Source: Candidatus Heimdallarchaeum endolithica
GTDB lineage: Archaea; Asgardarchaeota; Heimdallarchaeia; Heimdallarchaeales; Heimdallarchaeaceae
Length of the DNA stretch: 64,000 nucleotides
Assembly: GCA_021513715.1 (NCBI GenBank)
Contig: CP084167.1
Span: forward strand, 3,008,001 to 3,072,000
Reading direction: 5' to 3'
The position numbers and the translations under genes were made by a program. Positions within the stretch are counted from its first letter, which is position 1. Every line of letters starts with the position of its first letter. The notes under the pieces are model-generated. The model did no database searches. It was not told the DNA's origin and saw only the letters and a program-made list of their open reading frames with translations. Below, in pieces: positions 1 through 64,000 of the stretch.

Positions 1-7
1 AGCAAAA

Positions 8-898
8 ATGGATAATGGACAGATTCTAGAGTTTGTAGAAAGTACCCCACCTCCTATTCCCAGAGAAAAAAAATGGGTCTTAATAATCTCAACAATGTTT
101 GGTTGTCCAATTCAATGCTTAATGTGTGATGCTGGAGAGTATTATAATGGAAACGTTTCAAAAGAGCAAATGCTAGAGGAAATTGATTTCTTAATAAAGA
201 GTAGATTTTCAGATATAAAGTACATAGATGTTCCTAAATTTAAAATTCAATTTGCTAGAATGGGAGAACCTACTTTAAATGATGATGTACTTGAGGTAAT
301 AAGAGAACTTCCTTCAATCTATGATGCTCCTGGTCTTATGCCTTGTATTAGTACAGTCGCTCCGAGAACAGCAAGAGAGTTTATGGAAAGATTGTTGGTT
401 ATAAAAGACCAATTATACTCAAATGGAAAGTTCCAGCTCCAATTTTCAATTCACTCTACAAATGAAGAAATAAGAAAAGAAATTATGACATCAAATATTT
501 GGACATTAGAAGAAATCGCAGAGTATGGACAACGTTGGTTTAAAGAAGGAGATAGGAAAATTACATTGAACTTTGCAGTTGTTAAAAATTATGAGATAGA
601 CCCTGTTACTTTAAGAAGAATTTTTGATCCAGAAAAGTATATTATCAAAATAACTCCTATCAACCCAACCAATAAAGCACTAGAAAATAATCTTGAATCA
701 GCAATAAATGAGGAAAATGAACATTATTTTCCACTTGTTGAGGAGTTGAAAAAACTAGGTTTTGAAACATTTATTAGTATTGGAGAATGGGAAGAAAATA
801 AAATAGGGACAAACTGTGGTCAATTTGCTACGCGATCAAATAAAGGACAAGTTGAAATAAAAGAGACTTACTTAACTACACAATATAAGTTAAATTAA
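8..898 (+). CDS. Radical SAM protein, RlmN/Cfr-like (probably 5'-truncated by window edge)
   Basis: CxxxCxxC (CPIQCLMC), ARMGEP resembling RlmN MGMGEP, C-terminal IGTNCGQ resembling RlmN ACGQ. Confidence 0.75.
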   Translation: MDNGQILEFVESTPPPIPREKKWVLIISTMFGCPIQCLMCDAGEYYNGNVSKEQMLEEIDFLIKSRFSDIKYIDVPKFKIQFARMGEPTLNDDVLEVIRELPSIYDAPGLMPCISTVAPRTAREFMERLLVIKDQLYSNGKFQLQFSIHSTNEEIRKEIMTSNIWTLEEIAEYGQRWFKEGDRKITLNFAVVKNYEIDPVTLRRIFDPEKYIIKITPINPTNKALENNLESAINEENEHYFPLVEELKKLGFETFISIGEWEENKIGTNCGQFATRSNKGQVEIKETYLTTQYKLN

Positions 899-915
899 AA
901 AAAATATAAAAAAGA

Positions 916-2046
916 TCATTTTGTAGAAGGCTCTAATTTTTCATATCCCCAATGATCTCTATAGTTTGACCAATATTTATTTACCCTTTCTATCACATCG
1001 TCTGTTATTCTATGTTTATTTGGTTTATATTCTCTTTTTTGTGTTTCTGCATATTTTCTCATATTTTCTCTATATTCTTCTTTTAGCTCTAAACCTAGTT
1101 CAGAATATATTCTGTCTATATGTTTCATTGGTTCTTCAATAAATTCTTCATATTTTAGATGAACAATATTTCCTTCAGGGATTAGTTTGATATCTCGTTC
1201 AAGATGTTCATAAAGTGATTTGTAATTCCGCAAGATATCTAATTTCATTTTTTCATCATCCCAAGTTTGTAAAGTATAAATAGCAAAAACTTCATCAAAG
1301 AATTTGTAAGTACTTGGATAAACCTCATATGGGTTTCTATATGTATGAATAAACTTTGCATTAGGAAACATTTCTAGTATGTGAGGAATACGATAGCTGT
1401 TTGTTGGGTTTTTGAAAATCATTTGTCTTCCTTTATATTTTAGAGTCATCTTCTGAACAAAATAATAGTATACTTTCTTCCATTTTTCTAAATCTTTTGG
1501 TAATCCCTCAAAATTTAAGCAACGAGTATACTGATCAAAATTTCTAGGAAAGATAAATCCATTGTAATAACCATATTTGGACATGGCTCCAATTGAATAT
1601 TCTTCTTCTGTTGGTTCTTCTGCACCCATTGGAACATTATCCATAGGTCGAATATCAGGTAGTGACATATCAATTAAAGCTTTTGTAATTTTGGGAAATG
1701 AAAGAAAGAAATGGGGTGCATAACCTTCTAAATTGGAAACATAACCACGATCTTTATCCATTGCTAACAAAGTCATTAAATAGGTTGTTCCTGTTCTATA
1801 ATGACCAATCACAAAAACTGGGTCTGTTTTTATTTCAGTCTTCTTTATTTTTCTATGGTACAATATTCTCTCTATTATTCTCATTGGAGCAGTTATTGTG
1901 GCTAGCCCCATCGCGTACCAGAATCTTAAATAATATTTTGGATGAATTCTGAATTTATTTTCCAATAACAACCTGAAAATGTTTGTGAAAGACATTCCTG
2001 CTAAAGGTTCTTCTTTACAAATCAACCAAGTTTTCTTGTGTGCCAT
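916..2046 (-). CDS. Sulfotransferase family protein
   Basis: 5'-PSB-like motif IGHYRTGTTYL, KNP, 3'-PB-like FIHTYRNP, LKYEEF; ATG at 2046 preferred over 2055. Confidence 0.85.
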   Translation of the reverse strand: MAHKKTWLICKEEPLAGMSFTNIFRLLLENKFRIHPKYYLRFWYAMGLATITAPMRIIERILYHRKIKKTEIKTDPVFVIGHYRTGTTYLMTLLAMDKDRGYVSNLEGYAPHFFLSFPKITKALIDMSLPDIRPMDNVPMGAEEPTEEEYSIGAMSKYGYYNGFIFPRNFDQYTRCLNFEGLPKDLEKWKKVYYYFVQKMTLKYKGRQMIFKNPTNSYRIPHILEMFPNAKFIHTYRNPYEVYPSTYKFFDEVFAIYTLQTWDDEKMKLDILRNYKSLYEHLERDIKLIPEGNIVHLKYEEFIEEPMKHIDRIYSELGLELKEEYRENMRKYAETQKREYKPNKHRITDDVIERVNKYWSNYRDHWGYEKLEPSTK

Positions 2047-2294
2047 AAAAATCACTTTCGTTCTCTAAGTCCTCAACAAATGCACTTGGTTATAAAATTA
2101 ATTCTGAAATGAAACTGAAAGCTAACTTTTTGTCTTTTTTTTTGACGAAATTTACTACTATATAAAAAATAATCTTGTGGTTACATATTTCAAAAGAAAA
2201 ATATGTAATATTGTAGGTAATTAATGATTAAAAGATAAAGATTTTTGTAGCTAGAGAGAATTCTATCATTCTTTATTAAAAATAAAAAGGTAAA

Positions 2295-2657
2295 TCATCT
2301 CTTTTTGGTTGATGCTACAATATAAACTATTCCTGCGATTACGACTATTAATCCTGGGAGACCTATACCAATAATCCCTAGTACTATCAATACAATCCCC
2401 AGTAGTAGGTCTGACAATTTAGAAGAGGGTAGGGCTATAGCAAGTATTCCTAGAACTATTGTTATAACTGCAATAATAAAATCATAGCCTATGAGTTTTA
2501 ATAAAAACCCTTTTGCAATAAGGTCAAGTTCAAGAGTTCCAATATTAAATTGGAGCAAAATATGTAGAATTAAGAAAACTCCTCCCAAAATATATAAAAC
2601 TCCTCCAATGATCGAAAGAGTTTTTCCCCATTTCTCTAATTTAGTTTTTCGAGCCAT
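2295..2657 (-). CDS. Small integral membrane protein (3-4 TM)
   Basis: Strongly hydrophobic 120 aa with basic termini. Confidence 0.7.
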   Translation of the reverse strand: MARKTKLEKWGKTLSIIGGVLYILGGVFLILHILLQFNIGTLELDLIAKGFLLKLIGYDFIIAVITIVLGILAIALPSSKLSDLLLGIVLIVLGIIGIGLPGLIVVIAGIVYIVASTKKR

Positions 2658-2699
2658 ATTTTTTTAAAAGTGATTCACTATTTTAGTTTTTCTACAATT

Positions 2700-3071
2700 T
2701 TAACATGTAATATGAAATAAAGCAACAATAGGTTGTTTTTTTTCTAGCGCTAAATTTACTTTTGGTATTATTTTTGGAGTTGTTTCTTCAATGACTTTAA
2801 CTTTAGAATTTTCTAAAATTTTCCTTGTTGTGGCTGGAATAGGCAAAACACCAAATTGCCCTTTTCCAATAAAGAATAATTCCGGTTTATACGATAGTAG
2901 AAATTCAGCTTCTTTTTCGCCAAAACAAGTATGACCTTTTATTTTGTAAGATAGTTCTTTTTTTCTCTTTTGTATAACTAATTCATTATTCTCTAAAACA
3001 ATATAAACATCGTTAGAATATTTTTCCCCATCAATAATAATTTGTCCAAAAGAAGTTTTCTCAATTTTCAA
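2700..3071 (-). CDS. Mth938-like domain protein
   Basis: SFGQIIIDG..YSNDV, IGKGQFG, C-terminal ALFHITC; AGGTGA SD before TTG start. Confidence 0.85.
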   Translation of the reverse strand: MKIEKTSFGQIIIDGEKYSNDVYIVLENNELVIQKRKKELSYKIKGHTCFGEKEAEFLLSYKPELFFIGKGQFGVLPIPATTRKILENSKVKVIEETTPKIIPKVNLALEKKQPIVALFHITC

Positions 3072-3402
3072 CGAATCACCTCAATTTATTTTGTATTTCT
3101 GCTAATTATCCCAGTTATTTTTAAATATTAATTGTTTTTCATTAAATAATCAACTTAATTTTTGCACAAGGTGATTATACCAATCTTGTTATTTGAAAGT
3201 TCAGAGAGAAAAAAACTATTCTACAGAGCTAGACGAGATACTTGGACACTTTTCCACTGCGGAAACTAGATGAGACAGTAGAGACAATTATCAGTTCAAT
3301 TAGAAAGCCAAATAAATAAACAAATATAATGATTATTTTTCTTTCTTCTTCCTTCCCTCCCTATTGCTAAACTTTAAAATACTTGTACAAAAAAAGTTCT
3401 TT

Positions 3403-4791
3403 ATGAGTAATATTCGAGAAAACTTTGTTATTCTCGCTATTGTTTCTCTAACTTCCTTTACAATTTCTTTCGCTGGGTCATCATTGAATCTTGCTATTCC
3501 AATAATGCAAATTGATCTTCAAGCAGATTCGCCCACAATGAGTTGGTTTGTTACAATCTATATTTTAGCAACAGCTATGTTTCAAATACCTTTTGCTAAA
3601 CTTTCTGACATCTTCGATAGAAAATTAATTTATTTATTAGGACTATTCATTTTTTCTATGTCCTGTGTTGTAATTATTTTTTGTAAAAATATTTCTTTAT
3701 TGCTTTTACTTCGTTTTCTCCAAGGTTTTGGTGGAGCTTTAACATATGCTACTGGAACAGCAATTCTAGCTAATACTTTTTCACCAGAAATTAAAGGAAA
3801 AATATTTGGAATAAATATTTCATCAGTTTATTTTGGGTTGACAACAGGACCAGTAGTTGGAGGATTGATTGTTAGTTATTTTTCTTGGAGAGGGATTTTT
3901 GTTGTAATTTCCTTATTGGGTGTTCTTTCATCAATTCTAATTTTGTTGAAAGTTGACATTAATCTAGAAAAAATTTCTGGTGAAAGGTTTGATTTTTTAG
4001 GAGCTCTATTTTATACACTTACACTTATTGCTCTTCTGTATGGTTTTAGAATACTGCCAAAAACTGTGGGTTACATTCTTATAGGAAGTTCAATTCTTTT
4101 TAGTGTATTCTTTATTTTCTGGGAATCAAAAGTAGCCAATCCCTTAATCCAATTATCTATCTTTAAAAACAACAGATTTTTTACATTTGCTAATTTATCA
4201 TCAATAACTTATTATGCTTCAGTTTCTGCTATAGCTTTTTTAATAAATTTGTTTTTGCAAAATGTAAAAAACTTATCTCCTCAAGTTGTAGGCTTTATTT
4301 TGCTTTCACGTCCTTTATCGCAAGCTCTTGTAGCCCCTTTTGGAGGTTTACTCTCTGATAGGGTTGAACATAGAATTTTAACAACTATAGGAACAATTTT
4401 GGGAGCTTTAAGTTTGTTATTCTTTCTTTTTCTTAATGCTAATACTCCTATATATTTAATTCTTTTAAGTCTAATGTTAGGTGGAATAGGTTTTGGTCTT
4501 TTTTCTTCTCCTAATACCAATTCAATAATGAGTGGAGTGGGAAGAAAATATTATAACACAGCTTCAGCATTAATTGGAACTATGAGAACAATTGGACAAA
4601 CAATATCAATGGGTATAGTCACAATTGTCTTTGCTATTCTGATTGGAAAAGAACAAGTTGGAACTGCTATTTATAATAGTAAATTAATTGAAAGTACTAA
4701 TATTTTATTTACTATATTTCTTGGTATAAGTATAGTAGCTTCAATATTCTCTTTTTTGAGAGGAAAGCAATTTAATGTTCATAATGACTAA
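3403..4791 (+). CDS. MFS transporter, DHA2/EmrB-like 14-TMS
   Basis: Motif A KLSDIFDRK and LLSDRVEHR, RFLQGFGGA, GPVVGG..WRGIF. Confidence 0.9.
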   Translation: MSNIRENFVILAIVSLTSFTISFAGSSLNLAIPIMQIDLQADSPTMSWFVTIYILATAMFQIPFAKLSDIFDRKLIYLLGLFIFSMSCVVIIFCKNISLLLLLRFLQGFGGALTYATGTAILANTFSPEIKGKIFGINISSVYFGLTTGPVVGGLIVSYFSWRGIFVVISLLGVLSSILILLKVDINLEKISGERFDFLGALFYTLTLIALLYGFRILPKTVGYILIGSSILFSVFFIFWESKVANPLIQLSIFKNNRFFTFANLSSITYYASVSAIAFLINLFLQNVKNLSPQVVGFILLSRPLSQALVAPFGGLLSDRVEHRILTTIGTILGALSLLFFLFLNANTPIYLILLSLMLGGIGFGLFSSPNTNSIMSGVGRKYYNTASALIGTMRTIGQTISMGIVTIVFAILIGKEQVGTAIYNSKLIESTNILFTIFLGISIVASIFSFLRGKQFNVHND

Positions 4792-4838
4792 TCATTTTTA
4801 AGAAATAATTAAATATCATTAGTTTTTTTTTGTTCAAC

Positions 4839-6269
4839 ATGACTGGATTTAGAAACTATTTTACTAATATAAAAGAGAATTATAATAAAGCAAAAGAAGG
4901 AGAAGGTTTTTCTTTTCTTTTCACGATTGTAATTGGTTTAGGTTTCTTTACCACTGCAATTACATGGTCGATGTATAATGTTTATATCCCTACCTATTTG
5001 GATGAATACCTGAAATTAAATTGGGGTGAATTGAGTTTTGCTAGTACAATTATCGGTTTTATAATGGTTTTAGATAATATTACTGCAGTTCTTATGCAAC
5101 CTTGGATAGGTCATATTAGTGATCGAATATGGAAAAGATACTCTCCTGGTAAGTGGGGACGAAGAATGCCTTTTATTGTTATAGGAATCCCTCTTGGAGC
5201 ATTGTTTTTTGCAATGTTGGGGTTGTTTGGTACTGATACTTTTAATGGAAATCCTATGACAGGTTTTATACTACTGTTACTAACCATAGGTGGATTTAAT
5301 ATTTCAATGGCATTGTATCGTTCTCCTGTTGTAGCATTAATGCCTGATTTAGTGCCAAAAGAATATCGAAGCAGAGGAAACGGTTTAATCAACTTAATGG
5401 GCGGAGTAGGCGCACTAGTTGCTTTGTTTATTTTACCAATTGTTTATCGAGTAAACCCTTTGTTAGCTTACTTTATTGTAAGTTTAGTGATGATTTTCTG
5501 CTTAGTTATCCTATTCTTTACAATAACTGAACCAGAAGTACTCAAAGACAAGGAAGAAAAAGAAGAAGTGAAAATTATTCAAACTTTGAAAGAATTTTTT
5601 TCACAGAAAGATAAAAGCATGATTTTTATCTTATTTGCTATTTTCGCTTGGTTCTTAGGTTATAATATCATCGAAACGTTTTTTTCGTTGTACGGTGTTA
5701 ATATCCTTCAGATAGAGAAAGAAGATGCTAGCACTATTTTGGGGGTATTAGCTTTAATGTTCATTCTCTCCTCTGTACCTGCTGGTTTTATTGCAAAGAA
5801 GATTGGAAGAAAAAGAACAATCTTAGTAGGATTAGCAATAATTTTAGTGGCTTTGGTTGTTGCTGCGATTTTTTCTGTATTAGCAATCCCAAGTTTACAA
5901 GCTCGAACAACATTCTTGGGAATGGATGTTCCTTATACAGCTTTTATTATCCTAGGTTGCTTTTTCTTCAGCGGTATAGGCTGGGCTTTTGTAAATATCA
6001 ATAGTATTGTTATTGTTTGGACTTTAGCTGGGAAAGAGCGAGTAGGAGCAGGAACAGGAGTGTATTACTTCTTCTCTGCTTCAGCTGCAATAATTGGACC
6101 AGTTCTAATAGGCGGAATATTCGACTTAATTAGGTACATATTTGGTCTTCCAGCAGGATTACAATATAAAACTTTATTCTTCTTCTCATCCTTCTTCTAT
6201 TTAGTAGCATTTGTTCTCACTCTTTTCGTTAAAACTACTGGAGTAGAAGGAGAAAAAGAAGAGGAGTAA
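4839..6269 (+). CDS. MFS transporter, SLC45/sugar (maltose-type) symporter-like
   Basis: QPWIGHISDR..WGRRMPF, ALMPDLVP, KKIGRKRT. Confidence 0.85.
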   Translation: MTGFRNYFTNIKENYNKAKEGEGFSFLFTIVIGLGFFTTAITWSMYNVYIPTYLDEYLKLNWGELSFASTIIGFIMVLDNITAVLMQPWIGHISDRIWKRYSPGKWGRRMPFIVIGIPLGALFFAMLGLFGTDTFNGNPMTGFILLLLTIGGFNISMALYRSPVVALMPDLVPKEYRSRGNGLINLMGGVGALVALFILPIVYRVNPLLAYFIVSLVMIFCLVILFFTITEPEVLKDKEEKEEVKIIQTLKEFFSQKDKSMIFILFAIFAWFLGYNIIETFFSLYGVNILQIEKEDASTILGVLALMFILSSVPAGFIAKKIGRKRTILVGLAIILVALVVAAIFSVLAIPSLQARTTFLGMDVPYTAFIILGCFFFSGIGWAFVNINSIVIVWTLAGKERVGAGTGVYYFFSASAAIIGPVLIGGIFDLIRYIFGLPAGLQYKTLFFFSSFFYLVAFVLTLFVKTTGVEGEKEEE

Positions 6270-6283
6270 ATTAATCCTTTTTT

Positions 6284-9262
6284 TTATTCTTTTGAAGAAG
6301 AAGGAAGAAAAACCATTCCTTCTTTTCTTTTTGCATCTACTCTTACTATTAAAGGTACTTCTGTTTGAACATGGACAACATATTTTTTCTCTTCAACAAT
6401 TTTCTGTTCTCTTAACCACCCCCAATTTATGACATGTTTTTCCAGATTGTGCTTTATGTATAGGTAACCTAAATTGCCTGCAACGATAGAAGAGAAAAAG
6501 TGACTTCCTTGACTAAAATCTACACTGAAATCTGCTGTTGAAGCTTCGACAATAGCTATTGCTCCGTTAATATTGGTCCATTTGACAGGAATTCCTAGAA
6601 ATCTATCTGCCGTTCCCCATCGACCAAAACCAATTAAGATATAAGGTAAGTTTTTATCACTTAAAATAGCATTTAACTCATCTATTTCTTGAACAATCTC
6701 AAGTGTCTTTGTTTTATCAAAGGTTTCTGGTCTAACAAAAACGATATCATTGATGTCTTTTCTTATTAAGTTACCACTAACTGTGTTTGAGAAAAGAATA
6801 ATTTTATCTTTTTGTATCATAGAATAATCCTCAAATTCTAGTTCTTCTTGTAATAGAAAAGGTCGAATTTGAAGCATGTAGAATTGATCTCTTTCTTCTT
6901 TATTAGATCTGAAATTACCTGCAAATTCTATTTCAATTGAAGAACCCATAGCTTTTTCTCCAATTTCCATCATTGTATTAACTATCTCAGCTAGAGGAAA
7001 TATCTCTAGTTTTAATTGTTGATTAAAAGTTATAACAGGAGAACCTTTTTGATAATATCCTGTCCTTAATGTTTCAGAATTAAAGTCATATGTATCTGCT
7101 ATCTTAGTCAGTGTTCCATCTTTTATTGCATGAGTTAAATTATACTTTTTCACATAAGGGTCTGTAGTTTCAATATCAAATTCATCTTTTTCAATATCTA
7201 TAGCATAGAATGAGTTTTGACTTTGGTTAAGAAGCTCTTTAATATCTGCATAATAGTTCACTTTTGGATATTTGGGACTGAATCGGATTGATTGTCCTCC
7301 TTCTACAACATATCTTCCTAAACCCAAAGCCACACTAGCTATCCTATCCTCTGATTTCATATAATGACCTATAGGATAAAAATTGAAGGAGGACGCTGTT
7401 CCACTAAAATTGGGATAGTATCTCCCATCGTATCGTTTTCCCACGACCTCTTGTATAACAACAGCCATTTTAGACTGCTCTACAGTCATATCAATTAACT
7501 CTGCATATGTTCTTGCAAGTTTCAAAAAGGGTGACGCGTAGACTAATTTTATTGCTGTACATAGTTGATTTAAACGTTTTTTATTATCTGGATTATTATT
7601 AGGTAACATATATGTTTCAAAAATTCCAGCAAAAGGCTGATAAGCTGAATCTTCCAACAAGCTTGAAGAACGAATAGCTAAAGGCTTTTTAAGGTCTTTA
7701 AGTAAGAACTGTAAATCCTCTCTCAAACTAGAAGATAATTTAGCTTTAACGAACTTTTCTTTTATTTGTTTATCTGTAACATTTGGTTTGTGAGCAAATT
7801 CATATAAATTGTTATCAGACATGAATTTATCAAATTCATCAGTTCCTATGACAATTGTTTTAGGTATAGTAATCGTCACATCAGGAAACAAATCTTGAAG
7901 TTTAAAAGAATGGATTAAAAACATTAAAAATGCTACCCCTCTCCCCTTTCCTCCTAATGATCCTGGACGTAATCTTAAAAAAAGTATTTCTGGGTGATAA
8001 CTATCCTTGTTAAAATCATTTACTATTCCTTTAGTTTTCTCAACAACTATTCTTCGAAAATTATCCAATAAAAATTTTCTTAATTCTTCGTTAGTGAACT
8101 CTGAAACCTTTCTTGGTTTAAGCGCTTCTGCTACGTCAAATTCTCCTCTTGCGTTTAACCATCCTGAAAAATGGTCATTTTTTCCGTGATATTTTAACGA
8201 TTCATATGGAATTACTTTTAGCTGTTCATAAAAATCAATAATGTCTTTTGCTTTTCCTAATTCTTTGCCTTTTTCATCGCGAAAAATAAAATCACCAAAA
8301 CCTACACGCTCTAGTAACCATTTGTTTAGAGCGCTTATTATTTCATGACTCCCTTTGTAAATGAAAAAACACGCTAATTCATCTGCGATCTTTTGATATT
8401 CCTTCTTTGAAGATTGTAAAATAACTGGAAGGTTTTTAGTTTCTTTCTTTATCATCTTTATAAAATTAATACCTGCGTTTTTGTCTAAAACACCATTTCT
8501 AGGAAATTCAACATCAGTAATTACTCCTAAAACATTATCCTTATACTTTGAAAAATACTCTACTGCTTCCTCATAAGTTTCTGCAAGTAATATTTTAGGC
8601 CGTATCCTCATTTTAAGTAGGTCAAGATAATCGTTTGAACCTTCTAGTATTAATCTATGAGTTTGTTTCATTATTTCTCCATAAAGTTCTGGAAGAAGTA
8701 ATGAGTAGTGACGTATAGAATCTTCAACGAAAATAAAAACTCTAACATTTGCTATTTTAATATCGTTGTCAATATTAAATTTATCTTCTAAATGTTTAAC
8801 AATTGCCACAAATAACTTTGAATCTCCATTCCAAACAAAAATACGGTCAACATATTTTCTTTTAGATTTTTCAGGTAAATATTTGATCTCTACAATACTA
8901 TTTAGAAGAAGGACAACAGGAATATTTTTAATATTTTTCACTTTTTCTCCAAAAGAAAAGGGATTAATATCTCCCACACGACTCATAGTTATTACTAAAT
9001 CAAAATCCTCTTTTTTTATTAATTCTAAAGCCTCTGAAGCTAAAGAAACTCTTGTTATTCTCGGGAGTGTTCTTAAATTGAGATTGCGAAATTCTTCATA
9101 AACTTGGTCTGATAATCTTCCGTCTTCTTCTAAGAGGAAACTATCATAAATGGAACTTACTATTAATATATTCTTCATTCTTATTTTCATTAATTCATGA
9201 AATACTTTGTACCTCGGTTTATATTCTGAAAATAACTGATTTGATCCTCTTATAAAATCCAA
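6284..9262 (-). CDS. Receiver-like domains fused to PEP/pyruvate-binding (PPDK_N ATP-grasp) domain
   Basis: GSLGGKGRG, PLAIRSSSLLEDS..FAG, MAVVIQEVVG, IEIEFA, LQIRP; VITDVEFP receiver-like; AGGAG SD before TTG at 9262 (ORF open to 9340). Confidence 0.85.
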   Translation of the reverse strand: MDFIRGSNQLFSEYKPRYKVFHELMKIRMKNILIVSSIYDSFLLEEDGRLSDQVYEEFRNLNLRTLPRITRVSLASEALELIKKEDFDLVITMSRVGDINPFSFGEKVKNIKNIPVVLLLNSIVEIKYLPEKSKRKYVDRIFVWNGDSKLFVAIVKHLEDKFNIDNDIKIANVRVFIFVEDSIRHYSLLLPELYGEIMKQTHRLILEGSNDYLDLLKMRIRPKILLAETYEEAVEYFSKYKDNVLGVITDVEFPRNGVLDKNAGINFIKMIKKETKNLPVILQSSKKEYQKIADELACFFIYKGSHEIISALNKWLLERVGFGDFIFRDEKGKELGKAKDIIDFYEQLKVIPYESLKYHGKNDHFSGWLNARGEFDVAEALKPRKVSEFTNEELRKFLLDNFRRIVVEKTKGIVNDFNKDSYHPEILFLRLRPGSLGGKGRGVAFLMFLIHSFKLQDLFPDVTITIPKTIVIGTDEFDKFMSDNNLYEFAHKPNVTDKQIKEKFVKAKLSSSLREDLQFLLKDLKKPLAIRSSSLLEDSAYQPFAGIFETYMLPNNNPDNKKRLNQLCTAIKLVYASPFLKLARTYAELIDMTVEQSKMAVVIQEVVGKRYDGRYYPNFSGTASSFNFYPIGHYMKSEDRIASVALGLGRYVVEGGQSIRFSPKYPKVNYYADIKELLNQSQNSFYAIDIEKDEFDIETTDPYVKKYNLTHAIKDGTLTKIADTYDFNSETLRTGYYQKGSPVITFNQQLKLEIFPLAEIVNTMMEIGEKAMGSSIEIEFAGNFRSNKEERDQFYMLQIRPFLLQEELEFEDYSMIQKDKIILFSNTVSGNLIRKDINDIVFVRPETFDKTKTLEIVQEIDELNAILSDKNLPYILIGFGRWGTADRFLGIPVKWTNINGAIAIVEASTADFSVDFSQGSHFFSSIVAGNLGYLYIKHNLEKHVINWGWLREQKIVEEKKYVVHVQTEVPLIVRVDAKRKEGMVFLPSSSKE

Positions 9263-9502
9263 CTTTTTCTCTCCTTTTGCTACTATTACATTATTTTGTC
9301 TTCTTCCTATTATTGTTTTCCTTGTGTTCTTAAAAATCACTGTTTAGCGCTTTTTAACTTTTGAATCAGAGATTCAAAAGACACGTTTTACTCTTTTTTT
9401 GCTTTTTTGATGATTTTAGTTGAAAATATCTATAAATTTGGGAGATAAATATATGGTTTCAAAGGAAAAAGTATTTAAATAAAGTATTAGACGAACTCAT
9501 AC

Positions 9503-9515
9503 GTAACTAAGTTAC
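9503..9515. promoter_or_regulatory. Palindrome GTAACT-A-AGTTAC downstream of alba TATA-like box (TTTAAATA ~9474)
   Basis: Perfect 6-1-6 inverted repeat near the expected TSS; near-identical copy at 19344-19356. Confidence 0.4.
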
Positions 9516-9535
9516 TTATTTACAAGGTGAAAAAA

Positions 9536-9826
9536 ATGTCTGAAGGAGAAAATCAAGAAAGCGTAATTTTTATTGGCCGAAAATCGACTATTTCTTATGT
9601 GTTGGTAGCTGTTACCATACTAAATAAGAATGATACTTGCAATATTCAAGCACGTGGAAGACAAATTTCCAAGGCTGTTGATGTTGCAGAAATTACTCGA
9701 CGCAAATTCCTTGCTGATCAAGTCGTTGTAGACAATGTCACAATCTCATCAGAAGAATTGCCTTCTGATAATGGAGAAGGAACAAAAACAGTAAGTACAA
9801 TTGAAATTACTCTCAAAAAGAAATAG
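9536..9826 (+). CDS. albA: DNA/RNA-binding protein Alba
   Basis: IFIGRK..YVL, QARGRQISKAVDVAEI, VSTIEITL; AGGTGA SD. Confidence 0.95.
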   Translation: MSEGENQESVIFIGRKSTISYVLVAVTILNKNDTCNIQARGRQISKAVDVAEITRRKFLADQVVVDNVTISSEELPSDNGEGTKTVSTIEITLKKK

Positions 9827-9986
9827 TCTGTGAGAGTAGTTAAACGCAGAGATTTTTCCAATAATTTTTCTTTTTGTTTTATTTTGAAACTATTTTTCTG
9901 CTTATTTCCGTTTAATAGCATAGTTTGTGAAAATTCTGCGCTATTTCAAAATATTATTATATCTAAACTTTAAACAGTTATAGACA

Positions 9987-11771
9987 ATGAATATCCGAAC
10001 TAAAAGTGATTTTATTTTTGTGATTGTTGGTATATTTGTGTTCTCAGCTCTAAGAGTTGTTTATAGTCTTTTTGTTGTAAATTGGAGTAGTTATGTAAAA
10101 GGAGCAGCTACACCTTCATTTTTATTTTGGATAGATTTTATTTCCTATTTAGTGATTTTTCTGATATTTCTATTATATGGGTGGTATGTTCGAAGGAAAT
10201 TTGTTAAAAATAATCAAGATAAAGGAGACAATATTTTACATTACATAATAAAAATGTTTATTATAATTTATATTCCAATTTTTCTTATATCTTTAGTTGT
10301 TTTTCTTATAAAACAAATTAATCTAAAGGTGTATTATTCTACTTTAATATTCAATGAAACTGTTCAAATTGCATTTTTTAGCACATTAATAGGTACTCTT
10401 CTTTACAATCAAATTGAGCAGTTTTTTTCAAAAGTTTTTAAATCCTTTAACTATCAAAAGTACCCCTCTAAAGAGCTATCTCTTATTGAGCAATCAATGG
10501 TAAAAACAATAACACGTTATTGGAGTTATGGGCTATGCATAGTTCTCTTCTTTATATTTTTAGCAAATCTCTTGGTTCTGATTATTTATCCAAGTATCCC
10601 CGCAAATTATGATTCAGATATTAAACTAATTATTGCATACCCGAATTTTTCTTTTAGCTTCAATAACGAAACAGGTTTTCATCAAGAGTTTTTTACTTAT
10701 GTCAACCTTGATTATACCAAATTCCTTAACTGGAAATTGATACAATCTTTGCTTTGTATCTTATTAATTTTAGTGATGGTTTTACTTTACTATCTTCCCA
10801 TGCAAAAAAAAGAAACAGAACAAGTAAATGAGATTGAAAAGCACGAAGTAGAGGAAATTGAAGACCAAAAGCAAATTCAAAAAATAGAAAAAGAAACTCC
10901 TAAACAAAAAGAAAAAGTAAATAGTGATACAACTCTAGATCAAGAAATTGATTCTATTGTTTTTCTTAACGAAGAAGATGATTATTATACTCCGAAAGGT
11001 TTTATTAAAAAAAGAAATAGGCGATTTGAGCACTTGTTATCCCATATGAAAAAAAGTGACATTATTCCCGTAATGAATCTTGCAGCTTTGAATTTGGGTC
11101 TAGCTATGGTTTTTATTTATTTCCTTCAACTATTTGCTCCTTCAGCTTCTTTTTCAAGTTATTCATTGTCAGATTTTCTCTATATTCAACTTTCATCTTT
11201 ATATTGGGCGGGACTATTTGAAGAAATTTCTTTTAGATTCTTGATTATGGGTGTTCCCCTATTTTTTATTCATGGGGTTTATTATTTAGTAGTAAAACTT
11301 TTGCGATCTTCTAAATCAAAAAGAGAAGATAAAACAAAAGTAAAAGAAGAAAATAAGAAAAAAAGAACTTTAGAGAATCCTTTTCTTTACTTAACAGGTC
11401 GTTGGAAAAAGTTAAAAGTTATTGATTTTATTTTCTTAATAATTTCTTCTTTCTTCTTTGGATATGTTCATTACCAATTTGGAAGCTGGGCTGTTTGGAA
11501 AATTTTTCAAGCAGGGATCGCTGGAATTATTTTTGGGTATGCATACTATAAATTTGGTTTGCATGCTGCTATCTTTCTTCATACAGTAAATGATTTTGCA
11601 ATAGGATTAATGATTGTACCAAATTTAGGATTAATTATCCAAGGAGGATTTATAGTTTTAATGCTCATTTTAATGGGTGTAATGTATGCATTCTATGTTT
11701 TCTCATTATTTCTTAAGAAAACAATTAATTTAAACTTTAAAAAACTGAATAAGCAAAAAGAGGTAAACTAA
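9987..11771 (+). CDS. CPBP family (CAAX/Abi, Rce1-like) intramembrane protease with extended N-terminal TM region
   Basis: EExxxR (EEISFR), FxxxH (FGYVH), HxxxN/D (HTVND). Confidence 0.85.
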   Translation: MNIRTKSDFIFVIVGIFVFSALRVVYSLFVVNWSSYVKGAATPSFLFWIDFISYLVIFLIFLLYGWYVRRKFVKNNQDKGDNILHYIIKMFIIIYIPIFLISLVVFLIKQINLKVYYSTLIFNETVQIAFFSTLIGTLLYNQIEQFFSKVFKSFNYQKYPSKELSLIEQSMVKTITRYWSYGLCIVLFFIFLANLLVLIIYPSIPANYDSDIKLIIAYPNFSFSFNNETGFHQEFFTYVNLDYTKFLNWKLIQSLLCILLILVMVLLYYLPMQKKETEQVNEIEKHEVEEIEDQKQIQKIEKETPKQKEKVNSDTTLDQEIDSIVFLNEEDDYYTPKGFIKKRNRRFEHLLSHMKKSDIIPVMNLAALNLGLAMVFIYFLQLFAPSASFSSYSLSDFLYIQLSSLYWAGLFEEISFRFLIMGVPLFFIHGVYYLVVKLLRSSKSKREDKTKVKEENKKKRTLENPFLYLTGRWKKLKVIDFIFLIISSFFFGYVHYQFGSWAVWKIFQAGIAGIIFGYAYYKFGLHAAIFLHTVNDFAIGLMIVPNLGLIIQGGFIVLMLILMGVMYAFYVFSLFLKKTINLNFKKLNKQKEVN

Positions 11772-12358
11772 TGTCACTTGATAACAAACTATACTTTAAG
11801 GTTGTTTTAGCTGGGGAAGCAGGTGTAGGAAAAACAAGTCTTCGAAGAAGTTATCTTGGAGTGGGATTCCAAACACAGCATTTAAGCACTATAGGTGCAG
11901 ACTTTGCTAGTTACTCTACGAAGATAAATGAACAACGAGTGAATTTTCAGATTTGGGATTTAGCAGGTCAAGATATCTTTGAAAGTATGAGAAATTTATA
12001 TTATAAAGGGAGTTTGGGTGCATTAATGGTTTTTGATGTAACAGACATTTCTAGTTTAGATGCATTAAGTAACTGGATATCAGAATTAGAGAAGAATTCA
12101 GGAAGAGGAGTTGTTCCTTTTTCGATATTAGGAAACAAAATAGATTTGTTAGATAAGGAAGAACTTGAAAAAATAAGAAAAAAAGTAGATTTAATATTGA
12201 AAAAGTACAATAAAAAATTTGAAAGTAAAGGTTTTTCGATAAATTATTTTGAAACTTCTGCAAAAACTGGTCACAATGTTAAGATGGCTTTCAACAACCT
12301 TGGAGAAGCAATTTTTAATTATCTTGATTTCAGAAGAAAGAAGAGGGAAGAAAATTGA
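11771..12358 (+). CDS. Rab/Ras-like small GTPase
   Basis: G1 GEAGVGKTS, G2 STIGADF, G3 WDLAGQ, G4 NKID, G5 ETSAK. Confidence 0.95.
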   Translation: MSLDNKLYFKVVLAGEAGVGKTSLRRSYLGVGFQTQHLSTIGADFASYSTKINEQRVNFQIWDLAGQDIFESMRNLYYKGSLGALMVFDVTDISSLDALSNWISELEKNSGRGVVPFSILGNKIDLLDKEELEKIRKKVDLILKKYNKKFESKGFSINYFETSAKTGHNVKMAFNNLGEAIFNYLDFRRKKREEN

Positions 12359-14709
12359 AAAGCGTTGACATTGAACTGAAAGATTTACTAAAAACTGGAA
12401 AAAAAGAATCTATTGATATCAATAATTTAAAAAAACTGAAAAGTATAATCTTTTTTCTAAATGATGAAGATCGTGTAGTTAGACGTAATGCACAAGAGAT
12501 TCTTTTATCTGCGCCTATAATCCCAGTTAGCGAAATAGTTGATCTTTATCTTTCTGTGAATAGCGAATATGTTGCTGATTTTATACTTGAAAATTTAAAT
12601 ATCTTTTTGGTTGAGTTAGTAGACCGTTTTAACAGTAAAATAGATAGTATCCTTATTTCAGAGTTAATTAAAAAAATACCAGTTAAAGACTTGTTTGCTA
12701 CATTAGTTGAAATAGCTGAAATTACTCCTGTTTCAGCTAAAAAGGCAGAACTTATAATCAGAACATGTCACCCTTCTTTTTCAGAAAGTATGAATTCACT
12801 AATATCTTATGATTATATTGAAAATTTCAAGAAAGAAGTAAAAAAACTTCTCTCTATAAGACTTAAAGAGAATGATAAAAATATTACAACTCTAGTATTA
12901 AAAACAGTATGTTTCTTTCCTGAACTTCCTCCATTGATAGAGAAAGAGCTAATCGATATTATTAATCATTCAGATATAGAAGAGCACATAATTTATGCAA
13001 CTACAGCATTAATAAATGTTGATAATAAAAAGAACGCTCAAATTTTGGCTAATAGGCTTAAATATGGAAAAGATTCGGAAAAAGTAAAGTTAGCTATCAT
13101 TGAATCCCTTGGTAATTTAGGGAATCCAAAAATAGCTCCTATAATGATAGAGTTATTTGACGAGGGGGGACAAATAGCTTATTCTATATCTAAAAGCTTG
13201 GGGTCAATGGGTGTAGAAGTTTTGCCCTATTTAGTCCAAGCTCTAAAAGAGGACAAATATATTCCGAACATTGTAGAGGCTATGAAACGTATTGGAAGCG
13301 CAAGTTTTGAATATTTGATGACAAGTTTGGAAAAAGAACGGAATATACAAATTAGAAAAAATATTGCTCATTGTTTAACCTTGGTAATGCATGAACAATA
13401 TGGTTATGAAGGAACAATCAAACTTCTGACTAATGAACTAGCAGGAAAAAATCGGGAACTAGTAGATGCAGTAACTCAAGCATTAATAAATTTAGGTACT
13501 CCTTCTATAGAATATCTGATCGATGAACTAAATGATAAAGATCGAGAATTAAGGAAAAATGCAGTAAAGATACTTGAACATTTTGGAGAAGGAAATATTG
13601 AAATTGCTCTCGATGGACTACTTGAAACAGATGAAGATAGAGTAGGTACTTTAAGTATTATATTATACATTTATCATCCTGATGAAAGACTGAGAAAATT
13701 GGGTTATTCTTTTGCTATTCATAAAGGAAATCTAAGAGCAAAGAAAAATGATAATTTATTGATGATACTAACTGATGCACTGAATGAAATTGACCCCTAT
13801 ATTCGTATTCGTTCATGTGATATGCTTGAATACTTCAAAAGTAAAGCTATTCCTCATTTAACTAAACTTCTATCAGACCCCAATATTTTAGTTAAGAGAA
13901 AAGCAGCAGAAGCACTACGCACAATAAAAAGTAAAAGAGCATTGATTGCGTTGATGAACGCTGCAACAGATAAAGACCCTATAGTATCAGAAATATCGAC
14001 AAGGGCTTTGGGAGAGTTAGGAGACCCAGGAGTCGTAGATATTATTCTTGCAAACCTAAAGAGAAATAGTCAAACTATTTATGAAGCATCAGTTTACGCT
14101 CTCTCACAATTGGGTACGCCTATACTGAACAAAATAACAAAGGAATTGAGTAGCTCCAATAAGAAAGTCGTAGATGGTATAGTTGATGCAGTTTCAAAAA
14201 TAGGTGTAGTTGGATTAGAAATTCTGATAAAGAAATATTTAGAAGAAAATGGAAGAAGAGTCTCTCAAATTGAACGAATAATCGGAAAGATGGGCGAGAC
14301 AGCGATACCTGAAATATTAAAAATATATGAAAGGATTAATGATTCTCAAAAGAAAGAAAAGTTGTTGAAATTAAGAGCTAAAATTAAAGATACTTCAGTA
14401 GCGACAGAAATAGTTGAAAAGATTCAAAAACCATCAAGTAAAAAAATAGCAATTGAACTTATAAATTTAATAGGTGTTGAGTGTGCTCATAAGCTAGTTG
14501 ATGAACTGCTTAAATTAGAGCAAAATAAGGTTAAAAGAATTTTCACAAAGAATATAAAAATTGAACCAAAAATATTAGTTTCAATTATTAAGGAATTGAA
14601 ATTAAGAGAACAACAGCAATTGGCTTTGCATCTTATTAATCAAAACCAAAAAGCGTTAAAGAAATTTGTAAGTGAGAATCCAGAATTTGAAAGTTTGTTT
14701 GAAGGATAA
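12355..14709 (+). CDS. HEAT-repeat (alpha-solenoid) protein
   Basis: Repeated L.D.D..VR..A..AL..LG units (LSDPNILVKRKAAEAL, TDKDPIVSEISTRALGELG). Confidence 0.9.
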   Translation: MKSVDIELKDLLKTGKKESIDINNLKKLKSIIFFLNDEDRVVRRNAQEILLSAPIIPVSEIVDLYLSVNSEYVADFILENLNIFLVELVDRFNSKIDSILISELIKKIPVKDLFATLVEIAEITPVSAKKAELIIRTCHPSFSESMNSLISYDYIENFKKEVKKLLSIRLKENDKNITTLVLKTVCFFPELPPLIEKELIDIINHSDIEEHIIYATTALINVDNKKNAQILANRLKYGKDSEKVKLAIIESLGNLGNPKIAPIMIELFDEGGQIAYSISKSLGSMGVEVLPYLVQALKEDKYIPNIVEAMKRIGSASFEYLMTSLEKERNIQIRKNIAHCLTLVMHEQYGYEGTIKLLTNELAGKNRELVDAVTQALINLGTPSIEYLIDELNDKDRELRKNAVKILEHFGEGNIEIALDGLLETDEDRVGTLSIILYIYHPDERLRKLGYSFAIHKGNLRAKKNDNLLMILTDALNEIDPYIRIRSCDMLEYFKSKAIPHLTKLLSDPNILVKRKAAEALRTIKSKRALIALMNAATDKDPIVSEISTRALGELGDPGVVDIILANLKRNSQTIYEASVYALSQLGTPILNKITKELSSSNKKVVDGIVDAVSKIGVVGLEILIKKYLEENGRRVSQIERIIGKMGETAIPEILKIYERINDSQKKEKLLKLRAKIKDTSVATEIVEKIQKPSSKKIAIELINLIGVECAHKLVDELLKLEQNKVKRIFTKNIKIEPKILVSIIKELKLREQQQLALHLINQNQKALKKFVSENPEFESLFEG

Positions 14710-14710
14710 A

Positions 14711-15715
14711 CTAAAATTCTTTTTTTTCAATTTTTCCTTTTTGTATTTGTGGTATTAACTCTTTTATCAGTAAAGGAAGTAAGTTAAGTTCCATGTGAAA
14801 AGGAGAGTAGATCTCTAAAGTTTTTTCATTTAAATTAAAATAAGGTTTTTCAACTGTTTGTACAAGATAATGGTCTAAAATTTTGAAATCTTGAATGGTT
14901 GAAAAGAGTTTGGAAAAATTTTCAGTTAATTGTTGTAAACTATTCTCTTTTTCTGATTTTGAAGTAAGCTGGAAAAGGTTTAGATACCCTTCTGTCTCCA
15001 TGTTAATATATAATTTAGTTGTGTTGTCAATCAAATTTATTCTTGGAAATTTTTCTACTAAAGGTGTTTTAGCTGCTAGAACATTAATTAGTTTATTTCT
15101 CCCAGGAAAAATAGTATGATCTGTCAGTATCAAAAATTCTTTAAAACCGACCTTTTTACTTTTAAAGAGAAATTCCTTATTCTTTTGGTTGTAACTGACT
15201 TCTTCTCTCTTATATTCTATTAATTCTACCTTTAGTTTTTTTAGTTCATCTAAAATATAAGCTGTTAAACCTCCTAAATTATTTATTACAAGTGAGGAAT
15301 CAGAAATTAATCCCTTGTTATATTTCTCTGAATTTAATAAAGGGAGGGTTTGTTTAATCTCTTTTTGTTTTAAAATACTACAATCCATATTAGAATTTTG
15401 CAATTTATTATACATCTCTTCAGTTTCACGTAGAGAACTGTTTAGAATTAATAGTGAAGCTTTTGAGATATCAAAAGATTTTGTAGTATAAAATAAATCA
15501 TTATAAAATTCTAAAGAGGTAGTCAATATTTGTTCAATTTTTTCAGGTCGGTATGAAAATATTGGATAAACAAAACTAGGGAGAAAAAGACTGTTGCGAA
15601 TAAGCTCTTCGTTGTAAAAATAAGATATATTTAGGTTTGAATTTGCATTTATTATTTCATAGGCTAAAATTAAGCTGGTGAGATTATTTCCAACGACAAC
15701 TATGTCTCTTTCCAT
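14711..15715 (-). CDS. Divergent FAD-dependent oxidoreductase (DAO-like) fold protein
   Basis: N-terminal Rossmann-like DIVVVGNNLTSLILAYEI lacking GxGxxG; EIKQTLPLL segment typical of DAO family. Confidence 0.5.
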   Translation of the reverse strand: MERDIVVVGNNLTSLILAYEIINANSNLNISYFYNEELIRNSLFLPSFVYPIFSYRPEKIEQILTTSLEFYNDLFYTTKSFDISKASLLILNSSLRETEEMYNKLQNSNMDCSILKQKEIKQTLPLLNSEKYNKGLISDSSLVINNLGGLTAYILDELKKLKVELIEYKREEVSYNQKNKEFLFKSKKVGFKEFLILTDHTIFPGRNKLINVLAAKTPLVEKFPRINLIDNTTKLYINMETEGYLNLFQLTSKSEKENSLQQLTENFSKLFSTIQDFKILDHYLVQTVEKPYFNLNEKTLEIYSPFHMELNLLPLLIKELIPQIQKGKIEKKEF

Positions 15716-15766
15716 TATTCAAATATTAACAAATGTATTTATAAATTCGATTGTGTAGAGAAACGT

Positions 15767-16042
15767 ATGTCATATGTGATAAAATTAAAAGTAATTAAAC
15801 AAGAAGGACATTGTGCTTCAGGGCACAAAGTAGGGGATGAAATCGAGATTAATTATAATGATAATTCAATAAAAGGAAAAATATGTCTTCACGCTCTCTA
15901 TTCTATTCTTCCTAAAGTTTTTGCTATGGCGTATGGAGCTGAGTTTCCTTGGTTAGAAAATGCTGATGTTTCTACACATGCCTGTCCAGATTACAAGAAT
16001 CCAGTGGTTTTTGAGGTTAGAAGAGAAAAAATAAAAGAATAA
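15767..16042 (+). CDS. TIGR04076-like small Cys-containing protein
   Basis: GHCASGHKVGD, ICLHAL, ACPD..NPVVFEV. Confidence 0.8.
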   Translation: MSYVIKLKVIKQEGHCASGHKVGDEIEINYNDNSIKGKICLHALYSILPKVFAMAYGAEFPWLENADVSTHACPDYKNPVVFEVRREKIKE

Positions 16043-16081
16043 TTTAGTTCTATATATTCTTGAAATGAAAAAAAAAGGATG

Positions 16082-17002
16082 CTACCCTCTGACCAATTTT
16101 ATTATTGCATCTATTATAAAATCCAACAGAAATACTAGGAATACAATTAATAATATCTCTTTTGTAGTATATGCCCATTTAGGATTTTGAGTAATGATTA
16201 TGGCTATAGCTAAACCTAATACTAGTACAGCTAAGGTAATAGCAATAATAAGTGAGGGTAAGTATAAGTCAGCAATAATCATAGCACCAATAGCTCCACC
16301 TGCGAGACCTAGAAGGAAAAAAGCACCTATGATACCTGCTACTCTTGGACCAAAGAGAACAGCTATAGTTTTGTTTCCTGCTTTTTTATCCCCTTCGATG
16401 TCTGGTAAACCTTTTATTACTTCTCTTCCTACATTACCAGAAGCTGCTGCGAGACCAACAATTGTTGGAACCCAAGTAAAACCTTGTTGATAAACAAAAT
16501 AACTGAATAAAGATCCATAGACAAAGAGAGCTACAACATTTAATCCAATAAGTACATTACCAAAAAATCCCATCTGCTTTACTTTGAAATTGTATAAGTT
16601 TAATGAACTTCCAAATATTAAGGCAGTAATAACACTTATTCCTGGTAAACCTTCTCTGACATCGATTAACAAAGCTAAAATTAACGCGATCAAGGCGACA
16701 ATTATACCATAAATAATTGCAGTTTTTACTGATATTTTCTTTGATGGTATAGGTCTGTGTGGAGCATTTATTAGATCCTCTTCTCTATCTGCAATATCAT
16801 TAAAAATCATAGCTTGAGAGGAAACTAGCATACCTGATAATAGAACGAGTAAAAGGGTTATATAATCAATTTTTGTTCCTACAGGAGTTGATAAAATAAT
16901 AGCAAAAATTGCAGCTGTTCCTGCTACTATGCCATTTACTAACCTAAGAATTGTTATATAGGAAAGAAAAATATCCTTCTTCGAATGTTTTGCTAAAGAC
17001 AT
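16082..17002 (-). CDS. UbiA family prenyltransferase, likely digeranylgeranylglyceryl phosphate synthase
   Basis: NDIADREEDLINAPHRPIPS and REVIKGLPDIEGD motifs. Confidence 0.85.
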   Translation of the reverse strand: MSLAKHSKKDIFLSYITILRLVNGIVAGTAAIFAIILSTPVGTKIDYITLLLVLLSGMLVSSQAMIFNDIADREEDLINAPHRPIPSKKISVKTAIIYGIIVALIALILALLIDVREGLPGISVITALIFGSSLNLYNFKVKQMGFFGNVLIGLNVVALFVYGSLFSYFVYQQGFTWVPTIVGLAAASGNVGREVIKGLPDIEGDKKAGNKTIAVLFGPRVAGIIGAFFLLGLAGGAIGAMIIADLYLPSLIIAITLAVLVLGLAIAIIITQNPKWAYTTKEILLIVFLVFLLDFIIDAIIKLVRG

Positions 17003-17057
17003 AAGGTCTAATCATTAACAGATGAATTTAAATCTTACCTCTTTTTTTATGTATAAA

Positions 17058-17225
17058 TTATTCTCTCTTCTTCCCAGTGATTTCAAATGTTTTGATTTCA
17101 TTACTACTATCTGGAAGTTTTAGCAGTTCTAAAAGAGATAAGATCATTTTACCAAATAATTTTTCCATAAACTCATTTAAGGGAACTTCTTTATCATTTA
17201 TTTTTACTTCTATTTCATCTAACAT
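17058..17225 (-). CDS. Small hypothetical protein (resembles C-terminal domain of some MobB proteins)
   Basis: VKINDKEVPLNEFMEK..ILSLLELLK pattern. Confidence 0.5.
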   Translation of the reverse strand: MLDEIEVKINDKEVPLNEFMEKLFGKMILSLLELLKLPDSSNEIKTFEITGKKRE

Positions 17226-17441
17226 GGAAAAAGAAAACACTAATGAGTTTATTAATTTTATCTTAATTTCAAAAAAACAATTACTATTTCCTATTGTTTC
17301 ATTATTTACAAGGCATTAAATATATGAGTTAAGAATTCCTTTATCACTTTTGTATAAGCAATTGAAAAATTTAAAGAAAAGAAACAATAAAATTATATTT
17401 AAATATCATGAGCGTAGGTAAGAATATAGGTGTAAATTTTC

Positions 17442-18452
17442 ATGGAAGTAGGTGTGTTAATTTTTTTGCTACTAATTGCATTAGCAGTGTACATATCTCT
17501 AAGAGTTTATTCTACTAATAAGAAAAAGAGAAAAGTTTATCGTAAAAGATATCAACCTTATCAACCTTACAGACCTTATCAACCATCACACCTAGATTCT
17601 TCTCGAAGAGCAAGTTATCAAAGTGAACAATCTACTCCAACAACAAGGAGTTCTCCTACTTATCAACCTCAGACTAAACCGTCTTATACTCCCAGTTATT
17701 CCCCAAGAAGAACCCCTGTAGTAACAAATAATGCAGATGATTACTATCGTGCAGGAATGTATGATAGAGCAAAGGAAGAATATCTTAAGACAGGAAGAAT
17801 ATTTGGTGCAGCGAAATCTGTTGCCTCTAAAGGAAAAGAGTATGTAAAAGAAGCTTTAGAAATAATTAAACAATATGCTCCTGAAAGAGAAGAAGAAATG
17901 ATAAGAAATCTTTCAAGATACTTTTTTGATAGTGGAGAAGTAGAATTATCAGCACAGGTATTATATGATTATAACCTTATTGAAGAAGCTAAAGCAGTTT
18001 TAGCAACTATAGGAAAGAGTATAGACGATATAGTAGAACCTAAATCTGTAGAAATTAGCACATTCAGCAGTACTGAGCCCTTTATGTCTAGTACTGAAAC
18101 AGAAACTGAAACTATTATTTCCAGTTTTGCTAGTGATACTGAGCCAATAAGTGATGCAAGAGAAGAGTTAAGAGTATTGGCGAATGAAGAAGAAACAGAA
18201 CCAATTGAACCTTTTTCAAGCCAAGTTGAAGAAACAAAAAAAATAGAACCTCAAAAATTAAAGATAGCTACAGTAGATTTAGAAGAGAGATGTACTGTTT
18301 GTTTAGGGGAGATAAAGGCAGGAGAAAGTTTTGTTAGATGTCCTCATTGTGGAAAACCCTCGCATTATTCTCATTTAGTAGAATGGTTGAAAGTTAAAAC
18401 TCAATGTCCTAATTGTAGAAATAAACTGTCGTTGAATATGTTTAAAACATAA
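17442..18452 (+). CDS. Membrane-anchored RING-finger protein (putative E3 ligase)
   Basis: N-terminal TM helix plus basic stop-transfer; C-terminal CTVC..CPHC..H..H..W..CPNC. Confidence 0.8.
   Translation: MEVGVLIFLLLIALAVYISLRVYSTNKKKRKVYRKRYQPYQPYRPYQPSHLDSSRRASYQSEQSTPTTRSSPTYQPQTKPSYTPSYSPRRTPVVTNNADDYYRAGMYDRAKEEYLKTGRIFGAAKSVASKGKEYVKEALEIIKQYAPEREEEMIRNLSRYFFDSGEVELSAQVLYDYNLIEEAKAVLATIGKSIDDIVEPKSVEISTFSSTEPFMSSTETETETIISSFASDTEPISDAREELRVLANEEETEPIEPFSSQVEETKKIEPQKLKIATVDLEERCTVCLGEIKAGESFVRCPHCGKPSHYSHLVEWLKVKTQCPNCRNKLSLNMFKT
17550..17585 (+). repeat. 4 x 9-bp tandem repeat encoding YQP-YQP-YRP-YQP
   Basis: TATCAACCT TATCAACCT TACAGACCT TATCAACCA. Confidence 0.8.
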
Positions 18453-18461
18453 TCAAATGTT

Positions 18462-18950
18462 TTATTTTTCTTCTACTCCTTCATTTTGATATATACCACT
18501 ATAACCTTCAGTTACTTTTTTTTTCATTTCAAAAAAAACTAGTTGGGCGATTCTAGCATCTTGATGAAGATTTATTGTTCTTGAAGTATATAAAAGACCT
18601 ATTCCTCTCCCTTTGTATCCAGGGTCCCACAAAGCAGAAAAAATTGTTGCTCCGATTCTCATTAGTGAGGAACGAGGAAGAAGAATTGCAGCCATGTTGA
18701 GAGGTACTTTTACTATCTCGTTATATTGAACAACATATCCACCTGGCTGAAGAACCCAAGAATTATTGCTTTTTGGTAGTTCAACATAGTTTGGAATAAA
18801 TCTCTGTGAATTGTCAAAATCTAGTTCTCCACCATCATCAAGAATAAAGATATTTCGTACAGTAAGATCAATACCTGCACTTTGAACTTGTTTTTCTATA
18901 TTGACAGCAGAACTAACATTATTTATGATAAAAGAAGGAGGAATAATCAT
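18462..18950 (-). CDS. Archaeal dUTPase / dCTP deaminase family
   Basis: QVQSAGIDLT, PRSSLMR, WDPGYKG, RIAQLVF, YSGIYQ. Confidence 0.9.
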   Translation of the reverse strand: MIIPPSFIINNVSSAVNIEKQVQSAGIDLTVRNIFILDDGGELDFDNSQRFIPNYVELPKSNNSWVLQPGGYVVQYNEIVKVPLNMAAILLPRSSLMRIGATIFSALWDPGYKGRGIGLLYTSRTINLHQDARIAQLVFFEMKKKVTEGYSGIYQNEGVEEK

Positions 18951-19024
18951 ATACTATCACATTCTTATTGTAGTTGCCAAATTTCAAATTGAACTATTGT
19001 TATTTTTTTTCTAATTTCAATCTA

Positions 19025-19342
19025 TTAATTGAAATAGGAATTAAGTTTCTTTTCTTTTTGACAAATATTGCAGTTTTCGTCTTGATAGCTCAATATGTCT
19101 TTTGCAATTTTAGCATTATGTCTATCTCTCTGTATACTATAGCAAAGTTTTGAAGGAGAACATGTGCCTTTTGTAAAATAAGTCTTCTTATTTGCATTAT
19201 AGAAAAGTTTTCCCCCTTTTAACGGACAGTTACAAACTTCAATATATACAGGAGAGTTGTCATAATTAATGTTAGTTATTTTGGCAAGAGCTTTTTCCAA
19301 CCTATTATCCAAATAATGATCTTGAACTTTTTGATAAGTCAT
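19025..19342 (-). CDS. Small Cys-rich hypothetical protein
   Basis: 105 aa with 6 Cys (CNC, C..C, CNIC); TATA-like box about 25 nt upstream suggests a leaderless mRNA. Confidence 0.55.
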   Translation of the reverse strand: MTYQKVQDHYLDNRLEKALAKITNINYDNSPVYIEVCNCPLKGGKLFYNANKKTYFTKGTCSPSKLCYSIQRDRHNAKIAKDILSYQDENCNICQKEKKLNSYFN

Positions 19343-19360
19343 TGTAATTAAGTTACAATG
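19340..19360. promoter_or_regulatory. Inverted repeat CATTGTAA-TTAAG-TTACAATG in the radA-divergent intergenic region
   Basis: 8-bp perfect arms; core GTAATTAAGTTAC matches the alba palindrome at 12/13 nt. Confidence 0.45.
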
Positions 19361-19582
19361 TTAAGTATAAAGATGTGTAATACTTAAGAATTATAGTTAA
19401 CTAAATTAGCATATTTTCTCAATAACATCAAAGCACTTGTTGGGTATTTTTCGTAACTAGTAAAGTAAAACTTTCAAGTATATTCACAAAGAGAAACTAG
19501 ATTGATTTTTTTTTCAAAAACACTTTAAATAGTGAATTGACTTCTGGTGTACAGAGAGAATTATAGAAAAGAAGTGAAGAAA

Positions 19583-20695
19583 ATGCCTGAAAAAAACCAA
19601 ACTAAAGAAACAAAAAGTGCAAAAAAAGAACCTAAAACAAAGAAGACTTTAAGCAAAGAAGACCTGAAAGAACCTAAAGATGACAATTGGATAGATGAAA
19701 TCGTAAGTAAAAAGGAAAAAACGATTGCTAAAGAAAAAATTAGTGATGCCCCAATACGTTCAATTCCTGGAATTGGTCCTGCTGTAGCAGAAAAATTGAT
19801 GTCTGCAGGATATTTAACTCTTACCTCTGTAGCTCATGCTTCTCCCATGGAATTAGTTGAGTTTTGTGAAATCGGAGAACAAACCGCAAATAAGATTATT
19901 TCGACAGCAAGATCTCAGGTAGGTATTGGTTTTAAAAAAGCAAGTGAAATTTTGAACTTAAGAGAAAAAGTCTCAAAAATTCCTACTGGAAGTAAGGCAC
20001 TTGATTCTTTATTAATGGGCGGAATAGAAACCAAATCCATTACTGAATTATCTGGTGAGTTTAGAACAGGAAAAAGTCAGATATGTTTTCAGCTTTGTGT
20101 AAATACAGCTTTAGATAAAAAACATGGAGGACTAGAATCTGGCGTGATCTTTATTGATACTGAAGGAACTTTTAGACCTGAAAGGATTATTGATATGTGT
20201 GGACGTTTTGGAAAAGATGTTGACACTGAACAAGTTTTAAATAGAATTAATGTAGGTAGAGCCTATAATTCAGATCACCAAATGCTTCTTGTTCTTGAAA
20301 GCCCTAAGATAATTACTGAAAATAATGTAAAACTTATTGTAATTGATTCTCTCACTAGTCACTTTAGAGCAGAATATACAGGCAAAGGAACTATTTTAGA
20401 AAGACAACAGAAGTTAAACAAATTTTTGCATCAACTTCTTCGTTTAGCTGATGTCTATGATTTAGCAATTGTTGTAACAAATCAAGTACAAACAAAACCA
20501 GATGTGCTGATTGGTGAGTCTACTACTCCTATAGGAGGAAACATCGTTGCACATTCATGTACTACAAGAATATTTCTAAGAAAAGGTAAAGGGGATAAAA
20601 GAATTGCAAGAGTGATTGACAGTCCAAGTATTCCAGAAACAGAAGCTATTTTCAGAATAACAAAAATAGGAATAGAAGATGTGGACAGTTCTTAA
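19583..20695 (+). CDS. radA: DNA repair and recombination protein RadA
   Basis: HhH (IPGIGP), polymerization motif FKKA, Walker A GEFRTGKS, IDTEGTFRPER, VTNQV. Confidence 0.95.
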   Translation: MPEKNQTKETKSAKKEPKTKKTLSKEDLKEPKDDNWIDEIVSKKEKTIAKEKISDAPIRSIPGIGPAVAEKLMSAGYLTLTSVAHASPMELVEFCEIGEQTANKIISTARSQVGIGFKKASEILNLREKVSKIPTGSKALDSLLMGGIETKSITELSGEFRTGKSQICFQLCVNTALDKKHGGLESGVIFIDTEGTFRPERIIDMCGRFGKDVDTEQVLNRINVGRAYNSDHQMLLVLESPKIITENNVKLIVIDSLTSHFRAEYTGKGTILERQQKLNKFLHQLLRLADVYDLAIVVTNQVQTKPDVLIGESTTPIGGNIVAHSCTTRIFLRKGKGDKRIARVIDSPSIPETEAIFRITKIGIEDVDSS

Positions 20696-20822
20696 AATGA
20701 ATTTTTTAGTCAAAAATTAAATCCCTTTTTTTCATTGCGACTTACAAAATCTTTAAGTATTAAAATTATAATTATTAGACTGATATAGATTAAAATATCA
20801 TTTCAAAGCATGGTGAATATTT

Positions 20823-21608
20823 ATGGCAGAAGAAAATGAAGGAACATCTGTAGGAGAAGCTATAAAGATTACAGAATTAGAAAATGAAAAGAAAAAACTG
20901 GAAGAAAAAGTCCAAGCTTTAACAGAAGAGGTTAATAAGTTAAAAGAAGAAAATACTTCTTTAGTAGAAAAAAATAATGAACTAACAGAAAAACTGAACA
21001 GTTTAGAACAATCCTCTGGAGTAGCCGAAGAAAAAGAAGAAGAAATAAACGAACTAAAAGAAAAGCTTTCTTCTACTCAGCAAGAAAAAGAGAATTTAAA
21101 CCAAGAGTTACAAAAACTAAAGGATGAGATGTTACGAAAAGATGAAGAATTGAATTCAAAAAATAGAGAACTAAATACAATAAAAGAACAACTCGATGAA
21201 AAGCAAAAAATGATAGATCAATTAAAAGAAGGAGTATCAAAAATTGAAAGAAGTAAAACTGAACTAGAATCACAATTAACTTCCATAAATGATGAAAAAA
21301 TGGAAGTAGAATCTAAATACAACGAGTTACTAAAAGAAACATCAAAACTAGATGAATTAAAGACATCACTTCAAGAAAAAGAAGAAGCGTTAAGAAGATT
21401 CCAGATAATTGCTGAAACTGATCCATCTTATGCTTGGTTAACTACACTAGAACAATACAAAGTTATTGAACTTAAGAGATTAGCAATGTCTGCTGGTGCT
21501 TCAACTCATGCTATTCTTCAATATGTCAAAAAATTAGAAGCTGCTGGTCTTGTTGAACTAGAATTTCACGGCAGAGAAGATAGCAATCCTGTTGTAAAAT
21601 TGAAATAG
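20823..21608 (+). CDS. Long coiled-coil protein with C-terminal winged-helix-like domain
   Basis: About 190 aa of E/K heptads, then IELKRLAMSAG..ILQYVKKLEAAGLVEL. Confidence 0.7.
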   Translation: MAEENEGTSVGEAIKITELENEKKKLEEKVQALTEEVNKLKEENTSLVEKNNELTEKLNSLEQSSGVAEEKEEEINELKEKLSSTQQEKENLNQELQKLKDEMLRKDEELNSKNRELNTIKEQLDEKQKMIDQLKEGVSKIERSKTELESQLTSINDEKMEVESKYNELLKETSKLDELKTSLQEKEEALRRFQIIAETDPSYAWLTTLEQYKVIELKRLAMSAGASTHAILQYVKKLEAAGLVELEFHGREDSNPVVKLK

Positions 21609-21658
21609 TTACATTTTACTTTCTTTATTTTTATCTTTTTGATTTTTATGGTTTTTTA

Positions 21659-22360
21659 TTACTTGAAAAGAGACTTAAAATATAACCAAATGACTCGTTT
21701 ATTTATTTTTGAGGACCCATAGTCCCTATGACCAAAGTCATATTCCACTTCTTGAATTTTTAATTTATTAGGAAAGGTTTTTAGAAAATCAAAAAGTACT
21801 TTGTAGCCCTCTAGAGCAAACTTATGCTCTTTTTTTTGGATTATGTCTTTCCATATTTCAGTTCTTGAAGCAAAAAAGCCAGACATAATATCTTGACATT
21901 TATTCTTATTTCTTAAAAATAAAACTATTTTTCCTAGTATAGTGGCTGAATAAGATATTAATTTTCTGTGAAAAGACCACTTCTCCTTTACTTTTCTTCT
22001 TTTTCCCACCACTAAATCAAATCCATTATTTAATTTTTCATGAAATTCAGGGATTTTTTTAGGTGGATGTTGAAGATCTGCGTCCATTACTAAAAAATAA
22101 GTACTTTCTGTTTGTAGAATCGCATCTAAAACACTCGCTGTTAAACCATGAACAGGATTTTTACTTCTGTCCAGAAATTGAACATTTAGGTTTCCTTTGA
22201 ATGACATAACATTTAATTTTGTATTATCTGTGGAGCCATCATCTGTAACAATTACTTTAGCTCCTGGAGCACATTGTTCTAATTTTTCTAATAATATTTG
22301 GATAGCTTTTTCCTCGTTAAGAGTAGGGATAATTATCGTTAAATCGGAGAAAGTATTCAT
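21659..22360 (-). CDS. GT2 glycosyltransferase, dolichol-phosphate mannose synthase-like
   Basis: IIIPTLNE, DDGSTD, MDADLQHPP, DIMSGFF. Confidence 0.9.
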   Translation of the reverse strand: MNTFSDLTIIIPTLNEEKAIQILLEKLEQCAPGAKVIVTDDGSTDNTKLNVMSFKGNLNVQFLDRSKNPVHGLTASVLDAILQTESTYFLVMDADLQHPPKKIPEFHEKLNNGFDLVVGKRRKVKEKWSFHRKLISYSATILGKIVLFLRNKNKCQDIMSGFFASRTEIWKDIIQKKEHKFALEGYKVLFDFLKTFPNKLKIQEVEYDFGHRDYGSSKINKRVIWLYFKSLFK

Positions 22361-22524
22361 TGGATAACTTTTTGTGTTTGTTATAAAAATATTAAGATGA
22401 AAATTCTTTTTTATATAAAAAAATTTTTTAGTTAAATTTCTTTAAAGTATTGATTGTAAGATATTTCCCTTATCAGTAAATATTTAAGGGATTTGAAATA
22501 AATTAATTTGTAGAGGATAGAGAT

Positions 22525-23211
22525 ATGAGTATTTATATAGTCGAAAAAACAGGAGAACTTTCTACATGTCATGATAAAGATCACGCATTAAAATCAGAAA
22601 ATGTTTTAATTGTTGTTTCACATATGGATAAAAAGGTATATACATGGGTGGGGTCTAGAGCATCACCACAGTCAAAATTTGCTTGTGCGAGAGAAACAGC
22701 TCGAATGAGAGTGGAACTTGGATATCGTGCAGTAAATCTTGAGGAAGCTGATACGACAGAGTCTTTTTTGAGAGCAATAGATGAAGCCCTAAATGGTGCT
22801 GATAGACCAGGGACAAGTTTTAGACCAAAACCAGTTCCTTATTCTTCTCAAATAAAGGAAGATAAAAGAGAAAAAATCCACGAAACACCAAAAAAAGATA
22901 CCAAAAATGTAGAATCAAAGGAAATAAAGGCTTCTGTTACACCTACAGTAAAGCTTGATGCTTTATCACCAAAAGTTCTTGATATTAATTACGTAGTAAA
23001 ACAGACTTCAGCTCTTCCACAGATAAATGGAATGATCAGAGATTATATTATAATAGGAGATAAACTCTATATTGCTCCTGATGAAGATACTTCTGAAGTA
23101 GCAATAATGGATTCTCTTCCAGACGGAGGGTTTGTTGCAGAAGATTATTTGCCAAGATTATATATAGAAAATGGTAGAGTGATAGCAGTAGAACTATGGA
23201 GAGAGCAATAG
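22525..23211 (+). CDS. Single-domain gelsolin-like protein with extra C-terminal domain (Asgard 1DGelX-like)
   Basis: Gelsolin signature SENVLIV..KKVYTWVGSRAS..KFAC, charged linker, beta-rich C-terminal domain. Confidence 0.7.
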   Translation: MSIYIVEKTGELSTCHDKDHALKSENVLIVVSHMDKKVYTWVGSRASPQSKFACARETARMRVELGYRAVNLEEADTTESFLRAIDEALNGADRPGTSFRPKPVPYSSQIKEDKREKIHETPKKDTKNVESKEIKASVTPTVKLDALSPKVLDINYVVKQTSALPQINGMIRDYIIIGDKLYIAPDEDTSEVAIMDSLPDGGFVAEDYLPRLYIENGRVIAVELWREQ

Positions 23212-23227
23212 GTTCTTTTTATTTAAA

Positions 23228-24227
23228 GCATGTCCAAAAATTCTTTTTCACCTACTAAACGGTCCGAAGGAGTAAAAGGTAGTTGTAACAGAGAAGAGAA
23301 CTGTACAAGGTAGAGAGGATGGTGGAGGGTAAACGATCAAGGATTGGGGGAAGAGAGAGTTTAAGGAGACCAAAGACGTGTTCAATACTACTACGATACT
23401 CGGGATGATGATTACGACGATACAGACCAGGGTAGAGACGATGAGCTTGAACTATTGGTCCGAGGGGAGGAGGAGAGGGATAACGAGCATTACTTTTTGG
23501 GGGAATAACAGGAAAAAAGGAATGTTGGCTAAGAAGTCCAACGATATTTTCTGTCCAGTAGGCACAGTCTCCATAAAATCGCAAGAAAGGTCTCAAGAGT
23601 GCAGAAGGAAGTTTCTGCCAGAGTAAACCGAAGACTTTACTATCGTGAGTGTTACTAGCAGAATGAGCGAGAGAGACTATAGCTCGAGAGGGTAAACCAA
23701 CTATAAGGTGTATCTTCCAGAAAAGTTTAGAGGTTTTCTTTAGTGTCCCTCTTGACCATTTGAGAAAACGCCAAACAGAAGCTTGACGGATTTTAAACCC
23801 TGAACTATCCACTGCCATAGCTTTCAAGCCTTTTTTCCTCACTATTTCCCTACCTAAATCTATTATCCACTGCTCTAAGATTTTACTTTCTGTCGCTCTC
23901 CACACTGCATGAAAAGTAGATTTAGAAGGAATCTTCTTCATCCACCCCTCTTCTATCAAAAAATCGCATAAAGACAACTTTTCCTCTAACTTCCTCCAAG
24001 CTATCCCTTCTATTCTAGCAATGATTGCTAAAGCCAGTATCACCCATCTTTCTGCTATTCTCTTTCTCCCTCTCTTGCTTTCTCTCGGTTCCTCTTTCAC
24101 CAGTTTCTTAAGGAAAGGTTCATTAATGATTATGAATTCTCTTGCTTTGTGGGGGTCTATGATCTGAAAGAAATTCATACTTCCGACATAAACCCCCACA
24201 TTAATAAAAATTAATTTTTGGACATGC
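23228..24227 (-). mobile_element. Intact insertion sequence (IS5/IS4-like DDE), 1000 bp
   Basis: 15-bp perfect TIRs GCATGTCCAAAAATT (23228-23242, 24213-24227); 10-bp direct repeat TTTATTTAAA (23218-23227, 24228-24237). Confidence 0.92.
23255..24199 (-). CDS. DDE transposase (DDE_Tnp_1, IS5-like)
   Basis: AVDSSG, KIHL, HDS, GDCAY, R-x3-E-x6-K (RSSIEHVFGLLK). Confidence 0.92.
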   Translation of the reverse strand: MGVYVGSMNFFQIIDPHKAREFIIINEPFLKKLVKEEPRESKRGRKRIAERWVILALAIIARIEGIAWRKLEEKLSLCDFLIEEGWMKKIPSKSTFHAVWRATESKILEQWIIDLGREIVRKKGLKAMAVDSSGFKIRQASVWRFLKWSRGTLKKTSKLFWKIHLIVGLPSRAIVSLAHSASNTHDSKVFGLLWQKLPSALLRPFLRFYGDCAYWTENIVGLLSQHSFFPVIPPKSNARYPSPPPLGPIVQAHRLYPGLYRRNHHPEYRSSIEHVFGLLKLSLPPILDRLPSTILSTLYSSLLCYNYLLLLRTV

Positions 24228-24334
24228 TTTATTTAAATTATTTAGAATTTTTAATATAAATAAAAATAATAATTTTTTTACTTAAAAAGTACTAAACAAA
24301 CTTGACTAGTGTTCTTTTGTTTCTTTAGATATTT

Positions 24335-24874
24335 TTATTTTTCATTTAGTTTTTCCATTACTTGCTTAACTATTGTAACATAAACATCGTTTACTCCTGC
24401 TCCTAGTTTAGCAGAAGTTTCAAGAACTTGATAACCTTTGCTTTCCCACTCTTTTTTAGCTTGCTCATAAGAAACAGCTCTCTGTTCTTCTAGGTCTGTT
24501 TTATTTCCAACGATAATGATTGGAATATCTGGGACCTTATTTTCTATTTCTGAAATCCAGTAAGAAATATTTTCATATGATTCTTTTCTAGTAATATCAT
24601 AAACAACTACTGCACCGTGAGCTCCAGTATAATATCTTTTTCTTAATGAAGCTAGACGTTCTTGTCCTACTGTATCAAATAGTACCATTTTTATTTTTGT
24701 ATCTTCATCGATATCAACTTCCTTACTATAAAAGTCTACACCCAATGTAGGGAGGTAATTGACAGAAAATTTGTTTTTTGTATATCTTACTGCGATACTT
24801 GTTTTTCCAACACTGTAGTCTCCTACGTTAATTATCTTTACAATAAAGGTGACATTTTTATTTGAACCTAACAT
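24335..24874 (-). CDS. Rab-like small GTPase
   Basis: GDYSVGKTS, PTLGVDF, DTVGQE, YYTGAHG, GNKTDL, ETSAK. Confidence 0.95.
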   Translation of the reverse strand: MLGSNKNVTFIVKIINVGDYSVGKTSIAVRYTKNKFSVNYLPTLGVDFYSKEVDIDEDTKIKMVLFDTVGQERLASLRKRYYTGAHGAVVVYDITRKESYENISYWISEIENKVPDIPIIIVGNKTDLEEQRAVSYEQAKKEWESKGYQVLETSAKLGAGVNDVYVTIVKQVMEKLNEK

Positions 24875-25037
24875 TTACAGTACAACTCTAGTATTTTTAG
24901 ACTTCATTACTATTTTATATAATTACGTTTTATATTTTTTGTATCTGTCAACTTAAGAAATCTTCCGAATAAGTTATAAGTGATAAACTCTAATAACGAT
25001 TAGTCAGTATACTGATTTGTTATGTGAGGATAAAAGC

Positions 25038-25907
25038 ATGTCTTCAAAAGTAATAGAGTCAATAGCTTATAGCTATGTAGGAAGATTAATTGAGCCCTAT
25101 TTAACAGAATTCGAAGGTTTAAGGACCACCCTGAAAAAAGCTGGAATAGAACAAAGTGTAAGGATGTATTTAAGCATTCGCCTATTCTGGTCTATTGTAT
25201 TGTCTATAGTTTCACTCTTTATTCTGATAGCTGTGAAAATACTTGTTCCAAGTTTTTCAGTTATACTAGTTGTCATATTGCCTGTTTTAATTTTATTGAC
25301 AATGTTTGTAATAACATGGGTATACCCAAGTTATTTGATAGGTGAAAGAAAAAGAAAATTAGAAGCTGCTTTACCCACTGCAGCAAGCTATATGACTGCT
25401 ATGGCTTCTGCAGGTGTTACTCCAGATAAAATTTTTCTAGCTTTGTCAAAGGAAGAAAGTATAGGTGAAGCTATTGTTAAAGATGCTAAAAAGATCTCTC
25501 GAGATATTCAAGTTTTTGGTTATGATATTGTTCACGCTTTAAGCGAAGCATCATCACGTTCTCCATCTCCTAAGTATTCAAGTTACTTAGAGGGGATTGT
25601 TGCCACTTTTACTTCAGGAGGAGAACTTCAACGATTTTTAGAAGTTTCTACTGAAAACTTAATGAGAGATAAGGTTCAAACTGAAAAGAATTTTATTGAA
25701 GCATTAGGTTTAACTGCAGAACTGTACATGGTTGTAGGTGTTGTAACGCCTATTTTCTTTATCGTTATAATTGCAATGATGGCTATGTTAGGTGGAAGTG
25801 CAAATACTGGAGCTAATGCCTTATTAGCAATTACAGTTTACATAGTCATACCCGTTGGAATGCTGGTAATTATTCTTTTAGTGGACATGCAACAACCAGA
25901 GGATTAA
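25038..25907 (+). CDS. Type IV pilus platform protein (TadC/PilC, T2SS-F family) 1
   Basis: LEAALP..MASAG, GYDIVHAL..SPS..SGGEL; TM segments. Confidence 0.9.
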   Translation: MSSKVIESIAYSYVGRLIEPYLTEFEGLRTTLKKAGIEQSVRMYLSIRLFWSIVLSIVSLFILIAVKILVPSFSVILVVILPVLILLTMFVITWVYPSYLIGERKRKLEAALPTAASYMTAMASAGVTPDKIFLALSKEESIGEAIVKDAKKISRDIQVFGYDIVHALSEASSRSPSPKYSSYLEGIVATFTSGGELQRFLEVSTENLMRDKVQTEKNFIEALGLTAELYMVVGVVTPIFFIVIIAMMAMLGGSANTGANALLAITVYIVIPVGMLVIILLVDMQQPED

Positions 25908-25917
25908 GGTGAGTTAA

Positions 25918-26820
25918 ATGGCAATTAAAGATGAAGTTGAGATAAAAATAAAAGAGTTTCAGATTAGTGTTGATATGATCTATTGGGTTATAGCCATTTT
26001 CGCTGGATTAGTGTTGGTAGTGTTGGGCATTTTGGATTATATTTCTTCTACTGATTTGATTACTATCCTAGATATCAATGATTTTGTTATACTAGCAATA
26101 ATAATTTCTCTTGGAATTCCAACCTTTTTAGTAGTTTACAGAGAAGAACGCAGACAAGCTCGTATTGATGCGAATTTGCCTTATCTTCTTCGTGAAATTT
26201 CTAATGCTCAACGTACAGGTATGAGCCTTCCTCGAGCAATAAAAGAAGCAGCAAAAAGGCATTATGGTCCATTAACCCCTGAGTTACGTAAAATGTCAAG
26301 CAAAATCTCTTGGGGTATTCCTTTCAGTAAAGCTATGACAGATTTTCAAAATGCAATAAATACTCAAATGGCTCAGAGAGCAACAATTCTGATTCTTGAA
26401 GCAGAACGCTCTGGAGGAAATCTTGAAGACATTTTTGAATCAACTGAGAAGCATGTTCAACAATTACTTGATCTTAAAAAGGAGAGAGAAGGAGCAATGA
26501 AACCTTATTTAATGATTTGTTATGCAGCATACATTATTTTCGTTTTAGTGGTCTTTATACTATTTCAAACATTCTTTTATCCTTTCGGTACATTAGATGT
26601 TTCTAGTGAGATGTTTAGTTTTAATATTGATTTACACACACTCTCTGTTTTATTCCTTCACATGTTAGCTGTTCAAGGTTTCTTTACTGGACTTGTTGCA
26701 GGAAAAATGGCTAAAACAAAAGTTAAAGCAGGATTAATGCATTCTGTGATTTTAATGTTTGTTGGATGGTTTGCATTTAAAGTTCTCATTCAAAATCAAC
26801 TTATTACATTAAATTTGTAA
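25918..26820 (+). CDS. Type IV pilus platform protein (TadC/PilC, T2SS-F family) 2
   Basis: IDANLPYLLRE..GMSL..YGPLTPE..ISWG, SGGNL, GLVAGKM. Confidence 0.9.
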   Translation: MAIKDEVEIKIKEFQISVDMIYWVIAIFAGLVLVVLGILDYISSTDLITILDINDFVILAIIISLGIPTFLVVYREERRQARIDANLPYLLREISNAQRTGMSLPRAIKEAAKRHYGPLTPELRKMSSKISWGIPFSKAMTDFQNAINTQMAQRATILILEAERSGGNLEDIFESTEKHVQQLLDLKKEREGAMKPYLMICYAAYIIFVLVVFILFQTFFYPFGTLDVSSEMFSFNIDLHTLSVLFLHMLAVQGFFTGLVAGKMAKTKVKAGLMHSVILMFVGWFAFKVLIQNQLITLNL

Positions 26821-26829
26821 GGTGATTAT

Positions 26830-27258
26830 ATGGTAAAAATAGAAACTGAAATAAAAAATATCAAAGCAGATATTGAGGAACTAAAACGAACATTGAACCA
26901 AATGAACTTTAATTTGGTTAGAATAATGGGTACTATAGAAAAAGGTATTGCTAGTGTATCGACAACAGAAGATGGAGGAAAGGTTGTTACTTCTGGAGTT
27001 TCTGTTGATTTAGGACCAATAGAGGATAAAATAGAAAAACTAGGAAAAGAGATGGTGACTAAAGAAGAAATGAATAAGCTTGAAACTCAAGTCTCAGAAA
27101 TAGTATCTGAAAAAATCAAAAAAGCTGAAGAAACACAAGAAAGAGCACATAATCTGCTTGAAAAAGGAATGGAACTAGTGGAATTACAATCAACTTTGGC
27201 GGAAATAAAAACGCTATTAGAAGAAAGGATTCTCGGAGATTTAGAAGAAGAAGAATAA
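26830..27258 (+). CDS. Coiled-coil hypothetical protein within pilus operon
   Basis: Heptad-rich; AGGTGA SD; 9-bp spacing from upstream gene. Confidence 0.75.
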   Translation: MVKIETEIKNIKADIEELKRTLNQMNFNLVRIMGTIEKGIASVSTTEDGGKVVTSGVSVDLGPIEDKIEKLGKEMVTKEEMNKLETQVSEIVSEKIKKAEETQERAHNLLEKGMELVELQSTLAEIKTLLEERILGDLEEEE

Positions 27259-27265
27259 AAAATAG

Positions 27266-28417
27266 GTGATCAATCCCGTGATTCTAAAAAAACTGAGAAG
27301 AATGAGAAAAGGACAGGTTAGAGGGATAGATTTCGCGTTAGGTATGCTTATTTTTATTATTGCTTTTAGTCAAGTAATAATAGTTCTTACTCATCTTCTT
27401 GTTCCTTCTATAATGCAAATGGAAAATTATTCAGAATATCAAGAATTGGATAAGTTGTATAGTCTATTTTATTATTCAAAAGGTAATCCTTCTAATTGGG
27501 CAACAATAGGTACTTCTTCTTTAACAGACTTTTCTCTGGGTTTAAGCGGTGATGATGGCCAGTTATCCTTTTCTAAGATAAATAGATTAACTTCAGATAT
27601 AGCTGATTATTGGAAAATAGATTATCAATTTGTAAAAACATCTTATGGGCTTTTAAAAGATTTTGCTATTTCTGTAGATTCAGCAATTAAAATTCAAATA
27701 GATAGTTTTAGTGCAGGATTTGGAACACTTACTGTGACAGGACAAGTTCTAGAAGATTCAACCTCTGTTGAAAATGTTGATATCACTGCTTTTGTACTAG
27801 ATAAAGAAAATAATGTGTTTACTAATATTACAACAACAAAAAAGAATTCAAATGAAGTTAATTTTATCTCAAGTTTTTCATTGACTACTTCAAACTATTA
27901 TACAATTGTAATCTTTGCTAATATCGATGACATCTATGAATCATACTATGTTTTTAGGATCTATAAAGCAGATGATAGTTTTGAATATGAAGAGGTGGAT
28001 TTTAACTTTAGACCATTGGTTTTAGAGAATAAAGAAAAACATTCTTCAGCAATTGATGTTCGTTTTTCTAGTCCTGCAATAACAGATGAAGCAGTAGCTA
28101 CTGTTTTATTTTCAAAAAGAGATGTTGGAAAAAGCTTCTATAATCAAACTCTATCTCAACAATCTTCATTAGAAGAAGGGAACTTCTATTTAGGGACAAA
28201 TATTCCCATCCCAACTCAAGGGCTTGCAGTTGTTATTGTGCAAGAGAATGATGGGTTAAATTATAGAGCAGGATATATGGGTATACCTATGTTTTTGACA
28301 GAAACTGCTTCGAGCATTTTTGGAAATGAAGGAATTCTTTCTGGAGAATACATCTATTCTTTTGATTTACTTTATGTCAGAAACAGACTAGTTAAATGTC
28401 AAATTTGGGTGAATTAA
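27266..28417 (+). CDS. Pilin-like protein with class III signal peptide (large)
   Basis: RRMRKG|QVRGIDFALGMLIFIIAF followed by a beta-rich domain. Confidence 0.8.
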   Translation: MINPVILKKLRRMRKGQVRGIDFALGMLIFIIAFSQVIIVLTHLLVPSIMQMENYSEYQELDKLYSLFYYSKGNPSNWATIGTSSLTDFSLGLSGDDGQLSFSKINRLTSDIADYWKIDYQFVKTSYGLLKDFAISVDSAIKIQIDSFSAGFGTLTVTGQVLEDSTSVENVDITAFVLDKENNVFTNITTTKKNSNEVNFISSFSLTTSNYYTIVIFANIDDIYESYYVFRIYKADDSFEYEEVDFNFRPLVLENKEKHSSAIDVRFSSPAITDEAVATVLFSKRDVGKSFYNQTLSQQSSLEEGNFYLGTNIPIPTQGLAVVIVQENDGLNYRAGYMGIPMFLTETASSIFGNEGILSGEYIYSFDLLYVRNRLVKCQIWVN

Positions 28418-28885
28418 ATGAGAAAATTGTTAAGGTCTAAAAAAGCACAACTGTTTGTTATTGAAGCTTTTATTGCTGTTTCTGTAATGTTGATAATGGT
28501 TATTGCTATTTATGAAGTACAATTAGCAACAGTTCCTCCGAAAGATCAAGGATATACAGAATTAACCTATAATATACTAGAGGCTCTAGATCAAAGTGGA
28601 CTACTTGAAGAGTATGTTATTGCTCTTAAATCTGGAAATTCAACTAATATCGAAATTGTTCAAGATAATATAAGTTTGGCAGTTTACTCATCATTACCTG
28701 AAAATTCAGATTTTTACTTCTATTGCAAAAATATAACCTCAAACGAGGTAATTACCTCAAGCATAATAAATATTTTAGATACAGAACAAGTGAATATTTT
28801 CACTTCAGAATATCTAGTTACAGAGGTTAATGGGACGTTTGATCCTTATAGTTTCTATTTAGCTGTTTGGGTGGTAGGTGTTTAA
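28418..28885 (+). CDS. Pilin-like protein with class III signal peptide
   Basis: RSKKA|QLFVIEAFIAVSVMLI. Confidence 0.85.
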   Translation: MRKLLRSKKAQLFVIEAFIAVSVMLIMVIAIYEVQLATVPPKDQGYTELTYNILEALDQSGLLEEYVIALKSGNSTNIEIVQDNISLAVYSSLPENSDFYFYCKNITSNEVITSSIINILDTEQVNIFTSEYLVTEVNGTFDPYSFYLAVWVVGV

Positions 28886-29567
28886 TATGAATATAAGAAA
28901 ATTCTTTCAAAATAAAAAAGGAGAAGTATTTATTTTACTTGCTTTGGTTATTCTACTTTATCTAATGTTGTTGTCTACAACAATTTATAACGTTACTCAG
29001 ATTCCTTATATTGAACCTTCACCCGAGCAAGACCAGACAAACAATTATATAGAAAATGCTATTTCTGCACTCTATAATCTTGTTGATGTGGCTCTAAACG
29101 AGTATTCTCATGGCTCTGAAGAAACAACTGTTAGAGGTAATTTTATTGATAATGTTAAAATAATTGAAAATTATCTTGATGAACGTAATCTTGTGGCTAC
29201 TTTCTCAGTAAATGAAACAAGTTTCAGTATTACAAACTCTTCTATGAGTGTAAATCCTGTTTATATATCTTTCAAATGTTCTGTTTCAATCTCAATAATT
29301 TCAATAAATGAAAGATTTGAAACTACTTTAGCAATTAACGTAAGCTATTATGTTGAAATATCTGAACTGTTAGGAAATGAAAATTATATCTATTGCTATT
29401 CAATTAAACAAGGTATAGAATATCCTTTAAGTGATTGTCAAGTTACAATCTCTCCAGCAACTACAGTTACAAATATTGGAGACGGAAGTTATATGGCTGA
29501 CCTCCAAACTGGACAATTAATAAAAGTGGTTTTCAACAATAATATTCTTTTATGGAAAGAAGTGTAA
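28878..29567 (+). CDS. Pilin-like protein with class III signal peptide
   Basis: QNKKG|EVFILLALVILLYL. Confidence 0.8.
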   Translation: MFNMNIRKFFQNKKGEVFILLALVILLYLMLLSTTIYNVTQIPYIEPSPEQDQTNNYIENAISALYNLVDVALNEYSHGSEETTVRGNFIDNVKIIENYLDERNLVATFSVNETSFSITNSSMSVNPVYISFKCSVSISIISINERFETTLAINVSYYVEISELLGNENYIYCYSIKQGIEYPLSDCQVTISPATTVTNIGDGSYMADLQTGQLIKVVFNNNILLWKEV

Positions 29568-29623
29568 AAAAAGAAGGATGAGAGAAGTAAAAATTTACTC
29601 TTGTATTCATTTTTATTCTTTTA

Positions 29624-30253
29624 TTATTGAATATCAATAGACACTCCTTCATCTTTTTCTTTTTCTTTGCGTTGAATAACAACTTCTAATACTCCATTGT
29701 TGTATTTTGCTTTAGCAGTTTCAATTTTTACAGGAACAGGTAAATCTATTTTCTTTTCGTATTTTCTATCTTTGGAATGTGCTTTTATACTTAATCTTGA
29801 CTCTGATCCTGTGAGTTTAATATCTCCTTTACTAATTCCTGGGACTTCAGCAATAACTCTAACTTTGTCTTTTTCCTTAAAAATATCGATTAATGGTTCT
29901 CTAACGTCATAAGTTTCTATATGCCCTGTTCCTTTAGGTTTTACATTCCCAAACTGTCTAAAACTTGGTTTTCCATCAGGGTCAAATCCAATTTGAAAAC
30001 CATAAACAAATTGATTTCTTAATAAATCTTCTAAACTTGTGTCTGCATCTAGATTTCTTTGTAGGTTCTTCATTAATTCTTTAATCATATTATCAATCAT
30101 TCTTCCAAAACTTGAACCTTTCATGAACGGTAAAAATTGTTCCATAAATTCATCTATATCAAATCCATCAAATGTAAAATCATCAATTTTGAAAGGAAAT
30201 GGAAAGTCGTCATCATCTGGTTTTTTATCTTTCTTTTTTTTGTTATTAGGCAT
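29624..30253 (-). CDS. hsp20: Archaeal small heat shock protein Hsp20
   Basis: VYGF..GPDGKP-like motif, REPLIDI, AEVPG, AKYNNGVLEV, C-terminal IxI. Confidence 0.9.
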   Translation of the reverse strand: MPNNKKKKDKKPDDDDFPFPFKIDDFTFDGFDIDEFMEQFLPFMKGSSFGRMIDNMIKELMKNLQRNLDADTSLEDLLRNQFVYGFQIGFDPDGKPSFRQFGNVKPKGTGHIETYDVREPLIDIFKEKDKVRVIAEVPGISKGDIKLTGSESRLSIKAHSKDRKYEKKIDLPVPVKIETAKAKYNNGVLEVVIQRKEKEKDEGVSIDIQ

Positions 30254-30350
30254 TTTATCACCAATCAGACTTATTGTAATTCACAAATATAAACTTAACA
30301 ATATAAACAAAAAAAGAAAGAAAAATGGAATACAATATCTGTCTGTTTAT

Positions 30351-31880
30351 TTATCTTAGTGCTTTCTTTGCTTTTTCTATTGTTCTATCAGGGTCAGAGT
30401 TATACTCTTGAATGATTGAAGCTACATCTTCAAAGTAACGAATTCTTTTCTTTACCATCCATCTTAAAACAGTTTTTCTTCTCTCAAGTTCGTCGTGGAT
30501 ATCTTGCTCTGTTTTTCCTGTATTCTCCATTATTTTTTCTAAAACATAACTTCGGCCAAAGTAAATAAATGAATCTTCTCTAGGATTCCACTGAAATACT
30601 TTGTTTGTGAGTATTTCTTCTGTAACAGGGTCTAGACCTATTAGTTCAGTAACTGTTTGTGTTCTTCTTGCAAATTTGCCTTGATGACGGACTTTTCTAA
30701 CTACATGAATAATATCCAGACTTTTCATCATATTTCTTGGAATGTTCATTGGTTTACTCTCGAGTCTATGAATAACACCTTCTACAGAGTCACCGTGAAT
30801 GGTTCCTAGACCTCTGTGTCCTGTACTCATTGCTTGGAACATTGCATAGGCCTCTTGTCCTCTTATTTCTCCTACAATAATGTAGTCTGGCCTTTGTCTC
30901 ATAGCTGCTCGAAGTAGTTCATACATAGATATTTGACCCCGCCTATAACCTGTTTCTGTTGCTTCTCCGAAACCTGAACGGACTACGCTTGGAATCCAGT
31001 TTTCGTGTGCTAGATTTAATTCTGCTGTATCTTCAATTGTAACAATTTTCATATCTGGTTTAATCATCATACTTAAGGTGTTAAGCAAAGTTGTTTTTCC
31101 TGCAGCTGTTCCTCCAGCTACGAGAATAGATACATTATGTTCCATGATGAACCAATAGTAAGCTGCGATTTCAATGTCAATTGTGTTGTAAAGAATTAGA
31201 TCTGTAATTGTAAAGGGATCAGCCTTAAACTTACGGATAGTAAATGTTGACCCTCTTTGAGTAACTTCTTTTCCATATGTTAGTTGCACTCTGCTTCCAT
31301 CTTCCAGACTCGCATCTAACAAAGGATTAGCAATACTTACATGTCGTCCTGCTCTTTGAGCTAATTTGATAATAAAACTATTCAATTCGTCCTCAGAGTC
31401 AAAAGATACATTTGTAGCTATTGATTCATATTTTCGATGCCAAACATAAATAGGAATACCTATACCGTCACATGATATGTCTTCGATATTAGGGTCAAGC
31501 ATAAGAGGTTGTATCTTTCCAAAACCAATGAGATCTCTTGTTAAGTAATACATTATTTTCTCGAATTGGTTTTCATTTAGTTTTATACGATATCTCTTGA
31601 TAACGTCAACTATTTTCTTTTTTAGATATTCTTCTGCTTTAGTGAAATCCTTGAGAACGCTAAAATCTACATCTAGTTCTTCAATGAGAATCTCTAAAAT
31701 CTTGTTGTAGATAGCTTTTTCTTTGCTATCTAATGGTATTTCAACAACCATATATTGAGTTCTCTGTGTAACAGGATTTGTTTGTATTAATACATAACTG
31801 AAAGGGGGACTAACAGGATAAGTTTCTTCTAAAAGAGGAACTGAACTGTCAATTGACATTGTACCGAAATTTTCATCCAT
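30351..31880 (-). CDS. Type IV pilus assembly ATPase (archaeal PilB/VirB11/FlaI-like)
   Basis: DPNIEDISCDG, FTIRKF, Walker A GGTAAGKTT, IEDTAE, RQRPDYIIVGEIRG, TGH..TIH. Confidence 0.95.
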   Translation of the reverse strand: MDENFGTMSIDSSVPLLEETYPVSPPFSYVLIQTNPVTQRTQYMVVEIPLDSKEKAIYNKILEILIEELDVDFSVLKDFTKAEEYLKKKIVDVIKRYRIKLNENQFEKIMYYLTRDLIGFGKIQPLMLDPNIEDISCDGIGIPIYVWHRKYESIATNVSFDSEDELNSFIIKLAQRAGRHVSIANPLLDASLEDGSRVQLTYGKEVTQRGSTFTIRKFKADPFTITDLILYNTIDIEIAAYYWFIMEHNVSILVAGGTAAGKTTLLNTLSMMIKPDMKIVTIEDTAELNLAHENWIPSVVRSGFGEATETGYRRGQISMYELLRAAMRQRPDYIIVGEIRGQEAYAMFQAMSTGHRGLGTIHGDSVEGVIHRLESKPMNIPRNMMKSLDIIHVVRKVRHQGKFARRTQTVTELIGLDPVTEEILTNKVFQWNPREDSFIYFGRSYVLEKIMENTGKTEQDIHDELERRKTVLRWMVKKRIRYFEDVASIIQEYNSDPDRTIEKAKKALR

Positions 31881-31991
31881 TTTATCTCTATATCGTTAAA
31901 GCATTCATTACTTATAATTTTTTTGAATTTATCTAATGAAAAAGGGAAAAAGTGAAAAAGAAAGTATGAGAATTTAAATGCACAGTGATTA

Positions 31992-32588
31992 CTAAATATA
32001 TTTGGGAGTAAACATTCCTACAATAATAAGAAACATTTTTTTGAGAAAATTTAAAGGTTTAATGGAATCAAATATCTCTCTCAATGACCTTGAAGTATCT
32101 CCAGTGAAAACTCTAAATGCACATGCTTTATCATATTTACAATTTATACAATTTTTCCTGAACTTTTCTCCTTCTTCTAGTAGTCCATTTTCAACAATAA
32201 AGTTTTGGAACACATTAAAAACAGAAATATCTCCATTGAAGAAATCAACTTGTTCTCCGAAATTGTCATCAAAGAGCTCTGCCATTAGCCTTAATCTATT
32301 TGTATACTCGTCTATATTTACTGGAGGTTTCAAGGCAAATATTGCATTAATTCTTTCAGTTTGATAACTAAGAACAATTGACTTTTCCATTTCAAATAAA
32401 TGAAATTCATATGATTGAGTTCTATCATAGATGATTTTTGCACTAAATAAAGCAGATTTTAACAAGGATTCATCATCCATAGTTGCATCTTTCGACAAAT
32501 CAATACAGTGGACCCCAATATGACACATTAAAGATCTTGCAAATAGAGGTATTCCTGCTTGATTTGAAATGATTAAATTTTGTATCAT
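31992..32588 (-). CDS. Longin-like domain protein with Cys clusters
   Basis: MIQNLIISNQAGIPLFARS and C-terminal F..F.GDISVF pattern typical of Asgard longins; CHIGVHC and CINC..C. Confidence 0.55.
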   Translation of the reverse strand: MIQNLIISNQAGIPLFARSLMCHIGVHCIDLSKDATMDDESLLKSALFSAKIIYDRTQSYEFHLFEMEKSIVLSYQTERINAIFALKPPVNIDEYTNRLRLMAELFDDNFGEQVDFFNGDISVFNVFQNFIVENGLLEEGEKFRKNCINCKYDKACAFRVFTGDTSRSLREIFDSIKPLNFLKKMFLIIVGMFTPKYI

Positions 32589-32709
32589 ACTTATTGTAAC
32601 TAGAAATGACCATTTAAATAACTTTTCGTGATTTTTTGGTTTCTTTGTTTGTTGTCCTTTAGATATTGAAAAAATATTAATAATAAATTATAAAAATATA
32701 TATAAAAAT

Positions 32710-33189
32710 TTAGACTCCACTACTAGAAAAAATGATTCTTTTATTTACTCCGTCAAATAGGTAGGTTACTGTTGGATTTTTTAATGAACTAACTATCTCT
32801 CCAGAAAAAGTCACATCTGTATTTTCAAGGTACAAAGTTACAGTTGCAGAAACATCTTCATTTTCTACTAAATATGCGTAAAGAAGATATTCTGTTGCAC
32901 TTTCTGGTAATAAATAAGTTATAACATATTCTTCTTCTTGGACATCGTTGGGTAGAGACAAAGACAGTTGTATCTTGAAATCTGTTGCTCCTTGCTGAAT
33001 TTTTTTGTCCCCCATCTGTTTTAGATCCAAAATTGAGTTAGCTACTTTTTGTAATATTTGCTCTAGACTTGTTTCTATTGCCCTATTTTCTAAAGAATTG
33101 TTTAAACTAACCATTGTTGCTGATATTCCAGCAATAGCTAACGAACCAATCATAATAATAGATAAATACATAACATATTCGCTTGGCAA
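32710..33189 (-). CDS. Pilin-like protein (no obvious basic class III leader)
   Basis: N-terminal hydrophobic helix SEYVMYLSIIMIG; located in pilus operon. Confidence 0.6.
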   Translation of the reverse strand: MPSEYVMYLSIIMIGSLAIAGISATMVSLNNSLENRAIETSLEQILQKVANSILDLKQMGDKKIQQGATDFKIQLSLSLPNDVQEEEYVITYLLPESATEYLLYAYLVENEDVSATVTLYLENTDVTFSGEIVSSLKNPTVTYLFDGVNKRIIFSSSGV

Positions 33190-33198
33190 ACTTTCTTT

Positions 33199-34056
33199 TC
33201 ACCCTACAATATTAATATTGATGTTTATCTTAATAATATTAACGTAAAGATAATGAAAACTGTAATTTGTGTTTACTGGAACATATACTGCCTGTTCTTC
33301 TTCCAAAGAGTGATGTTCTCCATAAATATTAGCTTTACCTATTAAATCAGAATTGAAAGCGATAGGTTCTAAAGATATCTTCTCTGTTCCACTAAACTCA
33401 ATTTCTAAAGGAATAGATTTTGTTGTGTTTTCGACTCCAAAATCGCTGTTGGTATTAATTGATACATGGATAATATCAATGGTAAATATTTCTTCTGTTC
33501 CTACAACTCTATAATCAATATCAATGCAATATCTATAGTACAAGGACATATATAGATAAGCAGGATCAAATATTGTCCTGGTCTCATTTATTACTGTAAT
33601 ATCATTGTATAGTTTAGTACTGCCATTAATGAATAAGTAATCTTGATCTTCAGGACCTTTAAGGTATCTGTGCTCTCCTTCTTCAAAGTCTTCAACATTT
33701 GTGCTCTTATGAACCAGTCTAGTCAAGTTTTCTGCAATAATTGACTTGCTAAAAGAACTTGCTGTATCATATAAAGTAAAATAAACTACTTTACTATTAT
33801 CGAAATACAATGAACCATCTTCTTGGTAATAATCAAATGAAATAGCTTGAGGAGGTGGGTTAACAAGCAAGTTCTGGATGTTTGAGTCTAGAGCACTAAA
33901 ATATAAACGAACAGAATTGTTATAGCTATTATCTTTAAATTGTATAATGCTAGGAAACATATAAACTAAAGATACTCCTATAGCTGCTAAAATAAGCGTA
34001 AACATAAGTATTGTTGCTACTATTGGAGATACTCCCTTCTTTTTACTCAGTTTCAT
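33199..34056 (-). CDS. Archaeal type IV pilin
   Basis: Canonical KKKG|VSPIVATILM class III signal. Confidence 0.9.
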   Translation of the reverse strand: MKLSKKKGVSPIVATILMFTLILAAIGVSLVYMFPSIIQFKDNSYNNSVRLYFSALDSNIQNLLVNPPPQAISFDYYQEDGSLYFDNSKVVYFTLYDTASSFSKSIIAENLTRLVHKSTNVEDFEEGEHRYLKGPEDQDYLFINGSTKLYNDITVINETRTIFDPAYLYMSLYYRYCIDIDYRVVGTEEIFTIDIIHVSINTNSDFGVENTTKSIPLEIEFSGTEKISLEPIAFNSDLIGKANIYGEHHSLEEEQAVYVPVNTNYSFHYLYVNIIKINININIVG

Positions 34057-34360
34057 TCTCTTGTTTTATTTTGACTATAACAAATATAACCTTATTGGTT
34101 TTCTTTTACTCATTAAATATTGTCGATAGTAATTCGAAATTATAGATTTAATTATTAATCTCTATTATTTACTAACAATTATTGATCTTTTTTCAACTCT
34201 CTTTTTCTTTCATTATTCTACCCATTTTTCATTGCATTACTTTTCAAAATAATTTTACTTTTTAATTCCTTTTTATTCTATCTAGTAAGTCGTATATAGT
34301 TTGTGTAATGACATTTTGTCGGGTGTTTAAAGGCTTGAAACACTTAATCACGAAATAATA

Positions 34361-34382
34361 TTTTTACAATATATTGTAAAAA
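34361..34382. promoter_or_regulatory. 22-bp perfect palindrome with NrdR-box-like core upstream of the RNR gene
   Basis: TTTTTACAATATATTGTAAAAA; core CAATATATTG fits the NrdR consensus CwAtATaTwG. Confidence 0.55.
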
Positions 34383-34518
34383 AAAAACAAGTGAAAAAAA
34401 AAGTTGGGTGCTTATAAAGAGAAAAAAAGTTTGGAATAGTAGAGTAAGCTTTAAGAAAAATTTTCTAGTTTAAGTACTAAAGTCTTTAAAATTTATTAGA
34501 AGAAAATAGGGGATAATA

Positions 34519-37500
34519 TTGGCAGATCTAGAACTATCAGAAAATGCATTAACTGTACTACAAAAAAGGTATTTGCTAAAAAACGAGAAAAATGAGGTAA
34601 TTGAAACTCCAGAACAGATGTTTGAAAGAGTAGCAAAAAGTATAGCTTCAAATGATGAAGAAAAAAAGGAATTTTATGAACTCATGACTTCATTAAGATT
34701 CCTGCCTAATAGTCCTACTCTTATGAATGCCGGAACAAAATTAGGTCAACTATCTGCTTGTTTCACTGGAGAACAGGTAATAATCACAGCTGAAGGAAAT
34801 AAGCAAATAAGAGATATTCAGATTGGAGATTTGGTTCTGACAGCTGAAGGTAATTTTAGAAAGGTTACCCAAACTATGCAGAGAAAAGTTGACAAAAGAT
34901 ATATTATTGATGTTTTGAAACTACCTAACTCTACTCTTTCTGTAACAGAAGATCATCCTATTCTTACCTATAAAGATGGAAAAATTAAGTGGAGTTTGGT
35001 AAAGGAATTAAGTAAAAACGATTTTGTAGCTTTATCATACCCAAAGGAAGTTGAAGATATTTCTTCAATTAATGTTATAGATTACTTATCTGATAAGCAT
35101 TATAAAGTAAAAGATGGTGTAGTAGTAAATAAAAATATAGAAGTTGAAACAGAATCTAGTGAAATAAGCGTTCATAAAGTCCCAATCAAAAATAAGATAG
35201 AAGTAGATGAAGATTTTCTTAGATTTTTGGGTTATTATGCTAGTGTGGGAGAATCAGATAAAAAAATAGTAAGATTCAGTTTTTCAGATAAGGAGATGGC
35301 TTATGCTGAAGAACTAATAACTATTGCAAAAAGAAAATTTGGATTAGATACAAGAGTAGAAATCTTGAATGAAAATATAGTAAAAGTTCAGTTTTGTTCT
35401 TCTATAATTAGTGAATTTATTAAGAAAATTATAGGAGATGTAAATAATAAAAGAGTCCCCATATGGATATTAAAATTACCCCCAGAAAAACAAGAAAACT
35501 TTGTTTTAGGGTGTTTTAGAGATGATAATTCTCTATTTTCTAATGGTTATATGCTTAATGCTCGATTATCTGCATGTAATGATAATTTAGTATATTCTAT
35601 ATGGATTATGTTAATGAGAATGGGAATAGTTCCCAATCTCGATAAATCATCTATTCCTAAAAGTGAAACCACCTATTCCTACTCTCCCTATATTAGTGAA
35701 ACAAAAGAGAGCAATTCCTTTGTAGAAATTCATGGAAAAGAAAGTAAAGGATCTTCACAACTATCTTTACAAAAATTAAAACATATAGTTGTTAATGATA
35801 CAGTTTTTCTCCCTATACAAAATATTGAATGTATCGAAGAACCTGTGACTGTATTTAATTTAGAAGTAGAGGAGGAACATACATATGTTGCAAATTTTGT
35901 TTCAGTTCACAATTGTTTTGTACTGCCAATAGATGATTCTCTTCCCTCCATTTTTGACGCAGTAAAAAAAGCAGCATTAATACACCAAAGTGGAGGAGGA
36001 TGCGTTGCTGAAGGAACAGTAATACCTACAGAAGAATTCGGTTTTATACCTATTGAGCAGATTTCTGGATTCGAAAAAATACCAGCTGATGAACAAGGAC
36101 ATGATTGTGAACCTTTTACTGTTTTTTCGTTTGATGAGGATTCAGAATCTTTCAAAAAAGGAAAAGTAACAAAACTTTGGAAATTTAAGAAAAGTAAGTA
36201 TTTACAAGTTAAATTCGGAAAAGAAGGAGTAATAGAAGTTACACACTGGCATCCTTTCATAGTTTATGTGCCTTCTGAAGAGCAAAAAAAAGAAGGAAAT
36301 TATACTGAAAAACGAGCAGATGAATTGAAAGTCGGAGATCTGTTGGTTAGTCCATCTACCCATAGGATAACTGAAACGTCTGGTATTTCAGATGCACACA
36401 AAGTTAGAGTAGAAGAAATAAAAGAGATAGAAGAAGAAAAAATATTCTATGACTTTACAGTAGAGAAATATAATAATTATCTAGCGGGGAATAAACAATT
36501 TACAGTGATTCATAACACTGGGTTTAGTTTTAGTAACATTAGACCAAAAAATGATGTAGTCAAAACTACTGGTGGGGTAGCTTGTTTTCCTGAAGATGTA
36601 AGGATTTATACTAACAAGGGATTATTAACAATCAAAGAAATAATCCAATCTGATCAACCAATTAAAGCTTTGACTCATGATGGATTCCACGAAATAATAA
36701 ATAAATACGATAACGGAGAAGCTGAAGTTTACAGACTTATTACATCTAATGGATATTCAGTTAAGGCAACCTCTACTCATAAATTTTTAACAATAGAAAA
36801 TAATGAGTTGGTACTAAAACCTCTTAATAAACTTCAAGAAGGAGATTATGTTCTTCTTTTTTCTACTTTTGAATCTGTTGATGAAAAAGAACCATTTAAG
36901 CTATCTCCTATTACTGACGATGGACAAACTTTTGATGAAATTTATCTTGATGAAGATCTTGCATATTTCATAGGATTAACTTATGCAGATGGACATATTA
37001 TTGATGATGGAAGACATTATAGCGTAAGAATCACTTTAAACAAGAACCAAATACGTATAATCGAAAAAATAAAGAAAATAGTTAAAACTAAGTTTGACTA
37101 TGATTTGAAAGTCTATGAGCGTAAAAATGTAAATAAAGTTGAACTTGTTCTACATGGAAAAAGATTTGTAAAATTGTTAAAAGAAAATAATTTACTTAAA
37201 GAAAAATGTGAAAATATTCGTATTCCAGAATTATTATTTCAAAGCCCAAGAAATGTCCTAAACTCATTTATTGCAGGATACTTCGATGGTGATGGTCATG
37301 TAAGTAAAAGCGGGCGAATTAGCATTAAAACAATATCCAAACAAATGAGTGAAGATTTTTCATTATTGATAACGCGGTTAGGTGTACTATCTACAACTCA
37401 TATTAGTCCCCCTATTTATGGAATAAGAAGAAATAAAAAAAGTTACAGAGTTTCAATCCCAACAGCTCTCTTCAAGAAAAGATTTGTAGAACAGCTTTCG

Positions 37501-40500
37501 AAATACTCAATAAAACTAGAAAATTATACACTGAAAGAAGGATCTACAAATAAACTTTTTTCTTATCCGTTTAACATCTTAACTCATATTGGGAATCCTT
37601 CCACGAGGGCAGATATATCTAGAACAATAATACCTTATAATAGGAAGAATACTTATCGTAAAGCTATTCTACGTATTCTTAAAAATTCTGATAAATATGG
37701 ACTTACACCAGATGAAATTGCTTTCTTAAAGAAACTAGAAAATCTTTACCCTATAAAGATAAAATCTATTAAAAAAGAAGGAATTGAACATGTTTATAAT
37801 CTCGAAGTTAAGAATGTCCATCGACTTGTTGCTAATGGATTTTATGTTTCAAATTCAGGCCCCATAAGTTTTATGGAAGTTTTTAATGCTGCAACAAATA
37901 CTATCAAACAAGGGGGATGTATTGCTGCTGAGAGTTTAGTAAGAACTACAAATGGTGTTCTTCCTGCTGGTGATTTACTTAATTGTCCTCCCCTTGGCGA
38001 AAACAACACTCAAGAATTAATCTATGATGGAGAGTCGTATAATAATGCTTTTCTGTCTCTGGATAATGGTTTTGCGGATGTATTAATTCTTGAAACTGAT
38101 CTGGGTTTAACTTTAAAAGCTACATATAATCATTTAATTGCTACAGTATATGAAAACGGGAATATTGTATGGACTGAGGTTGAGAAGATTAAGAAGGGCG
38201 ATTGGGTTGTAGTTGTATTAGGGGGTCACATTGGACAAAAAATCTTCCTCCCAAAAATAGAAAATCAACATCATAATGCTAATCCCATTAAAATCCCTGA
38301 ACAATTTAATGCTGAGCTTGGCGAAATCTTAGGTTTGTATATGGCTGATGGCTTTATTAGTACTGATGGTAAAATCATCTTTAGCGTTGACAATAAGGAT
38401 TCAGATCTCATTAAAAGAATCGAGTATTTAATGAAAAAAGTATTTAATTTAAAACTTGGAAGAATAGAAGATAAACAAACTTACTCGGATGTTATTTTCT
38501 ATTCTCGTGATCTATGCGACTATTTCAGTAAAATGAATTGGAAAAAAGAGTCATCATCAAAAGCTTTTGTCCCTAAAGAGATTTTTATTTCTGAACCAGA
38601 AATAGCAAAAGCATTTGTCAGAGGATTGTTTGAAGGCGATGGAAATGTTCATTCTGATGGATATCCAAGACTTTATTCTACATCTAAAGCATTAATTGAA
38701 CAAACTCAACAACTTCTTTTAGGACTTAACATTGTTTCTTCTGTAATAAAGGGAGAAGATAGAAGCAAGAGTTTAGGTGATTTATCTATCTATCAATTAT
38801 TAATAATTCTTGAAAGAAGTGTTATAAAATTCAAAGAAGAAATTGGTTTTATATCAAACAGAAAAAAACAGTTGCTGGAATCTAGGTTTACATGTAGAAA
38901 TTCCAAACAAATTAAGAATTCCAAGCATTTCCAACAGATGTCTGATCCAAAATACTATTTTACAAAGGTTATAGATATTAAAGAAAATCGAACTTATACA
39001 ATGGATTTTGAGGTGCCAGAATCCAGCAAATTCGTAGCAAATGGTTTCTTGGTACATAATCGTCGTCGGGGCGCTAACATGGGTATCCTTCGTGTTGACC
39101 ATCCTGATATCATGTCTTGGATTACTTGTAAAGAAGACCAGACCAAATTTACTAACTTTAACATTTCTGTTGCAGCCACTTCTGCGTTCATGCAAGCAGT
39201 AGAAGAAAATAGAGATTATGACTTGATTAACCCTCGTACAAAGAAAGTAGTAGGCAAACTTAATGCTACAGAAGTCTTTAACAAAATTGTGGAGATGGCT
39301 TGGAAGAATGGTGAACCTGGAATAGTTTTTATTGACCGCATGAATGAATTCAATCCTACTCCTGAAGTTGGAGATATAGAAAGTACTAACCCTTGTGTGG
39401 TAGGTGATTCATTAATATCTACAGAATTTGGATTAATGAAAATGCGTGATTTAGTCTCCAAGTTTCCTGAAGGTTCTGTAAAAATAGTTACAGATAACCG
39501 TGTTCCTCAACAAATATTAGCATCTGGAAACCAAGTGCAGTTGTTGGATACTAAAACTCAAGGAGTATCATTGAATACTATCACACATGCTTTCTCTACT
39601 GGGATAAAAGATGTATACAAACTAACTACAGTATCAGGTTATGAGTTGAAAGCTACTGGAGATCATAAAGTACTAACCAATGAAGGTTGGGTACAAGTAA
39701 AAGACTTAGATTGTAAAAAATATAGAATAAAGATACAATCTGGAGAAGGAGTTTTTAATAGTGTAAAAGAGTTACCCTTCAAAGTCGAAAATGAAATAAC
39801 TGGTGCGAACGGAAGAAAATATAGTTTTAATTTACCAAAAACATGGTCAAAAGAGTTAGGTCATGTACTTGGTTGGTTGGTAGGAGATGGTTGGATAAGG
39901 ACTGGAGATAAGAATAGAAGAGTAGGATTTACTTTTTCAAAGAAAGATGAAGAAGTGTTAAGGTATCTCAAGGATGTATTAAACAGATGGTATAACAAAC
40001 AAATAAATGAAATAAAAAGAGAAACAAATGTTTATCATTTAAGTTACCATTCAAAATATTTTGTTGATTTCTTCTTAAAATTAGGCGTTAAACCAGTAAA
40101 ATCAGCAAAAAAGGTTGTACCAGAGTCAATGTTTCTAGCTACTAAAGACGCTGTAATTGCTTTCCTACAAGCACTTTTCTCTGCAGATGGAACAATACGT
40201 TGCTCAAAGAAATCTTCAAGCGAATGGATAGCCCTTTCATCAAAAAGTAAAGAATTGTTAAAAGGAGTACAACTGTTATTGTTAAACTTGGGTATCAAAT
40301 CACGAATATTTGATCGAACAAGAAAAAGAAGAGAAAAAACATTCAAGTACATCGATAAAAATGGTTCTCTAAAATATTACAATAGTGATGGAATACTCTA
40401 TGAACTAGGAATATTTGGAAAAAATATTGACATATTCAAAGAAAAAATAAATTTCTTACAGGAGGAGAAAAAAGAAAAATTAGCGAAACTTAAGCCAAGA

Positions 40501-42006
40501 AAAAGAAGAGAAATCATTTTTGAAGAGAAGATAAAGAGTATCAAATATGTTGGAAAGAAAGAAGTATATGATTTAACTGAACCAAAAACATTAAGTTTCA
40601 TTGCAAATGGAATTGTAAGTTTAGATTGCGGAGAGCAACCCCTTCTCTCTTATGAGTCTTGTAATCTAGGTTCTATTAATCTTGTAAAGCATGTTAACGA
40701 TGGAGCGATAGACTGGTCTCTACTTGAATCAACTATCCGTACAGCTGTTCGCTTTTTAGATAATGTAATCGATCGTAATGTTTACATTATTCCTGAAATA
40801 GAAGAGATGACTAAAGCTAATAGAAAGATTGGCCTTGGATTAATGGGTTTTGCTGATTTACTTGTCGAACTGGGTATAAGATATGATACAGAAGAAGCAT
40901 TAGAAATAGCTGAAAAAGTTATGTCTTTCATTCAAAAAGTAGGCAGAGATGAATCTGTCAAATTAGGTGAAGAAAGAGGTAGTTTTCCTAACTTTGATAG
41001 AAGTATTTACAGAGAAAAGTACAAAACCATGAGAAATGCAACAATCACAACAATCGCTCCTACAGGAACTATTTCTCTTATTGCTGGATGTTCAAGTGGT
41101 ATCGAACCTTATTATGCAATAGCTTTTGTGCGAAATATACTAGGTGGAAAGAAACTTTTTGAAATTAATCCCATTTTCGAAAAAATAGCTAAAGAGAAAG
41201 GATTCTACTCTGAAGAGCTTGTGGAAAAAATTTCTTCTGTTCATTCTATACAGAAAATAGAGGAAATACCAGAAGAAATTAGAAAATTGTTTGTAACAAG
41301 TCAAGATGTTTCCCCTGAATGGCATGTGAGAATCCAAGCAGCTTTTCAGAAGTATACAGATAATGCTACTAGTAAAACAATTAATTTCTCAAAAGAGGCT
41401 ACAAAAGAAGATATAGCAAAAGCTTACAAGCTTGCTCATAAGCTGGGGTGCAAAGGTGTAACAGTCTATCGTGATGGTTCAAGGAAATATCAAGTATTGT
41501 CTACAAAAACGAAAAAGAAGCAAAAAGAGAAGCAACATGTTGTTACTACAGCTAAAGTTGTACCTAGAGCCAGACCAGAAATAACAATTGGTAAAACACA
41601 CAAAGTTAGAAGTGGTTGTGGTAATCTTTACGTTACTGTTAATCAAGATGAAAATGGGGATATTTTTGAAGTCTTTGTTCAAGTAGGTAAATCTGGAGGA
41701 TGTATCACCTCTCAAAGTGAGGCAATTGGAAGATTAATTTCTCTTTCACTTCGTTCTCATGTTTCAGTTGAATCCATTGTGAGACAACTGTCAGGGATAC
41801 GCTGTCCTAACCCTAGTTTCTACAAAGGAAAAAGTATTCTCTCTTGCGCTGATGGTATAGCTTTAGTGCTTGAGCAATATATCAAAGGAAATCCTAACGT
41901 ACGTGAATCTAATGGCTCTATCGTTTGTCCTGATTGTGGAGGAGTTTTAGCTTTTTCTGAGGGTTGCTATACTTGTACAAGCTGTGGTTACAGTAAGTGT
42001 AGTTAA
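34519..42006 (+). CDS. nrdJ: Class II (B12-dependent) ribonucleotide reductase precursor with 5 inteins (about 722 aa after splicing)
   Basis: Exteins reconstitute PNSPTLMNAG..QLSACFV, GGGTG, QGG.RRGANM, TNPCGEQ..CNLGS, IAPTGT; C-terminal TSCPD-like domain and Zn ribbon. Confidence 0.97.
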   Translation: MADLELSENALTVLQKRYLLKNEKNEVIETPEQMFERVAKSIASNDEEKKEFYELMTSLRFLPNSPTLMNAGTKLGQLSACFTGEQVIITAEGNKQIRDIQIGDLVLTAEGNFRKVTQTMQRKVDKRYIIDVLKLPNSTLSVTEDHPILTYKDGKIKWSLVKELSKNDFVALSYPKEVEDISSINVIDYLSDKHYKVKDGVVVNKNIEVETESSEISVHKVPIKNKIEVDEDFLRFLGYYASVGESDKKIVRFSFSDKEMAYAEELITIAKRKFGLDTRVEILNENIVKVQFCSSIISEFIKKIIGDVNNKRVPIWILKLPPEKQENFVLGCFRDDNSLFSNGYMLNARLSACNDNLVYSIWIMLMRMGIVPNLDKSSIPKSETTYSYSPYISETKESNSFVEIHGKESKGSSQLSLQKLKHIVVNDTVFLPIQNIECIEEPVTVFNLEVEEEHTYVANFVSVHNCFVLPIDDSLPSIFDAVKKAALIHQSGGGCVAEGTVIPTEEFGFIPIEQISGFEKIPADEQGHDCEPFTVFSFDEDSESFKKGKVTKLWKFKKSKYLQVKFGKEGVIEVTHWHPFIVYVPSEEQKKEGNYTEKRADELKVGDLLVSPSTHRITETSGISDAHKVRVEEIKEIEEEKIFYDFTVEKYNNYLAGNKQFTVIHNTGFSFSNIRPKNDVVKTTGGVACFPEDVRIYTNKGLLTIKEIIQSDQPIKALTHDGFHEIINKYDNGEAEVYRLITSNGYSVKATSTHKFLTIENNELVLKPLNKLQEGDYVLLFSTFESVDEKEPFKLSPITDDGQTFDEIYLDEDLAYFIGLTYADGHIIDDGRHYSVRITLNKNQIRIIEKIKKIVKTKFDYDLKVYERKNVNKVELVLHGKRFVKLLKENNLLKEKCENIRIPELLFQSPRNVLNSFIAGYFDGDGHVSKSGRISIKTISKQMSEDFSLLITRLGVLSTTHISPPIYGIRRNKKSYRVSIPTALFKKRFVEQLSKYSIKLENYTLKEGSTNKLFSYPFNILTHIGNPSTRADISRTIIPYNRKNTYRKAILRILKNSDKYGLTPDEIAFLKKLENLYPIKIKSIKKEGIEHVYNLEVKNVHRLVANGFYVSNSGPISFMEVFNAATNTIKQGGCIAAESLVRTTNGVLPAGDLLNCPPLGENNTQELIYDGESYNNAFLSLDNGFADVLILETDLGLTLKATYNHLIATVYENGNIVWTEVEKIKKGDWVVVVLGGHIGQKIFLPKIENQHHNANPIKIPEQFNAELGEILGLYMADGFISTDGKIIFSVDNKDSDLIKRIEYLMKKVFNLKLGRIEDKQTYSDVIFYSRDLCDYFSKMNWKKESSSKAFVPKEIFISEPEIAKAFVRGLFEGDGNVHSDGYPRLYSTSKALIEQTQQLLLGLNIVSSVIKGEDRSKSLGDLSIYQLLIILERSVIKFKEEIGFISNRKKQLLESRFTCRNSKQIKNSKHFQQMSDPKYYFTKVIDIKENRTYTMDFEVPESSKFVANGFLVHNRRRGANMGILRVDHPDIMSWITCKEDQTKFTNFNISVAATSAFMQAVEENRDYDLINPRTKKVVGKLNATEVFNKIVEMAWKNGEPGIVFIDRMNEFNPTPEVGDIESTNPCVVGDSLISTEFGLMKMRDLVSKFPEGSVKIVTDNRVPQQILASGNQVQLLDTKTQGVSLNTITHAFSTGIKDVYKLTTVSGYELKATGDHKVLTNEGWVQVKDLDCKKYRIKIQSGEGVFNSVKELPFKVENEITGANGRKYSFNLPKTWSKELGHVLGWLVGDGWIRTGDKNRRVGFTFSKKDEEVLRYLKDVLNRWYNKQINEIKRETNVYHLSYHSKYFVDFFLKLGVKPVKSAKKVVPESMFLATKDAVIAFLQALFSADGTIRCSKKSSSEWIALSSKSKELLKGVQLLLLNLGIKSRIFDRTRKRREKTFKYIDKNGSLKYYNSDGILYELGIFGKNIDIFKEKINFLQEEKKEKLAKLKPRKRREIIFEEKIKSIKYVGKKEVYDLTEPKTLSFIANGIVSLDCGEQPLLSYESCNLGSINLVKHVNDGAIDWSLLESTIRTAVRFLDNVIDRNVYIIPEIEEMTKANRKIGLGLMGFADLLVELGIRYDTEEALEIAEKVMSFIQKVGRDESVKLGEERGSFPNFDRSIYREKYKTMRNATITTIAPTGTISLIAGCSSGIEPYYAIAFVRNILGGKKLFEINPIFEKIAKEKGFYSEELVEKISSVHSIQKIEEIPEEIRKLFVTSQDVSPEWHVRIQAAFQKYTDNATSKTINFSKEATKEDIAKAYKLAHKLGCKGVTVYRDGSRKYQVLSTKTKKKQKEKQHVVTTAKVVPRARPEITIGKTHKVRSGCGNLYVTVNQDENGDIFEVFVQVGKSGGCITSQSEAIGRLISLSLRSHVSVESIVRQLSGIRCPNPSFYKGKSILSCADGIALVLEQYIKGNPNVRESNGSIVCPDCGGVLAFSEGCYTCTSCGYSKCS
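34759..35913 (+). mobile_element. Intein 1 (385 aa) at QLSA/CFV, degenerate LAGLIDADG
   Basis: C1 (CFTGE), block B TEDHP, C-terminal VHN/C; endonuclease motifs decayed (LGYYASVG, LGCFRDDN). Confidence 0.93.
36001..36516 (+). mobile_element. Intein 2 (172 aa mini-intein) at GGG/TGF
   Basis: CVAEG, THWHP, IHN/T; no endonuclease domain. Confidence 0.93.
36583..37854 (+). mobile_element. Intein 3 (424 aa) at GVA/SGP with LAGLIDADG endonuclease
   Basis: CFPED, TSTHKF, IGLTYADG and IAGYFDGDG, ends VSN/S. Confidence 0.93.
37918..39060 (+). mobile_element. Intein 4 (381 aa) at KQGG/RRRG, LAGLIDADG; +1 residue is Arg
   Basis: CIAAE, TYNHL, LGLYMADG and VRGLFEGDG, ends VHN followed by CGT. Confidence 0.92.
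39394..40626 (+). mobile_element. Intein 5 (411 aa) at TNP/CGE with C-terminal Asp
   Basis: CVVGD, TGDHK, LGWLVGDG and LQALFSADG, ends VSLD/C. Confidence 0.92.
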
Positions 42007-42086
42007 TTTTGCAAAAAAATAATTTTTTTCTCTATACTTTCCTATTTTTCCAAAGATTTTTAATAATAATAGTGAAAGAAAGTTTA

Positions 42087-43145
42087 ATGTTAATTTGGTT
42101 TGATGCAGTAACGGCAAAGGAGCCATTGTTGTTTGATGCAATAGCTAAAGAATTGGAAAAAGAAGGACATTCAGTAATTTTTACCTGTAGAGAATATGAT
42201 TATGTTTCTTCACTTTTTGAACTGTTAGGACGAGACGTGGCTGTATTTGGAAAACATGGAGGAAAAACATTATATGGAAAGCTTATTGCAGGAAATGAAA
42301 GAATAAAGTTACTTGCTGATTATATTAATGATTTAGATAAAAAACCAGATTATCATATATGTTTTGGTTGCCCAGAGTCAACAAGAGTAGCATTTGGACT
42401 AGGTATTCCTGTAATTAATATTAATGATTCTCCACATGCTTGGGCAGTAGCTAAATTAACTATTCCTTTATCGAAATATTTAGTATATAGTGGTTGTATA
42501 AAAGAAGAAGAGTGGTTAAAGTTGGGTGCAGTAAAAGAGCAATTGTACCCATATGACGGAATAGATGAAGTTGCTTGGTTAAAATCGTTTGAACCTAATG
42601 AAGAAGTTCTTTCACTATTGGGTCTATCTAAAGAAGATCACTTTATTGTTGCAAGACCAGAAGAAAGCAGTGCAGCTTATATGTTGAACGATAACATTAC
42701 TTCTTCAACTTATTTAGATGTTATTCTGGATGCGTTATTAAAAATATATAAAGGAAAAGTAGTAGTTTTTCCAAGATATCAAAAACAAAAAGAATTGCTG
42801 CAAGAACGCTATAAAGAAAAAATCATTGTACCACCTAAAGCTGTCGATACTCTCTCACTTTATTATTATGCTGATTTATGTATAACGGGTGGGGCAACAA
42901 TGGCAAGGGAATCTGCAGCTATAGGAACTCCAGCGATATCATATTTTCCTAGAGAACTCGCTGTGCTAAAACACATATCAAAGACAGGAATCCCTCTTTA
43001 TAATGAATACACAATTTCTGACGCAATAAAAAAAGCAAAAGATCTATTATTCTCTAATAATAAAGAAAAACAGAGAAAAAAAACAAAAAAGATACTATCA
43101 CAAATGGAGTCTCCAGTAGACAAAGTAATAGAGCTGATTAAATAA
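42087..43145 (+). CDS. DUF354 family (GT-B fold) protein
   Basis: IWFD..K, GKHGG, RVAFGLGIP..NDSPH, GGATMARESA.IGTP. Confidence 0.85.
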   Translation: MLIWFDAVTAKEPLLFDAIAKELEKEGHSVIFTCREYDYVSSLFELLGRDVAVFGKHGGKTLYGKLIAGNERIKLLADYINDLDKKPDYHICFGCPESTRVAFGLGIPVININDSPHAWAVAKLTIPLSKYLVYSGCIKEEEWLKLGAVKEQLYPYDGIDEVAWLKSFEPNEEVLSLLGLSKEDHFIVARPEESSAAYMLNDNITSSTYLDVILDALLKIYKGKVVVFPRYQKQKELLQERYKEKIIVPPKAVDTLSLYYYADLCITGGATMARESAAIGTPAISYFPRELAVLKHISKTGIPLYNEYTISDAIKKAKDLLFSNNKEKQRKKTKKILSQMESPVDKVIELIK

Positions 43146-43224
43146 ACGAAATTTAATCTTTTATTTTCTTATAAAAATAACGTTGTTGCAAAAAATTTAA
43201 TTTATCTTTGTTTATTTACAAAGT

Positions 43225-44385
43225 ATGAAGTTTTTTTCAGAAAAATTGAACAATATAAAACCAAGTGGAATAAGAGAACTTTTTGCTAAAGCACAAGGAA
43301 TAGAAGGAGTAATATCTTTAGGAATAGGAGCTCCAGATATAGAAACTCCCAAGAAATTAAAAGAAGCTTTAGTTGAAGCTGTTTTAAATAATTTCAATAA
43401 TTATGATCAAACACCTGGAAATGTTCAATTGAGAGAAGAGATAGTTCAAAAATATAAGCAAGAATATAATATGGACTATGACAAAAACAATGGAGTAATT
43501 GTAACTTCTGGTGGAGTAGAACTAATTTACCTGGCCTTACAAGCATTTTTGAAAAAAGGAGAGGAAGTGTTAATTCAAGACCCATGCTTTCTGACCTATC
43601 CTCGTCAGATAATTCTGGCAGGAGGAACACCTGTTTGGGTTAAATCCACATCTGATTTTAAAATGGATTTGGAATCAGTGAAGGAGAGTATTACTGATAA
43701 AACCAAAGCAATTATGCTTAATTTTCCCAATAATCCAACAGGAGCAATGATGGACAGAAATGAGTTGAAAGCAATAGTAGATTTAGCTGTTGACAATGAT
43801 TTGATTATTTTAAGTGATGAAGTTTATGAATATTACGTGTTTGATAACAAAGAACATGTACATGTTGCTTCAATAGGTGATGCTTATCACAATACTATCA
43901 CAATTAATTCTTTTTCAAAGTCCTTTTGTGTACCTGGGTGGAGAATGGGTTACGGTGTCTCAACTCCTGAGCTTATAGGGCCAATATTGGGTTACCATTC
44001 TTTTGTTGTAGCAAATGCAACCACTCCTACTCAAGTAGCTTTGGCAAATTATATAAATTCAGAGGATGCAAAAATCTTTAGAGAAAAAATCAGAGAAACA
44101 TTCCAAAAAAGGAGAGATAAAATAGTAAAGGGCTTGAATTCTATTTCAGGAATAGAAGCTCATAATTCATCTGGATCATTCTATGCATATTTTAATGTCT
44201 CTGGTTTGGATATGACAGGAGAAGAATTTTCTGATTTTGCATTTAAAAAAGCAAAAGTAGTTTTTGTTCCTGGAACAGAGTTTGGACAAGAAGAAAGCCA
44301 AAAAACCTTCTTAAGAGCAAGTTTCGGTTCTGTAGATGAAGAAAAAATAGAGCAAGTGATTGAAAGATTAACGAAACTTTTATGA
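43225..44385 (+). CDS. PLP-dependent aminotransferase class I/II
   Basis: NFPNNPTG, SDEVY, NSFSKSFCVPGWRMG. Confidence 0.95.
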   Translation: MKFFSEKLNNIKPSGIRELFAKAQGIEGVISLGIGAPDIETPKKLKEALVEAVLNNFNNYDQTPGNVQLREEIVQKYKQEYNMDYDKNNGVIVTSGGVELIYLALQAFLKKGEEVLIQDPCFLTYPRQIILAGGTPVWVKSTSDFKMDLESVKESITDKTKAIMLNFPNNPTGAMMDRNELKAIVDLAVDNDLIILSDEVYEYYVFDNKEHVHVASIGDAYHNTITINSFSKSFCVPGWRMGYGVSTPELIGPILGYHSFVVANATTPTQVALANYINSEDAKIFREKIRETFQKRRDKIVKGLNSISGIEAHNSSGSFYAYFNVSGLDMTGEEFSDFAFKKAKVVFVPGTEFGQEESQKTFLRASFGSVDEEKIEQVIERLTKLL

Positions 44386-44600
44386 GTTTAAAAGAGAAAA
44401 GGAATATGAAAAAGATGAGTGAAAAAAAGCAAGAACTAGATTTTTATTGTAAATTCTGTGATAAAGTAACAACGCAAGTATTTGTTGGAGCAGATAGAAA
44501 AAGAACTTTCACTATAACTTTCTATTGTCCTAGCTGCGGGAGTTATCACACCTTTGAATTCTTCGGTTCACAGTTTGCGCAACCTACTGATTTAGAATAA
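44382..44600 (+). CDS. Small zinc-ribbon protein
   Basis: CKFC and CPSC; overlaps the upstream stop. Confidence 0.65.
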   Translation: MSLKEKRNMKKMSEKKQELDFYCKFCDKVTTQVFVGADRKRTFTITFYCPSCGSYHTFEFFGSQFAQPTDLE

Positions 44601-44659
44601 TAATTCTTTTTTTTAGGATTGTGATTAAGTAATTGTAACTATGAAGATAATATCTAGTT

Positions 44660-45372
44660 TTTATACCACCTCCTAGGCAAAAAGGAACTAAGGGGTGAAG
44701 TCCCAAGCTCTGATGAGGATGAACGAAATTATAATGGAGCATAAAGAGAGTATGGAAACAAGAAAGATGAGTAGAACTATAGACGGCACGGATAAGACAA
44801 GTGCAGTGGAGAATAGAATGAAACCAACGATAACTCTTAAGGTATCATTAAAACGTTCAATATAGGAGCGTAAACCACCTTTGATAACAGAGATTTTGAT
44901 ACCTAGACGAAGTAAGACTGGATATCATATACCATACCCCTGCATCTGTAACAACAATACGCGGCTTAAAACCCCATACCAACATTTGAATTAATAACGG
45001 AAAGTTAGTAAACATTCAAGATTACTCCGTCCCTTAGTAATACTAAAACCCAGTAAAGTCTTGTTATAAGGATGGAACTAACGCGAACCACAAATATATT
45101 GAGCCTTGAGAGGTCTTAATCTCCGTTTCATCTACTACTATAATCTCTGGTATTCCCCCTCTCTCTGCTACAACTCTATGTAAACTTTCCCTAAAGAGCC
45201 TGAACTTCTTTACTCAATACCATAACACTATTGTTTGGTGTGTTAAACTATTCTTCCATCCTACTGTCCTCAACCCATTCTTTGAACCAATCTATTCCTA
45301 AATTGCTTTTATTATTATCTTTTTGGGGACTCTGCATCTCTTAAAAAAAGTAGATAGTTTTTGAATTTTCAT
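44660..45372 (-). pseudogene. Decayed IS6-family (IS240-like DDE) transposase, multiple stops and frameshifts
   Basis: Minus-strand fragments MKIQKLSTFFKRCRVPKKIIIKAI*, THQTIVLWY*VKKF, IIVVDETEIK..IYLWFAL, KPRIVVTDAGVWY, RSYIERFNDTL, HYNFVHPHQSL; 3' end approximate. Confidence 0.85.
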
Positions 45373-45502
45373 ATCTTGCTATTAGAGTCCCCACAACTAT
45401 TTTTGTCGGAAGAAAATTAGACGTACCAACTTATAAATATCGTTATGTTTATATTCTAGAAACTGTATATATTTTAATAGAACCTTAATGGGGTTTGAAC
45501 TT

Positions 45503-48500
45503 ATGAATAAAAAAATATTTTTAGCGATAGCAATAATTATTGCATTATTGCCAATTTATCATTCTGGGGTTAACACTCAAGCAACAACTCAACCAGTTGT
45601 TAATAACAATCAAATAACTCCTGAAGAAATTGGTATAGGAAGTAAACTAATCTATCAAATTACGCAATTTGAACTAGGTTCTGGCTTTGATCAATTGTTA
45701 CAAGAGATAACTCAGGATCCAGAAACACCAGAAATAGAAATTGGCTATGATGGTAGTTTAGTAGGAAGCGAAGTATGGTTTTACATTACTCTTGAAGATG
45801 AATTACAACTCTTTCAATATGATTATTCTGATGATTATTCCAAAGAAAATATTACTCAAAAGGATGCAATGCAAGTTTTAGCTGGAGTGCAATTAGGTGA
45901 TGATTTATCAGCTTTTGCAAATCTATCTCAACTATCCTACCCAGATGATGCTGTAAGACAAGATTCTGCTTATTACTATGATTCTTGGCCAATGTCTCAT
46001 TTTGACACACCAATAACAAGTGACGATTTCTGGGACGGATTTAGTGAGGGTTTTATTGATGGCTTTAATTGGGGATTCAATGATGAAGTAAATGCATACG
46101 GTTGGGCTTGGTTTGAATGGCCTGAACCAGATCATTATAATGATATTTTCTGGTTTGCAAGACAATTCGGAGAAATATGGGGATATGAAACAGGACGCGA
46201 AGCAGGATATTTAGCCGTAGAAGAAGATTCAGATGACCCTTGGGGAACAAGTTGGTTTGATGCAGAAACAGCAGAAGGAGCTTTTAAAGTAGGTTTCTTA
46301 GAAGCTAGAGACGACGGATATAACAAAGGAAGAGATGATTATACAACTGATAGAATACCAGAAAAAGTTTGGACTAATCCTTATGATACAGCTAACCTAG
46401 TCAATTTAGGTAAAAAACATGGATACAACAATGCTTGGCCAATGTATTATGATGCAGGTTTCTTATATGAAGGAGCTCAAGAATATTTCAATGACGATAT
46501 TTATTGGGAGTTATATGCAGAAATGTGGAATACTTATCCTGCAGGTTATGTAGATGGGTTCTCAGATGGTTATGCGGAAGGTACCAATGATGGACAATAT
46601 GACCATGATTATGGAAGCTATGGAGATAATTTTGAAACTCCTGAAGGATACTGGGATCCCCGTGGAGATTATGAATGGGGATATAATGCTGGTTTAGAAG
46701 ACGGTTATCAATATGGATATGATGATGGCTACAATATGGTATACGACTATGGAGACTTTATTAATGGAATGTATAATTATATCTGGCAAGCACATGAAGA
46801 TGGTTTTCAAGTTGGAGCTCAAGATTACATAAATAATCTTGGTTATGATAATTCAACATTCACCTTACCTTATTCCAGTCCAGCTAACATGTTTGAAGAG
46901 GGATGCAACTTCATTTATGAAATGATGTACCTTGAAGCTTATGATGATGGATGGAAATATGCTTTTCTTACAGATAGAGATGGAGACGATATGAACTGGT
47001 TAGAGCATGAAGGACCATTCTATTACATGTATTTACCTGATTTAATCTTATCTTTAGAATCTGGTTCAATTATACCTGTTCCTACAGATATGATAATGTT
47101 CAAGGAATTGAATATTAGTCTGATGGATTATGATATTGATTATGAATACGGAGAAAATACTGACCTCTTTTCAGAACACATGTCACCCTTTAGCATTTAT
47201 GCTCCAGAAAGTGATTGGACAGAACTAGATACTTGGGATTGGGATTTTGACCCAGATAGTGACATGCCTGGAGTAACTACCACTATTGATGGAGACATAT
47301 TCGAAATGATTGTTAATTGGGAAGAAGAAGATGGAGACATAGCCTTTGAATTAACAATCCGTTATGATATGACCACTAGTGTTTTACAATACACTGGTTT
47401 TAGTGTAGATTTCACAACTGAAACAGATATGTACCTTAATGTAGCAATGGAGTATGAATCAGATACACAAATTAACTTACCAACACCAGATCCAACTTCA
47501 TGGTCTTATCTAATAGATACATTTAGCTTTAATTATGAATTACCAGATGATGCTCCACCAGAAGTTTCTGATGGTTTAGATGAGTTCAAGAATGGAGGAG
47601 AAGATGCTGTTGGAGAAGAATTTATGGACATTGATTGGATTCAACATATTGGTTTATGGAATGAATACAATGTTACATTAAAAGATCCTAACAATCCATC
47701 TGATACATCTGATACAGTTGGTGTAATGCAACCCTGTTTGAGTCCTGGTCTGCAAATATTACCTGATTGGGACCTTTGGGGAGGAATTATGCAAACTGGA
47801 GATTCATACCTAGCTATGTCAGAATGGATAGGTAATGCAATGGACTTACTAAGTGATGCTAATCCAACCTTTGATGCATTTAGACACGATCTATACTACG
47901 ATATGAGTACATATCATGATTCAACTAACAACGTAATGTACCTTTATGCTGGTATCTCTGGAGCTTACGAATTACGTGTTGAAATGCTAAATGGAGACTG
48001 GGAGTGGGAAGAAACAACTGTTTCTCTATACTTCAAACTTGTTATTTGGACAGCTTTTGATTATACTACTGGTATTTTCCTAGGTGCTGGTGTAGAAGGA
48101 ACAGTAGATGAAACATTCACTTCAGATATTCCAACATCACCTCAATTTACACTATATGCAGATATTGACATCAGAATTAGAGCAGATTTAATATCCAGTC
48201 TAGCAAGTATTACTGATATTCTCACATTTGCAGAAATGCCAGGAAAAGACACTGATGCTCCTGTTATATCTGATGTAACTTATAGTCCAGATAAACCTAC
48301 TGAAGAAGATACTATTGTTATTAGTGCTAATGTTACAGATGAAAGCGGAGTTTGTTCAGTTATCTTACACTATAAGAATGGTACATCTGATTGGCAAGAA
48401 ATAGAAATGGTTGATGATGGCACTGGTGTTTACAGCGCTGAAATAGGCCCATTCTCTGCTGATACAGTTGTAGAGTTTTACATTACTGCAACTGATATGA

Positions 48501-48670
48501 CAGTTGATCAAAATGAAGCTGTAGATAATAATGGAGGAGCAAATTACACAATTGAAATAAAAGGAAAAGGTGTCCTTGGAATTGGATTCAATTTTGTAGA
48601 TGTTCTCATTATGGGTCTAGGATTAATCAGTATAGCTTCTCTCCTTACATTAGTAAAGAGACGAAAATAA
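45503..48670 (+). CDS. Large acidic cell-surface protein with Gly-aromatic repeats, Ig-like domain and C-terminal TM anchor
   Basis: Signal peptide MNKKIFLAIAII; D/E/Y/W-rich; DTDAPVISDV Ig-like module; GIGFNF-TM-KRRK tail. Confidence 0.85.
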   Translation: MNKKIFLAIAIIIALLPIYHSGVNTQATTQPVVNNNQITPEEIGIGSKLIYQITQFELGSGFDQLLQEITQDPETPEIEIGYDGSLVGSEVWFYITLEDELQLFQYDYSDDYSKENITQKDAMQVLAGVQLGDDLSAFANLSQLSYPDDAVRQDSAYYYDSWPMSHFDTPITSDDFWDGFSEGFIDGFNWGFNDEVNAYGWAWFEWPEPDHYNDIFWFARQFGEIWGYETGREAGYLAVEEDSDDPWGTSWFDAETAEGAFKVGFLEARDDGYNKGRDDYTTDRIPEKVWTNPYDTANLVNLGKKHGYNNAWPMYYDAGFLYEGAQEYFNDDIYWELYAEMWNTYPAGYVDGFSDGYAEGTNDGQYDHDYGSYGDNFETPEGYWDPRGDYEWGYNAGLEDGYQYGYDDGYNMVYDYGDFINGMYNYIWQAHEDGFQVGAQDYINNLGYDNSTFTLPYSSPANMFEEGCNFIYEMMYLEAYDDGWKYAFLTDRDGDDMNWLEHEGPFYYMYLPDLILSLESGSIIPVPTDMIMFKELNISLMDYDIDYEYGENTDLFSEHMSPFSIYAPESDWTELDTWDWDFDPDSDMPGVTTTIDGDIFEMIVNWEEEDGDIAFELTIRYDMTTSVLQYTGFSVDFTTETDMYLNVAMEYESDTQINLPTPDPTSWSYLIDTFSFNYELPDDAPPEVSDGLDEFKNGGEDAVGEEFMDIDWIQHIGLWNEYNVTLKDPNNPSDTSDTVGVMQPCLSPGLQILPDWDLWGGIMQTGDSYLAMSEWIGNAMDLLSDANPTFDAFRHDLYYDMSTYHDSTNNVMYLYAGISGAYELRVEMLNGDWEWEETTVSLYFKLVIWTAFDYTTGIFLGAGVEGTVDETFTSDIPTSPQFTLYADIDIRIRADLISSLASITDILTFAEMPGKDTDAPVISDVTYSPDKPTEEDTIVISANVTDESGVCSVILHYKNGTSDWQEIEMVDDGTGVYSAEIGPFSADTVVEFYITATDMTVDQNEAVDNNGGANYTIEIKGKGVLGIGFNFVDVLIMGLGLISIASLLTLVKRRK

Positions 48671-48793
48671 AAAATTACAATAATTTTTTTCTTTTTTTCT
48701 TTTTATTTTTCATTTATTTTTAATTAGATTTGAAATTGCCAGTGAAAAAGAAAACTGAAATAAAAATAAAAAAGAAAGGAAAGATAAATGAAA

Positions 48794-50251
48794 CTAAATA
48801 AAAGGGTTTTTTACTAATCCCAAAGCCATTAAAGTTTTTAGTATTTTCATTCCTATTCTGATTTTGAAATCCATTTTTTTAGCTGTCACACTTAATTTAG
48901 AAACACGTATATATGGTACTTCATTGTTCAGTCCTTGTCTACGTTCTTTAGAGATTAGATCAATATTTTGTATAAGTTCAGGTATTGTTCCTGAAATAGT
49001 AATATCTTGAACTGGAAAAGCTATTTCACCATTCTTGATGTACCAACCAGAACCAGTAACAGAAAATCTTCCAGAAGAGAAGTCGCTCATGTGTATTCCC
49101 ATGAAGTTCTGAAGCATAAAACCTTCTTTGGTCTCTTGAATCATTTCTTCTTTTGAAGAATCACCTGGTTCAATTATAGTAGCATAATTTCCAATTGAAG
49201 GAGAGCGTTTGATGGGATTTCCTCCAAAAAATCCTCCTCTAGTTGCTTTGCCATTACTTTCCATGTTTAGTTTATTGGCATAATAGGAATTCAAATAATA
49301 GGTTTGTAATATTCCATTCTCTATTAAAGTTGTTTTTTGAGTGGGTACTCCTTCAGCGTCATAATTTGTACTTGTTATCATATCTGGATGAAGAGGATCA
49401 TCGATTAAAGTAAAATTATCTGCAGCTACTTTCTCACCTATTTTATCAGAGAAAACAGTTTCTCCTCTTGAAGCCTTATCTCCTCTTAGTAAGTCTGTTA
49501 GTATCATAAATAATCCACCGAAAAGGCCATATGACCCTTCTGGAGGAAGAATAATAGGATACTCTCCTGATAATGACAAAGTTTGAGGTTTAGCTACTGC
49601 TAACGTTTTTTCAATGGCTTTTTTAGTTATTTCTTGTGGGATAATTTTTCCCCATTCTCTAGCTCCTTCAAAATGAAAATCATAAATAGGAAAGCCATGA
49701 ATAGACAAAAATCCAATTCCTAGTCCATATCCTGCTTCTTGTTTGTATATATCTATTCCTGAAGTGTTTTTTAGAAAAGTTTCTCCTGAGTCAATGTTTC
49801 CCATTGCAGTTAAGAAATATAGATTCTTGGGTAGTTTAGAGGGAAGAAGTTGTTCAAAAGGTTCTACAGATTCGTCGATCCCCATATCTAAAAACTTTTT
49901 ATCCAGCTTAAGTGGATGTTCTGCTTTTTTAGTTTCTGGAAAAGGAACAATATCTGGATCTGGTTTTTTAGTCTTAGCATTTTGGATGGCTGCTTTTACT
50001 GTTTGCTGTATGTCTTCGCTTTTAAAAGAAGAAGTATACGCAAAACCATAAGCATTGTTTGCAATAACTCTAAATGCAATTCCATGTAAAATACCTAAAT
50101 TATGTTTTGGTTTGTTTTTCTCTAATTCAAGATTAAAAGTTTTTTCTAGTATTCCAAAACCTTCAGCGTGTTCTGCACCATTCTTTTTTGCATATTCTAG
50201 ACCAATATCTAGAGCCTTTTGTATTTTATCTTTTAAATCACTACTTACCAT
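48794..50251 (-). CDS. tldE: TldE/PmbA family protein
   Basis: YDAEGVPT..IENGIL, SSGRFS, G.YIKNGEI.FPV; no HExxxH. Confidence 0.88.
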   Translation of the reverse strand: MVSSDLKDKIQKALDIGLEYAKKNGAEHAEGFGILEKTFNLELEKNKPKHNLGILHGIAFRVIANNAYGFAYTSSFKSEDIQQTVKAAIQNAKTKKPDPDIVPFPETKKAEHPLKLDKKFLDMGIDESVEPFEQLLPSKLPKNLYFLTAMGNIDSGETFLKNTSGIDIYKQEAGYGLGIGFLSIHGFPIYDFHFEGAREWGKIIPQEITKKAIEKTLAVAKPQTLSLSGEYPIILPPEGSYGLFGGLFMILTDLLRGDKASRGETVFSDKIGEKVAADNFTLIDDPLHPDMITSTNYDAEGVPTQKTTLIENGILQTYYLNSYYANKLNMESNGKATRGGFFGGNPIKRSPSIGNYATIIEPGDSSKEEMIQETKEGFMLQNFMGIHMSDFSSGRFSVTGSGWYIKNGEIAFPVQDITISGTIPELIQNIDLISKERRQGLNNEVPYIRVSKLSVTAKKMDFKIRIGMKILKTLMALGLVKNPFI

Positions 50252-50260
50252 TTGTTTCAC

Positions 50261-51658
50261 CTATCCTACAACAATGTTCTTAACTGCAAGCCAACCTCCT
50301 GAGACTCCTACAGGAGCAGATTGACCATCTTTTCCACAAAAACCTATGCTATCCAGGGGGTTTTCAAATTCAGGAGAAACACCAATTATTTTATTTAATG
50401 TTTCTAAGGTATTGCCGGCTAAAGTAGTAGGACGATATCTTTCTCCTATTTCACCTTTCTCGATTTTATACAGCTCTGCTACACCAAAGTTAAAAGTACC
50501 TTTAATTGGGTCTACTTGTCCTCCTCCGCCTTGCATGAGGAGAAAACCTTCTTTAGTCAATTCTAGCAACTCTTCAGGTTTCATTGGATCTTTTGCTGGA
50601 GCAATATATGTGTTGGTCATTCTAACGATTTGAGGAACATTATAAACTTCAGCTCTAGCATTGCCTGTAGGTTTAAGATTAAAGTGAGCAGCTGTAGCTC
50701 TATCAGTAAGGTATGTTTCAAGAACTCCATTTCTGATAATATAAGTTTTCTGCCCTGGTACTCCCTCATCGTCGTATTTAATATAACCAAAAGTGTTTAC
50801 ACCGTTGGATTTAATCATTGAACCATCATCTATAAGATTTACAACTGGGTTAGCTATTCTTTTTCCCAATTTATTACGAAAAACTCCTGCTACTTGAACA
50901 AAGTCTCCTTCAGCTGAATGCCCAGCAGCTTCATGTGCAAATAAGTGGTTAATTGTACCATCTAAAACTACTGGATACCTGCCTGATTTAACCTTAGGAG
51001 TTTTTAGCCCTTCAATAGCTCTTTCTTTAGCTTGTTTTCCTGTTTCTTCAGGAGAACGAATGTCGAATAATTCTAATCCTCCAATGTGACCAATTCTACT
51101 CCTACCTTCTATTGTTTCTGCTCCTTCTCTAGCAACACTTGTACAAACCATCATTACATAAGGAACTTTATATTCAATTCTTAATCCTTCTGTAGTAACA
51201 AGAATTTGATCTCTCATAACTTCTCTATACATAGTTAAACGAGACTTTATCCTCTCGTCTTCTTGTGCTTTATCTGCTTCTAGAGTTAATTTTATTTTTT
51301 CATCAAAGCCAAAGTCTTTAATTTTCTTTTTTTGTTCTCCAATAAATTTATCTTCGATAATCTTAATTTCAGCAAGTTTAATATCTTCTTTCTTCTGTTT
51401 AACGTTCAGTTTATTAGCTTGCAAAGCCATAGAGACTACTTCTTCATATTTTTCAAAAGGGCCATAGGCAAAACCCCAGGCGCTTTGATTGAGTACTCTT
51501 ACTCCTATACCTGACTCTATGCCTGTACTTGAAGTTTCAATTCTTCCATTAACAGCTTTTATTTCTGTCATGAGAGAACTCTCAGCTCTTATGTCTGCAT
51601 AAGTTACTTTTTTTTCCTCTAAAAGTTTAAGAACTTTAGAAATTGTTTCTTCTCGCAT
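50261..51658 (-). CDS. tldD: TldD family metalloprotease
   Basis: HEAAGHSAEGD, YDDEG, VRMTNT, CGKDGQ.APV. Confidence 0.92.
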   Translation of the reverse strand: MREETISKVLKLLEEKKVTYADIRAESSLMTEIKAVNGRIETSSTGIESGIGVRVLNQSAWGFAYGPFEKYEEVVSMALQANKLNVKQKKEDIKLAEIKIIEDKFIGEQKKKIKDFGFDEKIKLTLEADKAQEDERIKSRLTMYREVMRDQILVTTEGLRIEYKVPYVMMVCTSVAREGAETIEGRSRIGHIGGLELFDIRSPEETGKQAKERAIEGLKTPKVKSGRYPVVLDGTINHLFAHEAAGHSAEGDFVQVAGVFRNKLGKRIANPVVNLIDDGSMIKSNGVNTFGYIKYDDEGVPGQKTYIIRNGVLETYLTDRATAAHFNLKPTGNARAEVYNVPQIVRMTNTYIAPAKDPMKPEELLELTKEGFLLMQGGGGQVDPIKGTFNFGVAELYKIEKGEIGERYRPTTLAGNTLETLNKIIGVSPEFENPLDSIGFCGKDGQSAPVGVSGGWLAVKNIVVG

Positions 51659-51762
51659 TGTAATCAAAAATAATTCTAAATCTATATTAATAAACCTATT
51701 CAAATTTTTACATATCTTTGGAAAGATTAATCTACTAGATATTTCAATTAATCACGAGCAAA

Positions 51763-52479
51763 ATGAGCCAAAATCAACACATTAATGTTGTAGAAAATTA
51801 CTATAATGTACTTTCTAACATTGAAAAAAGTGCTAAAAAAGTAGGACGAGATCCATCAGAGATTACTTTGGTTGGAGTAACAAAGAGAATAGAAGTTCAG
51901 AGAATAGTTCCTGTATTAAAAGAAGGTTTAACAACAATTGGTGAAATAGTTGGAAAGGATCTAAAACAAAAGTATGAGCTGTTAAAACACAATAATGTTT
52001 CTATTCATGTGATTGGAAAATTACAGTCAAATAAAGTAAAATATGCAGTTGAAAAATGTGATCTTGTTCAATCAGTTCATAATGAAAAAATCCTTTCTTT
52101 AATTAATAAAAGAGCAAAAATGAACAAAAGAGTTTTTCCAATATTCTTACAGGTTGACTTTAGTAATCTTGAAGTCAAAAAAGGATTAAATCTGGAAGAA
52201 ACCAAAAATATCATCCACCTAATCAAAACAAAATATAATTTTGTTCAAATACAAGGTTTTATGACAATTGCTCCTTTGCAATATATGGAAAATAGAAGAA
52301 TTCTTGCAAAATTCTTTAAAAAAACAAGAGAGTATGTAGATAAAGAGCTTGTTCCAAAAATAGAATATGATAACTTGCAACTCTCAATGGGTATGACAGA
52401 TGCATATCAACTCGCAATTGAAAACGGTTCAACAATGGTAAGAGTTGGAACAGCAATATTTGGTCCTCGAAACAAATGA
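51763..52479 (+). CDS. yggS: YggS/PLP homeostasis protein
   Basis: LVGVTK, HVIGKLQSNKVK, LSMGMTDAY..AIENGSTMVRVGTAIFG. Confidence 0.93.
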   Translation: MSQNQHINVVENYYNVLSNIEKSAKKVGRDPSEITLVGVTKRIEVQRIVPVLKEGLTTIGEIVGKDLKQKYELLKHNNVSIHVIGKLQSNKVKYAVEKCDLVQSVHNEKILSLINKRAKMNKRVFPIFLQVDFSNLEVKKGLNLEETKNIIHLIKTKYNFVQIQGFMTIAPLQYMENRRILAKFFKKTREYVDKELVPKIEYDNLQLSMGMTDAYQLAIENGSTMVRVGTAIFGPRNK

Positions 52480-52559
52480 TTTTTTATTTATGTTTAAGAG
52501 TATTATTTTTATAACAGTATTTCATTATCTTTTAATAGTAGTTAAAGTAGGTTTAATCA

Positions 52560-53774
52560 ATGGCAATCTGGAGATTAGTTAAAAATTCTATAAGATTCGC
52601 ATTCAGAGCAAAAAAAAGATGGATAACATTTGTGATAATATTTGCTCTCCTGTCTGCTTTTGTAACACTTTTTGTAAGTACTTTCAATGGTTATTCAACT
52701 GAAAAACTGATGTCTCAAAAAGGATTCTATATTAAAGCTGCAGGAACAAGTGAAAATGCAGGAACGGTAACAGAACAACAAGGAAATAACTTTTATGAAG
52801 AGATAATAGCTCTTACCCAAGTAGAAAAAGTGACACTATTTCGTTATTTTGACTTAGGAAATTCGGTACGTATTTTCAGTGTCGAACCAGATTCAAGATG
52901 GATGTTTCTAGAAGCAAAACCTTCTAAGATCGTAGATGGTAAATATATTACAAAAGATAATGAAGCCTTAGTTTCTCTTGATGCTTCAATTACAGCTGAT
53001 ATAGGAAACATATCTGCATCTTTATCAGCAACATTACATAAAGGAGAAGTGTTAAGTTTCAAAAAAGATAACAATGAACTTGATATAACCATTGTTGGAG
53101 AAATTGAAGATACAATAAATGCTCCAGGAAAGTTTAAACTATTTGTATCAGATACAACTTTTGATCAAATTCAAGAATTTTATAGCGACAATTCTCCAGT
53201 ATTTTGTTATAGTATCGCAATTTTAGTTAAGGGAGATTTGTTTAAACCCTTTAATCATGATATAAAAAATAATATTGAAACCCTTTCCCCTCAATCTAGT
53301 ATAATATGGATTAATCCTGATGATCCAGCAGAAACAAGCGAGTATGGAGTGTGGGCAGAACCACTTGTTCCAGACGCTAGAGCATCTGAAAAACAAAGGT
53401 TAACAGACTTTTTGTATTTCTTTGTTGGAATTTTGGGAGGAATGATTCTTGTTTTGTTGTATAATGCTTTAATTGTATGGTTTAGAAAAAGAGAGATAGC
53501 TGTTTTACGTGCAATGGGTTATAAGAAAAGAGAAATAAGAATAAATTTATTAGGTGAAAGTTTGACAATAAGCTTATTGGGTTTCATAATAGGTCTTTCA
53601 GCCATGCTAATCTATTTCTGGACACAAGGGTTAACATTTACAAATCAAGTAATCACACCATTAACTTTATTGATGTCATTTGGAATTGTGGTTGGTTTGT
53701 CAATTCCAGGATTGTTAATATCTAGTGTGTCTTTTACAAGAGTTAATCCAATTCTATTGTTTAAAGCAAGGTGA
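52560..53774 (+). CDS. ABC transporter permease (MacB/FtsX-like)
   Basis: TM1, large extracellular loop, RKREIAVLRAMG, 3 C-terminal TMs. Confidence 0.9.
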   Translation: MAIWRLVKNSIRFAFRAKKRWITFVIIFALLSAFVTLFVSTFNGYSTEKLMSQKGFYIKAAGTSENAGTVTEQQGNNFYEEIIALTQVEKVTLFRYFDLGNSVRIFSVEPDSRWMFLEAKPSKIVDGKYITKDNEALVSLDASITADIGNISASLSATLHKGEVLSFKKDNNELDITIVGEIEDTINAPGKFKLFVSDTTFDQIQEFYSDNSPVFCYSIAILVKGDLFKPFNHDIKNNIETLSPQSSIIWINPDDPAETSEYGVWAEPLVPDARASEKQRLTDFLYFFVGILGGMILVLLYNALIVWFRKREIAVLRAMGYKKREIRINLLGESLTISLLGFIIGLSAMLIYFWTQGLTFTNQVITPLTLLMSFGIVVGLSIPGLLISSVSFTRVNPILLFKAR

Positions 53775-53779
53775 GAAAA

Positions 53780-54526
53780 ATGAGTAGTAATGCAATATTA
53801 AAATGTGAAAAAGTAACAAAAATTTACCGTAGAGGGCGTTCAGAATCTGTTCACGCTTTGAAAGATATAGATCTTGAAATTCGTCCTGGAGAAATAATAA
53901 TGATCGCTGGTCCTTCTGGTTCGGGAAAAACAACATTGTTGAACGTTCTTTCTGGCTTAGATAAACCAACAAAAGGAAAAATATTCTTTAATATATCTAA
54001 AGCGAGTGACAAATTCAAAGTTAAAGGATTGGATGAAGAACCAACTAAAAAACAAAAATTTATAGATATTACACAGTGGGATGAAAAACAATTAACAGAG
54101 TATAGACGATACAATGTGGGCTTCATCTTTCAAGCTTGGGAGTTAATACCAACACTTAAAGCGATAGAAAATGTGGAATCAAGTTTATATCCTTTAGATA
54201 TTCCCATAGGAGAAATAAGAGATAGAGCAAAAAAACTGTTCCGTAAAGTACAACTATTTGACAAAGAAAATGCTTTTCCAGACCAACTCAGTGGAGGAGA
54301 GCAACAAAGAGTAGCTATATGTAGAGCATTAATTAAAGAACCAAAGATCGTATTTGCAGATGAACCTACAGGAAATCTAGATAGTGAGACTGGAGAACAA
54401 ATTTTAAGGCAAATGAAGTTAATTAGTAGAGAAGGAGCAGCAGTAGTACTCTCTACTCACAATTTAGAATTAAGAAAGTTTGCTGATAGAGTTATTAGAT
54501 TACACGATGGTCAAATAACTTATTAA
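53780..54526 (+). CDS. ABC transporter ATP-binding protein (LolD/MacB-like)
   Basis: [31 protein letters not shown]. Confidence 0.95.
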
Positions 54527-54548
54527 TTTATAAAAGGAAGTGAAAAAT

Positions 54549-56171
54549 ATGAGTAATATATTCTTGAAATTGATCAGCAGTGATTTTGCTGGAGAAGAAA
54601 GAGAAAAAGTAGAATATTCTGCAATAGTTGGATTTGCTTTGGACCACTTCAATAAGGGGGAACAACTAGAAGGAATCTATGTGTGTTATCTCCCCTTTTT
54701 TGGAATAAGAGTGAATGAATCAAACTTTGCCATTATCAATGCATTAGATAAAGGAAAAAATCAGTTGTCTGTAAATAAAATCCCTGATTCCTCTGATATA
54801 AAAAAAATATTAAGTTCAGATATATCGATTCAAGAAAAATATAAACAAATTGAGTCTAGGCTTCTAAAAAAGAATGAAGAAGTAATAGAAGTAAATGGGA
54901 TTTTGAATAGAGATGGAATACAAGGATTAGCTAAACTTTTGCCACAACATACAGGAACAGCTAATAATAACTACAAAAAACTAAGTCCTATAATTTCTAG
55001 AGAGGAAGTGACAAACCAGATTCGTAAACTTCAGAATTATATTTTATCTGATATTGAAGTAGAAGAAAGAATAAATGCTTTTTTGGAAGATCTTGAGATA
55101 GTTATAACCAATGAGATTGAAAAATTAAAGAAAGAGAGAGTAAGTACAGAGAAAAAATACGCTGAAAAAATAGCTAAAAAGAAAGCAGAGATTCAACAAA
55201 AACTACAAGAAATGGAAGCTGAGGAAAAAGCAGAACACGCTAAAATAGACAAAGAAGTAGCAAAAAACCAAGCTAATGTAATTAAAAGTTTGCAATCAGA
55301 TACTAGATGGAAACAATATGAGAATGATATTAAAAGTCTAGTAGCAAATTATAATAAATTTTTATCCAAAATTAATGCTGCTAAAGACGAAAAAGACTTA
55401 GAGTTATTAGTTAAAGAAATAGATATTCTTCAACAAGATGTTCAATCAATAGGTATAGGATTGAATTCTGCTTTATCTGAAGTAAAAAACAGACATCTTG
55501 AATATGGTGACTATGAACAACAAGGTATAGTAGACAAGAGAAATATATCAGAAAGACTTGAGTCTTTAAGAGAAGAAGAAAGGACAGCATATAGATCAAT
55601 TGAAAATGAAAAAGAAACTGCTTTACAAGATATAGATAAAGAAATTAATGACGCAAAATCAATACTTAAAGAACTAAAAAACAAAAAGAAAGATCTCAAA
55701 AAACAAATCATGCAGAATTATGAAATGAAAGGGACTGATTTTACTTTGAATGCTGACGTTTTAGGTGTAGAACCAACAGTTAATAGTATAAATATATATG
55801 TTCCTTTAGCAATTGCTCGATATAAATACAAAAACAAGCTAGGACATATCGTCATTCCTCCATTCGAAATAGCAAACAATATGAGTAAACCAAAGAAATT
55901 AGCACTAGTTGGAGTTAATGGAAATATTGGTTTTGATTGCATAGGAATATCCTTGCTTTCAAAAATAAAAAGAAGTTTGGAATATCTACTTGATGAAAAT
56001 CAAAATCTGCAAAATGAAATTATTGGAAACAATAATGAAGTAATAGAAACAGGAGATTTAAATAAACTTAATGATGGCGTAGAACTATTAGAGCAGAAAA
56101 AGAAATGGAAAGATAAACAATCTGATAGGATCATACTTCAATATAGAAAAGTAAGAAGTTCAAGATCTTAA
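54549..56171 (+). CDS. Hypothetical protein with central coiled coil
   Basis: About 210 aa E/K heptad core between globular ends. Confidence 0.75.
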   Translation: MSNIFLKLISSDFAGEEREKVEYSAIVGFALDHFNKGEQLEGIYVCYLPFFGIRVNESNFAIINALDKGKNQLSVNKIPDSSDIKKILSSDISIQEKYKQIESRLLKKNEEVIEVNGILNRDGIQGLAKLLPQHTGTANNNYKKLSPIISREEVTNQIRKLQNYILSDIEVEERINAFLEDLEIVITNEIEKLKKERVSTEKKYAEKIAKKKAEIQQKLQEMEAEEKAEHAKIDKEVAKNQANVIKSLQSDTRWKQYENDIKSLVANYNKFLSKINAAKDEKDLELLVKEIDILQQDVQSIGIGLNSALSEVKNRHLEYGDYEQQGIVDKRNISERLESLREEERTAYRSIENEKETALQDIDKEINDAKSILKELKNKKKDLKKQIMQNYEMKGTDFTLNADVLGVEPTVNSINIYVPLAIARYKYKNKLGHIVIPPFEIANNMSKPKKLALVGVNGNIGFDCIGISLLSKIKRSLEYLLDENQNLQNEIIGNNNEVIETGDLNKLNDGVELLEQKKKWKDKQSDRIILQYRKVRSSRS

Positions 56172-56338
56172 ATCCTTTTTACTTTTTTACATTATAATGA
56201 AAAACTCTTTTTTTCTTCTTTTTTGAAAATAGAACAAGATTTAATACATATTAATCTTATAACTTCATTTTATAATGTATATTTGTAAACTCAGAAACAA
56301 AGGTTCAAAAACATAGTAAGAAGCCTTACTCCTAGGTT

Positions 56339-57259
56339 ATGAAATCTACAAAATTTATTTTTACTACTCTTAATCTTTCTAAAGAGTTCCTAGAATCGAT
56401 TTTTACATTGGCGAGCAAAATAGAACAAAATCTTGAAAATTATTCAGACAAGTGTAAGGGTAAAATATTAGCTACTCTCTTTTTTGAACCTAGTACAAGG
56501 ACAATGTTATCTTTTGAAAGTGCAATGTTAAGATTAGGAGGTTCAATATTAGGTTTTTCTAGTGCTAAAACCAGTAGTTTAGCAAAAGGAGAAACTATTG
56601 CTGATACTCTGAGAATGATTAATGGATATGCAGATATAGCAGTTATACGACATTTCTTGGAAGGAGTAGGAGAAATAGCTAAAAAATATTCATCTATACC
56701 TGTTATTTCTGGGGGAACAGGAACACAAGCTCACCCAACCCAAGCGATGCTAGATCTATATACAATAAAAAATGCATTTGGTACAATTGATGGACTCAAA
56801 GTTGCATTGATGGGCGATCTAAAATATGGAAGAACAATTCCTTCTCTTTTATATGGGTTAGCAAAATATGAAAACGTTACTGTATATTTAGTATCTCCCA
56901 AAGAACTAAAGATAAGAAATCATGTGAGACAAAGGTTGAAAGATTTTAACTTAAAATTCTATGAGATAGATGACGTTTCTCAAATAATTGATGAATTAGA
57001 TGTGTTATATGTTACCAGAATACAAAAGGAAAGATTTCCTGATCAACTGGATTATGAAAGATTAAAGAGCTCCTATAAAATTTCACCTAGCACACTTAAA
57101 GATACAAAAAAATCTTTTATTTTACTACACCCTCTTCCTCGAGTGGATGAAATAACTCCAGAAGTAGATGATTTGGGTTGTGCAAAGTATTTTGAACAAG
57201 CAAAAAATGGAGTATACGTGAGAATGGCAATTATTCTCAAGTTACTTGGAGTTGAATGA
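56339..57259 (+). CDS. pyrB: Aspartate carbamoyltransferase catalytic subunit
   Basis: FFEPSTRT, HPTQ, GDLKYGRT, RIQKER, HPLP. Confidence 0.97.
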   Translation: MKSTKFIFTTLNLSKEFLESIFTLASKIEQNLENYSDKCKGKILATLFFEPSTRTMLSFESAMLRLGGSILGFSSAKTSSLAKGETIADTLRMINGYADIAVIRHFLEGVGEIAKKYSSIPVISGGTGTQAHPTQAMLDLYTIKNAFGTIDGLKVALMGDLKYGRTIPSLLYGLAKYENVTVYLVSPKELKIRNHVRQRLKDFNLKFYEIDDVSQIIDELDVLYVTRIQKERFPDQLDYERLKSSYKISPSTLKDTKKSFILLHPLPRVDEITPEVDDLGCAKYFEQAKNGVYVRMAIILKLLGVE

Positions 57260-57260
57260 A

Positions 57261-57734
57261 ATGGAAACAGTAAAAGAAAAAAAATTAATCGTAACAAAAA
57301 TCAAAGAAGGAACTGTTATTGATAGAATTCCTCCAGGAAAAGCTATGAAAGTTTTACATGTTCTTGGTATTAATGAGAATTACCCCTATACTGTGGCTTT
57401 AGCTATGAGGGTTAAATCAAAAAAAATGCAATTAAAGGACATTGTAAAAATTAAAGGAAAAATGTTAACTCCTGAAGAAAGTCAAAAATTATCTCTTATA
57501 GCTCCAAACGCTGTTGTAAATATCATTAATGATTATAAAGTAGAGAAAAAGATAGTTCTGGAAATCCCTGAACAGGTAAGTGAAATAATAAGGTGCTTAA
57601 ATCCAAACTGTGTCACTAATAATAGAGAACCTGTTTCTCCCATTTTTTCTGTTGTATCTAAGGAACCTTTAATTCTCAGATGTAAATATTGTGACAGATT
57701 ACTTGAAGGGCAAAACCTTTCTGAGCAATTATAG
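57261..57734 (+). CDS. pyrI: Aspartate carbamoyltransferase regulatory subunit
   Basis: GTVIDRI, KDIVKI, CLNPNCVT, RCKYCD. Confidence 0.97.
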   Translation: METVKEKKLIVTKIKEGTVIDRIPPGKAMKVLHVLGINENYPYTVALAMRVKSKKMQLKDIVKIKGKMLTPEESQKLSLIAPNAVVNIINDYKVEKKIVLEIPEQVSEIIRCLNPNCVTNNREPVSPIFSVVSKEPLILRCKYCDRLLEGQNLSEQL

Positions 57735-57815
57735 TAAAAAATGGTTATTTTACTTAATTTAGAATTGAAAAAAAGAAAAAATCATTAATTCTTTTTTAAT
57801 TATCACATAAGAAGA

Positions 57816-60800
57816 TTATTTCTCTTCTGCAGAAATTGATGGATAGTCAGATAATCTAAATATTGCTTCTTTCATAGTTTCTATTAAGTCAATTACCTTT
57901 TTATCTCCTTGTTCAAGTAAATAATTTGTTGCAACTTTAATCCCATCGATTAAAGGTTCAGTCATCTCATCAAACTTATACCTTGCTACAAAACGAATAA
58001 TATCACTTATTACTACTAATCTGTCTAAATGCCTTGTCATCTTCTTAAAGTATTCAGGTTCAATGTAACATTTAACAATCCAGTTTTTTCCTCCAGATAT
58101 AACAGAAATATTGTCAAATCTGTAAAGAGCTGTTACTTCACTTTTAGTTGTAAAAATCTCCTTAGGAATAGTCCCAAGATCGATATAGAAACCTTTTCTA
58201 TCTGTTGATAGTTCTAAATCACGGTTAATGAACGAATCATGAATTAGACGAATATAATTGTTAATCAGCTTAATTAAAGTATTGCCGAGAGAGCGCATGT
58301 TAATGTATAGGTTTGTTTCGAACTCTTTTCTAGTTTTACTTTTTGTCCAAGCTCTTTTAACAGTAAGCATTGCACTTTTTGCATCTTGAATCATTTGATT
58401 ATATGAATCATCAATAACATAGTCGGGGATTCTACGATAAAGTAAAATAGAAAGAGCAATCTCTAGGAAATTTTTTGGCAATTCTTCTAATTCTCGTTCT
58501 CTTACTTCTTTAATTGTTGCATCAATTTTTGTCTTGCATTCTTCTACACTAGGAGTAAATTGATTAGGTTGAAGTTTTTTGTAGTGAAAAGCGTCATCAA
58601 TCCACTTTTCATAATTTTTCCTGATATAGTCTAAATGCGTGTCAATGGTACCTATTTTGAACTTTACCCAGTGTTGAATGTCAGAAAATATTTTTTTGTT
58701 TACAGGTTCCCATGATTTTATTATTTTTCCTCTTATTTTCTTAAGTTCTTTTTCAGCAGAAGTGTAAAGTTTTTTTGCTATTTCGCAGTAATGAATATCA
58801 TTGCTCCTTAGTTGAGCAAAAGAGGAAAGCAAAGTCTGTAAAGCTTTTTGAACCTTACTTGAATTCTTATTCCAAATATCATAACAACTAACATGATAGT
58901 TTTTGTTTGCAAAGTTTTCTGGAACATCTTTGAATTCAGGAAAAGATGGAAATGATTCTTTAATCTCTGGAAGTAAATTAGCATTTCTTAATTTAGATAC
59001 TCTTTCCTTTTGGAATAGTGTGATGAGATTATCCAATTTAGCTACTATGTCTGATTCAAATTTGAATATTTTTTCAGGATAACTACTCATCATTTTTCTA
59101 ATTATAGAATTCTCATAACTTGCGTAAAGAATTTTATGGTCAATTAAACAAGCTGTTAAAATCTCAGCATTTGATTCTGCTTGCGATAGGGAAAAAACAC
59201 TATTGTCATATCTAACCGTTAAACTTGGTTTCAGTAATAATTCATAAACTGAAATTGTTCTTTTATCAAATTTTAGTTGTATTTTACCAAAAAAACTCTT
59301 TTTATGGACTACAGGTACAGACTTAATATACGCTTTTAGAAAACCAGTGTTTATGGCTCCTCCTATCAAATCTCTCGCTGTAAGACTTAATTGTTTGCCT
59401 ATTTCAAGTTCTCTTTTACGTATATCTTGAATATAGTTGGAAACGATAGACGAGAAAATATATAATGGAATGATTTTTTTGAAAGAATTTATTATGTATA
59501 AATAAATATTACCGAGAATGGAATTAAAGAATTGATCTTCAACGATCTTGACTAATGTTGAAATGATTGCTCTCTCTAGAGCCTTTGAGAAGATAACTGA
59601 TTCCTCAATATTTGAAATCTGGAGTCTCTCTCCCACACCAGCATTTTCAATAATTGAAGTAAGTTCTTTGAGAAGATTTTTACTTATATTTGTAAGTTTT
59701 TGAATTTTGCTAATAATAAATTCTTTTTTAAGATTAAGTGTTGATCCACCCTTCTTTGATTTTTTAACCGATTTTATATTTTCTTCACTGATAATAGCAA
59801 AAGTAAAATCACATATGACGCTCCAAACACTTGGTGGAAGTTCTCTTTCTTTGAATGAACTTATTAGTTGGTTAAAGAAAAGCCTTGCTCCTTGAAGAAT
59901 TAGAGGTTCAGCGTCTTCTGTTAATGCATTACAAATAATATCCCCTTGATTGATTGTACTTATTTTTTCTTTAATCATACTTTGAAGTTTTTGATATATT
60001 TTAACATCTCTAAAATCAATTAATCCCATTAGTGGCTGCTTTTTAGCAATGTTTAGAATAATTTCTTTGCTTAATTCATCAGCAATAAAAGTTTCTGCTG
60101 AATGTATCGCAGAAATTGAAAGATTAGGGTAAATAGAGTTAATTTTCTTTTCTACTTTTTTACCTAGATATTCATTAATTAAGTCTTCAGCGTTGGGAGA
60201 ATGTTTCTTGAGATAATTTTCAATTCTAGATGATATTTCATCTACTGCATATCTAGGTTTTTTATATTGTAAAATAGTAAAAGGATTCTCAAGAGAAATA
60301 ACATTTAAAATGTCTTGAGAGAGCATTTGGATAATAAGTTGACGTTTAAATGAGTTAATTGTTCCTTTGTCCCATGATTGTTCCTCTTCTTTTAGCCACG
60401 CATCTAAATTTTTCATCTGAAGAAGAGTAGGGAAGATATCTGGTTGTGTAGCTGCTTTTTCTATATGTGCATTAATTAAATTAATGAAAACAGAACTGTT
60501 TTCCTTTATGCTGATTTTTTGTCTTGCAATTGTACAAGCATTAAGAAATGATTTAGAAACATAATCTGGAGAAACAGTTCTTCCTGATTCTACATTATCA
60601 TAAAAATTAGGCGTAAGAGTAATAAATTTACCAAAGGATAAAGCTAATTCTTGTACTAAACTTTCATCCTCAATTGAAATTGAATTAGCTGTCTCAGAAC
60701 GAACAATGTATTGAACAACAATATTTGTTTCTTCGCTAGGCATAGTAAAGCTACCAAAGCGAACAAATTCATTCTGACCTGTCATAAATTGTGAATCGCT

Positions 60801-60953
60801 AACATTAACTTCTGTAGTCATTAAACTTTGTAGTGACAATAAAATACCTTGCATCATACTTGAATCTTTAGGTAAATGACCTACTGAAGCAAAACTTATT
60901 CCCGCATCACTACCAACAGAAATCCATAAATCGTAGGGATATTCTTTACTCAT
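57816..60953 (-). CDS. Large hypothetical protein, N-terminal longin-like domain plus helical body
   Basis: DLWIS..AGISF..SSMMQGILLSLQSLMTTEV resembles Asgard longin N-termini; the remainder is unrecognised. Confidence 0.6.
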   Translation of the reverse strand: MSKEYPYDLWISVGSDAGISFASVGHLPKDSSMMQGILLSLQSLMTTEVNVSDSQFMTGQNEFVRFGSFTMPSEETNIVVQYIVRSETANSISIEDESLVQELALSFGKFITLTPNFYDNVESGRTVSPDYVSKSFLNACTIARQKISIKENSSVFINLINAHIEKAATQPDIFPTLLQMKNLDAWLKEEEQSWDKGTINSFKRQLIIQMLSQDILNVISLENPFTILQYKKPRYAVDEISSRIENYLKKHSPNAEDLINEYLGKKVEKKINSIYPNLSISAIHSAETFIADELSKEIILNIAKKQPLMGLIDFRDVKIYQKLQSMIKEKISTINQGDIICNALTEDAEPLILQGARLFFNQLISSFKERELPPSVWSVICDFTFAIISEENIKSVKKSKKGGSTLNLKKEFIISKIQKLTNISKNLLKELTSIIENAGVGERLQISNIEESVIFSKALERAIISTLVKIVEDQFFNSILGNIYLYIINSFKKIIPLYIFSSIVSNYIQDIRKRELEIGKQLSLTARDLIGGAINTGFLKAYIKSVPVVHKKSFFGKIQLKFDKRTISVYELLLKPSLTVRYDNSVFSLSQAESNAEILTACLIDHKILYASYENSIIRKMMSSYPEKIFKFESDIVAKLDNLITLFQKERVSKLRNANLLPEIKESFPSFPEFKDVPENFANKNYHVSCYDIWNKNSSKVQKALQTLLSSFAQLRSNDIHYCEIAKKLYTSAEKELKKIRGKIIKSWEPVNKKIFSDIQHWVKFKIGTIDTHLDYIRKNYEKWIDDAFHYKKLQPNQFTPSVEECKTKIDATIKEVRERELEELPKNFLEIALSILLYRRIPDYVIDDSYNQMIQDAKSAMLTVKRAWTKSKTRKEFETNLYINMRSLGNTLIKLINNYIRLIHDSFINRDLELSTDRKGFYIDLGTIPKEIFTTKSEVTALYRFDNISVISGGKNWIVKCYIEPEYFKKMTRHLDRLVVISDIIRFVARYKFDEMTEPLIDGIKVATNYLLEQGDKKVIDLIETMKEAIFRLSDYPSISAEEK

Positions 60954-61215
60954 ATTTCTCACATAACCTTACTGTTCCCCAGACACTAGTTCTAATATAT
61001 AAAGCGTGTCTTATATTCTTTTCGAGTAAAATTACTCCAATAACTAGATTGTTTACATCATTTTTAAATGATTTTTTAGGTTCTGAGAATAGAAAAAGTG
61101 AGAAAATGAAGAAAAGAAAGTTAAACTGTTTTAAAAAAGAATAAAGAAAAAATTGAAAACTTTTTTTTCTGAATTTTAGTCTATAGTCAATAGTGTCTGA
61201 AACCTCTCTTTTTTC

Positions 61216-62049
61216 TTAGGAGGATTTAAGGGTTCTATACCAATGCTTTTTGCCTTTTTCTTTCTTTTCTGAATCCATTTCATATAATATTTTAGCAGCT
61301 AAGTTAGCAGCTTGAATTGCTTCTTTTTCACCCTTTGTAGCGAATTCATTTGTAACTCTATTGGCATAAACTGCACAAATAGCTCCAGTTCGCAATCTGT
61401 AAATTTGTCCTAAAGTAAAAATATGCGACGCCTCCATCTCAAAGTTAAGAACACCCATTTTCTGTAAGTCAGGGACTATTAAATCCGTTTTACTTAATTT
61501 ATAATTGTTAACTCCTGGACGACCTTGGCCTAGATAAAAACTAGATGATGAAGCAGTTATTCCAAGATGATATCTGAATCCTAATGTTTCACAAGCTTCA
61601 ATAAGTGCAAGAACTAGTTCATAATGAGCCATCGCAGGATATTCAGGAATAGCATAAAATCTGCTTGAACCTTCCATTTTTACTGCTCCAGTGCTGATTA
61701 TGAGATCTCCCAATTCTATTCCTGGCTGTATTGCTCCTGATGAACCAACACGAATAAAAGTATCACATCCAATATTTACTAATTCTGTCATAGCTATCTC
61801 ACATGCAGGAGTACCAATGCCTGTAGATGTAACACTTATAGGAACACCATGTACTTTTCCTGTATAAGAGTAATATTGCCTGTGAGCTGCAACTTGGCGC
61901 ATTTCATCCCATGAAGAAGCAATTCTTCTTGCTCTTTCTGGATCTCCTGGAAGTAAAACAAGTCCTTTTAAATCTCCCGGTTTGCATTCTATATGATACT
62001 GCATTCCTTGCTCAAAAATGGGTTTATCAGCTGATACTTTTTTCGACAT
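61216..62049 (-). CDS. udp: Uridine phosphorylase
   Basis: QYHI, LPGDPER, STGIG, RVGSSG, FYLGQGR, NFEME. Confidence 0.93.
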   Translation of the reverse strand: MSKKVSADKPIFEQGMQYHIECKPGDLKGLVLLPGDPERARRIASSWDEMRQVAAHRQYYSYTGKVHGVPISVTSTGIGTPACEIAMTELVNIGCDTFIRVGSSGAIQPGIELGDLIISTGAVKMEGSSRFYAIPEYPAMAHYELVLALIEACETLGFRYHLGITASSSSFYLGQGRPGVNNYKLSKTDLIVPDLQKMGVLNFEMEASHIFTLGQIYRLRTGAICAVYANRVTNEFATKGEKEAIQAANLAAKILYEMDSEKKEKGKKHWYRTLKSS

Positions 62050-62053
62050 TCTT

Positions 62054-63316
62054 TCACTTCCTAATTTTTTTTAAAATTTCTAATGCTTTATCATATGTTA
62101 TTTCTTTTAATTCTATAAGTTTACTGGCTACTTTTTCCATTTCTTCTCCTTTGGCACCTATAGATACTGCAAGATTGCGAGCATGAAGTGACATATGACC
62201 TGCTTGTATTCCCTCACTTGCTAGTGCTCGAATAGCTGCTAAGTTTTGTGCTAATCCTACAGACCCTGCTACTATAGCCAATTCTTCTGCTGTAGAAACA
62301 TTAAGAATTTTTAATAAAGTCTTATAAGTTGGATGGACATGAATAGCTCCTCCCACAATTCCAACAGAGAGAGGTAATTCCAGATAACCCACTAAATCTC
62401 CATTCTCATCCTTTTCAAATTTAGATAATGAAGAATAGTTTCCATCTTTTGAAGCATATGCATGAGCTCCAGCTTCAATTGCACGAGTGTCGTTGCCAGT
62501 CGCAAGCATAACAGCTGTTATTCCATTCATAATACCTTTATTATGTGTAACAGCTCTAAAAACATCATGTTTAGCAAAGTCATAAGCAAATAGAATATTT
62601 TCAACTACTTCATCTCCTCCTAGAAGCTCTTTATCAAATGTAGCTTTGACTTTAACAATACGTTTGATGGCATAATTAGATAAAATCCGAAGCAAAACTT
62701 TACAATCAACAATACTTTCAATGAAAGGTTGTAATTTTTCTAACATAGTATTAACTGCATTAGCACCCATTGCATCTTTTGTATCAACAATTAAGTGCAG
62801 AATGAAATACTCTCTTAGATCTCCTTTAACTCTCCTTATTTCTATGTCTTTAGCTCCTCCACCTAATTTTACTAAAAATTCATTTGTGGAGTTTGCAATT
62901 TCTATAATTTTTTTCTTGTTTGAAGAAATGATCTGTTTTACAGCTTCGAAAGGTTCTGAAGTTAAAAGTTGTATTTGTCCAATTACTATTGAACCTGAAT
63001 ATTCAGCAGTAAATCCTCCTTTCTTTCTAGCTATTTTTGCAGCATGACTAGCTGCAGCAACAACAGAAGACTCTTCGATAACCATGGGAATAAGATAATC
63101 CTTGCCGTTAATCTTGAAATTTGTGGCTATGCCAATGGGAAAAGGTATTTTTCCTATTGTATTCTCTATCATAACTTCAAAGACAGAATCATTGATTTCT
63201 TGATCTTGTAAATACTTGAGGTCTTGTTCATTGAAATTAAACATTGAAGCAATAATATTTCTCCTTTCTTCCTGTGAGAAAGAATAAAATTTTGGTATTC
63301 TTGAATTAAGGCTCAT
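62054..63316 (-). CDS. mvaA: HMG-CoA reductase class II
   Basis: MIENTIG, EESSVVAA, DAMGAN, RILSN, THNKGIMNG, GIQAGHMSLHA. Confidence 0.93.
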   Translation of the reverse strand: MSLNSRIPKFYSFSQEERRNIIASMFNFNEQDLKYLQDQEINDSVFEVMIENTIGKIPFPIGIATNFKINGKDYLIPMVIEESSVVAAASHAAKIARKKGGFTAEYSGSIVIGQIQLLTSEPFEAVKQIISSNKKKIIEIANSTNEFLVKLGGGAKDIEIRRVKGDLREYFILHLIVDTKDAMGANAVNTMLEKLQPFIESIVDCKVLLRILSNYAIKRIVKVKATFDKELLGGDEVVENILFAYDFAKHDVFRAVTHNKGIMNGITAVMLATGNDTRAIEAGAHAYASKDGNYSSLSKFEKDENGDLVGYLELPLSVGIVGGAIHVHPTYKTLLKILNVSTAEELAIVAGSVGLAQNLAAIRALASEGIQAGHMSLHARNLAVSIGAKGEEMEKVASKLIELKEITYDKALEILKKIRK

Positions 63317-63400
63317 CAAGGATAGAAACTAAGCAGAAATTTAAAAACTTTTCAAAATAAGTTTAGATAAGACAAATGTCTAAAGAATAATAAAAGAGGT

Positions 63401-63619
63401 TTATAATTCTTCCAAAACTTGGATAGTTTTATCTTGGAATTTTCGCATGATACGAGTAACATAGCCTGCAATTCTATTTCTCATGTGTTTTGTCATAGGA
63501 CTGCAAACTTGTTCAACGACATGCTTATTATTTTGAAAATCTAAATTTAATTGATCATGAAAGTCTCTAACTATTTGTTTAGCGAGTTTTTTGATTTGAC
63601 TTGTTCTTACATTACCCAT
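63401..63619 (-). CDS. rps17e: 30S ribosomal protein S17e
   Basis: MGNVRT..IK..DFQNNK..RNRIAGYVT; AGGTGA SD. Confidence 0.95.
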   Translation of the reverse strand: MGNVRTSQIKKLAKQIVRDFHDQLNLDFQNNKHVVEQVCSPMTKHMRNRIAGYVTRIMRKFQDKTIQVLEEL

Positions 63620-63766
63620 ATAATTCACCTAGGATTGGAATCTCTCGTTAGTTTTTCTTGAATTCAATGAAATAGGTAGGAATTTAAAACTTTTGTTCAT
63701 TTAGAATTATTTGTTAAATTTAAAGAATAAAAAATGAAATTTCCGACAGAAAAAGTAAAAATAAAT

Positions 63767-64000
63767 TTAGAAATAAAATTGTTCATCTACATGTACAATT
63801 ATCCCACTTTTTGTAATAGTGAACGGTCTTTCCATCATCTCATGTTTTTGTCCACGCATTTTTCGAATATTAAGGCTTCTTACACCTAGAGTATTGACAA
63901 ATTTGTAATTGAGGACAATTACTCCTTGACTCATAAACTCTTCCACTCCAAAACGGGAAACTTCAGTTCCTGCCATTTCACTTGTTAATATTGTTGTGCA
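63767..64000 (-). CDS. KaiC/RAD55-like ATPase, C-terminal fragment
   Basis: TTILTSE..SRFGVEEF..GVIVL..RSLNIRKMRG..H..PFTIT..GI; open to window edge. Confidence 0.85.
   Translation of the reverse strand, partial: CTTILTSEMAGTEVSRFGVEEFMSQGVIVLNYKFVNTLGVRSLNIRKMRGQKHEMMERPFTITKSGIIVHVDEQFYF

Follow-up and report, generated by a model that had tools for sequence, protein, structure and literature searches.

Heimdallarchaeia are the archaeal class closest to eukaryotes, and Asgard archaea have dozens of Ras-superfamily GTPases, almost none of which has, to our knowledge, a known partner. In MK-D1, GTPase genes generally lie outside operons with regulators, which makes the matching of these GTPases with their partners hard (Tran et al. 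2024, PMC10933270). In other systems, such as Ran–karyopherin-beta, Arl2–TBCD, Arf1–adaptins and MglA–MglB, a Ras-superfamily switch is paired with a dedicated partner. Eukaryotic Rabs (Rab5/Ypt51, Rab7, Rab8), the CPBP proteins (MmRce1, 4cad; Staphylococcus aureus SpdC, 6u0o; MroQ; myxosortase, PMC11980579) and the PBS-lyase HEAT-like proteins (CpcE/F, NblB) are the other described proteins with which the locus presented here can be compared.

This locus, an operon of three genes, is located in a 64,000-nucleotide stretch of the genome of Candidatus Heimdallarchaeum endolithica (hereafter, the window). Its first gene encodes a protein that has the three motifs of the CPBP proteins. However, this protein is very diverged (a Pfam match is obtained only with its C-terminal part), with an additional basic loop of 36 residues inserted between its motifs 1 and 2. 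An orphan domain of 270 aa with six predicted transmembrane (TM) helices is fused to it, and its gene shares an operon with those of a GTPase and a HEAT protein, a combination unreported in the literature searched. The GTPase displays the complete G1–G5 motifs and the catalytic Gln of eukaryotic Rabs. Unlike them, it is devoid of a C-terminal Cys and of a long hypervariable tail, and therefore neither prenylation nor a GDI cycle is expected; it also carries an insert of ~9 residues between G4 and G5 and is encoded alongside its presumed partners. As in the switch-and-partner systems listed above, the HEAT protein would be a dedicated partner, and its predicted ~20 repeats would make it long enough to wrap around a GTPase, as in eukaryotic GTPase–solenoid pairs. 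However, it displays no clear specific structural affinity with karyopherins or adaptins (Foldseek TM ≤0.29) and, in contrast to the MglB-type systems, it is not a roadblock/longin protein. With CpcE/F and NblB it shares only the type of repeat, being three times longer, paired with a GTPase and found in a non-phototroph.

The operon connects a small GTPase with an intramembrane protease, for which no precedent was found in the literature searched. These searches likewise returned no description of a CPBP–GTPase–HEAT operon, nothing on CPBP proteins in Asgard archaea, and nothing describing the operon under Asgard, HEAT repeat and GTPase.

Organization of the operon and its junctions

The three genes overlap (Table 1). 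Genes 1 and 2 share base 11771 (TAATG, 11769–11773, where TAA and ATG overlap by 1 nt), and genes 2 and 3 overlap by 4 nt (TTGA, 12355–12358), TTG and TGA sharing 12356–12357. The TATA-like stretch lies 24–37 nt upstream from the ATG of gene 1, so that the transcript would be leaderless or carry a short leader; in a genome with 30% GC, this promoter is a candidate only.

Table 1. Features of the CPBP–GTPase–HEAT operon (positions in the window)
Feature	Position	Strand	Basis or remark
A/T-rich TATA-like stretch, candidate archaeal promoter	9950..9963	+	Read from sequence
Gene 1, 594-aa membrane protein with CPBP domain	9987..11771	+	ORF call
Orphan membrane domain, residues 1–272	9987..10802	+	AF2 model, hydropathy, positive-inside rule
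Charged disordered cytoplasmic linker (predicted), residues 273–345	10803..11021	+	AF2 model
CPBP (Rce1-like/Abi) glutamic intramembrane protease domain, residues 346–594 + stop	11022..11771	+	
CPBP motif 1, EExxxR (E412–R417)	11220..11237	+	
CPBP motif 2, FxxxH (F491–H495)	11457..11471	+	
CPBP motif 3, HxxxN/D (H532–D536)	11580..11594	+	
GAGGT, SD-like	11760..11764	+	6 nt 5' of the GTPase ATG, within the 3' end of gene 1
Gene 2, 195-aa Rab-like small GTPase	11771..12358	+	ORF call; Ras PF00071
GAGGG, SD-like	12343..12347	+	7 nt 5' of the HEAT TTG start
Gene 3, HEAT alpha-solenoid, 784 aa, ~20 repeats	12355..14709	+	ORF call; HEAT_2, AF2

No SD-like motif was found before gene 1, in contrast to the two internal genes, which are preceded at nearly all loci by SD-like motifs matching the 3' end of the 16S rRNA. 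The GAGGT preceding the GTPase gene is complementary to this end (...GGATCACCTCCT), and related (A)GTGA or GGAGG motifs are present at the corresponding place in orthologous loci. The GAGGG preceding the HEAT gene is encoded by Arg, Lys and Glu codons of the GTPase tail. A GAGGRGG or AGAGGG occurs 7–10 nt upstream from the HEAT start at almost every orthologous locus, within the tail codons wherever the two genes overlap or abut. Alignments of orthologues, which begin at residue 7–11, back the TTG as the start of the HEAT gene, and so does the recurrence of the 4-nt overlap in most related loci. At most loci the GTPase–HEAT junction measures −4 nt; at the others it is 0 to +2 nt, except for one at +24 nt. 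The CPBP–GTPase junction ranges from −1 to +48 nt.

The original prediction, made from the DNA letters, had described these two overlaps, a protease with intact CPBP motifs and an extra multi-TM region of ~350 aa, a GTPase with G1–G5 motifs, a polybasic tail and no C-terminal Cys, and a HEAT solenoid; all these features are confirmed.

The Rab-like GTPase and the HEAT solenoid

The GTPase matches the Ras family (PF00071) at 8.5e-40. Its closest solved relatives are Ypt51/Rab5, Rab8A and Rab7 (~2e-29), and every one of its best 60 PDB sequence matches belongs to the Rab/Ypt family. The G1–G5 motifs, the catalytic Gln (Q67) and F45, W62 and Y77 are invariant in 15 orthologues. IGADF, WDxAGQ, YYKG, NKxD and SAK are likewise invariant among the orthologues; IGADF and YYKG are presumably RabF-like motifs, and F45/W62/Y77 is what we take to be the Rab hydrophobic triad. 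No Cys is found anywhere in the operon GTPase (0/15 orthologues). The G4–G5 insert is seen on comparison with a canonical paralogue encoded in the same 64-kb window. In a quick tree, the GTPases of the Heimdallarchaeaceae form a single clade (SH-aLRT 100) with a long stem, inside an order-wide orthogroup.

The basic tail (RRKKREEN), which has ~10 residues and follows the pattern F-R-R/K-K-x-R..., is seen only in GTPases from Heimdallarchaeaceae. Its reading as a pure membrane anchor is weakened, since its Arg/Gly codons double as the SD motif of the HEAT gene. At one locus (L048), the SD motif lies outside the coding region, yet the basic tail is kept, which leaves room for a role of the tail at the protein level.

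The third protein matches HEAT_2 in five stretches (6.5e-33), and its AF2 model (pLDDT 88) is an all-helical solenoid of 48 helices, with a conserved face at residues 230–600; no TM segment was seen. At least 500 Foldseek matches (E ≤0.001) are HEAT/ARM proteins. Of the comparisons suggested in the original prediction for this solenoid (adaptin, importin and PBS-lyase proteins), the last one gave the closest resemblance. Karyopherins are found by Foldseek at E ~1e-8, but with TM values of 0.18–0.25 and amid CAND1, SF3B1, mTOR and PP2A-A; VIA re-ranking places them below alphaRep, PP2A-A and SF3B1, and adaptins are absent among the best 50 matches of either fold search. Locally, the protein matches prokaryotic PBS-type HEAT repeats best and, as modelled, is built from such repeats. 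PBS-lyase-type HEAT-like repeats are also the source of the artificial alphaRep proteins. The NCBIfam equivalog cut-offs are not reached for NblB (67.7 vs 300 bits), CpcF (37.8 vs 220 bits) or CpcE (23 vs 330 bits).

The membrane protein and its CPBP domain

The product of gene 1 has 12 predicted TM helices, and its conserved loops are predicted to be cytoplasmic (hydropathy, positive-inside rule). Six predicted TM helices, the linker and, on the extracellular side, a small beta element (residues 214–241) make up the ~345 aa that precede the CPBP domain. The beta element carries an invariant sequon (N220-F-S), and W66, Q127, E144, P202, N220, Q233, W249 and Q253 are the invariant residues of the N-terminal domain. 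A profile search of this ~270-aa domain against 1.84 billion representatives retrieved only proteins of the operon family, and the ESM Atlas gave no usable match for the N-terminal 275 residues. The linker is the least conserved region of the protein (58% identity to the Heimdallarchaeum aukensis orthologue); pLDDT is below 50 over residues 274–341, and the stretch between TM helices (270–358) includes 17 K/R and 22 D/E.

The whole 594-aa protein has no Pfam match at E ≤0.01. However, the C-terminal 220 aa taken on their own match PF02517 with 39.2 bits (gathering cut-off 22.4), and the score is 40.1 bits in the genome search. The basic cytoplasmic insertion loop (residues 442–477) bears an invariant NPxxYLxGxWK. 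The search with the family profile against PDB sequences gave no match at E ≤1, and Foldseek of the CPBP model against the PDB gave none at E ≤0.001, MmRce1 being ranked 48 (E 6.7). A search at shorter length for relatives made of a stand-alone CPBP domain gave only fragments from the operon family, and PADLOC does not assign the operon to any defence system.

The multi-TM helical fold, as modelled, could be compatible with that of solved CPBP proteins. Among known structures, the CPBP domain comes closest to SpdC (6u0o), which we take to be a non-catalytic scaffold. This counts against an active protease and would suit a protein acting as a non-proteolytic receptor or anchor, which would tether the GTPase and the HEAT protein and relay a signal from the beta element, as S. 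aureus SpdC works with SagB. SpdC-type scaffolds have, however, lost their catalytic residues, whereas E412, E413, R417, H495, H532 and N535 are invariant in 26 family members with ~36% mean identity, F491 and D/N536 being invariant or conservatively kept. Such invariance at this level of identity argues for retained catalysis and makes a purely non-proteolytic role doubtful.

Distribution, proposed function and CaaX processing

The order and strand of the CPBP, GTPase and HEAT genes are kept at every Heimdallarchaeaceae locus with enough flanking sequence, across five genera (18/18 such loci in one search set and 30 loci in another), and also in 20 named Heimdallarchaeota MAG contigs. Across the family loci, protein identity falls as low as ~30% for CPBP, ~55% for GTPase and ~35% for HEAT. 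The most divergent metagenomic members of the family are P0040 and P0041. A full-length HEAT orthologue is encoded by all but one of the ~28–30 Heimdallarchaeaceae genomes (27/28; 29/30). The exception (G008) also has no CPBP or GTPase orthologue, and the presence of the operon across the family looks all-or-none. With a cut-off of 1e-18, no full-length HEAT orthologue is found in the 272 Asgard genomes from outside the Heimdallarchaeaceae, and the three-gene module was not found outside this family among ~300 Asgard genomes (301). The three-gene set is confined to Heimdallarchaeaceae; the synteny sought across Asgard archaea following the original prediction holds within this family but does not extend beyond it. 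A Rab-like GTPase is genetically joined, family-wide, to two specific proteins, which provides a testable pair or triple.

The flanking Alba gene and a convergent gene encoding a 334-aa (Rossmann-like) protein are likewise syntenic across the family, so that synteny alone is not a stringent test at such depth. The three genes could share a transcript, or simply descend side by side, without their products acting on each other: the GTPase–HEAT pair would work in some cytoplasmic or membrane-remodelling process, and the CPBP protein would independently process envelope proteins. The functionally unrelated flanks and the variable CPBP–GTPase spacing favour such independence, as does the genome of a sister family (G025, f2), where a GTPase gene and a HEAT gene are present without a CPBP gene. 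The G025 GTPase is 51% identical to the operon GTPase, in an orthology that relies on this one genome and on an almost tied best match (195 vs 191 bits). The 826-aa HEAT protein that follows aligns colinearly with the central conserved block (iE 2e-20) and has P0003 as its sole match in G000. This pair suggests that GTPase–HEAT is probably the older core of the operon and that the protease may have joined it later and more loosely. However, the GTPase gene always has the CPBP gene as its immediate upstream neighbour in the same orientation, its start is preceded by an SD-like motif, and most loci are too tight to accommodate a full promoter between the two genes. Furthermore, the orphan N-terminal architecture occurs only where the operon occurs, and the GTPases have their basic tail and long stem in the very family where the CPBP partner is present. 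Mere neighbourhood therefore appears unlikely.

Instead, the operon would encode one functional unit specific to Heimdallarchaeaceae and located at the cytoplasmic membrane, in which a GTPase–HEAT switch is coupled to an active protease; we hold the chances of this reading to be evenly balanced. The conserved 4-nt overlap and SD motif, and the presence of the pair in G025 without CPBP, suggest that the GTPase and the solenoid form a stoichiometric switch-and-partner pair, in which the GTPase in its GTP state would bind the solenoid. The complex might then dock on the 12-TM protein at its large cytoplasmic surfaces, i.e. the 89-residue charged linker, the basic C-terminus and the NPxxYLxGxWK loop, which would adjoin the active-site helices. 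Such binding would control the access, position or activity of the glutamic intramembrane protease, whose substrate would be some membrane or membrane-proximal protein rather than a prenylated GTPase, and the extracellular beta element with its invariant N-glycosylation sequon may take in an outside signal. That the small GTPase and its dedicated HEAT partner directly gate the protease, as a GTP-switched device for regulated intramembrane proteolysis invented in Heimdallarchaeia, is a possible extension that we propose tentatively. If true, it would be a first example of a CPBP protease under the control of a Ras-superfamily switch, and the GTPase would be among the few Asgard GTPases with identified partners.

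The original prediction had gone further and proposed an ancestral module of Rce1-type protease, Ras-type GTPase and solenoid effector tied to eukaryotic CaaX processing; alternatively, the GTPase tail could be the substrate of the protease. PF02517 does include Rce1, the GTPase is Rab-like in sequence and karyopherins occur among the Foldseek matches of the solenoid. However, in addition to the lack of Cys in the operon GTPases, not one of the 25 Ras-like GTPases inspected from this genome (which has 37 Ras-family matches) carries a C-terminal Cys (CaaX) within its last 15 residues, so that a protease–substrate relation of Rce1/CaaX type is not supported by the sequences. The genome search yielded no prenyltransferase alpha-subunit repeat (PPTA), the short tail owes part of its conservation to the overlapping SD motif of the HEAT gene, the module occurs in a single family among the Asgard genomes searched, and the solenoid belongs to the prokaryotic PBS-HEAT type. 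The ancestral reading, already largely refuted, is thus very improbable, and the original interpretation is partly supported. Being restricted to Heimdallarchaeaceae and made of prokaryote-type parts, the module does not inform how CaaX processing, or the coat and transport solenoids of eukaryotes, originated: it arose as an invention of this family and does not foreshadow Ras/CaaX processing in eukaryotes. One of the 25 GTPases checked has an internal Cys, and a single Prenyltrans-like ORF is located elsewhere in the genome.

Layout, translation signals and gene order

The genes encoding a membrane protein with a CPBP domain (P0001), a Rab-like GTPase (P0002) and a HEAT solenoid (P0003) follow one another on a single strand (see table), and the overlaps initially claimed match the sequence exactly, i.e. 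1 nt between the first two genes (TAATG, 11769-11773) and 4 nt between the last two (TTGA, 12355-12358). A 160-nt A/T-rich spacer separates the operon from the Alba gene, which is kept as upstream neighbour throughout the family Heimdallarchaeaceae (f1), running in the same direction as the operon in the genus Heimdallarchaeum and divergently from it in the other genera. The convergent downstream gene is also kept family-wide, with an identity of only 23-29%; its product displays a degenerate Rossmann-like N-terminus (DIVVVGNNLTS) and has no match in either Pfam or PADLOC.

Features of the operon, its surroundings and related loci (plain positions are those of the window, G000:C1:3008001-3072000; G000, the Ca. 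Heimdallarchaeum endolithica genome, is a single contig of 3.33 Mb with ~30% GC)
Feature	Position	Strand	Description
Gene 1, P0001	9987-11771	+	ORF, 594 aa
Gene 2, P0002	11771-12358	+	ORF, 195 aa
Gene 3, P0003	12355-14709	+	ORF, 784 aa, TTG start
Dual-coding stretch	12328-12354		GTPase basic tail codons are also the HEAT SD (GAGGRGG family-wide)
Alba gene	9527-9826	+	Upstream boundary of operon
334-aa gene	14711-15715	-	Convergent, downstream boundary; stop 1 nt from HEAT stop
1018-aa protein	6284-9340	-	Receiver-like domain and PPDK_N ATP-binding domain
336-aa protein	17442-18452	+	RING finger at C-terminus
Second Rab-like GTPase	24335-24874	-	179 aa, Ras PF00071, 1.1e-51
Prenyltrans-like ORF	G000:C1:1787204-1788001		359 aa, PF00432, outside the window
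GTPase-TatD-like pairing, f3/f4	L053:5698-6492, L060:5181-5957, L054:6171-6923, L057:362-1123		
Zinc-ribbon CPBP protein	L096:3999-5921		640 aa, Heimdallarchaeota MAG HM7_B34; also L094, L095

Matches to P0001 were found in 24 of 24 sampled family genomes (five genera), that of G008 being only a weak generic CPBP match, and the 16 genomes of the order's other three families (f2, f3 and f4) gave just one weak match. The CPBP, GTPase and HEAT genes occur in this order on one strand at each of the 18 loci whose flanks are long enough, two further loci of this CPBP-based set being interrupted by contig ends; 30 loci retrieved by searching with the HEAT protein and 20 named Heimdallarchaeota MAG contigs show the same order and strand. 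Between GTPase and HEAT, the junction is mostly -4 nt, otherwise 0 to +2 nt and once +24, and the CPBP-to-GTPase junction ranges from -1 to +48 nt. The synteny proposed as a check across Asgard genomes holds within Heimdallarchaeaceae; the set was not found in the other Asgard genomes searched.

Conservation of the neighbourhood alone is not a stringent criterion at this depth, because the Alba gene and the 334-aa gene are neighbours family-wide too. Stronger arguments come from the overlaps between genes on one strand, from the SD motifs, from a presence that is all-or-none and from the joint appearance of an orphan domain and a basic tail.

The 3' end of the 16S rRNA is ...GGATCACCTCCT. Nearly all loci have GAGGRGG or AGAGGG 7-10 nt upstream of the HEAT start; GAGGT, (A)GTGA or GGAGG precedes the GTPase start, and no SD-like motif was found before the first gene; a leaderless first gene followed by SD-led internal genes is the usual archaeal pattern. 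As the Arg, Gly and Lys codons of the GTPase tail encode the SD of the overlapping HEAT gene, the conservation of this 'polybasic tail' is partly a nucleotide-level constraint, and dual coding inflates its apparent protein-level conservation. At one locus (L048), the SD is intergenic and the basic tail is still kept; therefore, the tail may also have a role at the protein level.

Distribution and history

Of 30 family genomes, 29 carry a full-length HEAT orthologue, which was found in none of the class's 52 other genomes, and a HEAT profile search with a cut-off of 1e-18 retrieved 27 of 28 family genomes and none of 272 other Asgard genomes belonging to 29 other families. G008 (86% complete), the sole family genome devoid of the HEAT gene, has no CPBP or GTPase orthologue either. 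The sister family f2 is represented by one genome, G025, which encodes a GTPase (51% identity) followed after 90 nt by an 826-aa HEAT protein; the central block of the latter matches the P0003 conserved core in colinear order (iE 2e-20), and P0003 is the one protein of G000 that it matches. Upstream of this GTPase lies a gene for a soluble protein of 318 aa instead of a CPBP gene.

In a quick ML tree, the operon GTPases form one clade (SH-aLRT 100) with a long stem (0.6), nested among the best f2, f3 and f4 matches (support 86-90), and no other G000 paralogue falls within it. The orthologous Rab-like GTPases of f3 and f4 are devoid of basic tail and adjoin a TatD gene. The most economical history is that an order-wide Rab-like orthologue gained its HEAT partner in the ancestor shared by f1 and f2, and the CPBP partner, with its newly invented N-terminal domain, later in Heimdallarchaeaceae.

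In the sister families f3 and f4, the GTPase gene lies directly before, or overlaps, the TatD-like hydrolase gene, a different conserved pairing. In the 640-aa protein of L096, a double zinc ribbon and TM helices accompany a CPBP domain that shares 31% identity with P0001 residues 306-542 and has the same basic insertion loop. One Ras-like GTPase gene, convergent, and two Arf-like ones lie in its vicinity, separated from it by a HycI protease gene; such loci may represent a second, looser CPBP-GTPase neighbourhood belonging to another Heimdall lineage.

The membrane protein and the CaaX question

The protein closest to P0001 (73% identity) is annotated Ca. Heimdallarchaeum aukensis, a species described together with Ca. 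H. endolithica from circular genomes in the family Heimdallarchaeaceae (Wu et al. 2022, PMC8813620). Full-length P0001 gave no match in Pfam, and its C-terminal 220 aa matched PF02517 (Rce1-like/CPBP) at 8.5e-10 and 39.2 bits for a cut-off of 22.4 (40.1 bits in the genome search). The CPBP motifs are intact, as anticipated: among 26 aligned family members (mean identity to P0001 ~36%), the signature residues E412, E413, R417, F491, H495, H532 and N535 are invariant and position 536 is conservative (D/N). The extra multi-TM region is likewise recovered in the AF2 model (pLDDT 70), which displays six TM helices plus a small beta element (residues 214-241) at the N-terminal side, then a disordered charged linker (274-341) and a CPBP domain of six to seven helices. 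Topology prediction (hydropathy, positive-inside rule) assigns the linker stretch 270-358 (17 K/R), the basic loop 442-477 (36 residues, 14 K/R, including an invariant NPxxYLxGxWK) and the C-terminus to the cytoplasm, and the beta element with its invariant N220-F-S sequon to the cell exterior.

Judging from sequence searches, residues 1-272 are an orphan domain. Searching 1.84 billion representative proteins with a profile gave just 15 below 1e-30, the full-length ones all sharing the P0001 architecture and the others being fragments, and nothing was found in Atlas. For P0001, 5.8 billion protein clusters yielded only 29 relatives, the named ones all labelled Heimdallarchaeaceae or Asgard.

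G000 carries five PF02517 genes. The original prediction likened the operon to eukaryotic Rce1 and Ras; as a substrate relation, this analogy is unsupported, because a C-terminal Cys box is absent from all 25 Ras-like GTPases examined in G000 and no prenyltransferase alpha repeat (PPTA) was found in this genome. The reading of the operon as an ancestral CaaX module has the CPBP signature on its side, faces the same two absences and is very unlikely. One Prenyltrans-like ORF (prenyltransferase/squalene-cyclase repeat) lies elsewhere in G000.

The GTPase, the HEAT solenoid and a possible mechanism

P0002, which matches PF00071 at 8.5e-40, is a G domain of the Ras superfamily, and Rabs are its best matches among solved structures (Ypt51, Rab8A and Rab7, ~2e-29); G000 yielded 37 Ras-family matches. 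The G1-G5 motifs, the basic tail and the missing C-terminal Cys first attributed to it are borne out in 15 orthologues. No variation was seen in G1-G5, in Gln67 (catalytic), in Thr40 of switch I or in the F45/W62/Y77 triad, nor in R188 and R192 of the tail of ~10 residues, and all lack a C-terminal Cys.

P0003 matches HEAT_2 in Pfam (6.5e-33) and is modelled as a confident all-helical solenoid (pLDDT 88). The suggested Foldseek comparison retrieved karyopherins along with CAND1, SF3B1, mTOR and PP2A-A, all of them generic long solenoids with TM <=0.29; P0003 also scores far under the NCBIfam cut-offs for bilin lyases and NblB.

The GTPase and the HEAT protein would form a switch-and-partner complex, which might dock on the cytoplasmic loops of the CPBP protease, assumed to be active, and control it. 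Alternatively, the CPBP protein could be a non-catalytic scaffold, a role against which its invariant signature residues argue, or the three proteins could have independent functions. Our literature search retrieved no report linking CPBP proteins with Asgard archaea, nor any of CPBP proteins and small GTPases in one operon. Asgard GTPases are generally found outside operons with regulators (Tran et al. 2024).

The window also encodes a 1018-aa receiver-like protein, a 336-aa RING finger protein and a second, more canonical Rab-like GTPase without the G4-G5 insert seen in P0002.

Follow-up and report, generated by a model that had tools for sequence, protein, structure and literature searches.

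How can an essential enzyme be matured from a precursor in which an intein is followed by a residue that cannot accept the upstream chain? The three intein classes described so far all rely on a Cys, Ser or Thr at position +1 (PMC4031507, PMC10663303), and this need limits both the sites at which inteins insert and those that can be used for engineered protein ligation. The question is raised by the fourth of five inteins in the ribonucleotide reductase (RNR) gene nrdJ of Candidatus Heimdallarchaeum endolithica, in a stretch of 64,000 nucleotides (here, the window). A sequence-only reading of this DNA had observed that intein 4 ends in FLVHN and is followed by CGT, an Arg codon, and then by RRGANM, which we confirm. 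Because the residue at +1 lacks a side-chain nucleophile, the block G branched ester cannot form and the second step of canonical splicing is impossible here, in line with the remark in the same reading that standard inteins need Cys, Ser or Thr at +1 for transesterification. The features concerned are the following (a slash marks an intein junction).

34519-42006, plus strand: nrdJ, precursor of a class II (B12) ribonucleotide reductase, 2495 aa, with five inteins
Within 34759-37854, plus strand: intein 1, 385 aa, +1 Cys
Within 34759-37854, plus strand: intein 2, a mini-intein of 172 aa, +1 Thr
Within 34759-37854, plus strand: intein 3, 424 aa, ending in Ser-Asn, +1 Ser
37855-37917, plus strand: extein between inteins 3 and 4, 21 aa, ending in KQGG, the first half of loop 2, with Gly at -1 and -2
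37918-39060, plus strand: intein 4, 381 aa, Hint and LAGLIDADG domains, with key residues Cys1, Thr69 and His72 (block B), Asp363 (F:4) and His380-Asn381
38329-38352, plus strand: LAGLIDADG motif 1 of intein 4, LGLYMADG, assigned from conservation and sequence
38614-38643, plus strand: LAGLIDADG motif 2 of intein 4, FVRGLFEGDG
38891-38911, plus strand (approximate): linker that follows the endonuclease, where 201 nt (67 aa) are deleted in frame by comparison with H. aukensis and with the usual length of 448 aa
38995-39060, plus strand: blocks F and G of intein 4, with S-S-K-F in place of the block-F N-H-T-Y of the Thr/Ser relatives
39061-39063, plus strand: +1 codon CGT, Arg, a native RNR residue whose side chain is not nucleophilic
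39061-39393, plus strand: extein between inteins 4 and 5, 111 aa
39394-40626, plus strand: intein 5, at the site NP/CGE before the active-site Cys, ending in Ser-Leu-Asp

The five inteins together account for 1773 of the precursor's 2495 residues, and the enzyme that remains without them is 722 aa long. The other four inteins are followed by C, T, S and C, respectively. At sites homologous to that of intein 5, the commonest intein end is VRQ, followed by VHN, IHN and SLD; Asp and Gln are known variants of the terminal residue. Elsewhere in the genome, about nine more frames match Intein_splicing, with Thr or Cys at +1 in the three junctions that are readable. The window also contains a cluster of short, membrane-anchored, pilin-like ORFs (27266-34056), in which a secretion-type ATPase (30351-31880, minus strand) and a small heat-shock-like protein (29624-30253, minus strand) were recognised, all by eye and from the translations only.

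Intein 4 begins with Cys1 directly after IKQGG. Its only Pfam matches are Intein_splicing and LAGLIDADG_3 (E 7.5e-21 for the latter), and both LAGLIDADG motifs are present, in line with the earlier reading, to which they looked intact. AlphaFold gives a confident model of a Hint plus LAGLIDADG fold (pLDDT 87.9), and Foldseek matches this model to inteins, the TliVMA intein being the closest. The deletion of 67 aa in the linker may weaken homing; similar deletions are also found in the homologues P0033 and P0090. A shifted junction was considered and ruled out, given that moving it breaks either Cys1 or the His-Asn pair and that exact removal yields the native sequence.

Exact excision of intein 4 restores KQGG-RRRGANM, the sequence of intein-free alleles in the same family. 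Fourteen genomes of the family carry such empty alleles, which read QGG-R-RRGANM or QGG-K-RRGANM. Since these alleles have Arg or Lys at this position, the Arg is the host's own residue, in agreement with the original suggestion that it is a genuine part of the extein. Among the family genomes that contain the intein, the sister species Ca. Heimdallarchaeum aukensis has a 91% identical copy with the same CGT at +1, and the six others have CGT, CGC or AAA.

An alignment of the inteins at the QGG site in relatives, which the sequence-only reading had called for, shows that a +1 residue without a nucleophile recurs and that relatives with Thr or Ser exist as well. In the top 120 full-length homologues, the +1 residue is K, R, I or M in 119 of the 119 readable C-junctions. 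Searching representatives clustered at 50% identity with a profile brought in more distant members; in this set, which is less biased than the pattern-based one described below, the type of +1 residue tracks the clade. The tally over 134 proteins, near-copies included, is Lys 105, Arg 17, Ile 10, Met 1 and Val 1. On the acyl-donor side, the no-nucleophile inteins are preceded by KQGG in 75 of the 76 cases read and by EQGG in one. The named hosts, most records being unnamed, are all archaea: Heimdallarchaeia, Promethearchaeota, Micrarchaeota, Woesearchaeota, Bathyarchaeia, Methanoperedens and Thermoplasmata. In phage records, we found only distant inteins (<30% identity) in other genes.

Phylogenetic analysis places these inteins together. 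The first homologue set was reduced to 52 representatives at <80% identity (mean identity 49%), and in a maximum-likelihood tree all 52 fall on one side of a branch with an SH-aLRT support of 100. When more distant members were added to the tree along with inteins of other sites, 30 no-nucleophile rows and one odd member, P0128, form a clade with support of 100, which is placed among the Thr/Ser and other-site inteins (root not fixed) and includes zero Thr/Ser members in the normal register. Because the root is not fixed, we infer, rather than read from the tree, that the no-nucleophile lineage descended from class 1 inteins. P0128 (L168:1332-4667), nested in the clade, is inserted one residue upstream, KQG/C...HN/SFRRGA, and thus has Ser at +1; this arrangement is present in four sequences, P0128 and three cluster mates. 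Here the intein may have slid to regain a nucleophile, and the Ser at +1 is a hint that a nucleophile is still advantageous.

Intein 4 is, then, not the one odd copy that it was first taken for. It belongs to an archaeal lineage of mobile LAGLIDADG inteins at the NrdJ loop-2 site QGG/xRRGA (x = K, R, I, M or V). This lineage is large and old, and its canonical relatives with Thr or Ser at +1 occupy the same position. The open-access full-text literature yielded no description of a no-nucleophile RNR intein lineage; subscription journals and InBase lie outside this coverage, and novelty is unproven.

The canonical relatives were recovered with a DNA pattern for His-Asn followed by an S, T, C or AGR codon and RRGA, which returned 117 metagenome loci and, being limited to these codons, proves that such relatives exist but not what share they represent. 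An open pattern gave four viral-contig loci, and the same-site matches there are of the Thr/Ser type. Across the 121 metagenome and viral loci, +1 is Thr in 92 and Ser in 28, with one chance match. These class 1 LAGLIDADG inteins (loci L046-L166; P0124, P0126, P0138 and others) share with the no-nucleophile clade the insertion after QGG, a length of about 430-460 aa, Cys1, the block B Thr and His, the terminal His-Asn and the overall architecture, and wherever readable they start at the Cys after QGG. However, the mean identity between the two groups is only about 29%, and their active sites differ. Apart from Thr or Ser at +1, the relatives have a near-invariant Asp at F:4 (97 of 98 distinct C-terminal segments) and N-H/N-T-Y in block F, whereas in the clade with K, R, I, M or V at +1, F:4 is relaxed (among 84 distinct segments, 66 Asp, 13 Glu, 4 His and 1 unread). 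The F:13 His is almost absent from the clade (2/84, compared with 72/98 in the relatives), and the two residues preceding His-Asn are mostly Leu-Val in the clade and Val-Ser/Thr in the relatives. Asp F:4 has been proposed to deprotonate or activate the +1 nucleophile (PMC4031507), and its relaxation would be expected if step 2 had been lost. His F:13 helps in the cyclisation of Asn, but some ordinary inteins do without it (PMC4031507), so that its loss is not diagnostic. In a subclade comprising P0131, P0136, P0142 and P0147, F:4 is His instead of Asp, possibly a compensating catalytic change.

The chemistry of both junctions is retained: Cys1, Thr69, His72, His380 and Asn381 are invariant (100%) in the 52 representatives. 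The dN/dS ratio is about 0.11 in the N-terminal and about 0.10 in the C-terminal part of the Hint domain (Nei-Gojobori estimates from one diverged family pair, other pairs being similar or saturated), and for the endonuclease it is 0.09 in a diverged family pair, with a range of about 0.1-0.25. Between intein 4 and its H. aukensis counterpart, the Hint domain shows only 6 non-synonymous and 9 synonymous changes. On an extein-based host tree, the intein label needs 14 changes, a count possibly inflated by losses and some noisy rows, of which at least 6 are forced by strong branches, while in the intein tree the lineage is a single clade. Such a scattered host distribution would fit repeated homing. 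Taken with the conserved endonuclease, the incongruence with the host tree points to a mobile homing intein, with cutting by the endonuclease as a prediction.

Loop 2, in which the site lies, connects the specificity site with the active site and relays the effector to the substrate, and parts of it are disordered in several Thermotoga maritima complexes (PMC3267527). Alignment to T. maritima NrdJ (PDB 1xje, 1xjk), which is the closest solved host protein and is without an intein at the loop-2 site, puts the insertion between S205 and R206, and the +1 Arg is the equivalent of R206. The +2 Arg is the substrate-clamping Arg of loop 2 (T. maritima R207, E. coli R298) and Gln(-3) corresponds to E. 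coli Gln294; the intein parts these two residues within the loop. In E. coli RNR, the Arg298Ala variant is almost inactive (PMC4728125). We also looked for compensating changes in the host: of 133 extein positions around the site, none tracks the intein (8 genomes with and 14 without it), which argues against local adaptation of the host to a nick.

The search for another RNR that the sequence-only reading had suggested gave none. The single-contig genome, rated 92.6% complete, has one large-subunit match, nrdJ, as its sole detected RNR, and neither NrdD, nor a class I small subunit, nor a second large subunit was found in it; NrdD was likewise not found in 13 relatives, whose genomes are mostly incomplete. 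It follows that the intein must somehow be removed, and intein 4 is presumably excised from the RNR precursor. As to gene inactivation, one of the outcomes first considered, the clade-wide occurrence of the trait, the invariant splicing residues, purifying selection with dN/dS of about 0.1, the scatter across hosts, the location in loop 2 and the dependence on a sole RNR make inactivation unlikely and intein 4 probably functional. A route of RNR maturation that dispenses with a +1 nucleophile therefore probably exists.

As to what this route is, our preferred reading, in which we have about even confidence, is a direct aminolysis assisted by the fold of the host protein. In the first step, an N-S shift would form a thioester between Cys1 and Gly(-1). 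With the branched intermediate bypassed, Asn381 would then cyclise and liberate the alpha-amine of the C-extein. Both exteins would remain folded as a single RNR barrel, keeping the freed amine beside the unhindered Gly-Gly thioester, which the amine would attack directly to restore the native loop 2. Glycine thioesters aminolyse best. The route is the one proposed for the type A bacterial intein-like (BIL) domains, and the host fold would make it efficient here. In an AlphaFold model of a homologue with one intein, both exteins fold as one NrdJ (TM 0.80-0.82, depending on the target, against T. maritima NrdJ), a prediction that possibly leans on known RNR structures. We count in favour of aminolysis the altered residues of steps 2 and 3 (F:4 and F:13), which are peculiar to this clade, and the exact native sequence left after excision, together with the lack of extein residues that track the intein, and in favour of ligation the separation of Gln(-3) from Arg(+2) and the near-inactivity of Arg298Ala.

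The strongest competitor, which we consider a substantial but distinctly lesser possibility, is double cleavage: hydrolysis of the thioester combined with Asn cyclisation would leave a nicked, working RNR of two non-covalently associated chains. It would use precisely the same conserved residues of the intein, so that conservation cannot separate it from aminolysis. A thioester without a +1 acceptor tends toward N-terminal cleavage, BIL domains cleave more than they splice, and cleavage is what Hint domains lacking the +1 nucleophile mainly undergo. Moreover, the nick would fall in a surface loop that, being partly disordered in the T. maritima structures, may tolerate it, and the +1 side chain is evidently free to vary among K, R, I, M and V. 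That an RNR large subunit can function as two chains is known from NrdA-a/NrdA-b of phage Aeh1 (PMC3045599) and NrdJa/NrdJb of Pseudomonas. However, these splits are at the gene level, whereas nrdJ here is one frame and would be split post-translationally; the Aeh1 split required new tail sequences for interaction (PMC3045599), and no host change accompanies the intein 4 lineage. A nick would also cut Gln(-3) off from the Arg(+2) latch within this specificity-setting loop, and among the homologues recovered for the intein no nrdJ gene split at the loop-2 site came up.

The remaining explanations fare much worse than either aminolysis or double cleavage. Ligation might run through another acceptor, either the epsilon-amine of Lys+1 or a thiol relay (a cellular thiol or an RNR cysteine) that holds the N-extein until the amide forms. 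Lys is indeed the commonest +1 residue (105/134) and is frequent on deep branches; however, the members with Arg, Ile, Met or Val have no epsilon-amine and yet retain the same intein residues, and the Hint domain lacks a clade-wide internal Cys (Cys23 reaches 63% conservation, and Cys never occurs at F:4), which leaves this idea improbable. Slightly less probable still is that one junction or neither is cleaved and that the enzyme is active while still carrying the intein at loop 2: in the modelled precursor the intein does loop out and leave the RNR fold intact, but a passive insert would not need catalytic residues that are invariant at both ends, and a domain of 380-450 aa would occupy a loop at the dimer interface. 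Finally, an assembly error, a recent point mutation or a dead gene, to which the 67-aa deletion and the incomplete rating of the genome could be taken to point, is largely refuted and very improbable given the same CGT in the sister species, the 134 K/R/I/M/V proteins in one clade, the purifying selection, the open frame and the sole RNR in a single contig, and the remark that one substitution separates this codon from Cys or Ser is accordingly disfavoured as an explanation.

Returning to aminolysis, the lineage might represent a fourth mechanistic class of inteins, one that efficiently ligates an essential host protein with the help of the host fold and colonises K/R/I/M/V alleles closed to its canonical relatives; we advance this tentatively, at a little under an even chance. 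Should ligation be efficient, traceless joining at Lys, Arg, Ile, Met or Val junctions would be a novel mode of splicing and also useful as a tool. Should the protein be nicked instead, the RNR would tolerate a cut specificity loop and the intein would persist as a parasite that does no more than cleave itself out. Both outcomes would be new, and the Thr/Ser relatives at the same site provide a matched comparison for a direct test.

Compared with the known classes, intein 4 is closest to class 1. It has Cys at position 1, the block B Thr-x-x-His (T69, H72), the C-terminal H380-N381, a Hint fold and an in-frame insertion at a conserved site with 14 empty alleles, and departs from the class in having Arg where Cys, Ser or Thr is expected at +1. 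The class 2 (KlbA) signature of Ala1, Ser at G:6 and Cys+1 is replaced by Cys1, His at G:6 and Arg+1. Class 3 inteins have Cys at F:4 and lack the N-terminal nucleophile; intein 4 has Cys1, and the absence of a conserved internal Cys, noted above for Cys23 and F:4, rules out an internal nucleophile and with it class 3 chemistry. The best structural matches are the TliVMA and PhoVMA inteins (PDB 7qss, 7qsu, 7qst) and PI-PfuI (1dq3), at TM of about 0.6-0.7, which share the Hint plus LAGLIDADG fold at 15-21% identity and occupy other host sites. These inteins have canonical +1 residues.

The type A BIL domains (Dassa 2004, Aranko 2013, reviewed in PMC4031507) would be a parallel in mode. Like intein 4, they have Cys1 and a terminal His-Asn with no nucleophile at +1, and they have been proposed to splice by aminolysis (PMC4031507). 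Unlike intein 4, they are free of homing endonucleases, lie at hypervariable spots in non-conserved bacterial proteins and chiefly cleave. Intein 4 has a LAGLIDADG domain, lies within the conserved loop 2 of RNR, an essential enzyme, and has no Pfam match to the BIL Hint families, branching among class 1 inteins in a tree that contained no BIL sequence. If splicing occurs, intein 4 would thus be BIL-like in its mode of action, yet by its sequence and setting it is not a BIL.
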